DNA of 64,000 nucleotides from Octopus vulgaris (Eukaryota): the NCBI GenBank assembly GCA_951406725.2, contig OX597819.1:82708001-82772000 (forward strand), written 5' to 3'. A program made the position numbers and the translations under genes. Below, piece by piece: positions 1 through 64,000 of the stretch. The notes below the pieces were generated by a model. That model did no database searches. It was not told where the DNA came from and was given only the letters and a program-made list of their open reading frames with translations. Position 1 is the first letter of the stretch, and each line of letters starts with the position of its first letter.

Positions 1-51
1 GCACATATATGTATATATATATATATATACATATATATACACATATATGTG

Positions 52-83
<32 letters not shown>

Positions 84-274
84 TTGTATGTATATATATA
101 TATGTATGTATATATATATATGTATGTATATATACACATATATGTATGTATATATACACATATATGTATATATATATGTATGTATATATATATATATGTA
201 TGTATATATACACATATATGTATATATATATATATGTATATATACACATATATGTATATATATATATATGTATA

Positions 275-305
<31 letters not shown>

Positions 306-408
306 TGTATATATATACATATATATATGTATATATATACATATATATATGTATATATATGTATATGTATATATATACATGTACATATATATATATATAT
401 ATGTATAT

Positions 409-440
<32 letters not shown>

Positions 441-490
441 GTGTGTGTGTGTGTATATGCATATATATATAAATATATATATATATATAT
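1..490. repeat. compound (TA)n/(TATG)n/(CA)n microsatellite
   Basis: Directly visible low-complexity tract; its YI-rich ORFs are artefacts. Confidence 0.95.
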
Positions 491-602
491 GCTACAGACA
501 ATGCTACTGATGTTTATAGCCCCAGGAAGATGTCCCCTCCAGAATGTGTGTCATTAGCCAGCTGGAGATGTCTCAGAGATTTATTATAACCTTATATAAA
601 GG

Positions 603-608
<6 letters not shown>

Positions 609-673
<65 letters not shown>
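609..673. repeat. (TG)n microsatellite
   Basis: Uninterrupted TG run. Confidence 0.95.
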
Positions 674-676
<3 letters not shown>

Positions 677-1559
677 TGTAGACACATACATGTGCTTATT
701 TACATATTTATGTGTGTGTTTATGTATGTATGTATAGATGCAGGTATGTATATAGTTGTTCTTTCTCAGCTCCTCCTCTCATTCTATATATGTTTCTCTC
801 ACTCTCCCTCTCTTTCTGTTTCCTTGTATCTCAGGAACTTCCTCTGAAAATCATTTGAACAATAATTCAGACATATTTAGTTCTGATGATTCATGAATGT
901 GATATATTATTCACCATTTCTCAAGCAAACTACAGCAAACAAGTGTACTGTGTTTAAAGAAAGTGAATGATTATTTCTGTTACTCTGTTGTTATTATTAC
1001 TCTATCATTACTAAGGGCCTCTTTTGATTGCTAGAAATTATATCGATGATCTTACTATTGGGTTGTGAAAACATGATAGTTCATATGAAAACTCTTTCTC
1101 TCTCTCTCACACACACACTCTCTTTCACTCTCTGTCTCTTTTTCATGCTTTCTTTTATTCTTTCTCTCTCTCTTTCATTCTCTTTTGCTCTTTCTCTCTC
1201 TCTCTCTAACCTAAAAATCTTTTTTAAACGTATAGTCTGCAATGTTCACCTAATATCACTTGAACTTAGTATCTCCCAGTAAGACTTTAGGGAGCATAGA
1301 ATGTTAATGATGATAGTTACATGAGTTTATAATATTCAGTATAGGAATGACATCAACTCCACTAATTGCAGAGAATCCAACTCATCTAGGAATACAGAAA
1401 TTCAAAATAATAAACTGGTTGGAGGAGATGAGGACTCTACAAGCTACAGTGAAGGTAACCATACAAGAAGAGAAGGAGCAGTTGCAACCCTAAATAAAAA
1501 GTGGTATACAAATATGCTTGACATATGATGTTGCTTGGTAGTAAAACTATTGGCAGCAA

Positions 1560-1835
1560 ATGTAGACAATGTGTGAAAGATAAAAAGAAATAAGGAGTGT
1601 GTAATCAGATGTTTAACATCAGTATACATAAGTAACAGAGCACAAATGGGCAAGCAGAAAAACTGAGTATGAGAAGAATGAAAGGAAGTGTTTAAGGGAG
1701 AAGTTTGGACTGGACTGGACTGGTATGAACATGTGTTGCATATGGAGGATGAAACATGGATAAAGAAGCACTAAATAATCTGCAAAAGAGAAAAACATGG
1801 ATGAGATGGTGACATATTATCTTGGAGGTTTGAAC
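1560..1835 (+). mobile_element. highly decayed RTE LINE ORF2 C-terminal remnant
   Basis: Translates to LDWYEHVLHMEDETWIKK and a later WDE-like motif, matching LRWYGHVLRMDEERCVKK...KTWDEVV of the RTE at ~38480-38600. Confidence 0.5.
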
Positions 1836-2812
1836 CTAAAAACGACGACAAGCAAAATTTTAAAAAACAATACCTCACAAGAGGAGCTCGCTCTAATATG
1901 AGTTATGGAATTTGCAGATGTGGAAGAGGTGAAGAAAAAGATGGAGGTGTTTAAAAGGCATCACTTCACAAGAGTTCCAGCACTGCTTCAAATAGTGAAA
2001 AATGAACTTGGATCAATGCATTGCTTCAAATGGAGAATTCTTTGAAGGTGATAAAAGTGTAAACATGTAAAACTGTAAGTGAATGAAATAATATTGCAAA
2101 ATTCCGGTTTCTTTTGGGTGCTTCCTTATATAAACCAGATTCAATAGTGAGAATTAAAATGTACATGATAACATTAATATAATTGGTTGAGTATCTATTT
2201 TGATCATGAATGTTACCATTGTTTGATCAATAGCAGCTCTAATATCATTGTATTAAAGTGTGACTGGCTGGGTGTTTCACTACACTTGTCTCTTAATATA
2301 TTTCTGTAGAAGACTCAGCATAAGATTGTATTTGTCAAAGAGAGCCTTTCAATTATGGATCCATCATACCTGATTTCACTCACAAAGCTTGAATTAATGC
2401 TGAAACCATCACAGAAGTTATGTACCTAAAACAGGAAAAAAGCACTCAAAGCAAAGCTAGAGTATATTTTAAACCAAAGTTTCTTTTCATCTCTATTCTG
2501 AGTTTTGTATTCCCATTTGTCAATGCCAATACAATTAACATACTTTTCTCTTATTCTCTCTCACTCTCTCTCTCTCTCTCTCTCTCTTTTTCTCGAGTGA
2601 GCAAATGAGTGTGAACATATAAGTTTGTTGTGTGCCTGTTTGCATGTGTATTGAATAGATTCCTTTCAAGACAGTGATTAAAATTTATCTTGAAATATTA
2701 ATAGACTTCAGAACAATATTGTTCCAAACTAAATATTAAGGGTCAATAAATATGGGTATCTGTATATAGACACATGCACAGATGCATATTAACAAACATA
2801 CACACTCACATG

Positions 2813-2897
<85 letters not shown>

Positions 2898-2904
2898 GTT
2901 TCAA

Positions 2905-3086
2905 TCATCATCGTTTAACGTCCATTCTCCATGCTAGCATGGGTTGGACGGTTCGACCGGGGATCTGGGAAGCCAGAAGGCTGCACCAGGCTCCGGTCTT
3001 ATCTGGCAATGTTTCTACAGCTGGATGCCCTTCCTAACGCTAACCACTCCATGAGTGTAGTGGGTGCTTTTTACGTGCCACCTGCA
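2905..3086 (-). mobile_element. RTE LINE 3' end (3' UTR + (GAT)n tail), 5'-truncated
   Basis: Reverse complement of 39270-39450 (gtggcacgtaaaaagcacccactacactc...ttaggaagggcatccagctgtagaaac...aaacgatgatg). Confidence 0.8.
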
Positions 3087-3192
3087 ATATATATATATAG
3101 ATAGATATAGATATACATATATGGCTGCAGTCAAATGACTGAAAGAAGTAAAAGAAAAGAAAGAAAGGATACATACATATATGTAAATATGC

Positions 3193-3246
<54 letters not shown>

Positions 3247-3288
3247 ATGGATGGATGGATGGATAGATGGATAGGTATGTCTCTCGCG

Positions 3289-3368
<80 letters not shown>

Positions 3369-5859
3369 GCATATACAAAATATGTGTGTGTGTGTAAATT
3401 AGGATTTTAGGAAATCCAAATGAGCACCATTGACAGCTTTCCTTGCAAAATCTTGATTTAAGGATGAATGGGGAATAGTATAGGAAAAAGATGTTCATTT
3501 AATCTCACTAACATTCCATACATGTTGTAAATCCAAAGGAATGTACCAATTATTAGGCTAGTACATTTATTGCAGAGTATTAAAGTAAGCAAAGGAACAG
3601 ATTACATTCTTAAACCAGTCAGATTATTCCTAAAGCAATAAGATTATTGAAATGATCAGTGATTATCATTTCAATATTCATTAGAATTTTTTGTTTAGCA
3701 ATATGATGGATTGATATATATATATGTAAAAATTATGTAAACCCATATTAAATGACCCTCTTTCTAATCATTTCTTCAGACTAGTTACAAAATTAACACA
3801 TATCAGAATTTAGTCTATTGTATATAATGAAAGAGGAAGGAGTATAGAAGCTAGAGCAATAAATTATAAACATCTGGTTGTCACACTATTAGGAATTCAC
3901 TCAAGCTGGAAGTCTATAGAGACAGATTATCTTGTTAGTTTTCCCAACATTAAGTTAATTGTAAACAGTTAAGGCTAAAATATTGACAGGTCAGGAACTT
4001 TCTAATTTATTGATGACATACTAAAGATAGGGAGATAAAACGTCTGGAATAGACGCAAAAATGTTTAAAGAGGTTTACTGCTATTTATTCTTAGAATGAC
4101 ACCACAAAAGGGAAGATGAAAGTGCGAGAAAAAATACCAAAATAGAAATAAGACTTAAAAGAAAAACAGAGATATGAACAAGGAGTAAAAATATATATAT
4201 ATGGTATATAGTTTATGAGATTGTTATAAGTATTGTGAAATAATTTATAATTGAACTAAATCAATTGCTAAGTTACATTACATAGATTCGCCAGTGATAA
4301 AACTGAAGTTGACATGAAGAATGGTTCATTGAACTGGTGGTAACACTGGATCAATAATTCATTGCATTTATAAATAAGATTAGACTTATGTTTAAGGATT
4401 TCTAGTACCCCCATAGAACATATATTACACTGACCCATTTTGCCCCTTTGTACAGACGTACAGTACCTGTTATTGACCATGATATTCCTTGTCTTGAGAT
4501 CCTAAATGAATTAAGTTATTGAGGGATTTTTTTCATTCTTAATGCGTTTTATCGTTCTTAAAGGAATGTACAGGATCATGTAATTCAAATTTAAATTTGC
4601 ATGCAGTAGCTTGTTAGCTGCATGGTACAAAATACTAATAGAGTCTAAGCTGAGTAGCTCAGCCATTTCTCACTCAATCATTCATAATCCTCTGGACTTT
4701 ACTAGTCTCTATCTTTCCAGAACATACCAATTTTCTCACACAATACCATACATGTTGGTGTTCAGAATAGAATTTAAGCCTTAAAAATAGCACCACAGCC
4801 AAAGAGGCATCTCAATCACTGAGTATAAAGGCCAACTCATAACAAGCTGTAGTTTAGAGTATCACCAATGGTGATGGAGAACAGTATAAAATATTTGCAA
4901 AGCTTCCACGGTCTTACCACTTAATATTTTCTACTGAAAACTGTTCCACAATGCATTCTGTTTACACTCATCATAGTACTTTCTCATGGCTTTGTCAGGG
5001 TGCTTGACTAGCCGATGGTTTTCAGGTCAGCTGCAGTTGTGCTAAAATTTCGAGTTTGTACTCTTTTTTATTGCAATTGGTCAGTCACAATAAAACTCGT
5101 GGTTCCCAGTACTTTAAGACAATCTGAACATCATCCTACCGATAGAGTTTACAAATTAAAGACAAAAACGTGCAGTGTATCACTATATATCAAATAAAAC
5201 TTTGGGTAAAAATATTTGGCGATAAGGATGACATTCCACCTGTGGCTGAGGCATCAGACACTACCTCACACATCTCCAGACACTTCGTCAAGAGGGAAAT
5301 ATTGCTAGGTTGTCTTAATAGCAAGTGTTGGTTAAAGCCTTGATTTTAAAAGGAAATTCTGGGGTCACTTTATTCACCAGTATATACGGTATGTATGAAC
5401 TGAATTGGTTGTTTGTATGTATTTAAGAGCTGTAATGTTTTAAGTCTGTTGGTTTTCATGCTAATTCTTCCTGTTTTCTGGCTTCCTTTTCATAATGAAA
5501 ATCACACATGTGGAAATTTGCCCATTTGTTTGTTAGCTGCATGGTACGAATTATTGATGAAGTTAAAGCTGAGTTGTTGCCCATTTCTATCTTTAAATAT
5601 GTAATATATCAATTTCACTCAAAAAGCCCTGCAACTCACCCATTTTCTCAATCTTTACAACTGTCATCACAATATTTTCACTCCCTTGTTCCTCCCATGC
5701 CACCATAATAATGCTAGACATACACGAAACCTGTCCTCCCCACCCCTTTTTTCTTATTTCTTAATCTCTTTTTCTGACTCTCTCTCTAACTTCTTGGCCT
5801 TGAATGTTTGAGTATCTAAGCAAATGGTGGCTTAGGCATGCAGGGATATCGAATATCTT

Positions 5860-7375
5860 ATAACTGACTGGGTAACTGATATGCCTGCTGGCAAATGTCC
5901 CTGCAAACTTCCTCCCTTTCAGGTGTTGAATGCTGCCCTACCTTCATCTTCCTATTCACTCTTTCCACCCCATTTACATCCTCTGAGCAGGCACAATCAA
6001 TGAAGACACATTGGGGCATATGTCTGAGGAGATTGCTGAAATGCTAATCCGGAGGTGTGTACATGTGCACTGCATGCCAGAAGTGAGATGGAGAGGGGCC
6101 TCAGTTTGGTTCCTCACAGGCAAAGAACATGAGCATAAAATCTTCTGGGAAGGCAATAGTGATGGCATAGGTGTGTGGATATATTTATATCCCCAAAATG
6201 GTTGATATAGTGATCAAAGCAGTCAGAGTATGCCATAGAATACTTATGCTTAGACAAATTTTGTAAAGTACAACAGCAACTATTATCATTGCCTATGCTC
6301 CTCAACCAAGACTTTTAGATTTTATGATGCTCTTTTGCACACTGCCTTGATGATAAATGGCAGTGACTGTATCCTTATGGTTAGGGATTTCGATTGTCAT
6401 GTTGGGTAGCATCCTGATGACTTTCATGGCGTACATGCAAGCTATGGATTTGGTTCCCGAAATGAGAAGAGAAGACTTTGTGGACAACCTAACGATCTGC
6501 AACACTAACTTCAGGAAGCCAGTCAGTCACCTTATCATCTATCAATCTGGTGGCCATACAAGTCATATTGACAATGTTCTGACCAGAAAGCAGAATAGAT
6601 GGATGCTCATAATTACCAAGATCTTTGCAGGTAAAGAGTGTACTTCTCCACGTACATTAGTTGTTAACCACTTTAGATATTGAGCTAGAAGACCCAAAGA
6701 ATCAAGCCAGTCTAGAAAAGGAAAATAAGAAACTTAAGGATATATACAATAGTTAGTGCTTTAGAGATGTCCTAATTGAAGTATTTGATGAGGAGGACTG
6801 GGTAACAACATATAACAGAGGATAACTGGAAGTTGCTACAGGACAACCTACCAAGGGCTATAGACTAAATCGGTTGCTGGTGCAAAGTTCCAGTCAAACC
6901 AAGAGTGACATAGTGGTTGAATATAGTCAGAGGCATAAAAGCAAAGGAACAGCCCTGGAAGAATTAAAATGGTAGCAGAGAACAGTACCAGGTAACCTTA
7001 AAAGAAGCTATGTGATAGGAGGTGCAGAAAAGAAAAAGTTTTTCCAGTGTTCTCCAGTGTGAAGTGTCCTGGATTGCAGGACAGTATGTCAGAGAAAATC
7101 AAGGGATTATAGGAGAGAAGTGTGTACAAATAAATGATGATATATCTGCATCTAGTGATTCTGAAAAGAATGAGGCATAGAAGCACCACTATGAAAGGCT
7201 GCTAAACGTTGATATTGCATGGGAGAAGGAGAGTCTTTCCTAATGTGACAGAATGACCAACTATCCAAATTGACAGTAATATGATAGATAATGCAATTAA
7301 GAATATGAAAATAGGGAAAACCCTTGGTCCATCAGGGATTACCACCAAGATGCTTAAAATATCTGGTGGAGAGCA
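5860..7375 (+). mobile_element. decayed RTE LINE (AP-endonuclease region through the linker preceding RT)
   Basis: Broken frames give EVRWRG, ICNTNFRKPVSHLIIYQSGGHTSHIDNVLTR (APE motifs) and HYERLLNV...KTLGPSGIT, homologous to 36930-37120. Confidence 0.75.
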
Positions 7376-7667
7376 AACTTACTATCCACTCACCCTATCG
7401 AATCCTCTGTACTATTTTGCTTAGCCTATAACTTGAGAATGCACTGCAACACCTCTTTTCTTCACCATCGTCTCTCTCTCTCTCTCCCTCTCCCTCTCCC
7501 TCTCTCTCATCTCTTTTTCCAGTTGAGATAGCCATGTATCTCCTCAACTGCAAGACACAAGTTTCTATATTTTTCATATTCCAACTTCTCATTGCCTGAC
7601 ACAAAGCCACCTTATTTAACATTGCTCCCACCTCATTTGAGAGGTCATATGCTGCAAGTTATTTGGT

Positions 7668-7866
7668 CATCATGCTGCTGCTGCCGGTACCTTGTAAAAA
7701 GCACCCAGTACACTTTGTAAATTATTGGTATTAGGAAGGACATCCAGCTAAAGAGACTATGGCAAAGCTGACAACAAAGTTTGGCACAGTCCCAACTCAG
7801 CAGCTCCTGTCAAACCATCCGACCCATGCCAGCATGTAAAGCAGACATTAAATGATGATTATGATG
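7668..7866 (+). mobile_element. decayed RTE 3' end
   Basis: taaaaagcaccc...ttaggaaggacatccagct...cccatgccagcatg...acattaaatgatgattatgatg matches the tail at 39280-39460. Confidence 0.65.
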
Positions 7867-8302
7867 AATCTATTATACCTAAACACTGTTTCTTCTGCCC
7901 TTCCTAAATTCATTATATTTAACAGACTAAGTTTTGAATCATATGGATATGCATAAGGACACATTTTTCTGGAGCTAGATGTCCCTCCAGACTATAATTA
8001 CCACTTGTTGCTAAGTGAGGAAATAATCTCCCAGTCAATCAATCCACAAACATCCCAGACATTGTTATGCAGAAAGGTGAAAGCAAATGACACTGTGTGA
8101 ATGAGTTAAGATATGTCAAGGAGCCTAAACAATCATCATGCTGAACAATCATCAAGAAACACTGTCTGCACAAACAGCAAGGCCATTGTTTAAAACCAGT
8201 GAACATACATGGAGATTAGGAGAAATATGAACTCACATAGACATACAATCACAGACACACCCACTTATATTAATATAAATATTTACACACACACACATAT
8301 AA

Positions 8303-8460
8303 GAGACTTCTTTCAGTTTCCATCTGCCATATCCACTTACAAGGTTTTGGTTGTCCTGTAGCTATAGTAAAAAGAGACGTGCCCAGTGCACCAGACTGTA
8401 GGATTGAACATCAAATCACATGATTTAGAAGAACACTTCTTGAACAGACAGTCATGCCTG
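8303..8460 (-). mobile_element. tRNA-derived SINE 5' fragment (family of 48510)
   Basis: cttctttcagtttcc...aaggttttggtt...gctatagta matches the reverse complement of the 48510 SINE head. Confidence 0.55.
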
Positions 8461-8826
8461 AGCACACACATACACACATGCACACACATATTATTCATAA
8501 GGCTCATTTGTATGATTAGTAAGTCATTTTTGTCTCAGTTTGGCATAGAATCAGGACTCTAACAGTTTCGAAATAAATGCTTTAAATAAATAATGTGATC
8601 CTGCCTCATACAATACATAACTGAATATGTTCTTAGTTTTTTTTTTTTTAACTAATAGTATGTGGAACATACATACATATATATATATATGCATGCGCGC
8701 GCACACACACACACTCGTACACATAGTACTTTTTGTTCTGCTGTCATGCTACTTAAGTGACTCAAGTTCCAAGAGTTTTGTGCATTACACTAATGAAACT
8801 AGTTTGATATGAAAAGCTCAGATAAG

Positions 8827-9183
8827 TTTTTTTAACTTGCTTAGTCTGAAGGTAAGGGTAGTACTCATAATCTTTGCAGGACCACTGAGACCAGTGAAGG
8901 TGATGTTAACGTTTCATTTAAGCTGTTGCAGGTCCATATCTACAGCAAAAACATGTGCAAGGATATTCTAGGGAGCCAATGTTCTGGGAAAGAATGACTA
9001 GGAAAAGGGGTTAGTGATATGAAGTGGAGAATCAAGGATGCCGAGAGTGCCTCAGTAGAGGAACTACAAGACTTTCCAGCTGTGAGGTACAGTGGCTATT
9101 GTACAAGCAATAGCCATAGTACCTCACGCACAATATAAAATACAGAGAGGAGACAGCATGCCCATAGTATATAGCTCTACAGT
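8827..9183 (-). mobile_element. CR1/L2-group LINE 3' fragment with poly(A) remnant
   Basis: Minus strand gives LYNSHCTSQLESLV and SFFPRTL...DLQQLK, resembling CR1/L2 ORF2 C-termini; T-run at 8827-8834. Confidence 0.45.
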
Positions 9184-9190
9184 TAAAGAA

Positions 9191-9249
<59 letters not shown>

Positions 9250-9881
9250 GTATATGTGTTTATGCACACACACATATACACATACATACATATGGATATG
9301 TATACTTGTGAATAAATCTCTGTATATGTATATATATATATATATATATTATGAAATACATGTGATGTGTGTTTGTCTATATGTGTATATTTATATGCAC
9401 ATGCACACAGACACACATGCATATCAGGTAAGGACTTGTGGAAAAAAAGGTTTATAATAGATATATTATATTATATTATATATAAGTATATCCCTCTGAC
9501 AGGCTTCCTCACAGCTTCTTTCTTCCCAGTTTGACTCAAGGCTATGGTAAAAAATAAAACGTTCTCCCAAGCTTTCCCAAAATTTTATGTCATTCATGAC
9601 CACATGATCAACCTGTCTGCCATATCCCCATTAGTGTGTGTAATCGTGTAGGCTGGTGGTCCATCTATATATATATATATGTATAGATGCTGATACTACT
9701 AGAATTATTCATAAAGATACTGATACTAGAATTATTCATAAAGATTAATGAGCTCTCAGCCTCTTAACTCATGAACAGTCCATCAGACACCTGATGACTC
9801 ATTAAGGACAATGGCTTCCAATAGAGATAATATTGTTAAACAGAGTTTTTTCATGAAATATATACATATATATGTATTAAT

Positions 9882-10190
9882 TTCTTTTACTTGTTTCAGT
9901 TATTGGACTGCAGTCACACTGAGACACAGCCTTGAAAGATTTTAGTCAAACAAATTGATCCTAGTAACTATTTTTAAGTCTGATACTTATTGTATACTTA
10001 CCAAACTGCAAAGTAATGGAAATCAACATGGGTTATCCAGTGGGAGTAGGGACACAGACACAAAGTCTCATTTCCATAGATATACCAAATATATATATAT
10101 ATATAAGTTCAACAGACTTCCACACACTTTCTGACTACTAAGCTCACTGAGAAGGCATTGGGCAACTAGAAACTATAGTAGATGATTCAC
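9882..10190 (-). mobile_element. decayed tRNA-derived SINE (family of 48510)
   Basis: ttttacttgtttcagttattggactgcagtc is the reverse complement of the SINE 3' end gtcaaatgactgaaacaagtaaaag. Confidence 0.55.
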
Positions 10191-10404
10191 AATCCTCTAA
10201 TGTATGTTATACATAAATATGTGCATATATGTATGTACATACATATATATAGGATAAAATCTTTATAAGAACTTATCAAGTAGTTAGTGTGAAAAACCTC
10301 ATAAGAGAAAAAAAATCCATCAATTTTTTTCACTTAAATATATTTATTTTTATTATATAGAGGGCATTATTACAGCTCATTTAGTTGAACTTCTCATTTT
10401 TTTT

Positions 10405-10545
10405 TACAAGCCTGATATTTATTCTATGAATTTCTAGTGGCAAACTGCTAATTTATGGGGATGTAAACACACCAACACTGGTTGTCAGGCAGTTGTGGGG
10501 GACAAACGCAGATACAAAGACACACACACTTGTATATATATATAC

Positions 10546-10607
<62 letters not shown>

Positions 10608-10862
10608 GAGACCCTCTTTGGTCATGGCTAACCATGGGATTGCACCTAGAAAGTTACCCTCCGAAACACAAGTCCGGGCAAGATTGTTATCCAAAGGAAA
10701 GGCAAAGGGGCCAACTGATTTCTACAGCTGAGTGAACTGGAGCAACTTGAAATAAAGTGTCTTGCTCAAGAACACAACAAACAACCCAGCCCGGGATTCG
10801 AACTCACAACCTCACGATCGTAAGTTCGACACTCTAACCACTGAGCCATGTATCTTCACATC

Positions 10863-10917
<55 letters not shown>

Positions 10918-10940
10918 ATATATGTATGTATATATATATG

Positions 10941-10982
<42 letters not shown>

Positions 10983-11153
10983 CGCACACACACACAACAG
11001 GTCTCTTTCAGTTTCTGTCAGTGAAATCCACTTAAAAAAGGGGCTTGATTGACTCAAGGTTTTAGTAGAAGACACTTACCCAAGGTGCCATGCTGCGGGA
11101 CTGAACTCAGAACCATGTGGTTGAGAAGCAAGCTTCTTGCCACGCTGCCCTGT
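10405..11153 (-). mobile_element. tRNA-derived SINE (family of 48510) interrupted by a second SINE and microsatellites
   Basis: Body at 10405-10530 and head at 11000-11153 both match the 48510 copy in reverse. Confidence 0.65.
10606..10860 (-). mobile_element. second tRNA-derived SINE family
   Basis: Minus strand reads tggctcagtggttagag (A box)...gagttcgaatcc (B box), then gtgttcttgagcaagacacttta; related copy at 59733-60051. Confidence 0.75.
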
Positions 11154-12300
11154 AATCTTTTATTTGGAGTTGTGGGTTATATATTGCCCTTATATATAAA
11201 TGAATATATACAAACATACATATGCATATATCTGAACACACATGCACACATATATATATATAATTATATGTATGTATGTATGTATATGTATTATGATAAT
11301 ATTACTTGGTCTTTTATCAAAAGATTTCCTATTTTGTTTAATGTTAGCTCTTTTTTAAGCAATAATTTTTTCACTTATTTGATTTCATTAAATGGTTTCA
11401 GACAAGACACAAAAAGACACAGAAAATTTCTAAAATTTCTTTTATATTAATATCACAAGCTTTAATCTTTAGTAAAGAAACATCAACAATTTCTTTAAAC
11501 TTTCTTTTAATCTTTTAGACATCACAAGAATTGCCTTAAGATAGATTACATTAAAAGTACTCTAGCAATAAAATCTAATTTAAAAGTTCATATTCAGTGG
11601 TCACTATAAATTGAACAACAGGGCAAGCAGATCAGTTTACTATATTGCATTAACGTAATATTTCTCCTGCCCGTTAAGCTTATCTCAATCTCTTCATAAT
11701 ACAGTGCTTGGAATTTTATTTTCCTTTTGTTTTTCTTTCAGAATGAACTTCCATTGGATAAATACATAGGGTGATCAAAAGATCTCCTAGATACCTTCCT
11801 ATCCTTAAACTCCACATAGAAAGGGAAATTTTGAAATACAATAGGAAAAAAAAGTTCAGCTGAAAAACCAATGCTACTGGAATGTACAAACAGCATTTAG
11901 TAGGAAGAGAAGGGTTTGGACAGGAAGAGGTTATATTTAAAACAAAAAAAATGCAGAAAGTGGAAATCTCAAAATACTTTTCTATTTTCTTATCTATTTC
12001 TGGAGTGTTCTTTTGGCATAATATTCTGGAATATTTTTTAATCATTCAGCTGAAAGAGAAAAGTATTTTGATCAACTCAGTTTTTAAGAAGTATATCACT
12101 AAAATGGCTTCATGTAAAGGAACAGAAAAAAATTGTATTCTTTCAATAACTGCTTTTACAAAATTATTGTTATTTTCTATTTCTTTATGTTACTTTCTAC
12201 TCCTTATAACACTTATTTATGTAAATTGGAATATATCATTCACATAGAAGTTTAAATAACAAGAAATTATGTTTGAAACAATTATTGTTTATTTCTCTTA

Positions 12301-12939
<639 letters not shown>

Positions 12940-15900
12940 ATGCTTCTACAACACAGATATGTTAAAATTAGTATATTTAAGCATATAGTAAAATGAAATT
13001 ATGAAGTTTATTTATTAACTATGGTAAAAGAAAGAAGTCACCATGTGTTAAGTTTAGAAAACAAGTTATCAATCAAATTTAGAAAACAGGTCTGCATATT
13101 GATTATTTTATTTAGGTTTCTAATTCTTTTAGTTTTATTTACATTCTTACTCATTCATTTTCATAGTATATCAAACTTGAGTTTAGCGTGAAGTTTTAGA
13201 ATCATGAAATTTTCTGTAATTTTTACTAGATTCAAGTTATATTTAGAAGTGTGAAATAAAACTATGATAAACACTATCAACATTCCAAAGTGTTGCTATC
13301 TCTGATTACCAGTTATTGATCCATTAAATATTACTATAAGCAGGAGATTTTATGAAAATATATAGTTTTCTTTTTATAACAAAATGCTATAGAAGAAAAT
13401 GAAAAAGAACTGAATAAAAAGGAAGAAAACAGTTCTAAACAAAGTAATTATCTATTTTTAACTGTTTTTATAAGTACTCTGCATAAAGTTTTACTATCCA
13501 GAAATACACTTATCAACACTCATGTTTCTCCTAGCAATTCATTTGTTGATAAAATATAGTCATATTGGACTTTGTTGTAAATCCATCAACTAAAATATAA
13601 ACAATAAATCTTATTAGATTAGTTATATAAAAAATAATGTTGCTTTAGAAATTTCAAAAGTTTACCAGTGATCATATATTATTAGAAGTAGATTCTTGAC
13701 AGAATAAACAGTTGATAAATAAAATTTCTCATGATGCATTTCACTCACTTCTAATCTGTGTATTGATATGGTAAAAAAAAATTTGAAATCTACTTAAGAT
13801 ATATTATTTCATTTTTAAATCATCAAGTCAATTTGCTATTGGTATGGTAATTCCTTTCAATGTATTGTTCTACTGAGAGATTTCCTAAAATGCTCTTTAG
13901 TAGATAGATTATTGGTTGTGATAAAGGGTACTATTATATTAAGAGAATTTGTTCTAGAAGTAGATTATCAACAGATAGTTTTACAAAATAGCTTCAAATA
14001 TTTGTAATTGTAGCTCTAGATAAAGATTAAAACAAGGCCAAGTAGATATTTTCTAAAAATATAAAAATAAATATATACTTAGCTTCTGCTTTTTAATTTT
14101 GATAGTCTATCTGTTGTGTTATTATTTGGTATATATTGCAAAATACAATTTTAGCCATATATTTGAAATTAGCCATTATCTCTTTGCTTTGCCATATTTT
14201 ACCTTTTATATCCAATTGGAATAACTGGCTTTAGCACGTTGGTTCGTTGATGTTCATTTATCATTTATTTTTACTGCTATTTTAAATAACCAAATATACT
14301 GACAAAAGGTTATATATAATGAATAGATATTTATAGCATAGTGATGAATAAGAATTCTATCAACTAAGAAAATACTGAAAGTTTAATAGAAGTTTAAAGT
14401 AGACAATATTGAAGTTACATTTTATGCAAAAATTTCCCTCCCTATCTGTTCATCCTGTCAGCTTCAGAAATTTACATTAAAAAATTATGCAATATTTTTT
14501 GTGAAAAATTTTTTAATAGATTTCTTTTTACCATAAAGTTTTTATGAGATTTAAAAATATTTTTTTAAGCAGTACTTTTTCTTTTCAATAACCATTTATA
14601 CTTACATGCTGTTTCCACAATAATCAAATATCTGATTTTTATCTAGAGTATATTATTGATCCTTCTTAAAGTACAGTATATATTTCACAGATTTTAGAAT
14701 AACTTACAGCTTCATATATGGTTGATTTTTAAAGAACACTGTTGTTATTTCCCCATTTTATAATCATTTGTTGTTTTTGGTTATTTTTTTCAATAGAGAA
14801 AAGCAACTCCATGCTACTTGAATAAATCAATTATTTCTATAAGTTAAATACAATAATCAATAGAAGAAATATAAACAAAGTTCAATATATTTTGCAGTGA
14901 ATTATTTTGTTATTCCATTTCTGTATGCATCATTTTATGCCAAAAGAGAAGATTGCTTCATAAAATTGAGGAAGAAGTTTCTTAGGATTTCATATACAAA
15001 TACAGAATGGCTGCTTTTTAATGCATATGGAGTGGCTAATTAATGTGCTTTATGTTTTCTAACTAATACAAAGGTTGTGAGTTACATTGATTTCTTCCTT
15101 TTCCCAAGGCACATCCTTTATTTATCTCAATCACTTGGATGAATCCCACCTTGTAGTTGACCAGTGTACTCCAATTCATGAAAATATAATCCTTAAAATA
15201 TTTATTTAAAAAAATTGCTTTCAGTATCATCGTGTCTGTCATACTACACCAACCATGAAGTATGCATCAGATTACTTTTCAGAATATCTAATCAATATCC
15301 AGATGTAAATGTAAAAGGGGCATTTACATATTTATTTTCTTAAGCCTGCCTTATCTGTCATGATCAAAAGGAGCTGATGTTTACAGCCCATTTGGCTGTA
15401 ATGTGGGTAATGAAGATAAAGAGAATAGTTCAAATAGCTGTCCATATCCACAAAAAATAAATAAAAAACAGAAAATGAAGATATAATAAAGTGACACTTT
15501 TTTCTATTGCAACTTTCAAAAACAATTTCTTTCTGGTAATAAGATAACATTTATTAAAAAAAATTGCTACTGTCTGGAGAAGTGAGATAACATATCAAAT
15601 GGATATTTAAGACTATTAATTAGCAAATGGGATGAATAATGCTAAATATGGTATACATAGTAAATATATACCAATTTATTATCTGTTAATAGGTTCCATG
15701 TTGTTTCATTAGTAAAAGCACTTAACTATATGCCACAATTTTAGGAAGAGGTGCATGCCTCTTAGGAAGAGGTGCATGCTTCTAGGCCATAATAATCCTA
15801 GAAATTTTTCATTAGATCAGTTATAAAGTGAAAGTAAAGAACATTTGACTATTAGTATAGTTTTTGAAGTTATACTCTTATATACATCTCGGTGAAAAGT

Positions 15901-18637
15901 CATTTCTTTTCTGTTAAAATATATAAAAAATATTCACTAAATTCAATTTGTTTTATATTTTTTAAAATTGCATAACTTAAATGAAACTGACACAGATTCT
16001 TTCATTATACGGTTTGTGCATATAACTATTTGTTGATAAATTATTTTCAAAAGGTAATAATCTAGTTTTTAACTCTTTTTCACTTTTTATTTTGTAAGTT
16101 GTCTGAATTTAAGAAATTAACCAAAATGAGTCTAGATATGTGGTATTGATATCAAATGATTAGGAGCCATTTTCTGTTACATCAATCAGTGAGAAAGACT
16201 ATTTGGTATTATAAAAACTAATTATTATATAACCCTTATAACTAGAAGTATAAATAGTCTGTGTCATGTTTGCTTAAGAGGAAATAGCTTTACAAATTTG
16301 CTCTATTATTTCTACTATTTTATACATATATATATATATATATATATATCTGAACAAGTACAGATTCTAAAAGAAAATCTCTTGTGAGATAAGTTGACAA
16401 ATATTGAAAGATCTATCTTCTAATGGGCAGAATCTTTATCACCTACTTTTACTTCCATCTCTGAATGGCATTTTTAACATTTTTCCATGACTATGCTTGT
16501 ACTGTTATTTAAGACTATGAAAGGGAAAATGAGATTTTTCTTTTAAAAAAATTCTGTGGATTGATATTTCAATATCATTTGCAAACTTCTATTTCATTTG
16601 ACATTTTCTGTTTGTAAGTGAAGAATAATTTTATTCAAATTCCTGGTGGTGTACCAAGCTTGTCATGCCAATCCACATTTGGAGTCAGTGCTAAATATCA
16701 ATAACTTCTTATTGAAATGATATGTGATAGTTTCTGTCTCTCTTTATGAACATTATAGTGAATTTTATGTATGACTTGGGGATTTTGGTTTATAATTTCA
16801 TTACTTTATATAGTAATGTAATTTTATGTCTATAGGATTTTGTTATAAACATTTAACTTTTCTTTAGAAAACTCTGAATTCATTTATGTGTTATTAGTGA
16901 TTTTCTGAATTTTTTCTCTTTATTTTTAATTTACTATAGCTGATAAACAAATATAATAAAAAAAAATTCTTATAAGTGAGTTTGATGAAATTTGTAAACC
17001 AAATTTTCAATTGAGCATCTTCAAATTCATAAAAAACTAATAAAACATCAAAGTTTGATGTTATGCACTAAGAATGATTAAGAATTATTTTCATTTTCTA
17101 TGAGTTCTATGTAGAGTTCTTGGCTATCAGTATTAAGCTGAATGGCTTTTATTAGATTTTAGTTTTATTTTGAAAAGATTATCTTCAAAGGTTTGATCAC
17201 AAACCAATGATTAGAAATTCAGTTTGTTTTACTAATGCTCTTCTGTTTCATAATTAAATAGTCAGCATTAGCAAAACCATATTTAATATATATTTCAAAT
17301 GTCCAGTTTTGGATCTGGTTAAATTCTGTTCAAAGTATTGTATTCTAATAAATGGTAGATCTTCTGAGTCTCTGACAAACCATTTAATTTTGTTTTGCCA
17401 TAGATGTTATCAGAAAAATCTACACTAAAATATATATCTTCTGATCTGCAGTAGTTGTCCCTTTCACAATTCTATTTCATTACTGTAGGCTTATTGCTGG
17501 CCTTGTGATTCTGCATTTAAAACATGCTGTTTTATATATTTCTATTAAATTTTCCTTAGATGTGTGGATAAAGAAAGAAGCTTTCTGCATAAAATTGTAT
17601 TTATCAACAAACTGTTGATAAAGCTTGTTAATATAATAAACAAAACTGTTTAACCAATCACTTTTTCTGAAACAATTCATATCAAAGACACTTGTGGATT
17701 TCTCTATTTTGTACTGAATAAAAGTCTCTGTAAATTTATTAATGTTTATATTTTGTCAGTATTGTGAAACATTTTTTGTACCTTTTGGTACCAGCTTAAT
17801 TTATTTTTTAAATGATCTCAAATAGCACATACTAGTGCTGCATCAAATCAATTTTTTTGAAAGCATCTCGATTTATTTGGTGCATATGTTTTATCTTCAG
17901 TTTATTTTTTTAGCATTTTCATTGTAATATTCTCTTCTGTATATTTTTTTGACATATCCTTGTTTCTACATATTATGCAATACATCAAAATCTTGGAAAA
18001 AGTCTCCATATTTTAATCATCTCTTTATATCAGGGTGTATTGAATTTTCTCTGGGTTTGAAATACTTTAGTTCATTTTATTTCTTAAACCATAGATATTT
18101 TAAATGAAAAAAAAAAATAATAGTAATTTATCCTTTATTTTTAAGGTAAAATAAAATAAGAATTATTTTGTAGCTCATAAATAATATACATAGATACAGA
18201 CCATGGTACAACTTGCAATGAGCATGCTTGTGTGTGGATGGGTGTACATAGGCATACACATGCACAAATATGCACACATACTATATAGAGATAGATATAA
18301 TGCATGTATTTCTATAAGCATGCATATCTGCTATATATACATACATCCATCCATCCATCCATACATACATATATATATATATATATACACACAGACACAC
18401 ACACACACACACACACAATTACAAAAGAGCTGCTGATAGTTTCCTGTTTTAAGATACATTAAATTAGCTGATTTATATAACATGCCATGTTATATAAATC
18501 TGTCAATTTAATGTATCTTAAAGCATGAAACTCTCAGCAGCTCTTTTGTAATTGTATATATTAAATGCTATTTATTTCTTACTGGATGGAGTACATTTTT
18601 TGTTGATCCTACGTAGAATGGATCCATGTACTGTATT

Positions 18638-18639
<2 letters not shown>

Positions 18640-18677
<38 letters not shown>

Positions 18678-18802
18678 GTATACACACACACATATATATA
18701 TATGCATGTATGTATATATATATGTATATATATGTATATATATATATATGTATATATATGTATATATATGTATATATATGTATATATGCGCATAGATATA
18801 TA

Positions 18803-18871
<69 letters not shown>

Positions 18872-18880
18872 CATACACAA
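18640..18880. repeat. compound (TA)n/(TATG)n microsatellite
   Basis: Directly visible. Confidence 0.9.
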
Positions 18881-21800
18881 GTATAGAGAAGTTGAGAGAG
18901 AGAAAAATAGATTTTGCAGTAATAACAGTGCTAATTATAAAAAAAAACAATAAAATGCCATCCTGCATTTTGAAATACATTCTCATTCTATATTCCAGAA
19001 AACATTTCATAATTATATCAGTGTTCACATGCCGATAATATTTTGATAATTAAATTTATGAAATTTTTGGGAGCATTACATTATTATTCTGATAATGCTG
19101 GTTATATAGTTTCATTCACTTGGTAATCAATTGTGTTGTCATTGATTTTTTTTAGTAATATTCCAGAATATTCCTTATCCTTCGTTGCTACTCAAGATAG
19201 GGCTATGTAGTATATTAGTAAAACTTTCGTTGCTGTTTTTTTTTCCACTTACGAACATTCTCATCTTTTAAATGTTACAAAGGAAATTGATGATTTAAAT
19301 CAATCTTACTTATCTTTAGATATGTAGTAAATAACAATGAGAAACCCACCAAGAAAACAATATCAATATGAAATTTTAAAATGTTGATGTGTTTTATTTA
19401 CCATATCTAATTTAATTTGTTTACCTCTCATTGTGAGACATCATCTTAATGCTATATAAAATTTTATGAAAAAGAGAAAAAATACAGAGTATGAATGGCT
19501 GTAGCAAAACCAATCATATTCTGTTATTAAAAGCGCATCAATGTTGTACAATTTTTACCTAATGAAATTTAATGAAGATCACTTTAAAGTTTGAAGCAGA
19601 AGTGCATACAACCAAGGCAGCTAAAATTAATTTTACTGATGATGATAAGAATTAGACAGTCTTACAGGAGTATGATGTGAAGAATTTTAAATTCCTGTAA
19701 GGTTTTATTAAATCCATCCAGTGAGCACTTTATAAGTGTGATTTCACCAAAAATATATTTTAAATGGAAAAATATATTGGCAGCTTTAACTGTGATACAA
19801 TTTTAAAATTTAATTAACAGTTGAGGAAAAATTTTAATTTAAAATTGATCAATTTATTTGATATTGAAGGAAAAAATATATAATGAAGCATCTTGATTTG
19901 AATTATTGAAAGCAGTCTTTAGCATTATACTGAACACTGAAGGTGAGGGTGCAGCAGTTTATATTCATTCCAAATTGTCAAACAAACATATGATTAGTTA
20001 CCAATAAAATAGATCTTATTTAGATAGAAGAGATATGCCATAAAAAAGGTAATATGATAATGACATCATTAAAGACGAATTCTTGCATTTCAATATTTCG
20101 AATCAGTGAGTAAATGTCAAAGTAACTAACATAGTTGCCACAAAATAGACAATATAAAAGCTTTTTAAAATTTAAAACTCATTTCAATTTTAGAGAAATA
20201 TTAGTTTTTATACATGGGTACAACCCCGAATTTGAGTGAATTAACTCTCATATATTTCTTGTATTTTTATCAACCACATATTGAATAAAAAAAATCATAG
20301 CCCAGGAACGATTTATCGTAAGATATTTAGTTTAATGTTCTATTACATTAGCAAACTGACCTATCTTACCAACGCTTCTTCCTAGTCATAAGCCATGTAT
20401 TGTACCCTTGCATTCAATATTGTTGGAATTATTGAATCTTTTATTGATATTTTAAATATTTTTCAGAAAACATAAGGTTTTTCTGGCTTATTTTATAAAT
20501 AATAACTAAAGATTTACTAGTTTTAGTTATAATTATTTTAATTAGCAATACAGTCAGTAACTACTATGGGATAATTATTTTTAAATAATTCAAATCAAAT
20601 TTGGCATTTTCATTTTTTTAAAAAGATTTCCTAGATCTTTTAGATTTGTACAAGGTAGTTTACATAAAATGTTATAGGTTTCAGATTTCAGTAATTCCTG
20701 AAGACTAATCAATCTATCATAGATATACATCCATAACTCATTTCAATCTGTCTTCTTTTGCTTTAAAACATGTTTTGTTTTAAAACAAAACTTGTATATT
20801 TCTTAAGTAATTTCTGTATGATATGAAGAAATAAATAATTTGCTATTTGGTAGAATAAGGAAAATAGACATATTCATCATATAATACAATTGCATTTTAT
20901 AATCATTTGAAATTTTAAAATTAACCTATCATTAAATTCAGACTGTGTATAATTTTTTAATATTGTAAATTTAAGTATTTGTCAATATTTAACTTTTAAT
21001 AATTTGTTACATGTTAGAAGATTTGGAAAATTTGGAGCCTACAGGAAAAGGTATCATTTCATTTAGGGTTTAATACAGCATAACAGTCTTAATGCTTCAG
21101 TCAAAGCCTTCTATCTTATTACTTTTTTTTGCGCGATGTTAATTTTTGTTATAACGAATTACAAAATAATGCGAATATTGCATTTTCTTTCAGATAATTC
21201 TAAAACATTCTCAAATTAGAATATAATTTTGAAATATTCAAAGTATTTCACAAGAAACAAAATTAAAAAATTTTTAATGTGAATATTTTTTTCCTGTCTT
21301 TTTTTTTATATTCTGTTTTATACACCCTTTCTGAATCCATTTGAGACCTACCTTGTAATTAACAATTATGTAATTACAAACTGTAAAAGCTACCAGTGAA
21401 AACCATGCTGATTGAGCAAATGAGGAAACCTCTATTCCAGGTGACTCAAACTGTTTGAAATAGCAGATGACTCTCTCAAATTATAGTCTTACTTAAAAAG
21501 GGAACTCATTACCATGTGTTCTTTTATATAACCCTAAACAAATGTGAGGTATTTAAGTCTGAAATACTTTTGATTATAAATCTTCTCAATAAGAACTGAT
21601 CTGGAGTTAAACAACAGCTTTATTATTAATCAAACCATTGAGAGAGCTACTGGATTTGTCAATCTGCTAAAATAGCAGCAAAATCCCCTCAAATCACAAC
21701 TTGTTACCTTAAAAGGTACTGACATATTGGTTAGTGCAATCCAAGATACGCAAAAAAAAAAAAAAAGTAGAATGGTCATGGGTTGAATGCCTTTAATCAT

Positions 21801-23609
21801 AGGTTTATTCCATCAGAGCTAATTTGGAGCTAAACGACAATAGCGGCAATTTTATTGGAAATATTTTCAACACTAATGAACCTGATCTAAATCAGAAGTA
21901 GTACAATGAAAGAAATGATTAAAAGAGAATATTCATGTTTCTGGTAGGAAATAGAGAATTATGTTATTTATGAAATAGAAAATGGTTATACCTTAGGGAG
22001 CATTTTGAAAATTTTATTGAGTTATACATCAATTTTTGTCACAAATTCATAAATTAATTACAGTTTTTAATGAATTACTTAAGCATTTAAATGAAAATTA
22101 GTATTTTACTTATTTAAATCAGTATATTACTGATTTAAAATTGAAATATGCATCTTCACATCTTAGTCTATTTGGGTACATTGCCAATATCCTCTATTAT
22201 CCTAAGTTTTAACACAGTAATTAAGATTTAGTATTTCATACCACTTGCATTCTTAAATTACAATCCCTTCTTAATTTTTTATCCCTATTGTCATCAATTT
22301 TAGTTTAATTTTAAGTTCAAAAACTAATTGTGACACTATATTACCAATAATATACTATTTAAATACTTCTGTGTTACCATGTTTTGCTTTATTTAATTGG
22401 ACTTGTTTTAAAGTTGAAGAAAAAGAAAAATAATTATTTGTATGCCAAGGAATTCTATTAAGAGACAATTATTCTGAGGTACATATTTCATCGAAATTAT
22501 ACTTTCTTTCATTTTAGTTTTGGTGAATAATAAGAATTTGGTTTTTATTTATTATTAAGAAATTTTTTCTTTATATCTGATGCCATTTTGATACAAAGTG
22601 TACAATAAAACTAACTTCTGGCATTTTAAAAGCAAACTCTAAGTTGCTATCAACTCAATACATCTTTATAAAAGCAACATGCTTCTCTATTTCATCAGGT
22701 TTCAAACACTAACATAACACTCTTTTATGATATCATTGTGTACTTTCTTATTATTAAAAAAAAAAAAAAAACTTGTTTTATCAGTTAGTATATATAATAG
22801 GAAATTTGTTTATGAAACCTGAGATGTCTCAGCTGTTAAAACCTCTGTAAATTATTCAGTTGTAGCTTTCTTTCTTAACTCCTTTCAATTCAAAGTTTCT
22901 TTTTAACATCTGTCTACAAATGATGCTTCATGTACAATGTATTTTTCAATAAAACAAATTTTGAATTCCTAGATGCATGTTTTCTAATAATTTCTCCTAG
23001 TCTGCAAGAATGTATTCCATTTATTCTTCAACTTTTGAGTTTGAACATTTTCATAAATAGATATCATTCAACAGTCATATAAACCAAATGTTCAATTATA
23101 TGCCATTCTAAAAGCTTGCATATAAACAAACATTCTTCAAATCTTCAAAGTTTATAAAATTAACTATTATAATTCCCAAAAATAGAAAACAAAATATTTG
23201 TGTTTATGCTTTTGCAAGTATTTCCTTCAGAAAGAGCACATTAATATTCATTGATTTCCTATATAAGAAAGCAAATATCACAATTCTGTTCTTCATAAAC
23301 ACCGGCATAAATGCATTCATTTGGACTGGTTGAACAGTAGTTATGTCTATGATCAAGAACTAGTAATGAGCATAGAACTATTGTATGTTTTACCCTCCTT
23401 TACAGTCATAGATCACATTCATGCTATGCAGCTAATTTCCAAATGCCTTTCATTTCCTCTCCATGGGAGCATTGTCACTTTTGTTGTGTTCAAACCAACC
23501 AGATATTTCATCAATATATTTTGACTGGTACAGTTCTATATTTAAGAGATGAAGAATTATGTACATTATTTACATTTGACAGATATTTGTCCTCATCTTG
23601 TTTGTTGGT

Positions 23610-23655
23610 AACACAATGTTTCGGCTGATATATCCTCCAGCCTTCATCAGGTGTC
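23610..23655 (-). ncRNA. minimal type I hammerhead ribozyme fold
   Basis: GACAC-CUGAUGA-A-GGCUG(loop)CAGCC-GAAA-CA-U-U-GUGUU; stems I and II pair. Confidence 0.65.
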
Positions 23656-23833
23656 TTGGGGAAATTTCAAGCCTGGGTTCTCATTCCTAAGGTATTTTTC
23701 GATGTTATTATTATTCTTAGTACAGTCTACATTCCTTGTCACTCAGTACAGTCTACATTCCTTGTACAGTTCATGTCACACTACTGTGTATATACTACAA
23801 GTTTTCATTCTGTTGTTGCTGCATGCTTTCTTT

Positions 23834-24043
23834 CTGGACCTATTCTTGTACATCAGCTGCAATTTTCAATTACAAGTATTTGACTCATGTTAAATGCAGT
23901 ATCAGACAGTGGCTCTCATGGCTTCTGATCTTAACTGACTGGACCTATTCTTGTACATCAGCTGCAATTTTCAATTACAAGTATTTGACTCATGTTAAAT
24001 GCAGTATCATACAGTGGCTCTCATGGCTTCTGATCTTAACTGA
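23834..24043 (+). repeat. 105-bp tandem duplication
   Basis: 23834-23938 repeated at 23939-24043 with one visible mismatch; ctgga microhomology at the junctions. Confidence 0.92.
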
Positions 24044-24193
24044 CTGGAAGTGTTATCATGTACATTGCTTTGTCTTGGTATAAGAGATGGGCAACAGCAA
24101 ATATTCTGTTCAATACCACAGATCTGCTTGTCACTGCCTGGAATCTTGGGGCATATGGCGTAGTGGGCTACTAACCCTAAGAAATTTCCCCAA

Positions 24194-24239
24194 AACACCT
24201 GATGAAGGCTGGAAGGTATATCAGCCGAAACTTTGTGTT
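24194..24239 (+). ncRNA. minimal type I hammerhead ribozyme fold
   Basis: AACAC-CUGAUGA-A-GGCUG(gaaggtatat)CAGCC-GAAA-CU-U-U-GUGUU. Confidence 0.65.
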
Positions 24240-26059
24240 AACAACAAACAAGATGAGGACAAATATCTGTCAGTTGTAAATAATGTAAATATTGTATTTT
24301 GACTAGTATTGTATTTTATCTTAACTGCAACCTACTTGACTTGGATTACTAAAGCAATCCATGCTGATTGTCAATAAGTGAAGTGAAGAGAAGGGAAGAA
24401 AGATGCAGTCAATCATCGTTAATGATTGTTTCCAACATTTTGGAAATACTGGAAAAACAAGTAGTGTCATCAGAATTTTTCTTGAAGATTGAGCATACTA
24501 TTTGTGGATACACACGACGACAAGCTGAAAAACCTGATTAAGATAGGAGCTATTTCTAGAGCACTTTGATTGTAATTAAACAAGTGAAATTAATGCAGTA
24601 CAGCAATTGAAGATTAGTAGTGGTTTCTGTCAGATTTTAGCATGTTGTAGGAGGAAAATCATGAGCAGAAGCAAAGTATAGATGCATTGCTGACACAATC
24701 ATCTAGATTAAATTGGAGAAGCAATGATTATAACTCAATATTATAGAAGATATCTTTTGCAAGAAACCAAAATGTAAAGCTGCAGACTGGAAGACAGTAA
24801 AGTATGTTAGTTGTTTGCTGAATGAAAAACAGACAAAAAATACTGATCTTACTTTTAATGTATGGAAATGTTTCAGCTTAACTACAATTAAATTCAAGTA
24901 TAATCTGAATTTCACTGACTTGCTTTGCTTTCTAATTACAGAAGCTGATATAAGTAAAGTTCTTTAAAGAAAATTCCACATATTTTCAGTTAGGATTTAA
25001 ATCATCTCTTATAAAATTAAGTGCATTTTAAATCTGTAGATTACTGGGGTAACTTCAAAGATTAAGCTTGTGCAATTTAGAAAGTATAGCAGCAAGAAAT
25101 ACAAATAGCCATTAGTTACTTGTATTATTTGACTTGAAAAATACCAGTAGTTTACATCAAAGTATCTTATTAGTATAAAGTATAAAAATCAAAATATCAC
25201 TTCGCTACCAATTTGTTCAATCAATATTTGGTTATTACGTGCAGCCTTTAGATATAACAGGTATAATTTTACATGCAAATACTTGTCTGTAGAAAACAGT
25301 ATCACTACTTGTAATTTCTGCATTATTTGAAGATAGCCCTCATTTCATCTTTACAACAACAATCAGATGTCTAACATCACTGTATACATTTGTTCATGAA
25401 ATTGATAAATGTCAGAATATCTCTTCCACAGTATTCATTATCATCATTATCATCAGTTTACTGTCGTTTTTACATGTTGCATAGGTTTCACAGATTTTCT
25501 TTGATACGGCACCTATATGTTATAGTCTCTCATTACTAAGGTAATTAATCATTCCAGAAATGAATACTGGTCATATGGCAATATCTGCAGCATCATTGGT
25601 CTCATCTACTCATGTATCTATCATAATTTTAGTCAACCAACCAAGGGATTTTATTTTTCTGTCATATGCATTTTCAATAAGATAAAATCCAAAATCCAAG
25701 GTAATAACTAATGGGCTACCTCAGCACCTTTAATATGATTTATAACTATATCTTTAGGCAACTCACTCTTCTTTAATACATATGTAATATCCTTGACAAT
25801 TGCATCAACTTCTCAGATAATATGTTGTAAGGAACCAAAGCTGCTCTTCTAAAATAGATCTTTATACTCTTAAGTTTGGTAAATTCGAATGGTTCATACT
25901 TGATTTTTTTTATCAAACTACTTCATTCTATGTTCCTTGAGCATTGATTGCAAGTGCCCTCAGTATTTGGCAGGGACTGTTAAACTATTTCATGTATACT
26001 TTTTGAGACATCTGGTCGATTGGTTGATATTAATCTATCAGTATAGATAACCATGTTCC

Positions 26060-26350
26060 AGATGGTTGTTACCATTGATGCTTGTGATGAGGAGTGATAT
26101 GCTTGAACCAGTACTCAGTCATTTTATGTCCAAATTTTTCACATATCAACCAGTGCAAGTAATTTCTCACACAGTTTTGCCAAGATGGACATTTAATACA
26201 GTGCATCAGATATTTGTCACAGGCTTATCTGCACAGATGTCTGGTACATTCTAATTTTGCTTCTTTGTCATCATTAGATTACTGTTTTGATAAGAATTGA
26301 GAATTTAATGCATGATCTAGTTCTTCAAACAACATGCTTTATTTTTCTTT
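26060..26350 (-). mobile_element. possible decayed R4/Dong-like LINE fragment
   Basis: Minus strand HWLICEKFGHKMTEYWFKH resembles the segment after the zinc knuckle in RLE-type LINEs. Confidence 0.35.
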
Positions 26351-26438
26351 GCATTACACAGCTATGAGCCACACACAGGATGCATTCTTATATTTGTATT
26401 TCATGTAGCATATTCACAGTGGCATAGCATGAGGTTTG

Positions 26439-26729
26439 GTCACTCAGTACAGTCTACATTCCTTGTACAGTTCATGTCACACTACTGTGTATATACTACA
26501 AGTTTTCATTCTGTTGTTGCTGCATGCTTTCTTTCTGGACCTATTCTTGTACATCAGCTGCAATTTTCAATTACAAGTATTTGACTCATGTTAAATGCAG
26601 TATCAGACAGTGGCTCTCATGGCTTCTGATCTTAACTGACTGGAAGTGTTATCATGTACATTGCTTTGTCTTGGTATAAGAGATGGGCAACAGCAAATAT
26701 TCTGTTCAATACCACAGATCTACTTGTCA
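26439..26729 (+). repeat. ~290-bp segment duplicated inside the 23562-24287 element
   Basis: Near-identical to 23738-24133 once the 105-bp tandem duplication is removed. Confidence 0.92.
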
Positions 26730-27175
26730 TTTGTTTGACCTTAATCAGTTGAGCATATCCCTTAGTGGCTAATGATATGTGCATTCAGGGACCTTTTGCA
26801 TGGGATGGGCTACTCAACTTAAAGAAAATGCAAACTGAGCCCCACCTGCAAGGTCATGCACTCTTTATCTTGACATGAGATCACCATGTCATGTACATAT
26901 AGTTATGATGCATGTACCTGGTGTGCCCTTATCAGGCAGGTAGTCATGATGGTTATGCTGGGCTTCATATATTTTACCCCAGTGTCACTTTGATGGCATG
27001 CACCACTCTCTCACTCAATAATAATAATAATGATAATAATAATGGTTTTAAATTTTTTCACAAGAGGAGCCATTTTAAGGGAGGGTTTAAGTTGATTACA
27101 TCAACCCAGTGTTTCACTGGTACTTAAATTATCAACTCCAAAAGGATGAAAGGCAAAGTCAACCTAGAAAGAATA

Positions 27176-27231
27176 ATGATAACAATAATAATATTAATAA
27201 TAATAATATTAATAATAATAATAATAATAAT

Positions 27232-27310
<79 letters not shown>
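27176..27310. repeat. (AAT)n microsatellite
   Basis: Directly visible. Confidence 0.95.
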
Positions 27311-27311
<1 letters not shown>

Positions 27312-27319
27312 GGCAATAC

Positions 27320-28010
27320 AGTACAAATGTTGTTAGGCAGACTAAGAATGAGCCTGAGAAAATTTATAGAAAGACTAAGAAAATGATGACTGTGAACAAG
27401 GAATTGCACCCTAAAAGCGGTATCAATAGAGTGTAACTAATTACACCAAGTTCCAAATAAATATGAACAATGATTCACCCCATTGTAGGATGTGTGTGAG
27501 CAAAAACAAAACAATCTCATGCATTCTGAGTGAGTGTAGGAAACTGGCCCAAAGGGATTCTCTGGGGATTGTGTGGTCTTGAAAGAACATGGAAATGGTA
27601 GAAGGCATCACTAGAAGGCATCACTGACAATAATGAATACAAGATCTTATGGGATTTTAAAATCCAGTTTGACTAACAAATTGATGCTTGGATGTCAGAT
27701 ATGTTGTAGTGGGTAAAAGGAAGAAGAAAAACCAAGATCATAGATATTGCCATACCTGGGGATGCTCACATGGATGACAAAGAGCTGGAAAAAATGAAAA
27801 AATACAAACTACTAAAAGAAAAAAAATTGCACAACTGTGGGCAATGAAGTCATCCCAGTAGTTCTAGGGGCAATGGGAGCACTAACAACCAGGTTTGAGA
27901 AATATGTCTGAGAAATTGGAATTAGTATGAGGGTAGAACATGCTTAAAAACTGTTCTGTTGGGGACAGTAAGGACTTTGAAATTGGTACTTGGGTGTTGA
28001 GTATCATGGA
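27320..28010 (+). mobile_element. decayed R4/Dong-like LINE (zinc knuckle + restriction-like endonuclease)
   Basis: Broken frames give CRMC, ILSECRKLAQR, YKILWDF, KTKIIDIAIPGD...KELEK..KY, VIPVVLGAMG, KTVLLGT; (AAT)n tail follows. Confidence 0.75.
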
Positions 28011-29312
28011 AAGAGACCTTATAAGACATTTAACAATAGATTGCTGTTTACTTTTACAGAATTTACCAGAGTAAGTAAATTCAAGAGTTCTGAGAAATAA
28101 AATGGAAATAATAATAATAATAATCATCATCATCATTATTTGTCCAAGTGGATTTATTCACTGTCTAAAAAATAAAAGCATTATAAACAAGTTCTAGTTA
28201 AATATTAAGTGTCTAGACAATCACACAGTGATTCTAAATATCTATTTATAAAACTGTATGCTATAAAGAGGTAATGCATATAATACGTACTTCCTTCAAA
28301 ATGTTCGTTCTTTCTATAAAAAAATATGGACCATAGTAAATATTTGTGGAATTTAAAGGTTCTTCAGATAGTTAGAAATACTGATTACAGTATGAGTATA
28401 GCCAACAAAACATTTGTAAATTATCAGAAAGTTTGGTATGCTTGGCATATCATTCATGATCAACAGAACTTGAATCATGATCTGTAATGACTAATATACC
28501 TATGTTCAATGAAGATTTGAGGATTGAATCAACTTTCTAATTAGTGGCCCAAGTAACTGATAAATTTTAGAATCATTCACATTCTGATGGATTATTTGTC
28601 AGTGATGATATCACTATTATTTGCTTCTATCTGTAATATATCTATTGTTTCTATCACTGGTAAAAGTAGAAGTTCCTTGTCAGTTTATATGGTGTTAAAT
28701 ACACATGATTAGCAAAATCACTAGAGCACCAGATAAAATACCTTCCAGTATTTAGTTATGGCCTTTTATATTCTGAGATCAAAATCTGCTAAGATCAGTT
28801 AGTTTAACCTTTCTTTCTGCCAAGGTCAGTTTACTCTTTTATCTTTCTTAGATTGATAAATTAAAACACCAGTACTGACAGTGATTTAATAAACTGTTCT
28901 ACACAAAAATGTGTAGCTTTGAACCTATAATACACATTAACAATATCATTGACTGAGGCATTGCTACTCCAAGGGCGTTTGATGCTGAAGCCATTTAAAC
29001 ATTAAAATTTACTAGTCTATAAACTGTAGAACAATTGATGTAAATATTCTAGAACATGGTGTCCAAAGATTTGGAAGAGGATCTGACCTGAATAAATATT
29101 ATGACATCCATCATCATTGAACATCCATTTTTCCACGCTTTATTTGGTTAGAAAATTTATTGAAGCAGATTTTCTATGGCATGAAGACTAGAATTGAACA
29201 ACATCTCTTGTATAACAATGATGCAAATTTACAACCATACAAAAGGTGTGCACTAAAACACACATGCACACAGAAACACATACACACACATATACTCATA
29301 CATACATACACA

Positions 29313-29445
29313 ACAGGTTTTTATTAGTTTCCATTTTGGCTGGGACTATAGCAGAAGGCACTTGTCCACGGTTTCATGCTGTAGGAGTGAACCTGTGAGC
29401 ACGTGGTTGGGAGGCAAGCTTCTTAGCCACACAACCACATCTAAA
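29313..29445 (-). mobile_element. tRNA-derived SINE head fragment (family of 48510)
   Basis: gtggttgggaggcaagcttcttagccacacaaccac is the reverse complement of the SINE head. Confidence 0.55.
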
Positions 29446-30472
29446 CCTAATTCATAAAATAGAAATAAAGCAATCTAAAGAAACCATATTTTCTTTAAAA
29501 AAAAACTTGAATGTACTAGTTTTATGTCATTACGTTTTTCAGTGAGACTGAAAAGTAAATGTGTAAGATGTGAAACTCTTCAAAACAGCTCATATTCTTT
29601 AAACACAGACATCAATGTTAAGATCAGAAAATAGCTGTATTAATTCCTATTATATTTTCTTCCACATATTGATTTTGTGTGAGCTTATCTGATGGTTCTC
29701 AAACAGAACTTCAGGTTTAATTTGAGACTCATAACATTTGTCCTCAACATCATCATCGTAATCATCACCATCATTCTAAGAGGATTTTCTAGAACTGCTA
29801 TTACTCTAAAGTATATAAATACAAAATGGGAATTAACTCATTTTATTGTCATAGATTTAGTGTAGTTATTAGAGAATGGCTTTAAGTTATTAGGTAGTCT
29901 AAGTCTTGATACAAAGAAAAATTACTAAAGTTCTTAGGAAAAGTATGAGTTCCTTACTACCCATTTCTTTATTCTTCAAATCTGTTTTCATGACAGTGTA
30001 AATAAAACCAATGGACCATTTAGGGGTTTTACAAAATGATATGACCTGATAGCATCTAGAGTGATCATGAGGTCTCTGGGGTACAGCCCCCTGGAACTCA
30101 CTCCTACTCTCATGTCTTTTCTGCTGGTGCTGACTTGCAATGACTCAATAGAAACATTTGTTGAAGGAGGAGGAGGAGGGGCAGTGCCTATGGTATTTGC
30201 ATCCCTCTCCCAGTCCTGAATTGCGGGCATTGTGTGATGATTACTGAACTTCCAAGTCTGTGATCTAATGTCTACAGTAAACTCATGAGTGGAGGGTTGC
30301 CAAAGATCTGATTTGAATAATTGCAAAAGAATGAACTCTACTAAAGCTATCTGAAGTAGATGTGGTGGTGTGAATGCATGTGGTATATATGCATGGGTGT
30401 GTATAACCACATGTGGACTGTTGGCAATTTTGCTCCTCAGTCTTCCATTTATCTTGGACTTCTCTCTGTCTC

Positions 30473-30511
30473 CTGTTACCGAAGAAGAGTTTTGCTCAAA
30501 ATGTAAAACAG
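30473..30511 (+). ncRNA. degenerate hammerhead relic (related to 35800 family)
   Basis: CUGUU-a-CCGAAGA-A-GAGU(uuu)GCUC-AAAA-UG-U-A-AAACAG; core mutated at U4 and G12. Confidence 0.35.
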
Positions 30512-30711
30512 CCTTTCTTTCCTTCTCTGAACGTTTTATTAATACTTTGCATATAACACATCTTCGTATTGTTTTTTTCTTGTTGTCCTTCTTTCCTCTG
30601 TTTTTCTTATTAACTATATATATATATGTTCATATGTGTGTATATATATATATATGTATGTGTGTATGTGTGTATGTATGTTCATATGTATATATATTAT
30701 ATATATGTATG

Positions 30712-30756
<45 letters not shown>

Positions 30757-30909
30757 ATGTATGTGTGTGTATGTATATATATATATATATAGAGAGAGAG
30801 ATAGATAGATATATCCATATGTATATATATGTATGTGTGTATATGTTTGTGTGTGTGCATGTATATATATATATATATACACGCACTCATATTCATATGT
30901 TCTTATGTA

Positions 30910-32158
30910 CAGGGTTGGACAAAATAATGGAAACACTTTAAAATTTCTTTCAAACAAATTTATTTTAATATAGGATGGGACCGCCTTTGGCAGTAATTAC
31001 AGCTTGAATTCTAGGAGGTTTGAACTCATACAAATTTTGAATTGTTTCCAAAGGAATTTTAGTCCATTCTTCAGCTAAAGCAGTCTCCAGATCTTGTAGT
31101 AATGATAGTGGAGGATATCAACTTTAAAATGCACCATAAATGTTCAATGATATTGAAATCCGGGGACTGTGGTGAAGACGTTTAACTTCACTAGAATGTT
31201 CCTCATGCCATTCAGTAACAACTTTAGCTGTGTGAATTGGTGCATTATCATCCTGAAAGATTGTGTTTCCCTCTGGAAACAGTTCTGCAACCATAGGATG
31301 AATTTGATGAGATAAAATGCTTAAATAGTCTTGACTATTAATTCTGTCATGAAGGGAAACCATTGGGCCAGTGGATTTCCAAGATATAGCCCCCCCCCCC
31401 CCCCCGATCATCACAGATCCTCCTCCGTGTTTAACAGTTAGAAGAAGGCAGTCTGGGTCAAATGCTTCTTTTGACTGTCTCTGCATATATATTCAGCCAG
31501 TTGTTGGTAAAGAATGACTCATCCAAGAAAATAACATTCTTCCACTGCTCTAGGGACCAATTTTGTAGGTTTTTACTCCACTGTAAACATTTTGCAATGT
31601 TTGTCTTTGAAAGTAGTGGTTTTCTGATTGCAGCCCTCCCATGAAATCCGGCTTTGTGCTGCTCCCAGTGTGCAGGTTTTTGTGGAAACTGGGTTCTCGA
31701 GTTTGTCAATGAGCTCTGCGTAGTTTTGGGAGCTGTACTTTTGTGATCCTCTCTAACAATTCACGTAAGAGTCTGATGGTCCCTATCTGAAAGGTTTAGT
31801 TTTCTTCCGGAGTTTTGTTTCAACATGGAAGTTTTTACCCTCTTTCTCAAAGGTTGTCATTACTTTCGAGACAGCTCTTTTTGATACACCAAACATATCA
31901 GCTGTTTTTATTACACTTGTGCCTGTTACACAATCTCTAACAATTTGACCTCTTTGAAAGTCCGATAGATCTGTCATTTTAATGAATTTTAATTCCCTTT
32001 TTCTGATGATATCCGAAAAGAGACAGCAATTTTAGCAAAATATATCAAACAACACTAATAATAAATCACAAAAAACATAAAAATAAACAAGCTTTTGATG
32101 GTTTTATAGATATTTCAAAATTATGATGGTAGGTTTACATTATTTTGTCTAACCCCTG
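30910..32158 (-). mobile_element. Tc1-like DNA transposon (DD34E type), near full length, frameshifted transposase ~31977-31060
   Basis: TIRs cagggttggacaaaataatg / cattattttgtctaacccctg with TA on the left; motifs MTDLSDFQRGQIV, WKNVIFLDES, TVKHGGGSVM, FQDDNAPIH, SPDFNIIE. Confidence 0.9.
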
Positions 32159-32199
32159 TGCAGTGAATAACTTGCTGTTCAAATTACGTAAAAATGAAA

Positions 32200-32790
32200 A
32201 TAAAACTGACATCTCATTTTGGCAGATATATTTACCAAAATTACATAAAAATATCTTGAAATACTAAAGAGTAAATGTATTCAATAAAATCGCTATTGGT
32301 TTCAACTGCAGCCTCCAAATGATTTCAAAACCTCCTGCAACTCTTCTGGATGAACTTCTTGTTTAAGTTGGTGAATACTGCCATAATCCTTGCCTTCAGT
32401 TCATCTTTGGTGTTACACAGAGTTTCGCTGGTCTCTTGCATAACTGCAATCTACACATAATAATCAATGGGGTTGCAATCTGGGGAGTTAGGTGGCCAGA
32501 TGTTAAGTGTGATGTGATCTCAAAATTTGTCTGACAGCTATGACTGGGGTCTCCTGCTTGTGTGGCATGGTGCCAAGGCCTGTTGCCAGACATAGGGTCT
32601 TCCAGCAGCCACTCTGTTGACCCAGGACAGCACTACCTCCTTCAGGCACATGTTTTAGGCTTCTGTGTTGACTCTGAGGCCATGTAGGAAGATGAATGGA
32701 AGTATTAAATCTCTATCGTTAGCAATCACACCAAATATCATGATGTTGACTGGATATTTGGTTTTTATCACGCTCGGTACATGTCCTCAG
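32200..32790 (-). mobile_element. decayed maT-like (DD37D) transposon 3' part
   Basis: Minus strand YVWQQALAPCHTSR...WPPNSPDCNPIDY; 37 residues between the (mutated) second D position and the third D. Confidence 0.65.
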
Positions 32791-32923
32791 ATTGCATTCT
32801 CCAGAGATTAACACCCAAACACTCTGGAATTTTCATATTGGAGCTTCTGGCATGAATGCCAAACAGTACAGCTGGAAGAAGGCAGTCTGGGTCAAATGCT
32901 TGTTTTGGCTGTCTCTGCACATA

Positions 32924-34453
32924 CGAGGGCGTTCAATAAGTAATGCCCCTGACCCACTTCCCATAGCAGTAGAGCAACGAAACTTGGCACAGTTATTAGT
33001 CTTTTTCTATATAGGAACCACCCGGAATTACGCATTTCTCCCATTGTTTGATGCAGCTCTGGAGACCGTTTTTGTAGAAGACCCCAGCTTGGTCCTCCAA
33101 CCTGAAATCAAGGCTGCATCATCTGTGCTTCTATATATTATCAGTTGCTACCTCAAGGATAACATGGAACGGTCCAATTTAGTTAGTTACGAGGAGCGTT
33201 CAATAAGTAATACCCCTGACCCACTTCCCATAGCAGTAGAGCAACGAAACTTGGCACAGTTATTAGTCTTTTTCTACATAGGAACCACCCAGAGTTACGC
33301 ATTTCTCCCATCGTTTGATGCGGCTCTGGAGACCGTTTTTGTAGAAGAACCCAGCTTGGTCCTCCAACCTCAACGTGACTTCAGAAATCAAGGCTGCATC
33401 ATCTGGGAAATGCTTTCCTTTCAAAAACAACTTCATGATTGGGAAGAGGTGAAAATCAGAGGGTGCAAGGTCAGGAAAGTAAGGGGGATGGGGAGGAGTT
33501 CATAGCCATACGCCTGTGCTTCTGATCTGGCAACAAGCAAGTTGTGGACCGGAGCGTTGTCCTGCAGGAGGAGGATGCCTTTGCTGATCTTGCCCCGCCT
33601 CTAGATTTTGATAACTTCTCTTAATTTCCTCAAAAGTGAAGCATAATAGGCTCCTGCAATTGTGGTACCCTTTGCCAGGAAATCTGTCATCACTACTCCG
33701 TCCTGGTCCCAGAAGACTGTGATCATGACCTTGCCAGCAGAGGGCTGCACCCTTGCCTTCTTTAGAGGGGGTGAGTCACGGTGCTTCCACTGCATTGACT
33801 GGGCTTTGGTCTCTGGATCATCGTGATGGACCCAGGTTTCATCCTGTGTAATCAGTCTTTTGAAAAATTTTGACTCATCTTCTTGGCACATCTCCAAATT
33901 CACCCTCGAGCACTCGACGCGTTCTTGCTTCTGGAAAGGCGTGAGCAACCTGGGAATCCATCTGGCAGACACCTTTTGCATATGCAAATGGTCATGAATG
34001 ATAGTTTCCACAGACCCGGTACTAATTTTGACCTCATGGGCTATTTGGCGAATAATTATGCGTCGATCTTCCAAAATGGCAGCCTCAACTTGACGGACAG
34101 ATGCCTCATCAATGGCAGAAGGGGGCGACCAGATCTGGGAGCTGTTTCCACAGAGTTCCGACCATGTTTGAATTCACGATGCCAGCGTTTTACAAGGTCA
34201 TATGATGGGGCATCATCACCATAAGTTACTTTTATTTCATCAAAAGTCTCCCGTGGTGTGCGTCCTTTCAAATACAAAAACCGGATCACTGCTCGACACT
34301 CAACAGGCTCCATTTCACACTTGACTCGGTTCAAACACCTGTAAATCAGAAACCACAATTAATTCAGAGCTGTAATTTGCCACTTACTCTATAGAGATAT
34401 AAATGATTGCACATGCAAGTGGGTCAGAGGCATTACTTATTGAACGTCCCTCG
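32924..34453 (-). mobile_element. mariner (DD34D-type) transposon 33190-34453 with an extra duplicated end at 32924-33187
   Basis: TIR cgagg(g/a)cgttcaataagtaatgcccctgacccactt at 32924 and 33190, inverted at 34417-34453; each flanked by TA. Confidence 0.9.
33263..34313 (-). pseudogene. mariner transposase pseudogene
   Basis: MEPVECRAVIRFLY..., ARWIPRLL, LITQDETWVHH, LLQDNAPVH, SDFHLF, WEKCVTLGGSYVEKD*; frameshifts plus an in-frame stop at 33601. Confidence 0.9.
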
Positions 34454-34517
34454 TATACACAGCCAGTGGGCGGAAATAAGGTAAAGGATGACTCAGAGTG
34501 AATACATATAAATATGT

Positions 34518-34560
<43 letters not shown>

Positions 34561-35468
34561 TGTATATGTATGTATATATATGTATGTGTATATATACATA
34601 TATATCTGGTTTTACTTGCAGAAATTTCTTCAGACTCCATTTAAAGGTGATGGAATCCTTTCTGCTTTGATCAGTTTTGGGACAATGATAAATAGGCAGG
34701 GCCTGTTGAGGAAAAAATTTTGTTGCAGTGTGTATATATGTATATGTATATATATATATATGGAAGAAGGTTTGAAAATGCAATTTTAAAAGATGTTTAT
34801 TCACTATACATATATACATTCTTTGATAATAATAAGAAAATGTTAAAAACACTTTACAGAAAAAATTATTAAAAAGTTCATAAAGAATATTGGGATTATC
34901 TATATATTTGGAAGTATCTATATATACACACAGAAAATTATAAGTTCAAAAAGGTCATATTTTGGTAGTATGTATATGTACAACGAAGGAAATATATTTA
35001 GTTGACAAAGAATTTGGGATGAACTGACCTGTTTCACCATTTTATCGTAAAAGACTATTTTCTATTTCAAGGGACAGTGTAGGAGTTGTGTTTGGGTGAG
35101 GGGAAGGAATAGCAATGTATATGAGAGCAATATATGTATATATATATATATGTGTGTGTGTATATATGTATCTATATGTATATATATGTATCTATGTATC
35201 TATACGTATATATATGTATATATAGATATATGTATATATATATATATATGTATATGTATATATATATGTATATATATGTGTATATATATGTGTGTATATA
35301 TATATGTGTATATATGTGTGTATATATATATATATATATGTGTGTATATATGTAGATATCTATATATATGTAGATATGTATATATATAGATGTATATATA
35401 TATATGTAGATATGTATATATATATATGTATATATATATATATGTGTATATATATATGTATATATATA

Positions 35469-35502
<34 letters not shown>

Positions 35503-35662
35503 GATGAGTGTATTTTTACCTTGTTAACAATTAACACGGAAAAAACAAATAAATAGTTACCAGGGCAGCAAAAATAGTATCAGTGGAATTTTCGAAACAT
35601 GTGTCGAAAGTAAAAATATTTGATTTCACCTGCGTTAACTCATATATTTTTTATTCATATAA

Positions 35663-35700
<38 letters not shown>

Positions 35701-35701
<1 letters not shown>

Positions 35702-35962
35702 ACGGGAAGCTTTATGAAAATAAACAAAAGACGAAGGCAGGTGGAAAACAAACGAACAATTGTATTAGTATGGCGCTCAGGAAATATAAATAAAACAAGT
35801 CTTTAACGTTTCGAGCCTACGCTCTTCAACAGAAAGATACACAGAGAGAGAAAAACACAGAAAGAAGGAGAGAAAAAAAATGCGTGCAGTAGCTAACGAA
35901 TCAACATGGCGATCTGATTTCGGCCAGAGGTCAAAGATCAAACATGAGACGCGAGAGCGAAA
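35701..35962 (-). mobile_element. ~260-bp non-coding hammerhead-bearing element in (TA)n (PLE pseudo-LTR/retrozyme-like)
   Basis: Unique sequence island bounded on both sides by TA arrays and containing a hammerhead-like fold. Confidence 0.55.
35800..35837 (-). ncRNA. minimal type I hammerhead variant (CUGUUGA core)
   Basis: UCUUU-CUGUUGA-A-GAGC(GUAG)GCUC-GAAA-CG-U-U-AAAGA; perfect stems I and II, palindromic AACGUU stem III. Confidence 0.65.
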
Positions 35963-36511
35963 TATATATATATATATATGTATATATATGCATGTATATA
36001 TGTATATGTATATATGCATGTATATATATATATGCATATATGAATATATATATCATTGTATATATGTGTGTGTGTGTATAGTTGAAAAATATCGTTATAA
36101 ATTGTAGTAGAATGGAGGAGAAAAAGATGTTGCATCAAAATTAGATTTAATATAAAAGAGGATTTACTACTTGCTCTGGCTGTTTTTTATGAATATGATG
36201 AATCTATATTAGAAATCATTCTTCTCTCTTTTTGGACCTCTCAAAAAGTTTGAATTGTTCTTTTTTGAACTTTTTTTCCCACATACATATATGTATATAT
36301 ATATGTATGCATATATATGTGTATGTATATATATGTATATATATATATGTATGTATATATGTATCATTTACATATATATGTATATATATGTATATATATA
36401 TATGTGTGTATGTATGTACGTATGTATATATGTGTATGTATGTATATATATATATATGTATTATATGTATATATATATGTATGCATATATATGTATATAT
36501 ATATGAATGTA

Positions 36512-36895
36512 TCATCATCATTTTACGTCCGCTTTCCGTGCTGTCATATGTTGGACGGTTTGACTGAGGACTGGTGAGCCAGAGGCTGCACCAGGCTCAA
36601 TCTGATCTAGCAAGTTTCAACAGCTTGATGCCCTTCCTAATGCCAACCACTCCAAGAGTGTAGTGGGTGCTTTTACGTGCCACCAGCATGAGTCCCAGTC
36701 AGTTGGTACAGGCAACGACCACGCTCAAAAGGTGTTTTTCATGCTACCTGCATGGGAGCCTGTCTGGTGACACTGGCTCGAATGTCTTTTTCACATGCTA
36801 CCAGCACATGTACGGGTAAAGCGATGCTGGCAACGATCATGCTCGAATGGAGCTTTTTACATGTCACTGGCATGGGAGCCAATCCATCACCCTGT
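36512..36895 (-). mobile_element. RTE LINE 3' end with four degenerate 3' UTR repeat units
   Basis: Reverse complement of the 39270-39450 tail, plus repeated gtgcttttta(c)gtgccacc-like motifs at ~36668, 36731, 36784 and 36850. Confidence 0.8.
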
Positions 36896-36927
36896 ATATA
36901 TTTGTATGTGTATATATATATATGTAT

Positions 36928-38767
36928 CTAAGAAAGAGGCTTGGAGAAGCCATTATGAAAGACTGCTGAATGTGGAGAATGAATGGGAGGAGGAGAGCCT
37001 GCCAAATGTTGACCCAGTAGAGGGACCAGCTATCCAAATAGACAGCTCCCTTGTAGTTAAGGCAATTAAGGATATGAAACCAGGTAAAGCCCCCGGCCCA
37101 TCAGGTATCACTGCTGAGATGCATAAAACAGCTGGTTATGCGGGCTATGGCCTAGTCACCTGTATTGTTAACCAGGTAGTTCATAATGGAGTCATACCCA
37201 ATGACTGGCGTAGCAGCACCATAGTCAACTGCTACAAGGGTAAGGGTGATGCTCTAGATAGAAATAACTACAGGGGTATTAAACTGTTGGATCAGGTGAT
37301 GAAGGCCACAGAGAAGGTCATGACCCATCTCATTAGGGAGAGAATTTGCTTAGATGAGATGCAGTTCGGTTTTGTACCGGGTAGAAGTACCACTGATGCT
37401 ATATTCCTGGTCCGACAACTGCAGGAGAAGTACCTAGCTAAAGATAAACCCCTCTACATAGCTTTTGTGGACTTGGAGAAAGCCTTTGACTGGGTTCCCC
37501 GATCCCTTATCTGGTGGCCGATATGGAAACTGTTGATTGACGAATGGCTAATAAGGGCTGTACAGGCTCTATACAGAGAGGCTGTCAGCAAGGTTAGGAT
37601 TGGCAACGAATATAGTGAAGAATTCCAGGTAGAAGTAGGTGTACACCAGGGCTCAGCCCTCAGTCCCCTTTTATTCATCATAGTCCTCCAGGCAATAACA
37701 GAGGAATTCAAAACAGGTTGCCCCTGGGAGCTCCTCTATGCTGATGACCTGGCCCTCATAGCAGAATCACTGAATCACTACCGGAACTAAAAAAGAAATT
37801 TCGGGTGTGGAAACAAGGGTTAGAATCAAAGGGCCTTAGAGTAAATGTAGCGAAGACCAAAGTTATAGTATGCAGAAAGGCGAACTCAGCACACACCCTA
37901 TCGGGCAGGTGGCCCTGCTCGAGCTGTAGGAAAGGTGTAGGTAGAAACTCCATAAGATGCACCCAGTGTAAGCTATGGACGCATAAGAGGTGCAGCAACA
38001 TCAAAGGGAAATTAACTGATAAGATAGCTATCATGTGCGGCAGATGCACAGGGACAATAGACACCACAGACACTCAGAAAACAGATTCCATCACACTCCA
38101 GGGAGAGAAACTAGAAGTAGTTGATAGTTTCCGCTACCTGGGTAACCAAGTTAGTAGTGGGGGTGGATGCTCAGAGAGTATCACCACTAGAACACGAATA
38201 GCCTGGGTAAAGTTTAGAAAGCTCCTACCCCTACTGGCGACAAAGGGTCTCTCACTCAGAGTGAAAGGTAGATTGTATGATGCATGTGTGCGAACTGCCA
38301 TGCTTCACGGCAGTGAAACATGGGCCGTGACTGCAGAGGACATGCGTAGACTTGAAAGAAATGAAGCTAGCATGATCCGCTGGATGTGTAATGTCAGTGT
38401 GAATGCACGACAGAGTGTAAGCGCCCTGAGAGAAATGCTAGGCATAAGAAGCATCAGATGCGGTGTGCAAGAGTGGCGCTTGCGATGGTATGGTCATGTA
38501 CTGCGGATGGATGAGGAGAGATGTGTGAAGAAGTGCCACTCCCGAACAGTTGAAGGAATTAGGGGGAGAGGTAGACCCAGGAAGACATGGGATGAGGTAG
38601 TCAAGCATGACCTCAGAGCGTTGGGCCTCATTGAGGCAATGGCGAAGGACCGAGATCTCTGGAGATGTACTGTGACTACTAAGAGCCGGGATGCTTCCAG
38701 CACCAGTTCCGCATACCCCCTGCCCATTCAAAGTACCTTGGATCCCGGAACATCTCGCTGTGCTTGA
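36928..38767 (+). pseudogene. RTE reverse transcriptase ORF (5'-truncated, one frameshift near 37770) with inserted PHD finger
   Basis: ORFs 36795-37790 and 37805-38767 join across a frameshift just after YADD. Confidence 0.9.
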
Positions 38768-38838
38768 GGAGACCTGTTGAGTCAAGTGCATGTACATGAC
38801 ATCAAACCAAATATCAATGGAAACAGTAGTTGTGATAC

Positions 38839-39293
38839 CTGTGCCGGTGAGACATAAAAAGCATCATCCGAATGTGGTCGTTGCCAGTGCAGCCTCGACT
38901 GGCTTCTGTGCCGGTGGCACATAAAAAGCACCATCCGAACGTGACCGATGCCAACCCTGCCTCGAATGGCTTCTGTGCCGGTGGCACATAAAAAGCACCA
39001 TCCGAACGTGGCCGATGCCAGCACCGCCTCGACTGGCTTCTGTGCCGGTGGCACATAAAAAGCACCAACCGATCGTGGCCGATGCCAGACCCCTCTGGCA
39101 CCTGTGGCCGTTGCCAGTGCCGCCTCGACCGGCTTCTGTGCCGGTGGCACACAAAAAGCTCCATCCGAACGTGACCGATGCCAACCCCACCTCGAATGGC
39201 TTCTGTGCCGGTGGCACATAAAAAGCACCAACCGATCGTGGCCGATGCCAGATCCCTCTGGCATCTGTGCAAGTGGCACGTAAAAAAGCACCC
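38839..39293 (+). repeat. tandem array of ~67-bp hairpin units in the RTE 3' UTR
   Basis: Core ctgtgccggtggcacataaaaagcacca starts at 38839, 38906, 38973, 39040, 39136, 39203 and 39265. Confidence 0.93.
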
Positions 39294-39462
39294 ACTACAC
39301 TCGCGGAGTGGTTGGCGTTAGGAAGGGCATCCAGCTGTAGAAACACTGCCAGATCAGACTGGAGCTTGGAGCAGCCCCTGGCTCCCCAGACCCCGGACGA
39401 TCCATCCAACCCTTGCTAGCGCGGAAAACGAACATTAAACGATGATGATGATGATGATGATG

Positions 39463-39463
39463 A

Positions 39464-39506
<43 letters not shown>

Positions 39507-39527
39507 ATATATATATATGTATCTATG

Positions 39528-39560
<33 letters not shown>

Positions 39561-39800
39561 ATGTATCTATGTATAAGTATATATATATGTATATGTATGT
39601 ATATGTATATATATGTATGTATATATATATATATATGTATATGCATATATATATATGTATATGTATATATATGTATATATATATATGTATATGTATGTAT
39701 ATGTATATATATGTATGTATATGTATATATATATATATGTATATATATATATGTATATATATATATGTATATGTATATATATGTATATATATGTATATGT

Positions 39801-39831
<31 letters not shown>

Positions 39832-39968
39832 TATATGTATATATATATGTATATGTATATATATATATATGTATATATATATGTATATATATATATATAT
39901 GTATATATATGTATATATATGTATATATATATGTATATGTATATATATGTATATATATATGTATATGT

Positions 39969-39999
<31 letters not shown>

Positions 40000-40018
40000 T
40001 ATATGTATATATATATAT
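39463..40018. repeat. compound (TA)n/(TATG)n microsatellite
   Basis: Directly visible. Confidence 0.95.
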
Positions 40019-40062
40019 GTAAATTGATCAAAATAAAAATAAAAACATGAGGCGAAGGATTC

Positions 40063-40139
40063 AGCGGTACATATGTTTCGGGCCTTTATTAGACAGATTT
40101 ATAACAAAGCATAATGTATGTCTGTGGCCTTCTTCAGCC
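40063..40139 (-). ncRNA. inverted copy of the 41848 hammerhead, stem I truncated
   Basis: Exact reverse complement of 41850-41926; only 2 bp of stem I remain. Confidence 0.55.
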
Positions 40140-41847
40140 TATTAACAAAAGGTCAGAGTTCAAACCATCCTGTATACATAAACTTATTAATACTTTCAAA
40201 TACTACAATGCTTAGGTCTTATACCAACTCCCCCATGCTATTTCCTCCCACCCGGTGCAACCTGTCGGCTCCAGCACATCCCGCTTTCCTATATGTGCGT
40301 GTGTGTGTGTGTGTGTGTGCATGTGTATGTGCACATACGTGTACGTATGTGTACATATACATATATATATATATGTGTGCCACCTCCATCTCATGTTAAA
40401 CTTTACAAAATTATATTTTTACCTTATTTTTTTATTTTATTTTATTTTACTTTTATTTTTATTTTTATTTTTATTTTTACTTTTATCCTACTTCCATTTA
40501 TTTTTATTTTTATTTTTAATTTTATTTTTACTTTTATTCTACTTCCCATTTACTCTCATTTTCATTTTCATCCCTTACCTTAACTCTTATAACCCTTATA
40601 ATTCTTATATTTCATTTCTAACTATTACATTGTATTTCTTATTTTATACTGTATTTTTTATTTCTAATCTTTACCCTTACCCTCATTCTTACCCCTAATT
40701 TATCGCTTTACACCTCTATATATGTTTATTTACTTACCTATGGATCCGCCTTTTGAGTATGCGAGCGTCCGCGTACGTGTGTATGCGCATACATACATGC
40801 GCACGCGCGTATATGTACATGCATACTTCGATATCTTATGGCTATACCCATGTGCGCGTGTGTCTCTGTGTGTGTATATGGGTGTATATGTGCACGCACA
40901 TACGGACACACAGCCGTGTGTGCGTGCGCGTATTAACATGAGTACGGGATTCTTTACATACGTTCTTATACACATCCTTTAATATCTTATACCTAGACCT
41001 AGAGGCGTGGGCATATACGTGTGTGTATGTAGTGAGGGGCGCGCGTATATACATGTGAGCGTGTACGCGCGTAATGTCCGTCTATATATGCGGATATTCT
41101 GTTGTATGTATGTGTGTGTGCGCGCGTGCGTGTGGGTGCGTGTGTGTTTATGTACGTGTTTACACGCGAGTGCGTGTGTATGCTTATAGGCTTGGAGACG
41201 TATATGTACGCGTGTATGTGGGTGTATGTACCCATGATGATATGTATGTACTGGAAGTCCATTTAATTCAAGGAACCAGATTAAATTCTCATCAGCTCTG
41301 ATTTACGACGAAACTGTTAATTTACTGACAGTTCTACAACTAAGTTTTATCAATCTCCTGACCACCATGCTTGGTCCGCGACCTCTATACATCCCTTATC
41401 TTTACATTCTTTTTACACTTTTATCATGTTTTTATCAGGTTCTTTCACTTCTTTTACTATTATTTCCATCTCTATTTTTACTTTACAACCTTATGCCTTT
41501 ACATTTATTTATATTTCTTTATATTTCTTTACACCCCCTTTACATCTCCTTACAACTCTTTATATCTTTATCCTCTACATTTTTATATTATTCTATACGT
41601 ACATTTTTTATATATATTTTTTATCCCTCGTCCCGAACTCTCGCCCCTCCATCTTCACCTCTATATACGTATTTATTTATTTACATTACCTCAACATCCA
41701 AGTTTCCTCATTCTACATTGAGAGAAGAAAGAGATGGACGCTTCAATTCTATGCTGCTGCCGCATTATGTCGTACGTGAACGAGAGGATTTGCATCCCCA
41801 ACCAAGAATTTTTGATGTAACACATGTCCTTGTGGAAGCTGTTGTGC

Positions 41848-41925
41848 GCGGCTGAAGAAGGCCACAGACATACATTATGCTTTGTTATAAATCTGTCTAA
41901 TAAAGGCCCGAAACATATGTACCGC
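41848..41925 (+). ncRNA. type I hammerhead ribozyme fold with long stem II
   Basis: GCGG-CUGAAGA-AGGCC...agaca/tgtct...GGCCC-GAAA-CAUAUG-U-A-CCGC; palindromic stem III; predicted cleavage after 41921. Confidence 0.75.
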
Positions 41926-44900
41926 TGAATCCTTCGCCTCATGTTTTTATTTTTATTTTGATCAATTTACTCCACCACCTACACCACCAAACGGTATACA
42001 CAGGTGCTTATAATTATCAAGTACTCACCCCGAATTTCTATATATATATATGTATATATGTATATATATATATGTATATATGTATATATATATGTATATA
42101 TATATGTATGTATCTATATATGTATATATATGTATGTATCTATATATATACATATATGTGTTTTTGTAGGGAAATGTGTTGTTGAAAATGCACCTAAATT
42201 TCAATTTCAAAAACTTGTAAATTATTAAAATACATATATTTAAATATATACCAAACTGGTTTGAACAATTTTTTTTTTTTATTAATGGTAAAAGTTAAAA
42301 TTTGAATTACGAAAACATCTTTAAAATTTTCAGTGTTGACAAATGAAAATGTTCCAATATTGACAAATTAAAATGTCTCAACATTGATAAATTAACATCT
42401 TCAAAACAGATAAATTTAGCATTATGAATTAGGAGGACAGATGCAAGTTTGAATGTTCATAGCAAGCAATGATATTAAAACTGTTTATCAATTTTTTTAC
42501 TGTAAAAAGTTCATTAATGTTAGTGCTGATCAACTAGCCATACTGAGTGAAGAGGGAAAAAAACAAGGGAGGAATGAAAATAGTAAAAGAAGGGGATTTG
42601 GTTTACTGTTTCTCTGATCCTCTTTCTGTAGATGCATTTCCTTGTAGTGGTATGTTTTGGGATCAGTTGTATATATAATTCTTTCCACGAGCGAATCTGA
42701 TTTTTGATTCGTTAAAATACTGGTGACGTTTTTTTGGTGGTCAAGCTTGTTGATTTGCTTGATTGGTTTCCCTCTGGAGACGGCCCTGAGTAGTAACCCT
42801 AGCCCTAATCATATTCAAATCTATCTAAATCTTTTATATAAAATTTTGGTATGAGTCCTAACATATAATGTTATATTTGAAAATATAATATTCTATAGTA
42901 CAATAAATTATTTTTAGTATGTTGTTATCCTAAAGCTAGCCAATTTTATTTGTAAAACTAAATAGTTGTAAAATTTTCTCTAACTTTAAAACCTATCTAC
43001 TGCTTAGTTTTATAGCTAGGTTGTGTTTGGCAAATTATTTTTAACAGCTTAATTACTGTTTTTATTTGCCAAAGTTTAGTTAGTCTAATTCCATATTTAG
43101 CAAAGAGATTATTTTATTAAGATGATTTTGTCATATGATATATTCTTAGTTAATACAGCTCTTACTGTGTACTTAATTTAATATTTGCAAGTATTGTTTT
43201 CTTATCTTTTTTTGTTGAGACATTATTGATGATTTATTTTCAATATTCATTCCTCTATTCTGATTGACACTGTATGTGCACTATATTCTTATTTTTCACT
43301 TTCATTATTCTTAGTAATTTTATTATGTTATATTGGTGCCAGCCATTTGTCTGTGAAACAAGACAAAAATGTAGAATGATTAGGTCATTTTTTTCTATTT
43401 TCATTCTAAAATTCTCCTGAAATTATATTTATTGTCTTTTCATAATAGTGTATAATTGAAGCTGAATGATGTCTTTCTGACACTGTTCAGAAAAGCAGAA
43501 ATGCCTCATTCTGCAACAATATAATACTATTTCTAACAGTTTGATGAATATAAAAATTAAGAAAATAAACTTTGCTCCTCTTGAAGTGCATTTCCAATTT
43601 TCCTCTTAACATCTTTTTTTACAACTACTGAAGTTCCCAATGAGAATAGCTAGTTTCTCATTATTAAAAAAAAACTGTACTTGAGTAAAACTTGAAGCAA
43701 AAAGAATTTTATCTATTCTAGAAATAACAGATGCAAAGTATTTTAGCACATGCTAAAAGTTGAGTTATTAATATACAATCCTAAAAGTAAAGTGTCTCAA
43801 AAAAATACAACAACAGGTGGATGATTAAGTTTTGCCATTTTCTTTTGAGATTTTCAGTTTTAAATTGAAATGATCAAAAATGCATTTTCACTTAGTATTC
43901 CCTTGATTAAAGAAAAAAGACAAGATAATTCATAATTTAGTTACTCTAGAGCATATCTAAATATTAGTTTATTTACACCTGAATCTGAAATAGTTTAAAT
44001 ATGCAAAAATGCACCGAAAATTATTTAATGATTGATGTTCTTTGGCTTATAGTCTCAATTCTTGCTTCTGTTCTGAGAAAATTAGTGATCACTTGAATAA
44101 TGTAATTAACTTGCCTCTTGGTATCTATTGTACAGACTGTTAGTTTCATGATTCCAAGATTGGGATATTTTTTACAGATAAAACATTAGAGACAGGGAGA
44201 AAGGAAGTTGGGTGAGAGAGAGAGAGAGAGAAAGCATGCGTGTGTGTGTGTATGTATGCGTAAATGTCATTTTCTATATTATATACTTCGTGTCAACGAG
44301 AAAATAGTTGATATTTTATGTGAATTTTTATAGAAGTCATGTGACAAGAGGATCAGACAGTGAATTACTGACCACATAGGCAAGAATTGAAATCTCAATG
44401 CAGCCATTTCTCTAATTGCAATATGTCTTTTTTGGTTTTTTACAAGTTATCTCTCTTACCTAATACTTATTGGTTTGTTTAAAAGCAGGGAAAGCATATC
44501 TAATATGTGAGTATCTAAATTTGCAAATAAATATTCACTAATGCTTTAATGGAAAAAATATTTGATGTAAAACAGCAACATAAATAATGTATGGTGGGCA
44601 GGAAAATAGTTCAAAAGTCCTGTTTTTTAAAAGAAAACTGACTATACTATTATCTATTTATTTTTTGTATGGAATTTTCTGAAAAAAAAAATGCATTACA
44701 AGGTGCCAAAATATGAAAAACCAGATACAGAAATATGTTTTAAATAGAAACAGCAATTTATACAGAATGGTAGCTGTGGTAGCAGTGAAAGATGTGGTAA
44801 AAAGAGAAAAGCTATTAGTAAAGCAGGCTCTGTATGTTGTTTATGAAGAAATTTATTTAAAAGTATAAAATAGAGCAATAAAATATGATGCATTCCAGTA

Positions 44901-46373
44901 TCAAAAATAAGCAATCACTTTTGAATAGTCATTTTGATAAGAAATAGACAGCCTCAAGAAATAGAATGCTAAATTTCAATTGTCACATGTTGATAATAGA
45001 TTCTCATTACCACAAACTAAAATTAGAGTTTCTTTCTTGCAGGAACACTTGAGAAATATGTAAAATCTATTTTAAAAAGTAACTTATTATAGGTTTTCAT
45101 TTTTAATAAAAGTTGGTTCCTAAATTTTTTAGATCTTAAATAAAATTTTTACTTTATTAAAGCAAAGTTATATTGATTTTAAAATTCTTTTTCTTTCTTC
45201 TTTTTGACAATTGACAGCTGTTTTAACGATGCTATTTTCTTCAATTATCTAAGTCTACAAACTTTAGAGTGTATTTACTTTAAATGTTCTTTCCAAATCA
45301 CTTAAAATATGCTTTTTGCAGTTTAAGAAATCCAAGCTTTATCAATCTGATTTGGAATTCTGAGAAATACACATCAAATTAAATGTTTCTCTGTTCAGTA
45401 AAATATTAGAAAAGTACAGTTAAAATAATTTTTAAATTTGTTCAATTAAGTGATGTATCAAATAAGTTACAGGCTCAATTTTTTTCTCTACATAGAAAAA
45501 ATTTACTGTGAAAACAAAAGTGATTCTTAGTTCACTTTAATTTTTATGTAAGAATCAATTTTGCTATTTAAATCATCTAGCTGTATTTCTAAATTGAATT
45601 TTGATGAATATAAATTTTAATGTATTTTATATTTCAAAAATTTATTTCAAGTGATAGTTTTGCTTTTCACATCTTGAACCAGTATTAATATATTCTTAAA
45701 ATCTAGACAATTGTTTGATTATATAATCTACTTATTGCATCCTTTTAAAAAGGAAAAGGATACCGTTAATATTATTTATATATTCTCTTTCATGAATGTA
45801 TCCTATTTGCATTGCAGATTATTTAAAAGCTAAAATAATGTATACTTCTCCCCTTACTGAAAATATGTGCAAAACGGTTTACTGGCATTCTTTTTCTAAA
45901 ACAATTTCTAATTCACATTTTTATAACACTTAAAAAGTACTTCACTTATGGATATTACTTTTTATCATTATTATTATTATGACAACTTTTGACACTAAAA
46001 TCTCTTGATGACTTTTTATCTCTTGAAATTAAATACTTGCTAAATTATAATTGTTATCATAACAATTTTAAATTACCATATTTTAATGCCACTGATTAGA
46101 ACAGTTTTATGAATGCCAGTAAAGGTATAACAGCTCCAGTGTTTTGTTTTACCATTCCAAAAATGATCCACCCATATGAAGAATGAACTAAAAGAATAAG
46201 AACATATATATATATATTCATCTGTCAACACATTTGGCCCTTTAACACACTGAAATTGTTAAGATACCCTTCTCTGCACATAAAACATTTCACTGTCATT
46301 TGTTAATTACAAATAAAATAATATCTTAAAATTTTTTTTTATATCATGTAAATAATATATATGTATACATATA

Positions 46374-46421
<48 letters not shown>

Positions 46422-46469
46422 ACAATATGGATATTGTTGTATCTTGGAAGAGTTGTTATGCTATTAATA

Positions 46470-46700
46470 AACATATGCACTGGTTCTTTTTCCTTAGTAT
46501 TTAGAATTTTTTCTATGTTGTCATGTTCCAGTGATGTAACTTCTCTCATGTTGTTGATGTGCAGTTGCATTGTTTGGATATAGTTCAGCAAGCTATCTAC
46601 TGACATTCTGCCAGACTTATTGGTATGAAGGCATAACATTTCTTTGTTCATAGCATATTGTTTTAATTTTTGTAGGCCCTTTGCGATCCCCATGCCAAGT
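46470..46700 (-). mobile_element. possible Penelope-like RT N-terminal fragment
   Basis: GLQKLKQYAMNKEMLCLHTNKSGRMSVDSLLNYIQTMQLHI resembles the LK.L....I...DKG...V.....Y...M segment preceding PLE RT. Confidence 0.4.
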
Positions 46701-47121
46701 TGGTGGGCCTCTACTTCCCTATAGTTCCTGGTGTTCCTGTAGTTTCTATAGTATAGTTACATTTAAGCTTCAGTTTAACCTCTGGTTGATGCAAATGGAA
46801 AGATAGAGACTTTTTTATTGAGACTTGTAGAATTAATACATTTCATGTCATGGAATCTGTCATAAGAGTTGAAGAAAAACCATTGGGTGTTAAAGGGATT
46901 GTAGTTGTTGTTATTATCATCATTGTTATGTTTTAGTAGATTATTATTACAGATTTTATTACTGTTGTCAATACTATTATTACTACCTCTATTCCTACTA
47001 TTACCACTTCATTTTCCTTAGATTCAATGTTTCTATCTAGTTTGCCTCCACTGATAAAACAAAAATGTATTTCATCACATGAGTTCACATCAAGAATATT
47101 GCAAACCAAATACAAAAGAAA

Positions 47122-47178
<57 letters not shown>

Positions 47179-47418
47179 CTTATAAAATAAGGGCAAAAGA
47201 AAAAACTTCTAGTGCCAAATATGCCGAAAATAGACAAATTGTCAATAATCATTATAATTTATCATTATTAACATGCGTCTCAAAACAAGCTGAGAGAAAT
47301 TTCTAAAAAATTCCGTTATTACCGTATTGGTCCCAATTTCAAAGTTAATTCATAAGAATTTTCTCCTCCTCAGCGATAAGTACATAAGACATAAATGAAA
47401 TACTTACTCATACTCATA

Positions 47419-47460
<42 letters not shown>

Positions 47461-47469
47461 TATATATAT

Positions 47470-48483
47470 ATATATATATAAAAACTGAGATTGTGTGTCT
47501 GTCTATCGGTCTGTTTCCCTAAAACTTGAGAACTACACAACCAATTTCATTCAAATTTTACACATGCCTTACTTAGGGTCCATGTAGTTTCATGGGCAAA
47601 AAAATGTTCAACTTCTTGCCTAGAGCGAGCCCATAGCAATATCATATCTTCTCCACTATTTCATTATTACGAGTTAAAAGTGAAACAAAAACGTTTCTCT
47701 ATTTTATGTCAGATATTTTCACTTTAACAATAAAAATAATAATAACAGTTGAATTATATGTAGTAAGTAATAATTAAAATCAAACTAAAGTATAATATAA
47801 TCGTAACATAAAAATAGCAATTGGTATAAAATTGCATCAATGACTTGAACTTGAATAAGTGGTTTTACATGAATGGGAATAAATTAGAAATAAAATTAGC
47901 GTGCAGAAATGGAATAGTCCAGATGGATAATAAAAAATTAAGTTAAAGAAAAGACTATTGTCTATAAAGTATACAATGTAGAGAAAAAAGATTTGAACAC
48001 ATGGAGGAAAGCACCTTTGAAAAGTGTATTGGTGCGACTATGAAAGGTATCTAATCACAGGCGGTAAATTCGCCACAATAGAAGCAAGGTTCAAGTCAAT
48101 GGAGCATGCAAGGGAGTACTCAACTCAAACTTGCAAAGTGAAAATATTTTATTTTTACCTTTATATCTGGGATGTAGGACGTCCCGGAAAAAAATTTTAA
48201 ATGCTTCCCCCCCCACCCAAAGTAGAGGTAGGCTGGATTGTAGCCACACTTCTATACAAGAGGGAGGACAAGATACAATTGATCGAAATTACAAGAGACG
48301 GGCTAACAATTCCAGTCTGTTATATATTTTGAGTATTGTTATCACTAGTGATATCAAGATATAACTTTGTATTTTATGTGTAAATGTATATATATAGATG
48401 TACATGTAATATGTACACATATATGTACACATATATACATACACTAGCACTATGACCCGGCAACGACGGGTCTTTAATGCTAG
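47470..48483 (+). mobile_element. probable non-autonomous Helitron
   Basis: Ends in hairpin gacccg-gcaacga-cgggtc (48454-48472), 7 nt, then CTAG|T; 5' part tatataaaa...tgtgtctgtct...aaccaatttcattcaaatttt; true 5' end hidden in (TA)n. Confidence 0.55.
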
Positions 48484-48509
48484 TATATATATATATATAT
48501 ATATATATA

Positions 48510-48918
48510 GGTGCAGGTGTGGCTGTGTGGTAAAAAGCTTGTTTCCCAACCACATGGGTCTGGATCCAGTTCCACTTGGGCAAATGTCTTCTGTTATAAT
48601 CTCGGGCTGACCAAAGCCTTATCACTGTATTTGGTAGTCATAAAACTGAATGAAGTCCCTCAAATATCTATTTATATATATCTATGTGTGTGTGTCTTTA
48701 TGTCTATATTTGTCACCCCACTCCCTGCCTTCATCTTTTGACAACTGGTGTTGGTATGTTTATATTCCCATAACTTAGTGGTTCAGCAGAAAAGACCAAT
48801 AGAATAAGTACTGGGCTAAAAGAAAGTCCTGGGGTTGATTTGTTCAACTAAAACGCTTCAAGGCAGTGGCCCAGCACGGCCACAGTCAAATGACTGAAAC
48901 AAGTAAAAGTATAAAAGA
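48510..48918 (+). mobile_element. near full-length tRNA-derived SINE
   Basis: Head with A-box-like tggctgtgtgg, degenerate B box, internal (TG) tract, 3' gtcaaatgactgaaacaagtaaaag; many copies in this window. Confidence 0.85.
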
Positions 48919-50855
48919 TTCTATATATATATACCCAATATCAGAATAAAACTGGAGATCCATTTGTAATGAAAAAATATTATTATCATGTCGTAAATTT
49001 CATAAACTTCACACATATTTTACCTCTACATACTAGTATGCCATGTTGTAATTATTACAAAACCACTTTATATTCCAGATCATCAGAAAATATTAGACCG
49101 AATATTTCTAAAATGTTAATGAATGTTTGATAGAAAAATCCCCTGAACTGTATTTTAGATTAATGTACAGTTAAATTCTCTTACTCCACAGCTCTTTACC
49201 TAATGAGTATAGAATTCGCTAATGCCAATGAAATGGATAAATATAATAATGATAATTCACAAGCAAAAAAATATCTTACTATACAAATCTACATAACCTA
49301 AATACGAGATTAATTCAAAATGCAGAAAACAACAATAAAAAACTCCAAACATGCACATGCAATTCCAATACCAGCATTCAACACAAGGGTGATCAGCCTA
49401 ATGGTGACATAACAAATAAACACAATTTAAAAGATAACACGGTACACCTTATTGGCAAGTTAGCAAAAAGCAAATCAAAATTTAAGACCACTTATACTCT
49501 TATTCATAATAATAACCCATTACATTGTAATTCTCACACTTTACAATCAACCCATATAAAATGTAATTCTAATAAATGTGATAGAAATTTTTTATAGAGG
49601 TTCTAACCAGAAAATGACTTGGATGGATAGAATAACAGACTCAGTATAGTAGAAACAAAGGATAATCATAAAACCTTGGACCCTCATGAACTTGAGCCTA
49701 TTCTACAGAACAATCTAACTGTAACTGTAGAGCAATGTCTGCTTGCGCTCTTAGACGCTACTGTTAAATATGTAACTTGTTATTGCATAGAAGCTATTTT
49801 CTTTAAATATTGTTAAAACAAGCATATACACAGCTTTAGGTATGAAAAATTTCAGAGTTCAACTAGACTGACTGAATATATCTTTAAGCTTCACTCAGTG
49901 AATAAAAAAATACAATCTACACTTGCACATCTTAACAAGAACCTCTTCTTATAGTGGTAATAAAAAAGAATACTGATTATGTTCAACAGAAGCCCTAAAT
50001 ATCCTATTAGGTAATAATAAATTACCTAGCTTAATCAGAAATGCTTCTTTGTGTGAAAATATAGCACTTGAAGGACATTTAAATTCTACTGGTGCAAATC
50101 CACCCAGGTGAAATAGAATTATAGTCAAATACTTCATTTAAACAAAATCATAATTACTTTATCATGTAGACTGATTGGTATTAATATAGTCAACTGATGT
50201 TTTCTTCTTTGTTATCCTGTTTCAAACTGTTCTGGCCACATCATGCCTCATGAGAAGATAATATCTAGAAATCATTTCTTTTGTAGTTGGCAATAATGAC
50301 AAAACCAAGACAGAAGACTTCAGTCTTGGTTTTGAACAGCCTACATTTGTTGTTTAGCAATGTTTCCTGCATTTCATGCTGCAAATACTTGGTAGAGATA
50401 TCTTGTTCTTGAAGTGCATGGTGAAAGTTTTCAGAGTGGGATGTCGTAAACTTGTCAGCCTTCCATACCAAGCTTTTGATATGATCAATTCCTTCTATGG
50501 TTTATTTCTGTAGTGCCAAATATCCATGCACTATTTTCTCAGTGAACTGGTCCCCCTTTCTTTTTACTATTCTTTTGACAAATAGAATTTACCAATGTTC
50601 CTTGAGGTGAGATCTGTATTAAACTTTTTTATTTCATGCATCTCCTCAAGTTTATTAGCTATCTTGATTATGTTGTTGATTTCAATCACAAACTTGAGTA
50701 GTATAGTTACTGGCCTCTTTCTTCTGCTGTAGATGTTGCTTCAGTGTCACAGTACATATTTCATATGACATCAGTACAGATTCAAAATCACTGTTACCAT
50801 CCTTGTGTGTGTGTATGTGTGTGTATACATGCATGTATGAATGTATGCATGTATG

Positions 50856-50889
<34 letters not shown>

Positions 50890-52049
50890 CGTATGTATGT
50901 ATGTATGCATGCACGTATGTATGTACAGATATCTATAAACATAGGTAGGATGTAAAGTCATATGTGATAAATATAAATGTACGCTTACATCGCCAATCTG
51001 ACCTAAAGATAACTAGAATACTATCTCTCTCACATTCTTCAGTATTTATCACCAGTAGCTTGGGTTTTTCTGTGATATAATGATTGTATGAGCCAAAATT
51101 TTCTTTTCAAACAAGCACCCCGGCTACACTCAGGTTTAATTTTCTCCCTGTCTCTTTATCTCACCAATAAAATTAAAGATAAATTCCTTTGTCATCATGA
51201 GAATTTATAAACTTTTGTAAGAACATGAAATAATTTCTTTTTAGAATTTGATCTTGAAGCACACATAAAGCTATAAATAGTAGCATTTAAATATTGGGTT
51301 GAAAAAAACCAATGGTAGAACATTTGTCATGTCTTTTGAGATGTGGATTCACATCCCATAGCCAGCCTTCAATTGTTCTATCCAAAGAAATTTTCAAACC
51401 AATATTTACATGCTGTTAATTATAGCTTATATTGTGAGATCCAGTTCCAAGTTCCAAAACAGAATTACAAATTTATTTCCCTTTGCTGCTTTTATAGATT
51501 TTTACTGTATGTACTCGCAGTTCACATATCTTTGTAATGACTACTGCACAAAGTACTAGTAGACAGTAATGAAATATATGTAAAGACTATATGATTTATG
51601 ATGTAATACTAAAAAATTTCTGTAACAACTGAATCTCCTGTTTTGTTTTTATCTTGGATATACACACTGCAATCTATCATAATGTATATAACACCTAATG
51701 AATTTCTGGTTGAAAGTTAGCCATATGTGGATTTACATGGAGTTTAAGGAGAGGTTAATTGTTACACTGTCTCACTTGAAATAGCAACTTTTCAATGTCT
51801 GTGTGTATTTATGTGTATGTATGCATGTGTGTGTGTGTGTGTAAATATATATATATATACAACAGATATTTCAGTAACTCTTAAATTAAAGGTAGAACAA
51901 TAATTATGTGAAGTGGAGGTGGGTGTGGGGGGTATGTGCATGTGAGTGATGTTGCTGTTATTCACCCAGTCAACAATTCGTCCACTGGATTTACTTTTTC
52001 AAAGTTGTGAGAGATAAGAAATGTTTTTTCTTGAAAAAGAGGGAAATAT

Positions 52050-52146
52050 TAGTGACAGAAAGGACATCCAGTTGTAAAACAATGCTTCAATAATATATTC
52101 ATCTCACACACTCAAACATAAAAAACGGGTGTAAAAATGAATGAAT
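52050..52146 (+). mobile_element. very decayed RTE-type 3' tail
   Basis: gaaaggacatccagttgtaaaac...gtaaaaatgaatgaatg resembles the RTE tail. Confidence 0.4.
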
Positions 52147-54660
52147 GAACCAGTTTACAATAAACGTGTGTGATACCTTAGGGATCTGGATACTGATTGG
52201 AATCATAGCAATCATTCTTGCTTCCACAGTATATTTGATTACAACTGAGAAACAATTCTTTTTGAAAATTCAACTCGGAAGTACTCCAGGACAAGTCCTT
52301 CTGCAGTTAAATAAGAATGGAAAATTTTTTCTGGTTACATTGCTCTTATACCATTTTATTAGATACAGGCATCAAATCAACATGCTGCAAAACTAAATGC
52401 TTGAATATCAAGTCATCATATGGATGGTGAAAGTGAGGATCAAAACAATGACTTGTATGTTTTTTCTTAATACATTGTGACAGCTATGAATGTGGATATA
52501 TTTATCACTGTTGTGTTTTGTCAAAGGAGAGCGACTCCTTTAAGATGAATGTGTGTTCATAACACACTTGAATCATTAGCACAAAGAAACTCTGGAACAC
52601 CTAGTGTTTCAACAGCATTGTGTCTTATCACCTAGAGGCACCCTAGGCTATCAAATCTAATAAGAGCTTATGGCTCTTTATAATGTTACAAAACAAATTG
52701 TCTGCTGATGTATGCTGATATATGCCAACCAGAAATAAACCATCATATGCACAGAGAACAATAAGAATCAAAATAACATGCATATTTATTCTAACGTCTT
52801 TGTTACTGAGTTCCTTTGATTAAATGAGCAACAAAGATTCCCTGTACCTACTAACTTCATCTCATCTTCAGCTTTCTGCCTCATGGCAAATTGCATCTAC
52901 TACAATACTGCAGTTGTTACTCTCAATTGCATCTTTATTGATTAGCAGAATACAATTTTTCACATATTCCAATTGCAGTCAAGAACAGAAACTAAGTAAT
53001 GTCATTGAATCTTATGTCAATTTTCTGTATGGCCTCAACATACATGTACTTTCTGAGGTTGTAACTGCTTGTGTATATCAAGAGAAGGTATTAGAGATTT
53101 ATTTATTTATAGAATCTTGGCTAAGATTCCTTGAGAAATCTCCATTGATTTTGAAACAAGCAATCATCCAGTTTTGTTCTCTAAAAGCTATTCAGAAAAA
53201 CTTAGACGCTTATCAGCAATCTTTCTTCCTTCTAAATGCAATTACCATACTATTACTATCATTAACAAATTAATCATTAGATAAAGAAGCTGCTTTTGTG
53301 CTAAGTTTCTACAACAAGTGTTCTGTTTGTCATGTAAGAATTTGTCATGGCCACAAAATATATGGACATTTTTCACAAGCATGTCAATCAATACAAAATC
53401 TGCATTTGCATTCCTTACTACTAGATGAATCCTTGAAGGCCATCAACTTTAAAAAGCTACTATCTGGTTCTTCATCTTTTTTTTTTAGACATCTCCTTAT
53501 TTAGTTAATTGTATAAAAATATCTATTTAAATGTTTTGACCTATATTTCTGTATAATTCTGGAATATATGTTTCTTAAACATTATGACTCTGTTAAATTT
53601 AAACACAAAGGATTGTGAATAAATCATTCCATAACTTGATTTGTTCCTATGTTAGTGACCCCCCATCCTTTCGTATTCTCCCACCAATACATTGAATTGA
53701 AACCAATTACTTCTAAAACTCAACACTTTTCTTCATTTGATAGAATGTTTATTAAGAAAGAGATTAGATGGCTTCTTGATGTTAGTTTTATTGATCTCTC
53801 AATCTCTTTGAGATGGGACAAGTAGTATTAGTTTCAAATAATGCCTTACTGCAAATAATGTCTTGTTATTGATCATTCACAAATGCTAAATCATTATTAC
53901 TTGTACTTGTAATTCCAACGAGGAATCTCAACATTTTAGCTGAATAAAATAATTTGATTCTTAGCAACTATTTCTCATCACAACTCTTTTGAATATAAAT
54001 GAACAAGATTATATGTCAATATAATTAAAAATTTCACGGTAAATTCTTGACTGGAATGTTTGGAAAATTAAAGAAAATATTGTCAGTACATAGAATTTCA
54101 AATTTGAATTAGAGATATTTTGTCATGTCACTGCCTACAGTCATTCTACTACATTATTTTTCAACTTCTTCCTTTTTTCATTATCACCATTCATATTTCA
54201 ATTTCTGTAATGTTTGAGATTGTTGATTAAATACTAATTAATTAACAGAATTGTTTTTACTAATAATCCTATATTAAATAAATAGTGTTTTTATCATGAT
54301 GACTTTAATTTATTAAAAGTTTCAGTGGGAAAAGGAATTTCAAATATAAAAGTGTAATTAAGAGATATTGCAAATGTTATGACCACTATTTTAACCTATT
54401 TGTTCATGTAAAAAAAAAATGACACCAATAATTTGCTCCAACTGCATGTTATTCAACTTTTAAAACCTACTAAGCTGAAAAAGGTTAATGGTTAAGTGGA
54501 AGTATATCAGGACCCAATTATACCAAATTGGCACAAATCACTGACGAAGAGAAAGGAAAGAAAAGTCAACATCAAGATATTATTAGAAGTTATTATTAAA
54601 ATTTAATTTAATATATATATATATTCTGTTTGTATATATTATTGTTTTCATTTCTTGCAG

Positions 54661-54876
54661 ATCCTTGTGATGGGTTCATTTGTTCCGATCAAACAGTCTG
54701 TTTGTTGGATGATAAACGAAAGCCAGTCTGCCGTTGTAACCTGATGTGCTCACTAGATATCGCAACAGTTTGTGGTACTGATGGGATCACATATAGCAAT
54801 GACTGCTATCTGAGGACGGAAGCATGCAAGAGTCAGCGAGACATCAAAGTTTACCACCATGGGAGCTGTAAAAATC
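54661..54876 (+). CDS. internal exon encoding one follistatin module (FOLN + Kazal); likely agrin-like protein
   Basis: Acceptor tttcttgcag|, donor |gtgagc; 216 bp, phase 1-1; DPCDGFICSDQTVCLLDDKRKPVCRCNLMCSLDIATVCGTDGITYSNDCYLRTEACKSQRDIKVYHHGSCKN has the 10-Cys follistatin pattern with VCGTDG.TY.N.C. Confidence 0.92.
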
Positions 54877-56704
54877 GTGAGCAATATCATTTATATCTTA
54901 TATTGTTAAATACATTTATATACCTATATAAGATATTTGAGGAAGAAAAGTTTTGTAGATTATTTATAGAAAGAAGCAAGTTTTTAATGTCTTATCTTAT
55001 GACTTTGTTTATGAAAAAGGAATTCTTAAATAATTAAATTCTTCCAGGTTACAGAAAGGAATCATAGAATGTTTCTATTTTGATTCATTTGAAATATTTC
55101 TTCTCAACCTTTTTTCCAAACCCAACAGCTTTCTAACTATGGTTTAGAAACATTATTAGATTCTCTGGTAATAATTCGGAAACCATTCTGTCGGCTTCTT
55201 GGAAGAAATTCCTCCAGTTTGTTGACTCATATTCTTTTCTTCTTTCAACTCTTGAATTGACTGAAATGTCTTTCTTCAAAGGGGAAACTAAACTAAGTAG
55301 AGTTTTAAAATGTTTATAATAAAATTTAATATTATTAATCAAATGAAATGAATTATAAACATAAAGAGAAATATTCTATTTAATATTATTTCTGAAACAT
55401 AGTCATTGTTTAGAAATACTAAACACATGCTAATTCTAATAGTAGTACCTGTGGAGTGCAGATTAATTAAAGGTAAGCAGTATAAATAAATCATGAAATA
55501 TTGTATAAGATATTATATAAAGACATATTTGTGTTTGTCTATAAATAAATGTAATCAATGTAATTCTGAATAAATATGAAACATTAAAATTCCACATAAT
55601 ACTTTAAAGCATACACAAAATCCTAAAAAGTATTTATTACAATTTTCCTTCTGTTATCTTTTATTTGTTTGAGAAGTCTACCATTAAATCATACGCTATA
55701 GCCATCATTTATAAACTGGTGGTGTTTAAGACATATGCGACTGCTGCTTCTTATCACAACTCATAAAAATGACCATATCAAATATATCAACAAAAGCTTG
55801 TAAGCAGCAGAGTTATCTTGTTTTCTCTAATGACATGCTGTGCATTTTTTGCATCTGATTTCATATCAGTGTTGTGTATTGGGAATTTCTTGAATAAGTG
55901 TGAAACAAATATTTTTGATACTGATCACAGAGTTGTCAAAGGCTTCAGTTACTCTCCTTTATCTCACTCTTTCTTGTGTGTATATACATATATACAAATA
56001 TATATGTGTGTGTGTGCGTGTGTGTATATACACACACACATATACACTCATCTGTAATAATTTCTATTTATGCAAAATGTTCCATATATCCATTTATATA
56101 GAATATTGGCTTATTCATGCAAAAAGCCATTCAACTAAGTGGGTGATCAGCAATTAGTTGGATTATGTTTTTTAATGATCACACATACAGATGTAATCAT
56201 TTGGTAGAATGATGATCTGCATTTCATTTTACTCCACTGAAAAGGGATATATACATACATACACAAAATACCAACTAAAATTTAAAGACCAAATTTCAAT
56301 AATGGAATCAAACCTTTCAGAGTTTGGCTCATATTTGAAGTAAAGAGTAAAGCATATGTATGCACAAGCATGCACACAGGCACACATGCATACATACACT
56401 CATGCACAAACAAAATTACGGGCATTTTTATGCATGCATAGACCAATTAAATGACAGACTAAGATGTTCAGAGCTAAGAAGGAAAGCAATTAGCACCAAA
56501 CTTCAAAATATTTAAAGTAAAAATAAGAATACAATCAACAATAGCCCCTCAAGCATGATAATCTAAAAATGCAAATAAAATAACGTTTAGTGAAGTTATA
56601 ACCAATATTACAATGAAAACCATATAGGAAAGACTAGTGATATAGAACTAAATGTATGTCCTTTTAAGTTTTATTTAAATCCTCCCAATATATATATATA
56701 TCAT

Positions 56705-56748
<44 letters not shown>

Positions 56749-58424
56749 TTCTCTTGAATATATTGTTATATAACCAAAGCTCCTGGATAAAAACTATAAA
56801 ACTGCAAATTCAAATAGTTGTCTTTCTATTCATGCTAACAAAATCAAAAATATTCCTTGTCCTCCTTTTCTCTCATACTATAGAGATACACTTAGTCAAT
56901 GAACTTTAGCAGTGATAGGGCACTTTCTTCATCAAGTTTTAGTCAATCATAGTGACCCTTGTGAATAGTTTGGTCTGGTACTTATTTTATCATTTTATAT
57001 TTTACTGGTTAACAAAGTTATTGTTTTGGCACAGCACCAGCCTTGTTTTAACCAGCAATGGTGTGTCATTTGCAAACTAAAAAGCAGATACAGACAAATA
57101 TGCATATAGACACATCCACAACCACATATAACTATAATGGGCTTCTGAACAGTTTCACAGTTTCCTTCTACCAAATTTCACTCACAAGCTATTGGTCAAC
57201 ATACTTATATTGTTGTCTCCTTGAGTTACAATGGCACATAATAATCAGTACAAACAGGCAAATAATACTTTTGATTATTTTCTTCAATTCAGTTACTGCT
57301 TTTAGTCAATGGAGTATAGCTATGCTAGGTTATCATTTTGGTTTTTTTAGCCAGTCATAGAAACCCTGTTCTTATTTCACTTATTTTATCATTCTATGTT
57401 TTGCTAATTGGCCAATTTACCATTTTGACACAGCATCTGCCATGTTTTAACCAGAAGCATTGTGTCAAGCACAAACACAAGATGGACACAAATAAAAACA
57501 TTTATAGACGACACATACATGCATGTGCATATATACACACACACTCATTGAGAATGGGCTTTATAATAATTTCCCTCTACCAACTTTCACTTACAAGCTA
57601 TTGGTCAACATGCATTCACATATATTGATGTCTCCTTCAGCCATACATACATACATATGTACGTACGTATTCCTTCTAAAACTGTTTCACTTCCGATAAA
57701 CTCTTAAAAGGAATGAGTGTAGAAAACATTAGTTCAGACTTTTCCCATGACTGAGACAAAGTTATGACTGCCAAAAAACAAAGAAGAAATGAGAACATTG
57801 TAGGATAAAGGGGATGGGTTCTTTTCTCTTGTCAATGACACAAATACACCCAGCTACTGCTATAAAGATGATAGGGATTGAAATGGCATTCCACCATTAA
57901 AAAAACCATACCACAAATAATGAAGCACAATCCGTCTGCTCATTTTCTCCATTGTTGCGGTGTGTGTGTATAACACATGGTAAAGGATGTGACAAGTAAT
58001 AAGATGAAGGGTTGTGACTGATCGCAAAAACATTGTGCAACCTGCTTAAAGCAAAATTGCTGTGTAAGAAGGCTGTGATTCTGAATAAGCATACTTTAAT
58101 TCTTCAGCATGGGACAACCACATTAACATTGATACCATGATGACATGTATTATCCACACTATAAAGCATACACGACAGCAAAGTAAGTTGACTTTATCTG
58201 ATGTTGTCTGTGTATGAGGACATGAAATATGAGGAGTAAGGAAATGCTGTAAAACCTGTCCAACTCCAAATTGGAGGATTGGAGTTGATAATATCAACCC
58301 CAGTACTTTTCTTTTTAAAGTCTGGTACATTTTGATTTCTATTTATTGAACTGCATCATTGCAGGAAATAACAAGTTATTGAACATAAAACAATACAATT
58401 TCTTGAGCAGTACCTGCCAACAAG

Positions 58425-58672
58425 GATGGAACAAACTGCTGGCATTAGGTGTTTGTTGTCGGAGCACTGCATCCTTCAAAACCTCCATGCTTCCTGAGAT
58501 TCGCCAACACTACACCTGATTTACTCCCCTCCATACACATGCAACCATGTATCTGACTCATACACTGTTCACCTCCCAGACATTTGTACATTACTGCATA
58601 TGCTTTATACACACTTTTGATAAGTTGTGGTGCACCTGAGCACTGTATACAATAATTTCATTATTATTAATA
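58425..58672 (+). mobile_element. CR1-like LINE 3' end
   Basis: WNKLL...STASFKTSMLPEIRQHYT* resembles the WN.LP...S...FK C-terminus, followed by a UTR and an (ATT)n tail. Confidence 0.5.
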
Positions 58673-59115
58673 ACAAACATTTACACACACACATGAATAC
58701 ATGTATACATAGATATATATGTGTGTGTGCATATATATATGTATATATATATATATATTCATGTATATATATGAATATATATGTCTGTGTGTATGTATAT
58801 ATACAAACACACATTTATATAAGATTATATAGATACATATATTTCTTTGTTCATTTGCTTATTCCTTTAATACCTCTTTTCCCATGCTTGCAAGAGTTAA
58901 GCAGGTAGTAGTTAGAGCAACAGTTTTATAACTGGATTTTGTTCCTGTCACCAACCCTTATCTGTCTATCAATTAAGAGAATTTCAATTCTTGAATAATT
59001 TGAAAGTGCACAGGTGTCAACAAATGTCACTGGTTGCTGCTCAGCAACAATAACATTGTGATTTGTGGCATGGACCACCACAGAGTTTAAACATTCTCAG
59101 AGATACACCCCCCAC

Positions 59116-59152
<37 letters not shown>

Positions 59153-59732
59153 CAAAATAAGGAGACAGGTCCAGGTAGATATCAATTAAGTCTCAGATTT
59201 GGTTCTGACCACACATAGTATTAATTCCACTTAAAATGCTTAATGTAGTAGATCCCAAGATAATGCAATAAAGTAGGCGATGGAAACAGATATAATAATC
59301 CTTTATTTATCTCTATAAATAGATAATTTTCCGACATGTTTTATCATATATATATGATATGCTTCCTCATAGTCTCCATCTATCAAATTCATTCAAAATA
59401 CTCTTGCCCAAGTTGCTGCACAGTGAGACTGAACCTCAATTCATGTGATTGTGAAAAGAAGTCTTCAGTACAATTTCCATTTACAAATTTTGCTACCAAA
59501 ACTTTGGTCAGCTTAAGGCTATTGTAGAAGGCTTTTGTCCAAGACACCATACAGTAGGACTGAACCAAGAACAATATGGTTATGAAATGATTTTACTTGA
59601 ATATCTGCACATGTATATTTTATTATATCTACCTACACATACTCACATACATACATGCATACATTTTGTGTTTATCATACATTTTTTCCTTATATGTGTG
59701 TGTGTGTGTGTGGATATAGATGTATATATAAA

Positions 59733-60051
59733 CTGGCACTCTGTCAGTTACAATGACAAAGGTCCCAGTTAATCCAACCAGCAGAACAGCCTGTTCATGA
59801 AATTAACATGATAGTGACTGAGCTCTCACCAAACACGCATACCCTTAATATATAGCCTTTCAGTGCAACACACAATGGGACAAGGCTGGCCCTTTGAATT
59901 ACAAGTACAACCCATTTTTTGCCAGCTGAATGAACTGGAGTAACATGAAATAAAGTGTCTTGCTCAAAGACACAACATGTTGTTATGCACCAAACTCATG
60001 ACCTTACAATCTTGAGCAGGATATCCTAACCAGTTAGCCACATGTCTTTAC
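59733..60051 (-). mobile_element. tRNA-derived SINE (family of 10606)
   Basis: Shares cagctga.tgaactggag...tgaaataaagtgtcttgctcaa..acacaac and the tRNA-like head with 10725-10860. Confidence 0.7.
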
Positions 60052-60282
60052 TATATATATATATAGAGTTTGGAAGGATATATTATCCAGGCAGATACAG
60101 TATTAGTTCCAGTTAATGGCTAGTTACAATGATCGGTATGTCTTTGATTACATTTAGTTGTTAGTCACTCTGTGAATTCTTCAAATGGGTAATTCCATGT
60201 TCTCTTTGCTGAACAGTAAATATTGTCTGGAGTGTACATTGATATTAATAATAATAAAGAGTATGGGAACTTGTACATCCAC

Positions 60283-60420
60283 AAAATTTTTCTTGTAGTT
60301 ATATTCAGCATATTATAATGATCTGCATGTGTTTGCACTATAAATAATATATATATATTTATAGTGGAAACACATGCAGGTCATTATAATATGCTGAAAA
60401 ATAGCTATAAGAAATTTTTT
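60283..60420. repeat. imperfect palindrome, ~63-bp arms around a short TA spacer
   Basis: ttcagcatattataatgatctgcatgtgtttgcactataaata vs tatttatagtggaaacacatgcaggtcattataatatgctgaa. Confidence 0.85.
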
Positions 60421-60430
60421 CATACCACCT

Positions 60431-60508
60431 GTTGTCATTAATAACTGATGAGAATGCATCGTAGCTCTTTGCTCCGACATTCGAAACTCTGAGTACTATA
60501 ATGACAAC
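60431..60508 (+). ncRNA. type I hammerhead ribozyme fold with canonical core
   Basis: GUUGUCAUUAauaa-CUGAUGA-GAAUG...CAUUC-GAAA-CUC(U)GAG-U-A-cuaUAAUGACAAC; predicted cleavage after 60495. Confidence 0.78.
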
Positions 60509-60796
60509 TTACTGTTTGTTCTAAATTATAACATATATAAATAACCCTCTATTTATCTAATATCGAGGTTTTATTTTTTGTTGTCACTTTATTATTATCA
60601 TTATTATTATATATGATGATGATAGTTCACAGATGAGATCCAGATATTCTCTGTATAGATGATACTTAGTAGTGCTCAAAAGATTCTAACTTAGCCTCCA
60701 ATGTCTTTACAGGAGAAAGGCTATATATGTGTGTACATGTGTGTGTATGTGTGTGTGTGTGCATAAATACAGCTACCCAGAGTCAAAATAATAATT

Positions 60797-60827
<31 letters not shown>

Positions 60828-61022
60828 GGGGAAAAGTAGGATAAACACACAATGCAGTTTATAGTATTTGTTCCATAAGCAGGTTCCCCAAATATAGCTA
60901 TTCATCCTTTGCAGTGGATGTTCATAGTGCAATCAGATGCAAATCCACAACAGCTCTTCAGTGGAACACTTTATTGCTTTATGTTGGTTGACACAAAGCA
61001 AATGCTTTCTAACTGTACACAG

Positions 61023-61082
<60 letters not shown>

Positions 61083-62342
61083 AATAAACATATACAGATA
61101 TTGATGTATAGATAGATAAACAGACGAATAGATATGTATGTATGTTTGCCTGTACATATGCATGCATGCATTCATTTATGTATGTATGTATGTATGTTTG
61201 TGTATATGCATTTGCTTGCAGCAGTTTGAAGAGTATTCTCTACATGAATATTCTTTTTTATATCATAGAATGTTGCTATTGTTATATAATATATTATTAT
61301 TAACAAATTTAACTGCTTTTCCATTATTTGAACTTTCTTGTCAGAGAGGCAAGAAATATAAGCTAGCAGATAAAGTAGATAGCTTTAACACTGGTATAAT
61401 CATATGTGTCTGTGTGTGCTTGTGAGTGTGCATGTGTGCATGTACACATACACACACAGGTACAAACACACATATATTCATATATATAGTTAATAAAGTA
61501 TTGGATAACCACTGCTTGCATCTTCAGTTCAAATTTGCTACAGATATTTCATTGTCTTTGAAGCTGTTCACTTAATTCTCTGTGCTTATGCATTATAAAT
61601 AAGCACTGCAATCTTCCAAGAATATTGATGGAAGACAGCAGCATCCAGGTAAAGGTTTATTTCTTATCTCCTTGATGCTAGTAAATCCAGAGCTTAGCAA
61701 TAGCTTTGTGGATCCTTGTGGCCAATAGTGACATTTGCTGTTATCATATGTATGCACATACATGTGTGTGTATGTGTGTGTGTGTGTGTGTGTGAGTGTG
61801 TGTACATGCATGCGCAATGTTGGTTTATATATTGAAGAGTGTTGCTGTTTGTGGGATCTGTTGAAAATCATTGTGGAATATGTAAAAAAATCTGTGCTAT
61901 AGAAAGCAATAATAATGCAAATTAAATGTTAAATATCAAACATCACATTAAGGCATTGAAATGCTCCTTTATAGTAATTAGCCCTGATGGTTTGGGTTGT
62001 AAATGCATTTACAAACATATGACAAGTGGCATATGACATACAAACATATGACATACGCAAACATACATTGTATGTTTGTGTATATGTGTGTGTACACACA
62101 CATACAGACACACACATATACACATGCACATTTATAAATACATGCACATGCATACTTGCACACAGTTTACTCCATTACAGCTCTTCTTGTCATCAACCTA
62201 TACATGTGGGACTTATTTCATTCTCCACTGGTTTTTGAAAGCACAACATAGATGTTTATAATGTCAGAAAGCTATGTAATACGTAAAGTCATGAAATGTC
62301 AACATTGATATATCCGTATACACATCCATACACCCACAGTAT

Positions 62343-62527
62343 TATCATCATTACTCTCTGTTTTCATACTGGCATGTGTAGGGTAGGATGGTTCAATGAA
62401 ATTCAAGAGGATAGAGGAGCATATCTGGTTCCAATGCCTTCTTTAAGGTCTGGTTTCTACAGCTGGATGCTCAATCTAAAACCGACCACTTTACAAAGTG
62501 TACGGTGCGTATATTTTTTATGGCACT
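62343..62527 (-). mobile_element. decayed RTE 3' end
   Basis: gtttctacagctggatgc...accactttacaaagtgtacggtgc matches 2905-3086. Confidence 0.55.
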
Positions 62528-63199
62528 ATGACTCAAGAGATTGCTTTATAGCTAGTTATAGAAAACGAGCTTTGTTTCGTTGTTGCTCAAATTGGTTCTT
62601 AATGACTTAGTGAGTTGGGCAGTTTTCAAGTCACCAGCTCTATGGGGTTTGCTTTGCAGCTTGAAAATTAAAAGAGAGTCCCCATGATGGATGTAACAGA
62701 TTATATATCTACACACACACAAGTGTGTATGTGTGTATAAATATCATATATAATCATTATTTTACATCCATTTTCCGTACTGACATAGGTTACATATATA
62801 GGTTATATATATATATATATATATGATCTGGCAAAACTTCTTGACAGGTTTAAATTCTGCATACTCACACATGCACACCGTTTAATAACTATGCAGATTC
62901 TGTGACTGTAGACAAGCAAATGTAAAAATAAATATTCATGGCCTGAACAAGTTTTTAAGAGGCTGACTTTGCAGTCATTATGTCTTATTTTTCAAAGTGT
63001 CTTTTGTCACTGTCTTGCGTTGATTCAAGCCTTATGAATGAAATTGACCACATGAAAACTGTGCAGAAACTTGTCATATAGATTGCACTTATAATGTAAA
63101 GAATCAACTTTGTGTCATGCTTACATACTTTTTTTGTCTTGAGAATTATGTTAAGATTACATGTTGGTGAAGGACACTCAGTCACTGATATCTTTTATC

Positions 63200-63578
63200 G
63201 TTTAATTGTTTCAATCATCATACTGTGGCCATACTGGGGCACCATTTTGAAGAATTTTTACTTGAATGAATTGACCCCAGTACTTTTTTCTTAAACCTAG
63301 TACTTATTCCATTGGTTTCTGCTGAATCACTAAGTTCAATGACATAAACACACCAACACCAGTTGTCAAGTGGGATGGGGGTGGGGGGATCACAGACTCA
63401 AAAACACACACACATACACAAGCACACACACACACATATATAGATATATACAATGAGCTTCTTTTATTTTCCGTCTACCAAATCCACTCACAAGGCTTTG
63501 GTTGTCCCAAAGTAGAAGACACATGCCCAAGGTGACATGCAGTGGCACTGAAGCCAGAACTATATGGTTGGGAAGCAT
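63200..63578 (-). mobile_element. tRNA-derived SINE (family of 48510)
   Basis: Colinear reverse complement of most of 48540-48905. Confidence 0.8.
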
Positions 63579-64000
63579 GTATAGCTCAACTGATATGAAT
63601 TCTCATCAAATCTGCAGGAAATCTATTGTTAGTGTATTTAGAATTATCTAATACTTTACTCCTTATTTCTTAAGATTAGAGTCTGTGATTTGAGAGATAT
63701 TTGGCTACCATTTTTAAGCAAACCAAATGGTCACATAGAGATTCCCTTATTGACATTAGTGTGGTTATATATTTATGCATGGGTTCATATGTATGAATAC
63801 GTGTGATATATATGTGTATGAGAGCAAGTACCAATAGTTAAACATACAGCTTGATAAATTAGTATTAATTCTGTTTAGATTACAAGAGTTAAATTAAGCC
63901 AAAATAAAACAGTGTTCATTGAAGCAGCTCTTATCAATACATTATGTTTCTCTTATTTCATAAGTGAAGCATTTCATGTTTAATGCCAGGAAGGATATCT

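What the first reader, a model, noticed from the sequence alone, without database searches (positions are those of the whole stretch)
23562..24287. Hammerhead-capped inverted repeat that has captured nearby genomic DNA
Seen: two ~107-bp inverted arms, each with a hammerhead core, enclose 23738-24133. That segment is a near-identical copy of 26439-26729, with an added 105-bp tandem duplication (ctgga microhomology) and a 21-bp duplication at 23719. Inference: repeated template jumping by a Penelope-type RT, or templated repair, packaged host sequence between ribozymes, giving a ribozyme-bounded transduction cassette. Either strand would carry one hammerhead at its 3' end and fold into a long hairpin.
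Basis: partly seen in the sequence, partly recalled or inferred. Interest (0 to 1): 0.7.

Follow-up and report, generated by a model that had tools for sequence, protein, structure and literature searches.

The report
Penelope insertion patched with neighbouring DNA
An old mirror-image insertion of a common jumping gene holds a 400-base copy of DNA from 2.7 kb away, likely pasted in much later when a break was repaired; it is a scar, not a ribozyme-cut cassette, although a few sister insertions carry similar copies of nearby DNA that likely date from the insertion itself.

Summary
The structure is real; the cassette reading is not supported. The arms are the two halves of one ordinary head-to-head insertion of a high-copy Penelope-like element: a tail on one arm, a target-site duplication around both, and the same build in 155 of 253 sampled loci. 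The filler copies 26439-26729, with 105-bp and 26-bp slippage repeats and short microhomologies. It sits inside the left copy, not between two caps. It differs from its source at 2 of 401 bases, while the arms differ at 7 of 107 (family mean 7.1%, minimum 1.9%). So it was most likely added long after insertion, by microhomology-guided break repair (0.6). Both minimal hammerheads have lost their stem-III palindrome and lie on opposite strands, so no RNA is cut at both ends. Three of 155 other pairs hold a 29-96-bp inverted copy of DNA from 0.9-3.4 kb away, exactly at the inversion point and about as diverged as the arms. Capture during insertion therefore likely occurs in this family and is the main rival (0.28). 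The scan noted such flank copies in Penelope junctions of other genomes before.

The parts
23517..23530 (+). Left target-site duplication (core 11 bp, 23518-23528)
   Evidence: 14 bp, 1 mismatch to 24295-24308; 45 of 83 one-tailed pairs probed show a 10-nt flank repeat with 0-1 mismatch
23529..23716 (-). Main (tail-bearing) copy of the Penelope-like 3' unit: ~30-bp tail 23529-23560, hammerhead region, (AAT)n run
   Evidence: 40 of 40 scored genome hits at 91-100%; 8 mismatches in 190 to the family consensus; tail on exactly one arm in 125 of 142 pairs
23610..23655 (-). Minimal type-I hammerhead motif; stem-III palindrome ACGT changed to ACAT (23617); predicted inactive
   Evidence: motif definition from PMC4209133 passages
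23717..23739 (+). First short templated copy of 26445-26466, then a 26-bp jump back (GT microhomology)
   Evidence: 1 of 22 differs; joint bridged by an X4 contig
23738..23943 (+). Templated copy of 26439-26644
   Evidence: 0 of 206 differ
23939..24133 (+). Templated copy of 26535-26729 after a 105-bp jump back at CTGGA; ends at a GTCA microhomology
   Evidence: 2 of 195 differ, at 24010 and 24126; joints not bridged by listed contigs
24130..24151 (-). Main copy resumes in its tRNA-like head, about 2 bp from where it was left; 12-bp deletion at a GGAATC repeat
   Evidence: 0 mismatches to consensus positions 202-217 and 224-235
24149..24182 (+). Inversion point (GGG) and inverted head with two microhomology deletions (about 12 and 90 bp)
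   Evidence: consensus positions 1-18 and 29-46, then 135
24181..24295 (+). Inverted, tail-less second copy (right arm)
   Evidence: 6 of 107 differ from consensus; best other genome hit 96%
24194..24239 (+). Minimal hammerhead motif; stem-III palindrome ACGT changed to ACTT (24232); predicted inactive
24295..24308 (+). Right target-site duplication
26439..26729 (+). Template (source) of the filler; 26439-26594 had no other genome hit, 26595 onward is a second high-copy repeat that continues to 27043
   Evidence: the source continues the repeat past GTCA whereas the filler stops there, which sets the direction of copying

Best explanation
This is one old head-to-head insertion of a Penelope-like element whose left copy holds a copy of DNA from 2.7 kb downstream, likely added much later when a break was repaired by microhomology-guided synthesis. 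Shown: two inverted copies with a one-sided tail inside one target-site duplication; a filler that leaves the left copy and rejoins it about 2 bp further on; four joints with 1-5 bp microhomology; two backward slips (26 and 105 bp); a roughly tenfold gap in divergence between filler and arms. Inferred: the inverted repeat or a stalled fork broke near the (AAT)n/head boundary. The 3' end annealed to the downstream DNA, was extended with two slips, and returned at GTCA (a polymerase-theta- or MMBIR-like route; enzyme not shown). The hammerheads are passengers and predicted inactive.
For: Standard build: 155 of 253 loci holding the core are head-to-head pairs (281 examined, 28 from a mis-aimed search held no core); PMC8557442 describes the inverted 5'-truncated copy and the 30-40-bp one-sided tail. 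Age gap: filler vs source 2 of 401, arm vs arm 7 of 107, Fisher p = 4e-4. In 119 other pairs the arms differ by 7.1% on average and never by less than 1.9%, so no sampled insertion is as young as the filler. Target-site repeats are also diverged (about 10% among 66 probes), so arm divergence reflects age rather than copying error. Best genome hits to the arms are 96-97% (40 candidates scored each), so no young parent locus was seen. The three other captures differ from this one: inverted, at the inversion point, 14 of 211 differences against 2 of 401 (p = 1.4e-5).
Against: Capture of nearby DNA at insertion does seem to occur in this family (3 of 155), so an old capture here is not far-fetched. 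Gene conversion between direct repeats 2.7 kb apart could erase age; 2 of the 3 differences lie within 8 bp of the filler's edges. The three deletions beside the filler cannot be dated. The 105-bp joint and the right joint lack read support. No empty allele was seen: contigs of X1, X5 and X6 run through the source start unbroken and show no filler joint, but they show none of this locus's inner joints either, so this is inconclusive.
Confidence: 0.6

Rival explanations
1. The filler was captured during insertion: the growing cDNA end jumped from the element RNA to nearby DNA and back before folding over to make the second arm (by the element's reverse transcriptase or a host polymerase). Later gene conversion or re-repair from the source reset its divergence and added the slips.
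For: L014 (96 bp, 1.6 kb away, 92%), L208 (86 bp, 3.4 kb away, 94%, only other hit in the genome) and L327 (29 bp, 0.85 kb away) carry such copies exactly at the inversion point with 2-6 bp microhomology. Arms of a pair share derived non-CpG variants (66 observed, shuffles mean 20, maximum 36), as expected if they come from one template. The filler runs in the direction of the nascent cDNA and rejoins the element almost without loss. R2 snap-back and L1 templated insertions are precedents.
Against: Needs an extra, near-complete conversion of three copies of the 105-bp piece. Here the filler is direct, longer, and not at the inversion point. Divergence 0.5% against 7%.
Confidence: 0.28
2. Part or all of the interior is an assembly error (most plausibly the 105-bp tandem copy).
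For: Near-identity to a nearby sequence; no listed contig bridges the 105-bp or the right joint in 5 runs.
Against: The X4 contig from another haplotype matches 23690-23923 exactly. X2's contig ends at 26468, 30 bases into the source, where a duplication would break it (X2 may be the assembly's own sample). Joints have clean microhomologies. At 24126 the filler keeps the base of the second repeat's other copies while the source has changed.
Confidence: 0.08
3. A ribozyme-bounded cassette: hammerheads cut out an RNA carrying host sequence, which the Penelope enzyme then moves.
For: Both arms hold a recognisable hammerhead core; either strand is predicted to fold into a long hairpin (-287 and -270 kcal/mol).
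Against: Opposite strands, so one cut at most per RNA. Stem-III palindrome lost in both. Minimal hammerheads need a same-strand partner and cut poorly in vitro (PMC4209133); cleavage was not needed for insertion in vitro (PMC11167929). The unique filler part has no third copy.
Confidence: 0.02

Closest known systems
Insertions of endonuclease-bearing Penelope-like elements with inverted pLTR and one-sided tail (PMC8557442, passages; PMC11167929, passages)
   Same: Inverted 5'-truncated second copy, ~30-bp tail on one arm, hammerhead in the end repeat, RT followed by HTH_animal/GIY-YIG-type sequence in longer copies.
   Different: The end unit starts with a tRNA-like head where most copies begin; this copy holds a 400-bp local filler.
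Minimal PLE hammerheads (Cervera and de la Pena 2014, PMC4209133, passages)
   Same: Core, extra base between positions 9 and 10.1, G10.1-C11.1 pair, no stem-III loop.
   Different: Palindromic 15.2-16.2 pair lost in both arms; no same-strand tandem partner.
Class 2 templated sequence insertions, DNA patches at double-strand breaks (PMC5110952, abstract only)
   Same: A copied patch of genomic DNA inserted with no poly(A) or target-site repeat of its own.
   Different: Template is 2.7 kb away rather than distant; two backward slips.
L1 templated insertions (bioRxiv 10.1101/2024.08.27.596794, passages) and R2 snap-back junctions (PMC11371274, passages)
   Same: cDNA end primes on itself or on nearby DNA before the 5' joint forms; fits L014, L208 and L327.
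   Different: L1 templates are typically under 250 bp and within 15 bp of the site (22 cases); here they are 0.85-3.4 kb away, and the window's filler looks younger than the insertion.
Non-LTR retrozymes (bioRxiv 10.64898/2026.07.22.740005, listing and passages)
   Same: Non-coding, hammerhead-bearing, tied to Penelope end repeats.
   Different: Retrozymes are same-strand tandem units; this is an inverted pair with a single-locus filler.

Membership tests
Endonuclease-bearing Penelope-like element insertion | Inverted 5'-truncated copy next to the 5' end of the main copy | tested here: met
   Window parse; 155 of 253 loci with the core
Endonuclease-bearing Penelope-like element insertion | 30-40-bp tail at one end only | tested here: met
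   23529-23560 only; 125 of 142 pairs one-sided, 5 both, 12 none
Endonuclease-bearing Penelope-like element insertion | Parent ORF with RT and C-terminal GIY-YIG endonuclease | tested here: met
   RVT_1 above cut-off in L052 and L042; L043 nearest to HTH_animal/GIY-YIG clusters at score 0.95, GIY-YIG on 13-18% of members. Pfam did not call GIY-YIG directly (0 of 2 endonuclease-side fragments). Fragments come from broken copies elsewhere in the genome.
Endonuclease-bearing Penelope-like element insertion | RT falls in a PLE clade by phylogeny | not tested
   No tree built; clade not assigned
Minimal PLE hammerhead | CUGANGA and GAAA core, stems I and II, G10.1-C11.1 | tested here: met
Minimal PLE hammerhead | Palindromic 15.2-16.2 pair allowing the dimer stem III | tested here: not met
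   ACAT (left) and ACTT (right); consensus ACGT kept in 101 of 238 arms
Minimal PLE hammerhead | Self-cleavage | not testable with these tools
   Needs an in vitro assay
Retrozyme / ribozyme-bounded mobile cassette | Two hammerheads on the same strand bounding the unit | tested here: not met
   Opposite strands
Retrozyme / ribozyme-bounded mobile cassette | Further copies of the unit with its cargo | tested here: not met
   26439-26594 hit only this locus and its source among 40 scored candidates of 5041; the tool warns that no match does not prove rarity
Templated insertion at a repaired break | Copy of identifiable genomic DNA with microhomology joints and little loss at the site | tested here: met
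Templated insertion at a repaired break | Pre-insertion (empty) allele exists or existed | tested here: inconclusive
   Contigs of X1, X5, X6 show no filler joint but also no other inner joint
tRNA-derived SINE (head of the unit) | tRNA-derived head with A and B boxes and a defined 5' start | tested here: inconclusive
   A- and B-box-like words seen by eye in the consensus (box patterns recalled); 78 of 118 tail-bearing copies with a head start at -12..+8, 72 more had no head hit; ARAGORN and Rfam do not call it

The most novel reading that the evidence does not exclude
Penelope insertions are sealed by a cDNA end that samples chromosomal DNA kilobases away before it folds back. About 2% of this family's inverted pairs would then be small local duplications made by the insertion itself (3 of 155; 95% CI 0.4-5.6%), and this locus would be the longest, multi-jump case, its age masked by later conversion.
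Probability: 0.28. Interest if true: 0.5.

Novelty: new member of a known kind. Interest (0 to 1): 0.3.

Why it matters
How Penelope elements make their inverted repeats is described as unresolved (PMC8557442). The sister cases put a copy of DNA from 0.85-3.4 kb away exactly at the inversion point, and paired arms share variants. Both favour a fold-back model in which a free cDNA end searches for short matches, and both can be counted genome-wide. The window's own filler mostly shows that such inverted pairs can be rewritten later by repair. No function is indicated.

Tried and rejected
Rfam: nothing at gathering score in the window; only chance hits at E up to 1 in 3 loci. ARAGORN: no tRNA in the window or consensus; at a very low threshold only a spurious call outside the head. 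One search was mis-aimed: 28 of its 29 new loci held no core and gave no data. Ten of the 13 flagged fillers were not local copies: microsatellite or internal duplication (L008, L073, L083, L205), other repeats (L090, L201, L229, L283, L342), and L067, whose 240 bp has no source within 5 kb and only weak partial genome hits. Among 72 unpaired copies (most seen to only 1.5 kb each side) 10 had a local repeat near the element; I inspected 3 (L024, L076, L216), none was a capture, and 7 were not inspected. A finer screen of 42 short fillers gave no new case. Enrichment over background is weak over whole spacers (P 0.08-0.24 for the two cases of 60 bp or more) and clear only for a +-20-bp junction window chosen afterwards (P 0.007). 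Background was 6 events in about 590 kb; of the 8 rows, one was L014 itself and two adjacent rows were merged. No RNA holder was listed. Empty allele not resolved. The stem-III duplex energies were too small to use. No gene frame at the locus: ORFs over it look non-coding by eye. Literature searches listed no paper on local DNA capture by Penelope elements or on a tRNA-headed Penelope unit. The library lacks most subscription papers; Ohshima and Okada 1994 on octopus tRNA SINEs was seen only as a reference and may cover this repeat. No supplements were read.

Full report
Observation. The inverted arms (111 nt, 93%), the copy of 26439-26729 and both duplications are in the sequence. The filler has three pieces: 23718-23739 (source 26445-26466, 1 of 22 differs), 23738-23943 (0 of 206) and 23939-24133 (2 of 195). 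The joints carry short matches: C, GT, CTGGA and GTCA. The first half of the source had no other genome hit; from 26595 it is a second high-copy repeat. The filler spans that boundary, so its template was this locus. The source continues the second repeat while the filler stops, so copying went from 26439 to 23738.

What the arms are. Each arm is the 3' end unit of a high-copy family. The unit is a tRNA-like head, an (AAT)n run, a hammerhead region and a ~30-bp tail. Longer copies continue upstream into a broken ORF with RT (Pfam RVT_1) and an HTH_animal/GIY-YIG-like part, which is the Penelope layout. Two loci in 400 kb of evenly spaced sample suggest on the order of 10^4 loci, with a wide margin. 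Head-to-head pairs were 68 of 116, 53 of 105 (28 without core), and 29 of 40, 3 of 18 and 2 of 2: 155 of 253 loci with the core, with no duplicates. Most of these loci are top-scoring hits, not a random draw. The tail is on one arm only in 125 of 142 pairs. PMC8557442 (passages) describes this inverted copy and tail as usual for Penelope-like elements. In the window one target-site repeat encloses both arms, so they are one insertion. The left copy breaks off at 23716 and resumes at 24130 with about 2 bp missing; three small microhomology deletions and the inversion point follow.

Hammerheads. Both match the minimal type of PMC4209133 (passages) in core, stems and the G10.1-C11.1 pair. That type has no stem-III loop and is thought to work as a same-strand dimer through a palindrome. 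The consensus has ACGT; the arms have ACAT and ACTT. Inactivity is predicted, not shown.

Timing. Filler and source differ at 2 of 401 bases; the arms differ at 7 of 107 (p = 4e-4) and at 4 and 6 of 107 from consensus. Across 119 other pairs arm divergence averages 7.1%, minimum 1.9%. Target-site repeats are diverged too (the probe includes boundary error). No near-identical parent of either arm was found among the scored hits. The simplest reading is that the filler is about ten times younger than the insertion. Gene conversion could mimic this but would have to level three copies of the 105-bp piece.

Thirteen of 155 pairs had 20 bp or more of non-family filler. Three are copies of local DNA: L014 (96 bp, inverted, 1.6 kb away, 92%), L208 (86 bp, inverted, 3.4 kb away, 94%, the only other hit in the genome) and L327 (29 bp, inverted, 0.85 kb away). 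All three sit at the inversion point with 2-6 bp microhomology, and together they differ from their sources at 14 of 211 positions, like the arms. Paired arms share derived variants three times more than shuffled pairs, consistent with one template and fold-back, or with conversion between arms. I infer that capture at insertion occurs in about 2% of pairs. Against a background of 6 local duplications in about 590 kb the excess is weak over whole spacers and clear only at the junction (window chosen afterwards). The window's filler differs from these three in place, orientation, length and age.

Reads. An X4 contig (another haplotype, another organism label) matches 23690-23923 exactly. Flank contigs of X1, X2, X4 and X6 run 24-30 or more bases into the outer ends of the arms, so the element is likely shared. 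No listed contig bridges the 105-bp or right joints, and absence of joints in X1, X5 and X6 proves nothing because contigs drop short links between repeats.

Comparison. It works like a class 2 templated insertion (PMC5110952, abstract) placed in a standard Penelope insertion. The sister cases work like R2 snap-back junctions (PMC11371274, passages) and L1 templated insertions (bioRxiv 10.1101/2024.08.27.596794, passages), but with templates further away. It fails the retrozyme tests. Polymerase theta and MMBIR are named from general knowledge. Other papers seen: PMC11167929 (passages), bioRxiv 10.64898/2026.07.22.740005 (passages), PMC10886601 and PMC6962438 (passages; nothing relevant). Searches listed no paper on this capture in Penelope elements. 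Earlier notes of this scan report flank copies in Penelope junctions of other genomes and the tRNA-like head in this one; they are unchecked and I read them after my own screen. The host looks like an octopus (recalled repeat families, and those notes).

Verdict. Real structure, ordinary arms, a filler best explained by late repair (0.6) or by capture at insertion with later conversion (0.28). Not a ribozyme cassette. Interest 0.3.

Noticed in passing
family consensus; L004, L052:1630; window 24130-24182: The Penelope end unit begins with a tRNA-like head (A/B-box-like words). 78 of 118 tail-bearing copies with a head start there and only 7 extend well into the ORF's 3' UTR. This suggests a short Pol III transcript moved by the Penelope enzyme, or a fold-back hot spot at the palindromic start.
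   Followed up: partly
L014:1779-1883, L208:1743-1828, L327:5135-5163: Three sister pairs with inverted copies of DNA 0.85-3.4 kb away at the inversion point.
   Followed up: yes
L067:2114-2352: A 240-bp filler inside the (AAT)n run of one arm, with no local source and only weak partial genome hits; origin unexplained.
   Followed up: partly
window 26595-27043; L034, L035, L090, L201, L229: A second high-copy repeat of about 500 bp, flanked by (AAT)n, that has inserted into the (AAT)n run of the Penelope unit in at least two sampled loci; the window copy has an internal deletion near 26783. Class not determined.
   Followed up: no
L283:4540-4700: A 160-bp palindromic insert (about 80% self-complementary) inside the (AAT)n run of a pair; looks like a miniature inverted-repeat element.
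   Followed up: no
window 54612-55037 (+): Open frame with a cysteine pattern like a follistatin/Kazal module (recalled), probably an exon of a host gene.
   Followed up: no
window 36771-38767 (+), 33601-34358 (-), 31124-31760 (-): Frames that look like a broken RTE-type LINE and two Tc1/mariner-type transposase remnants (by eye).
   Followed up: no
L046, L052, L053: These three ORF-bearing loci on contig C17 share about 97% identity over 2.9 kb including flanks, so they are segmental duplicates rather than independent insertions.
   Followed up: no
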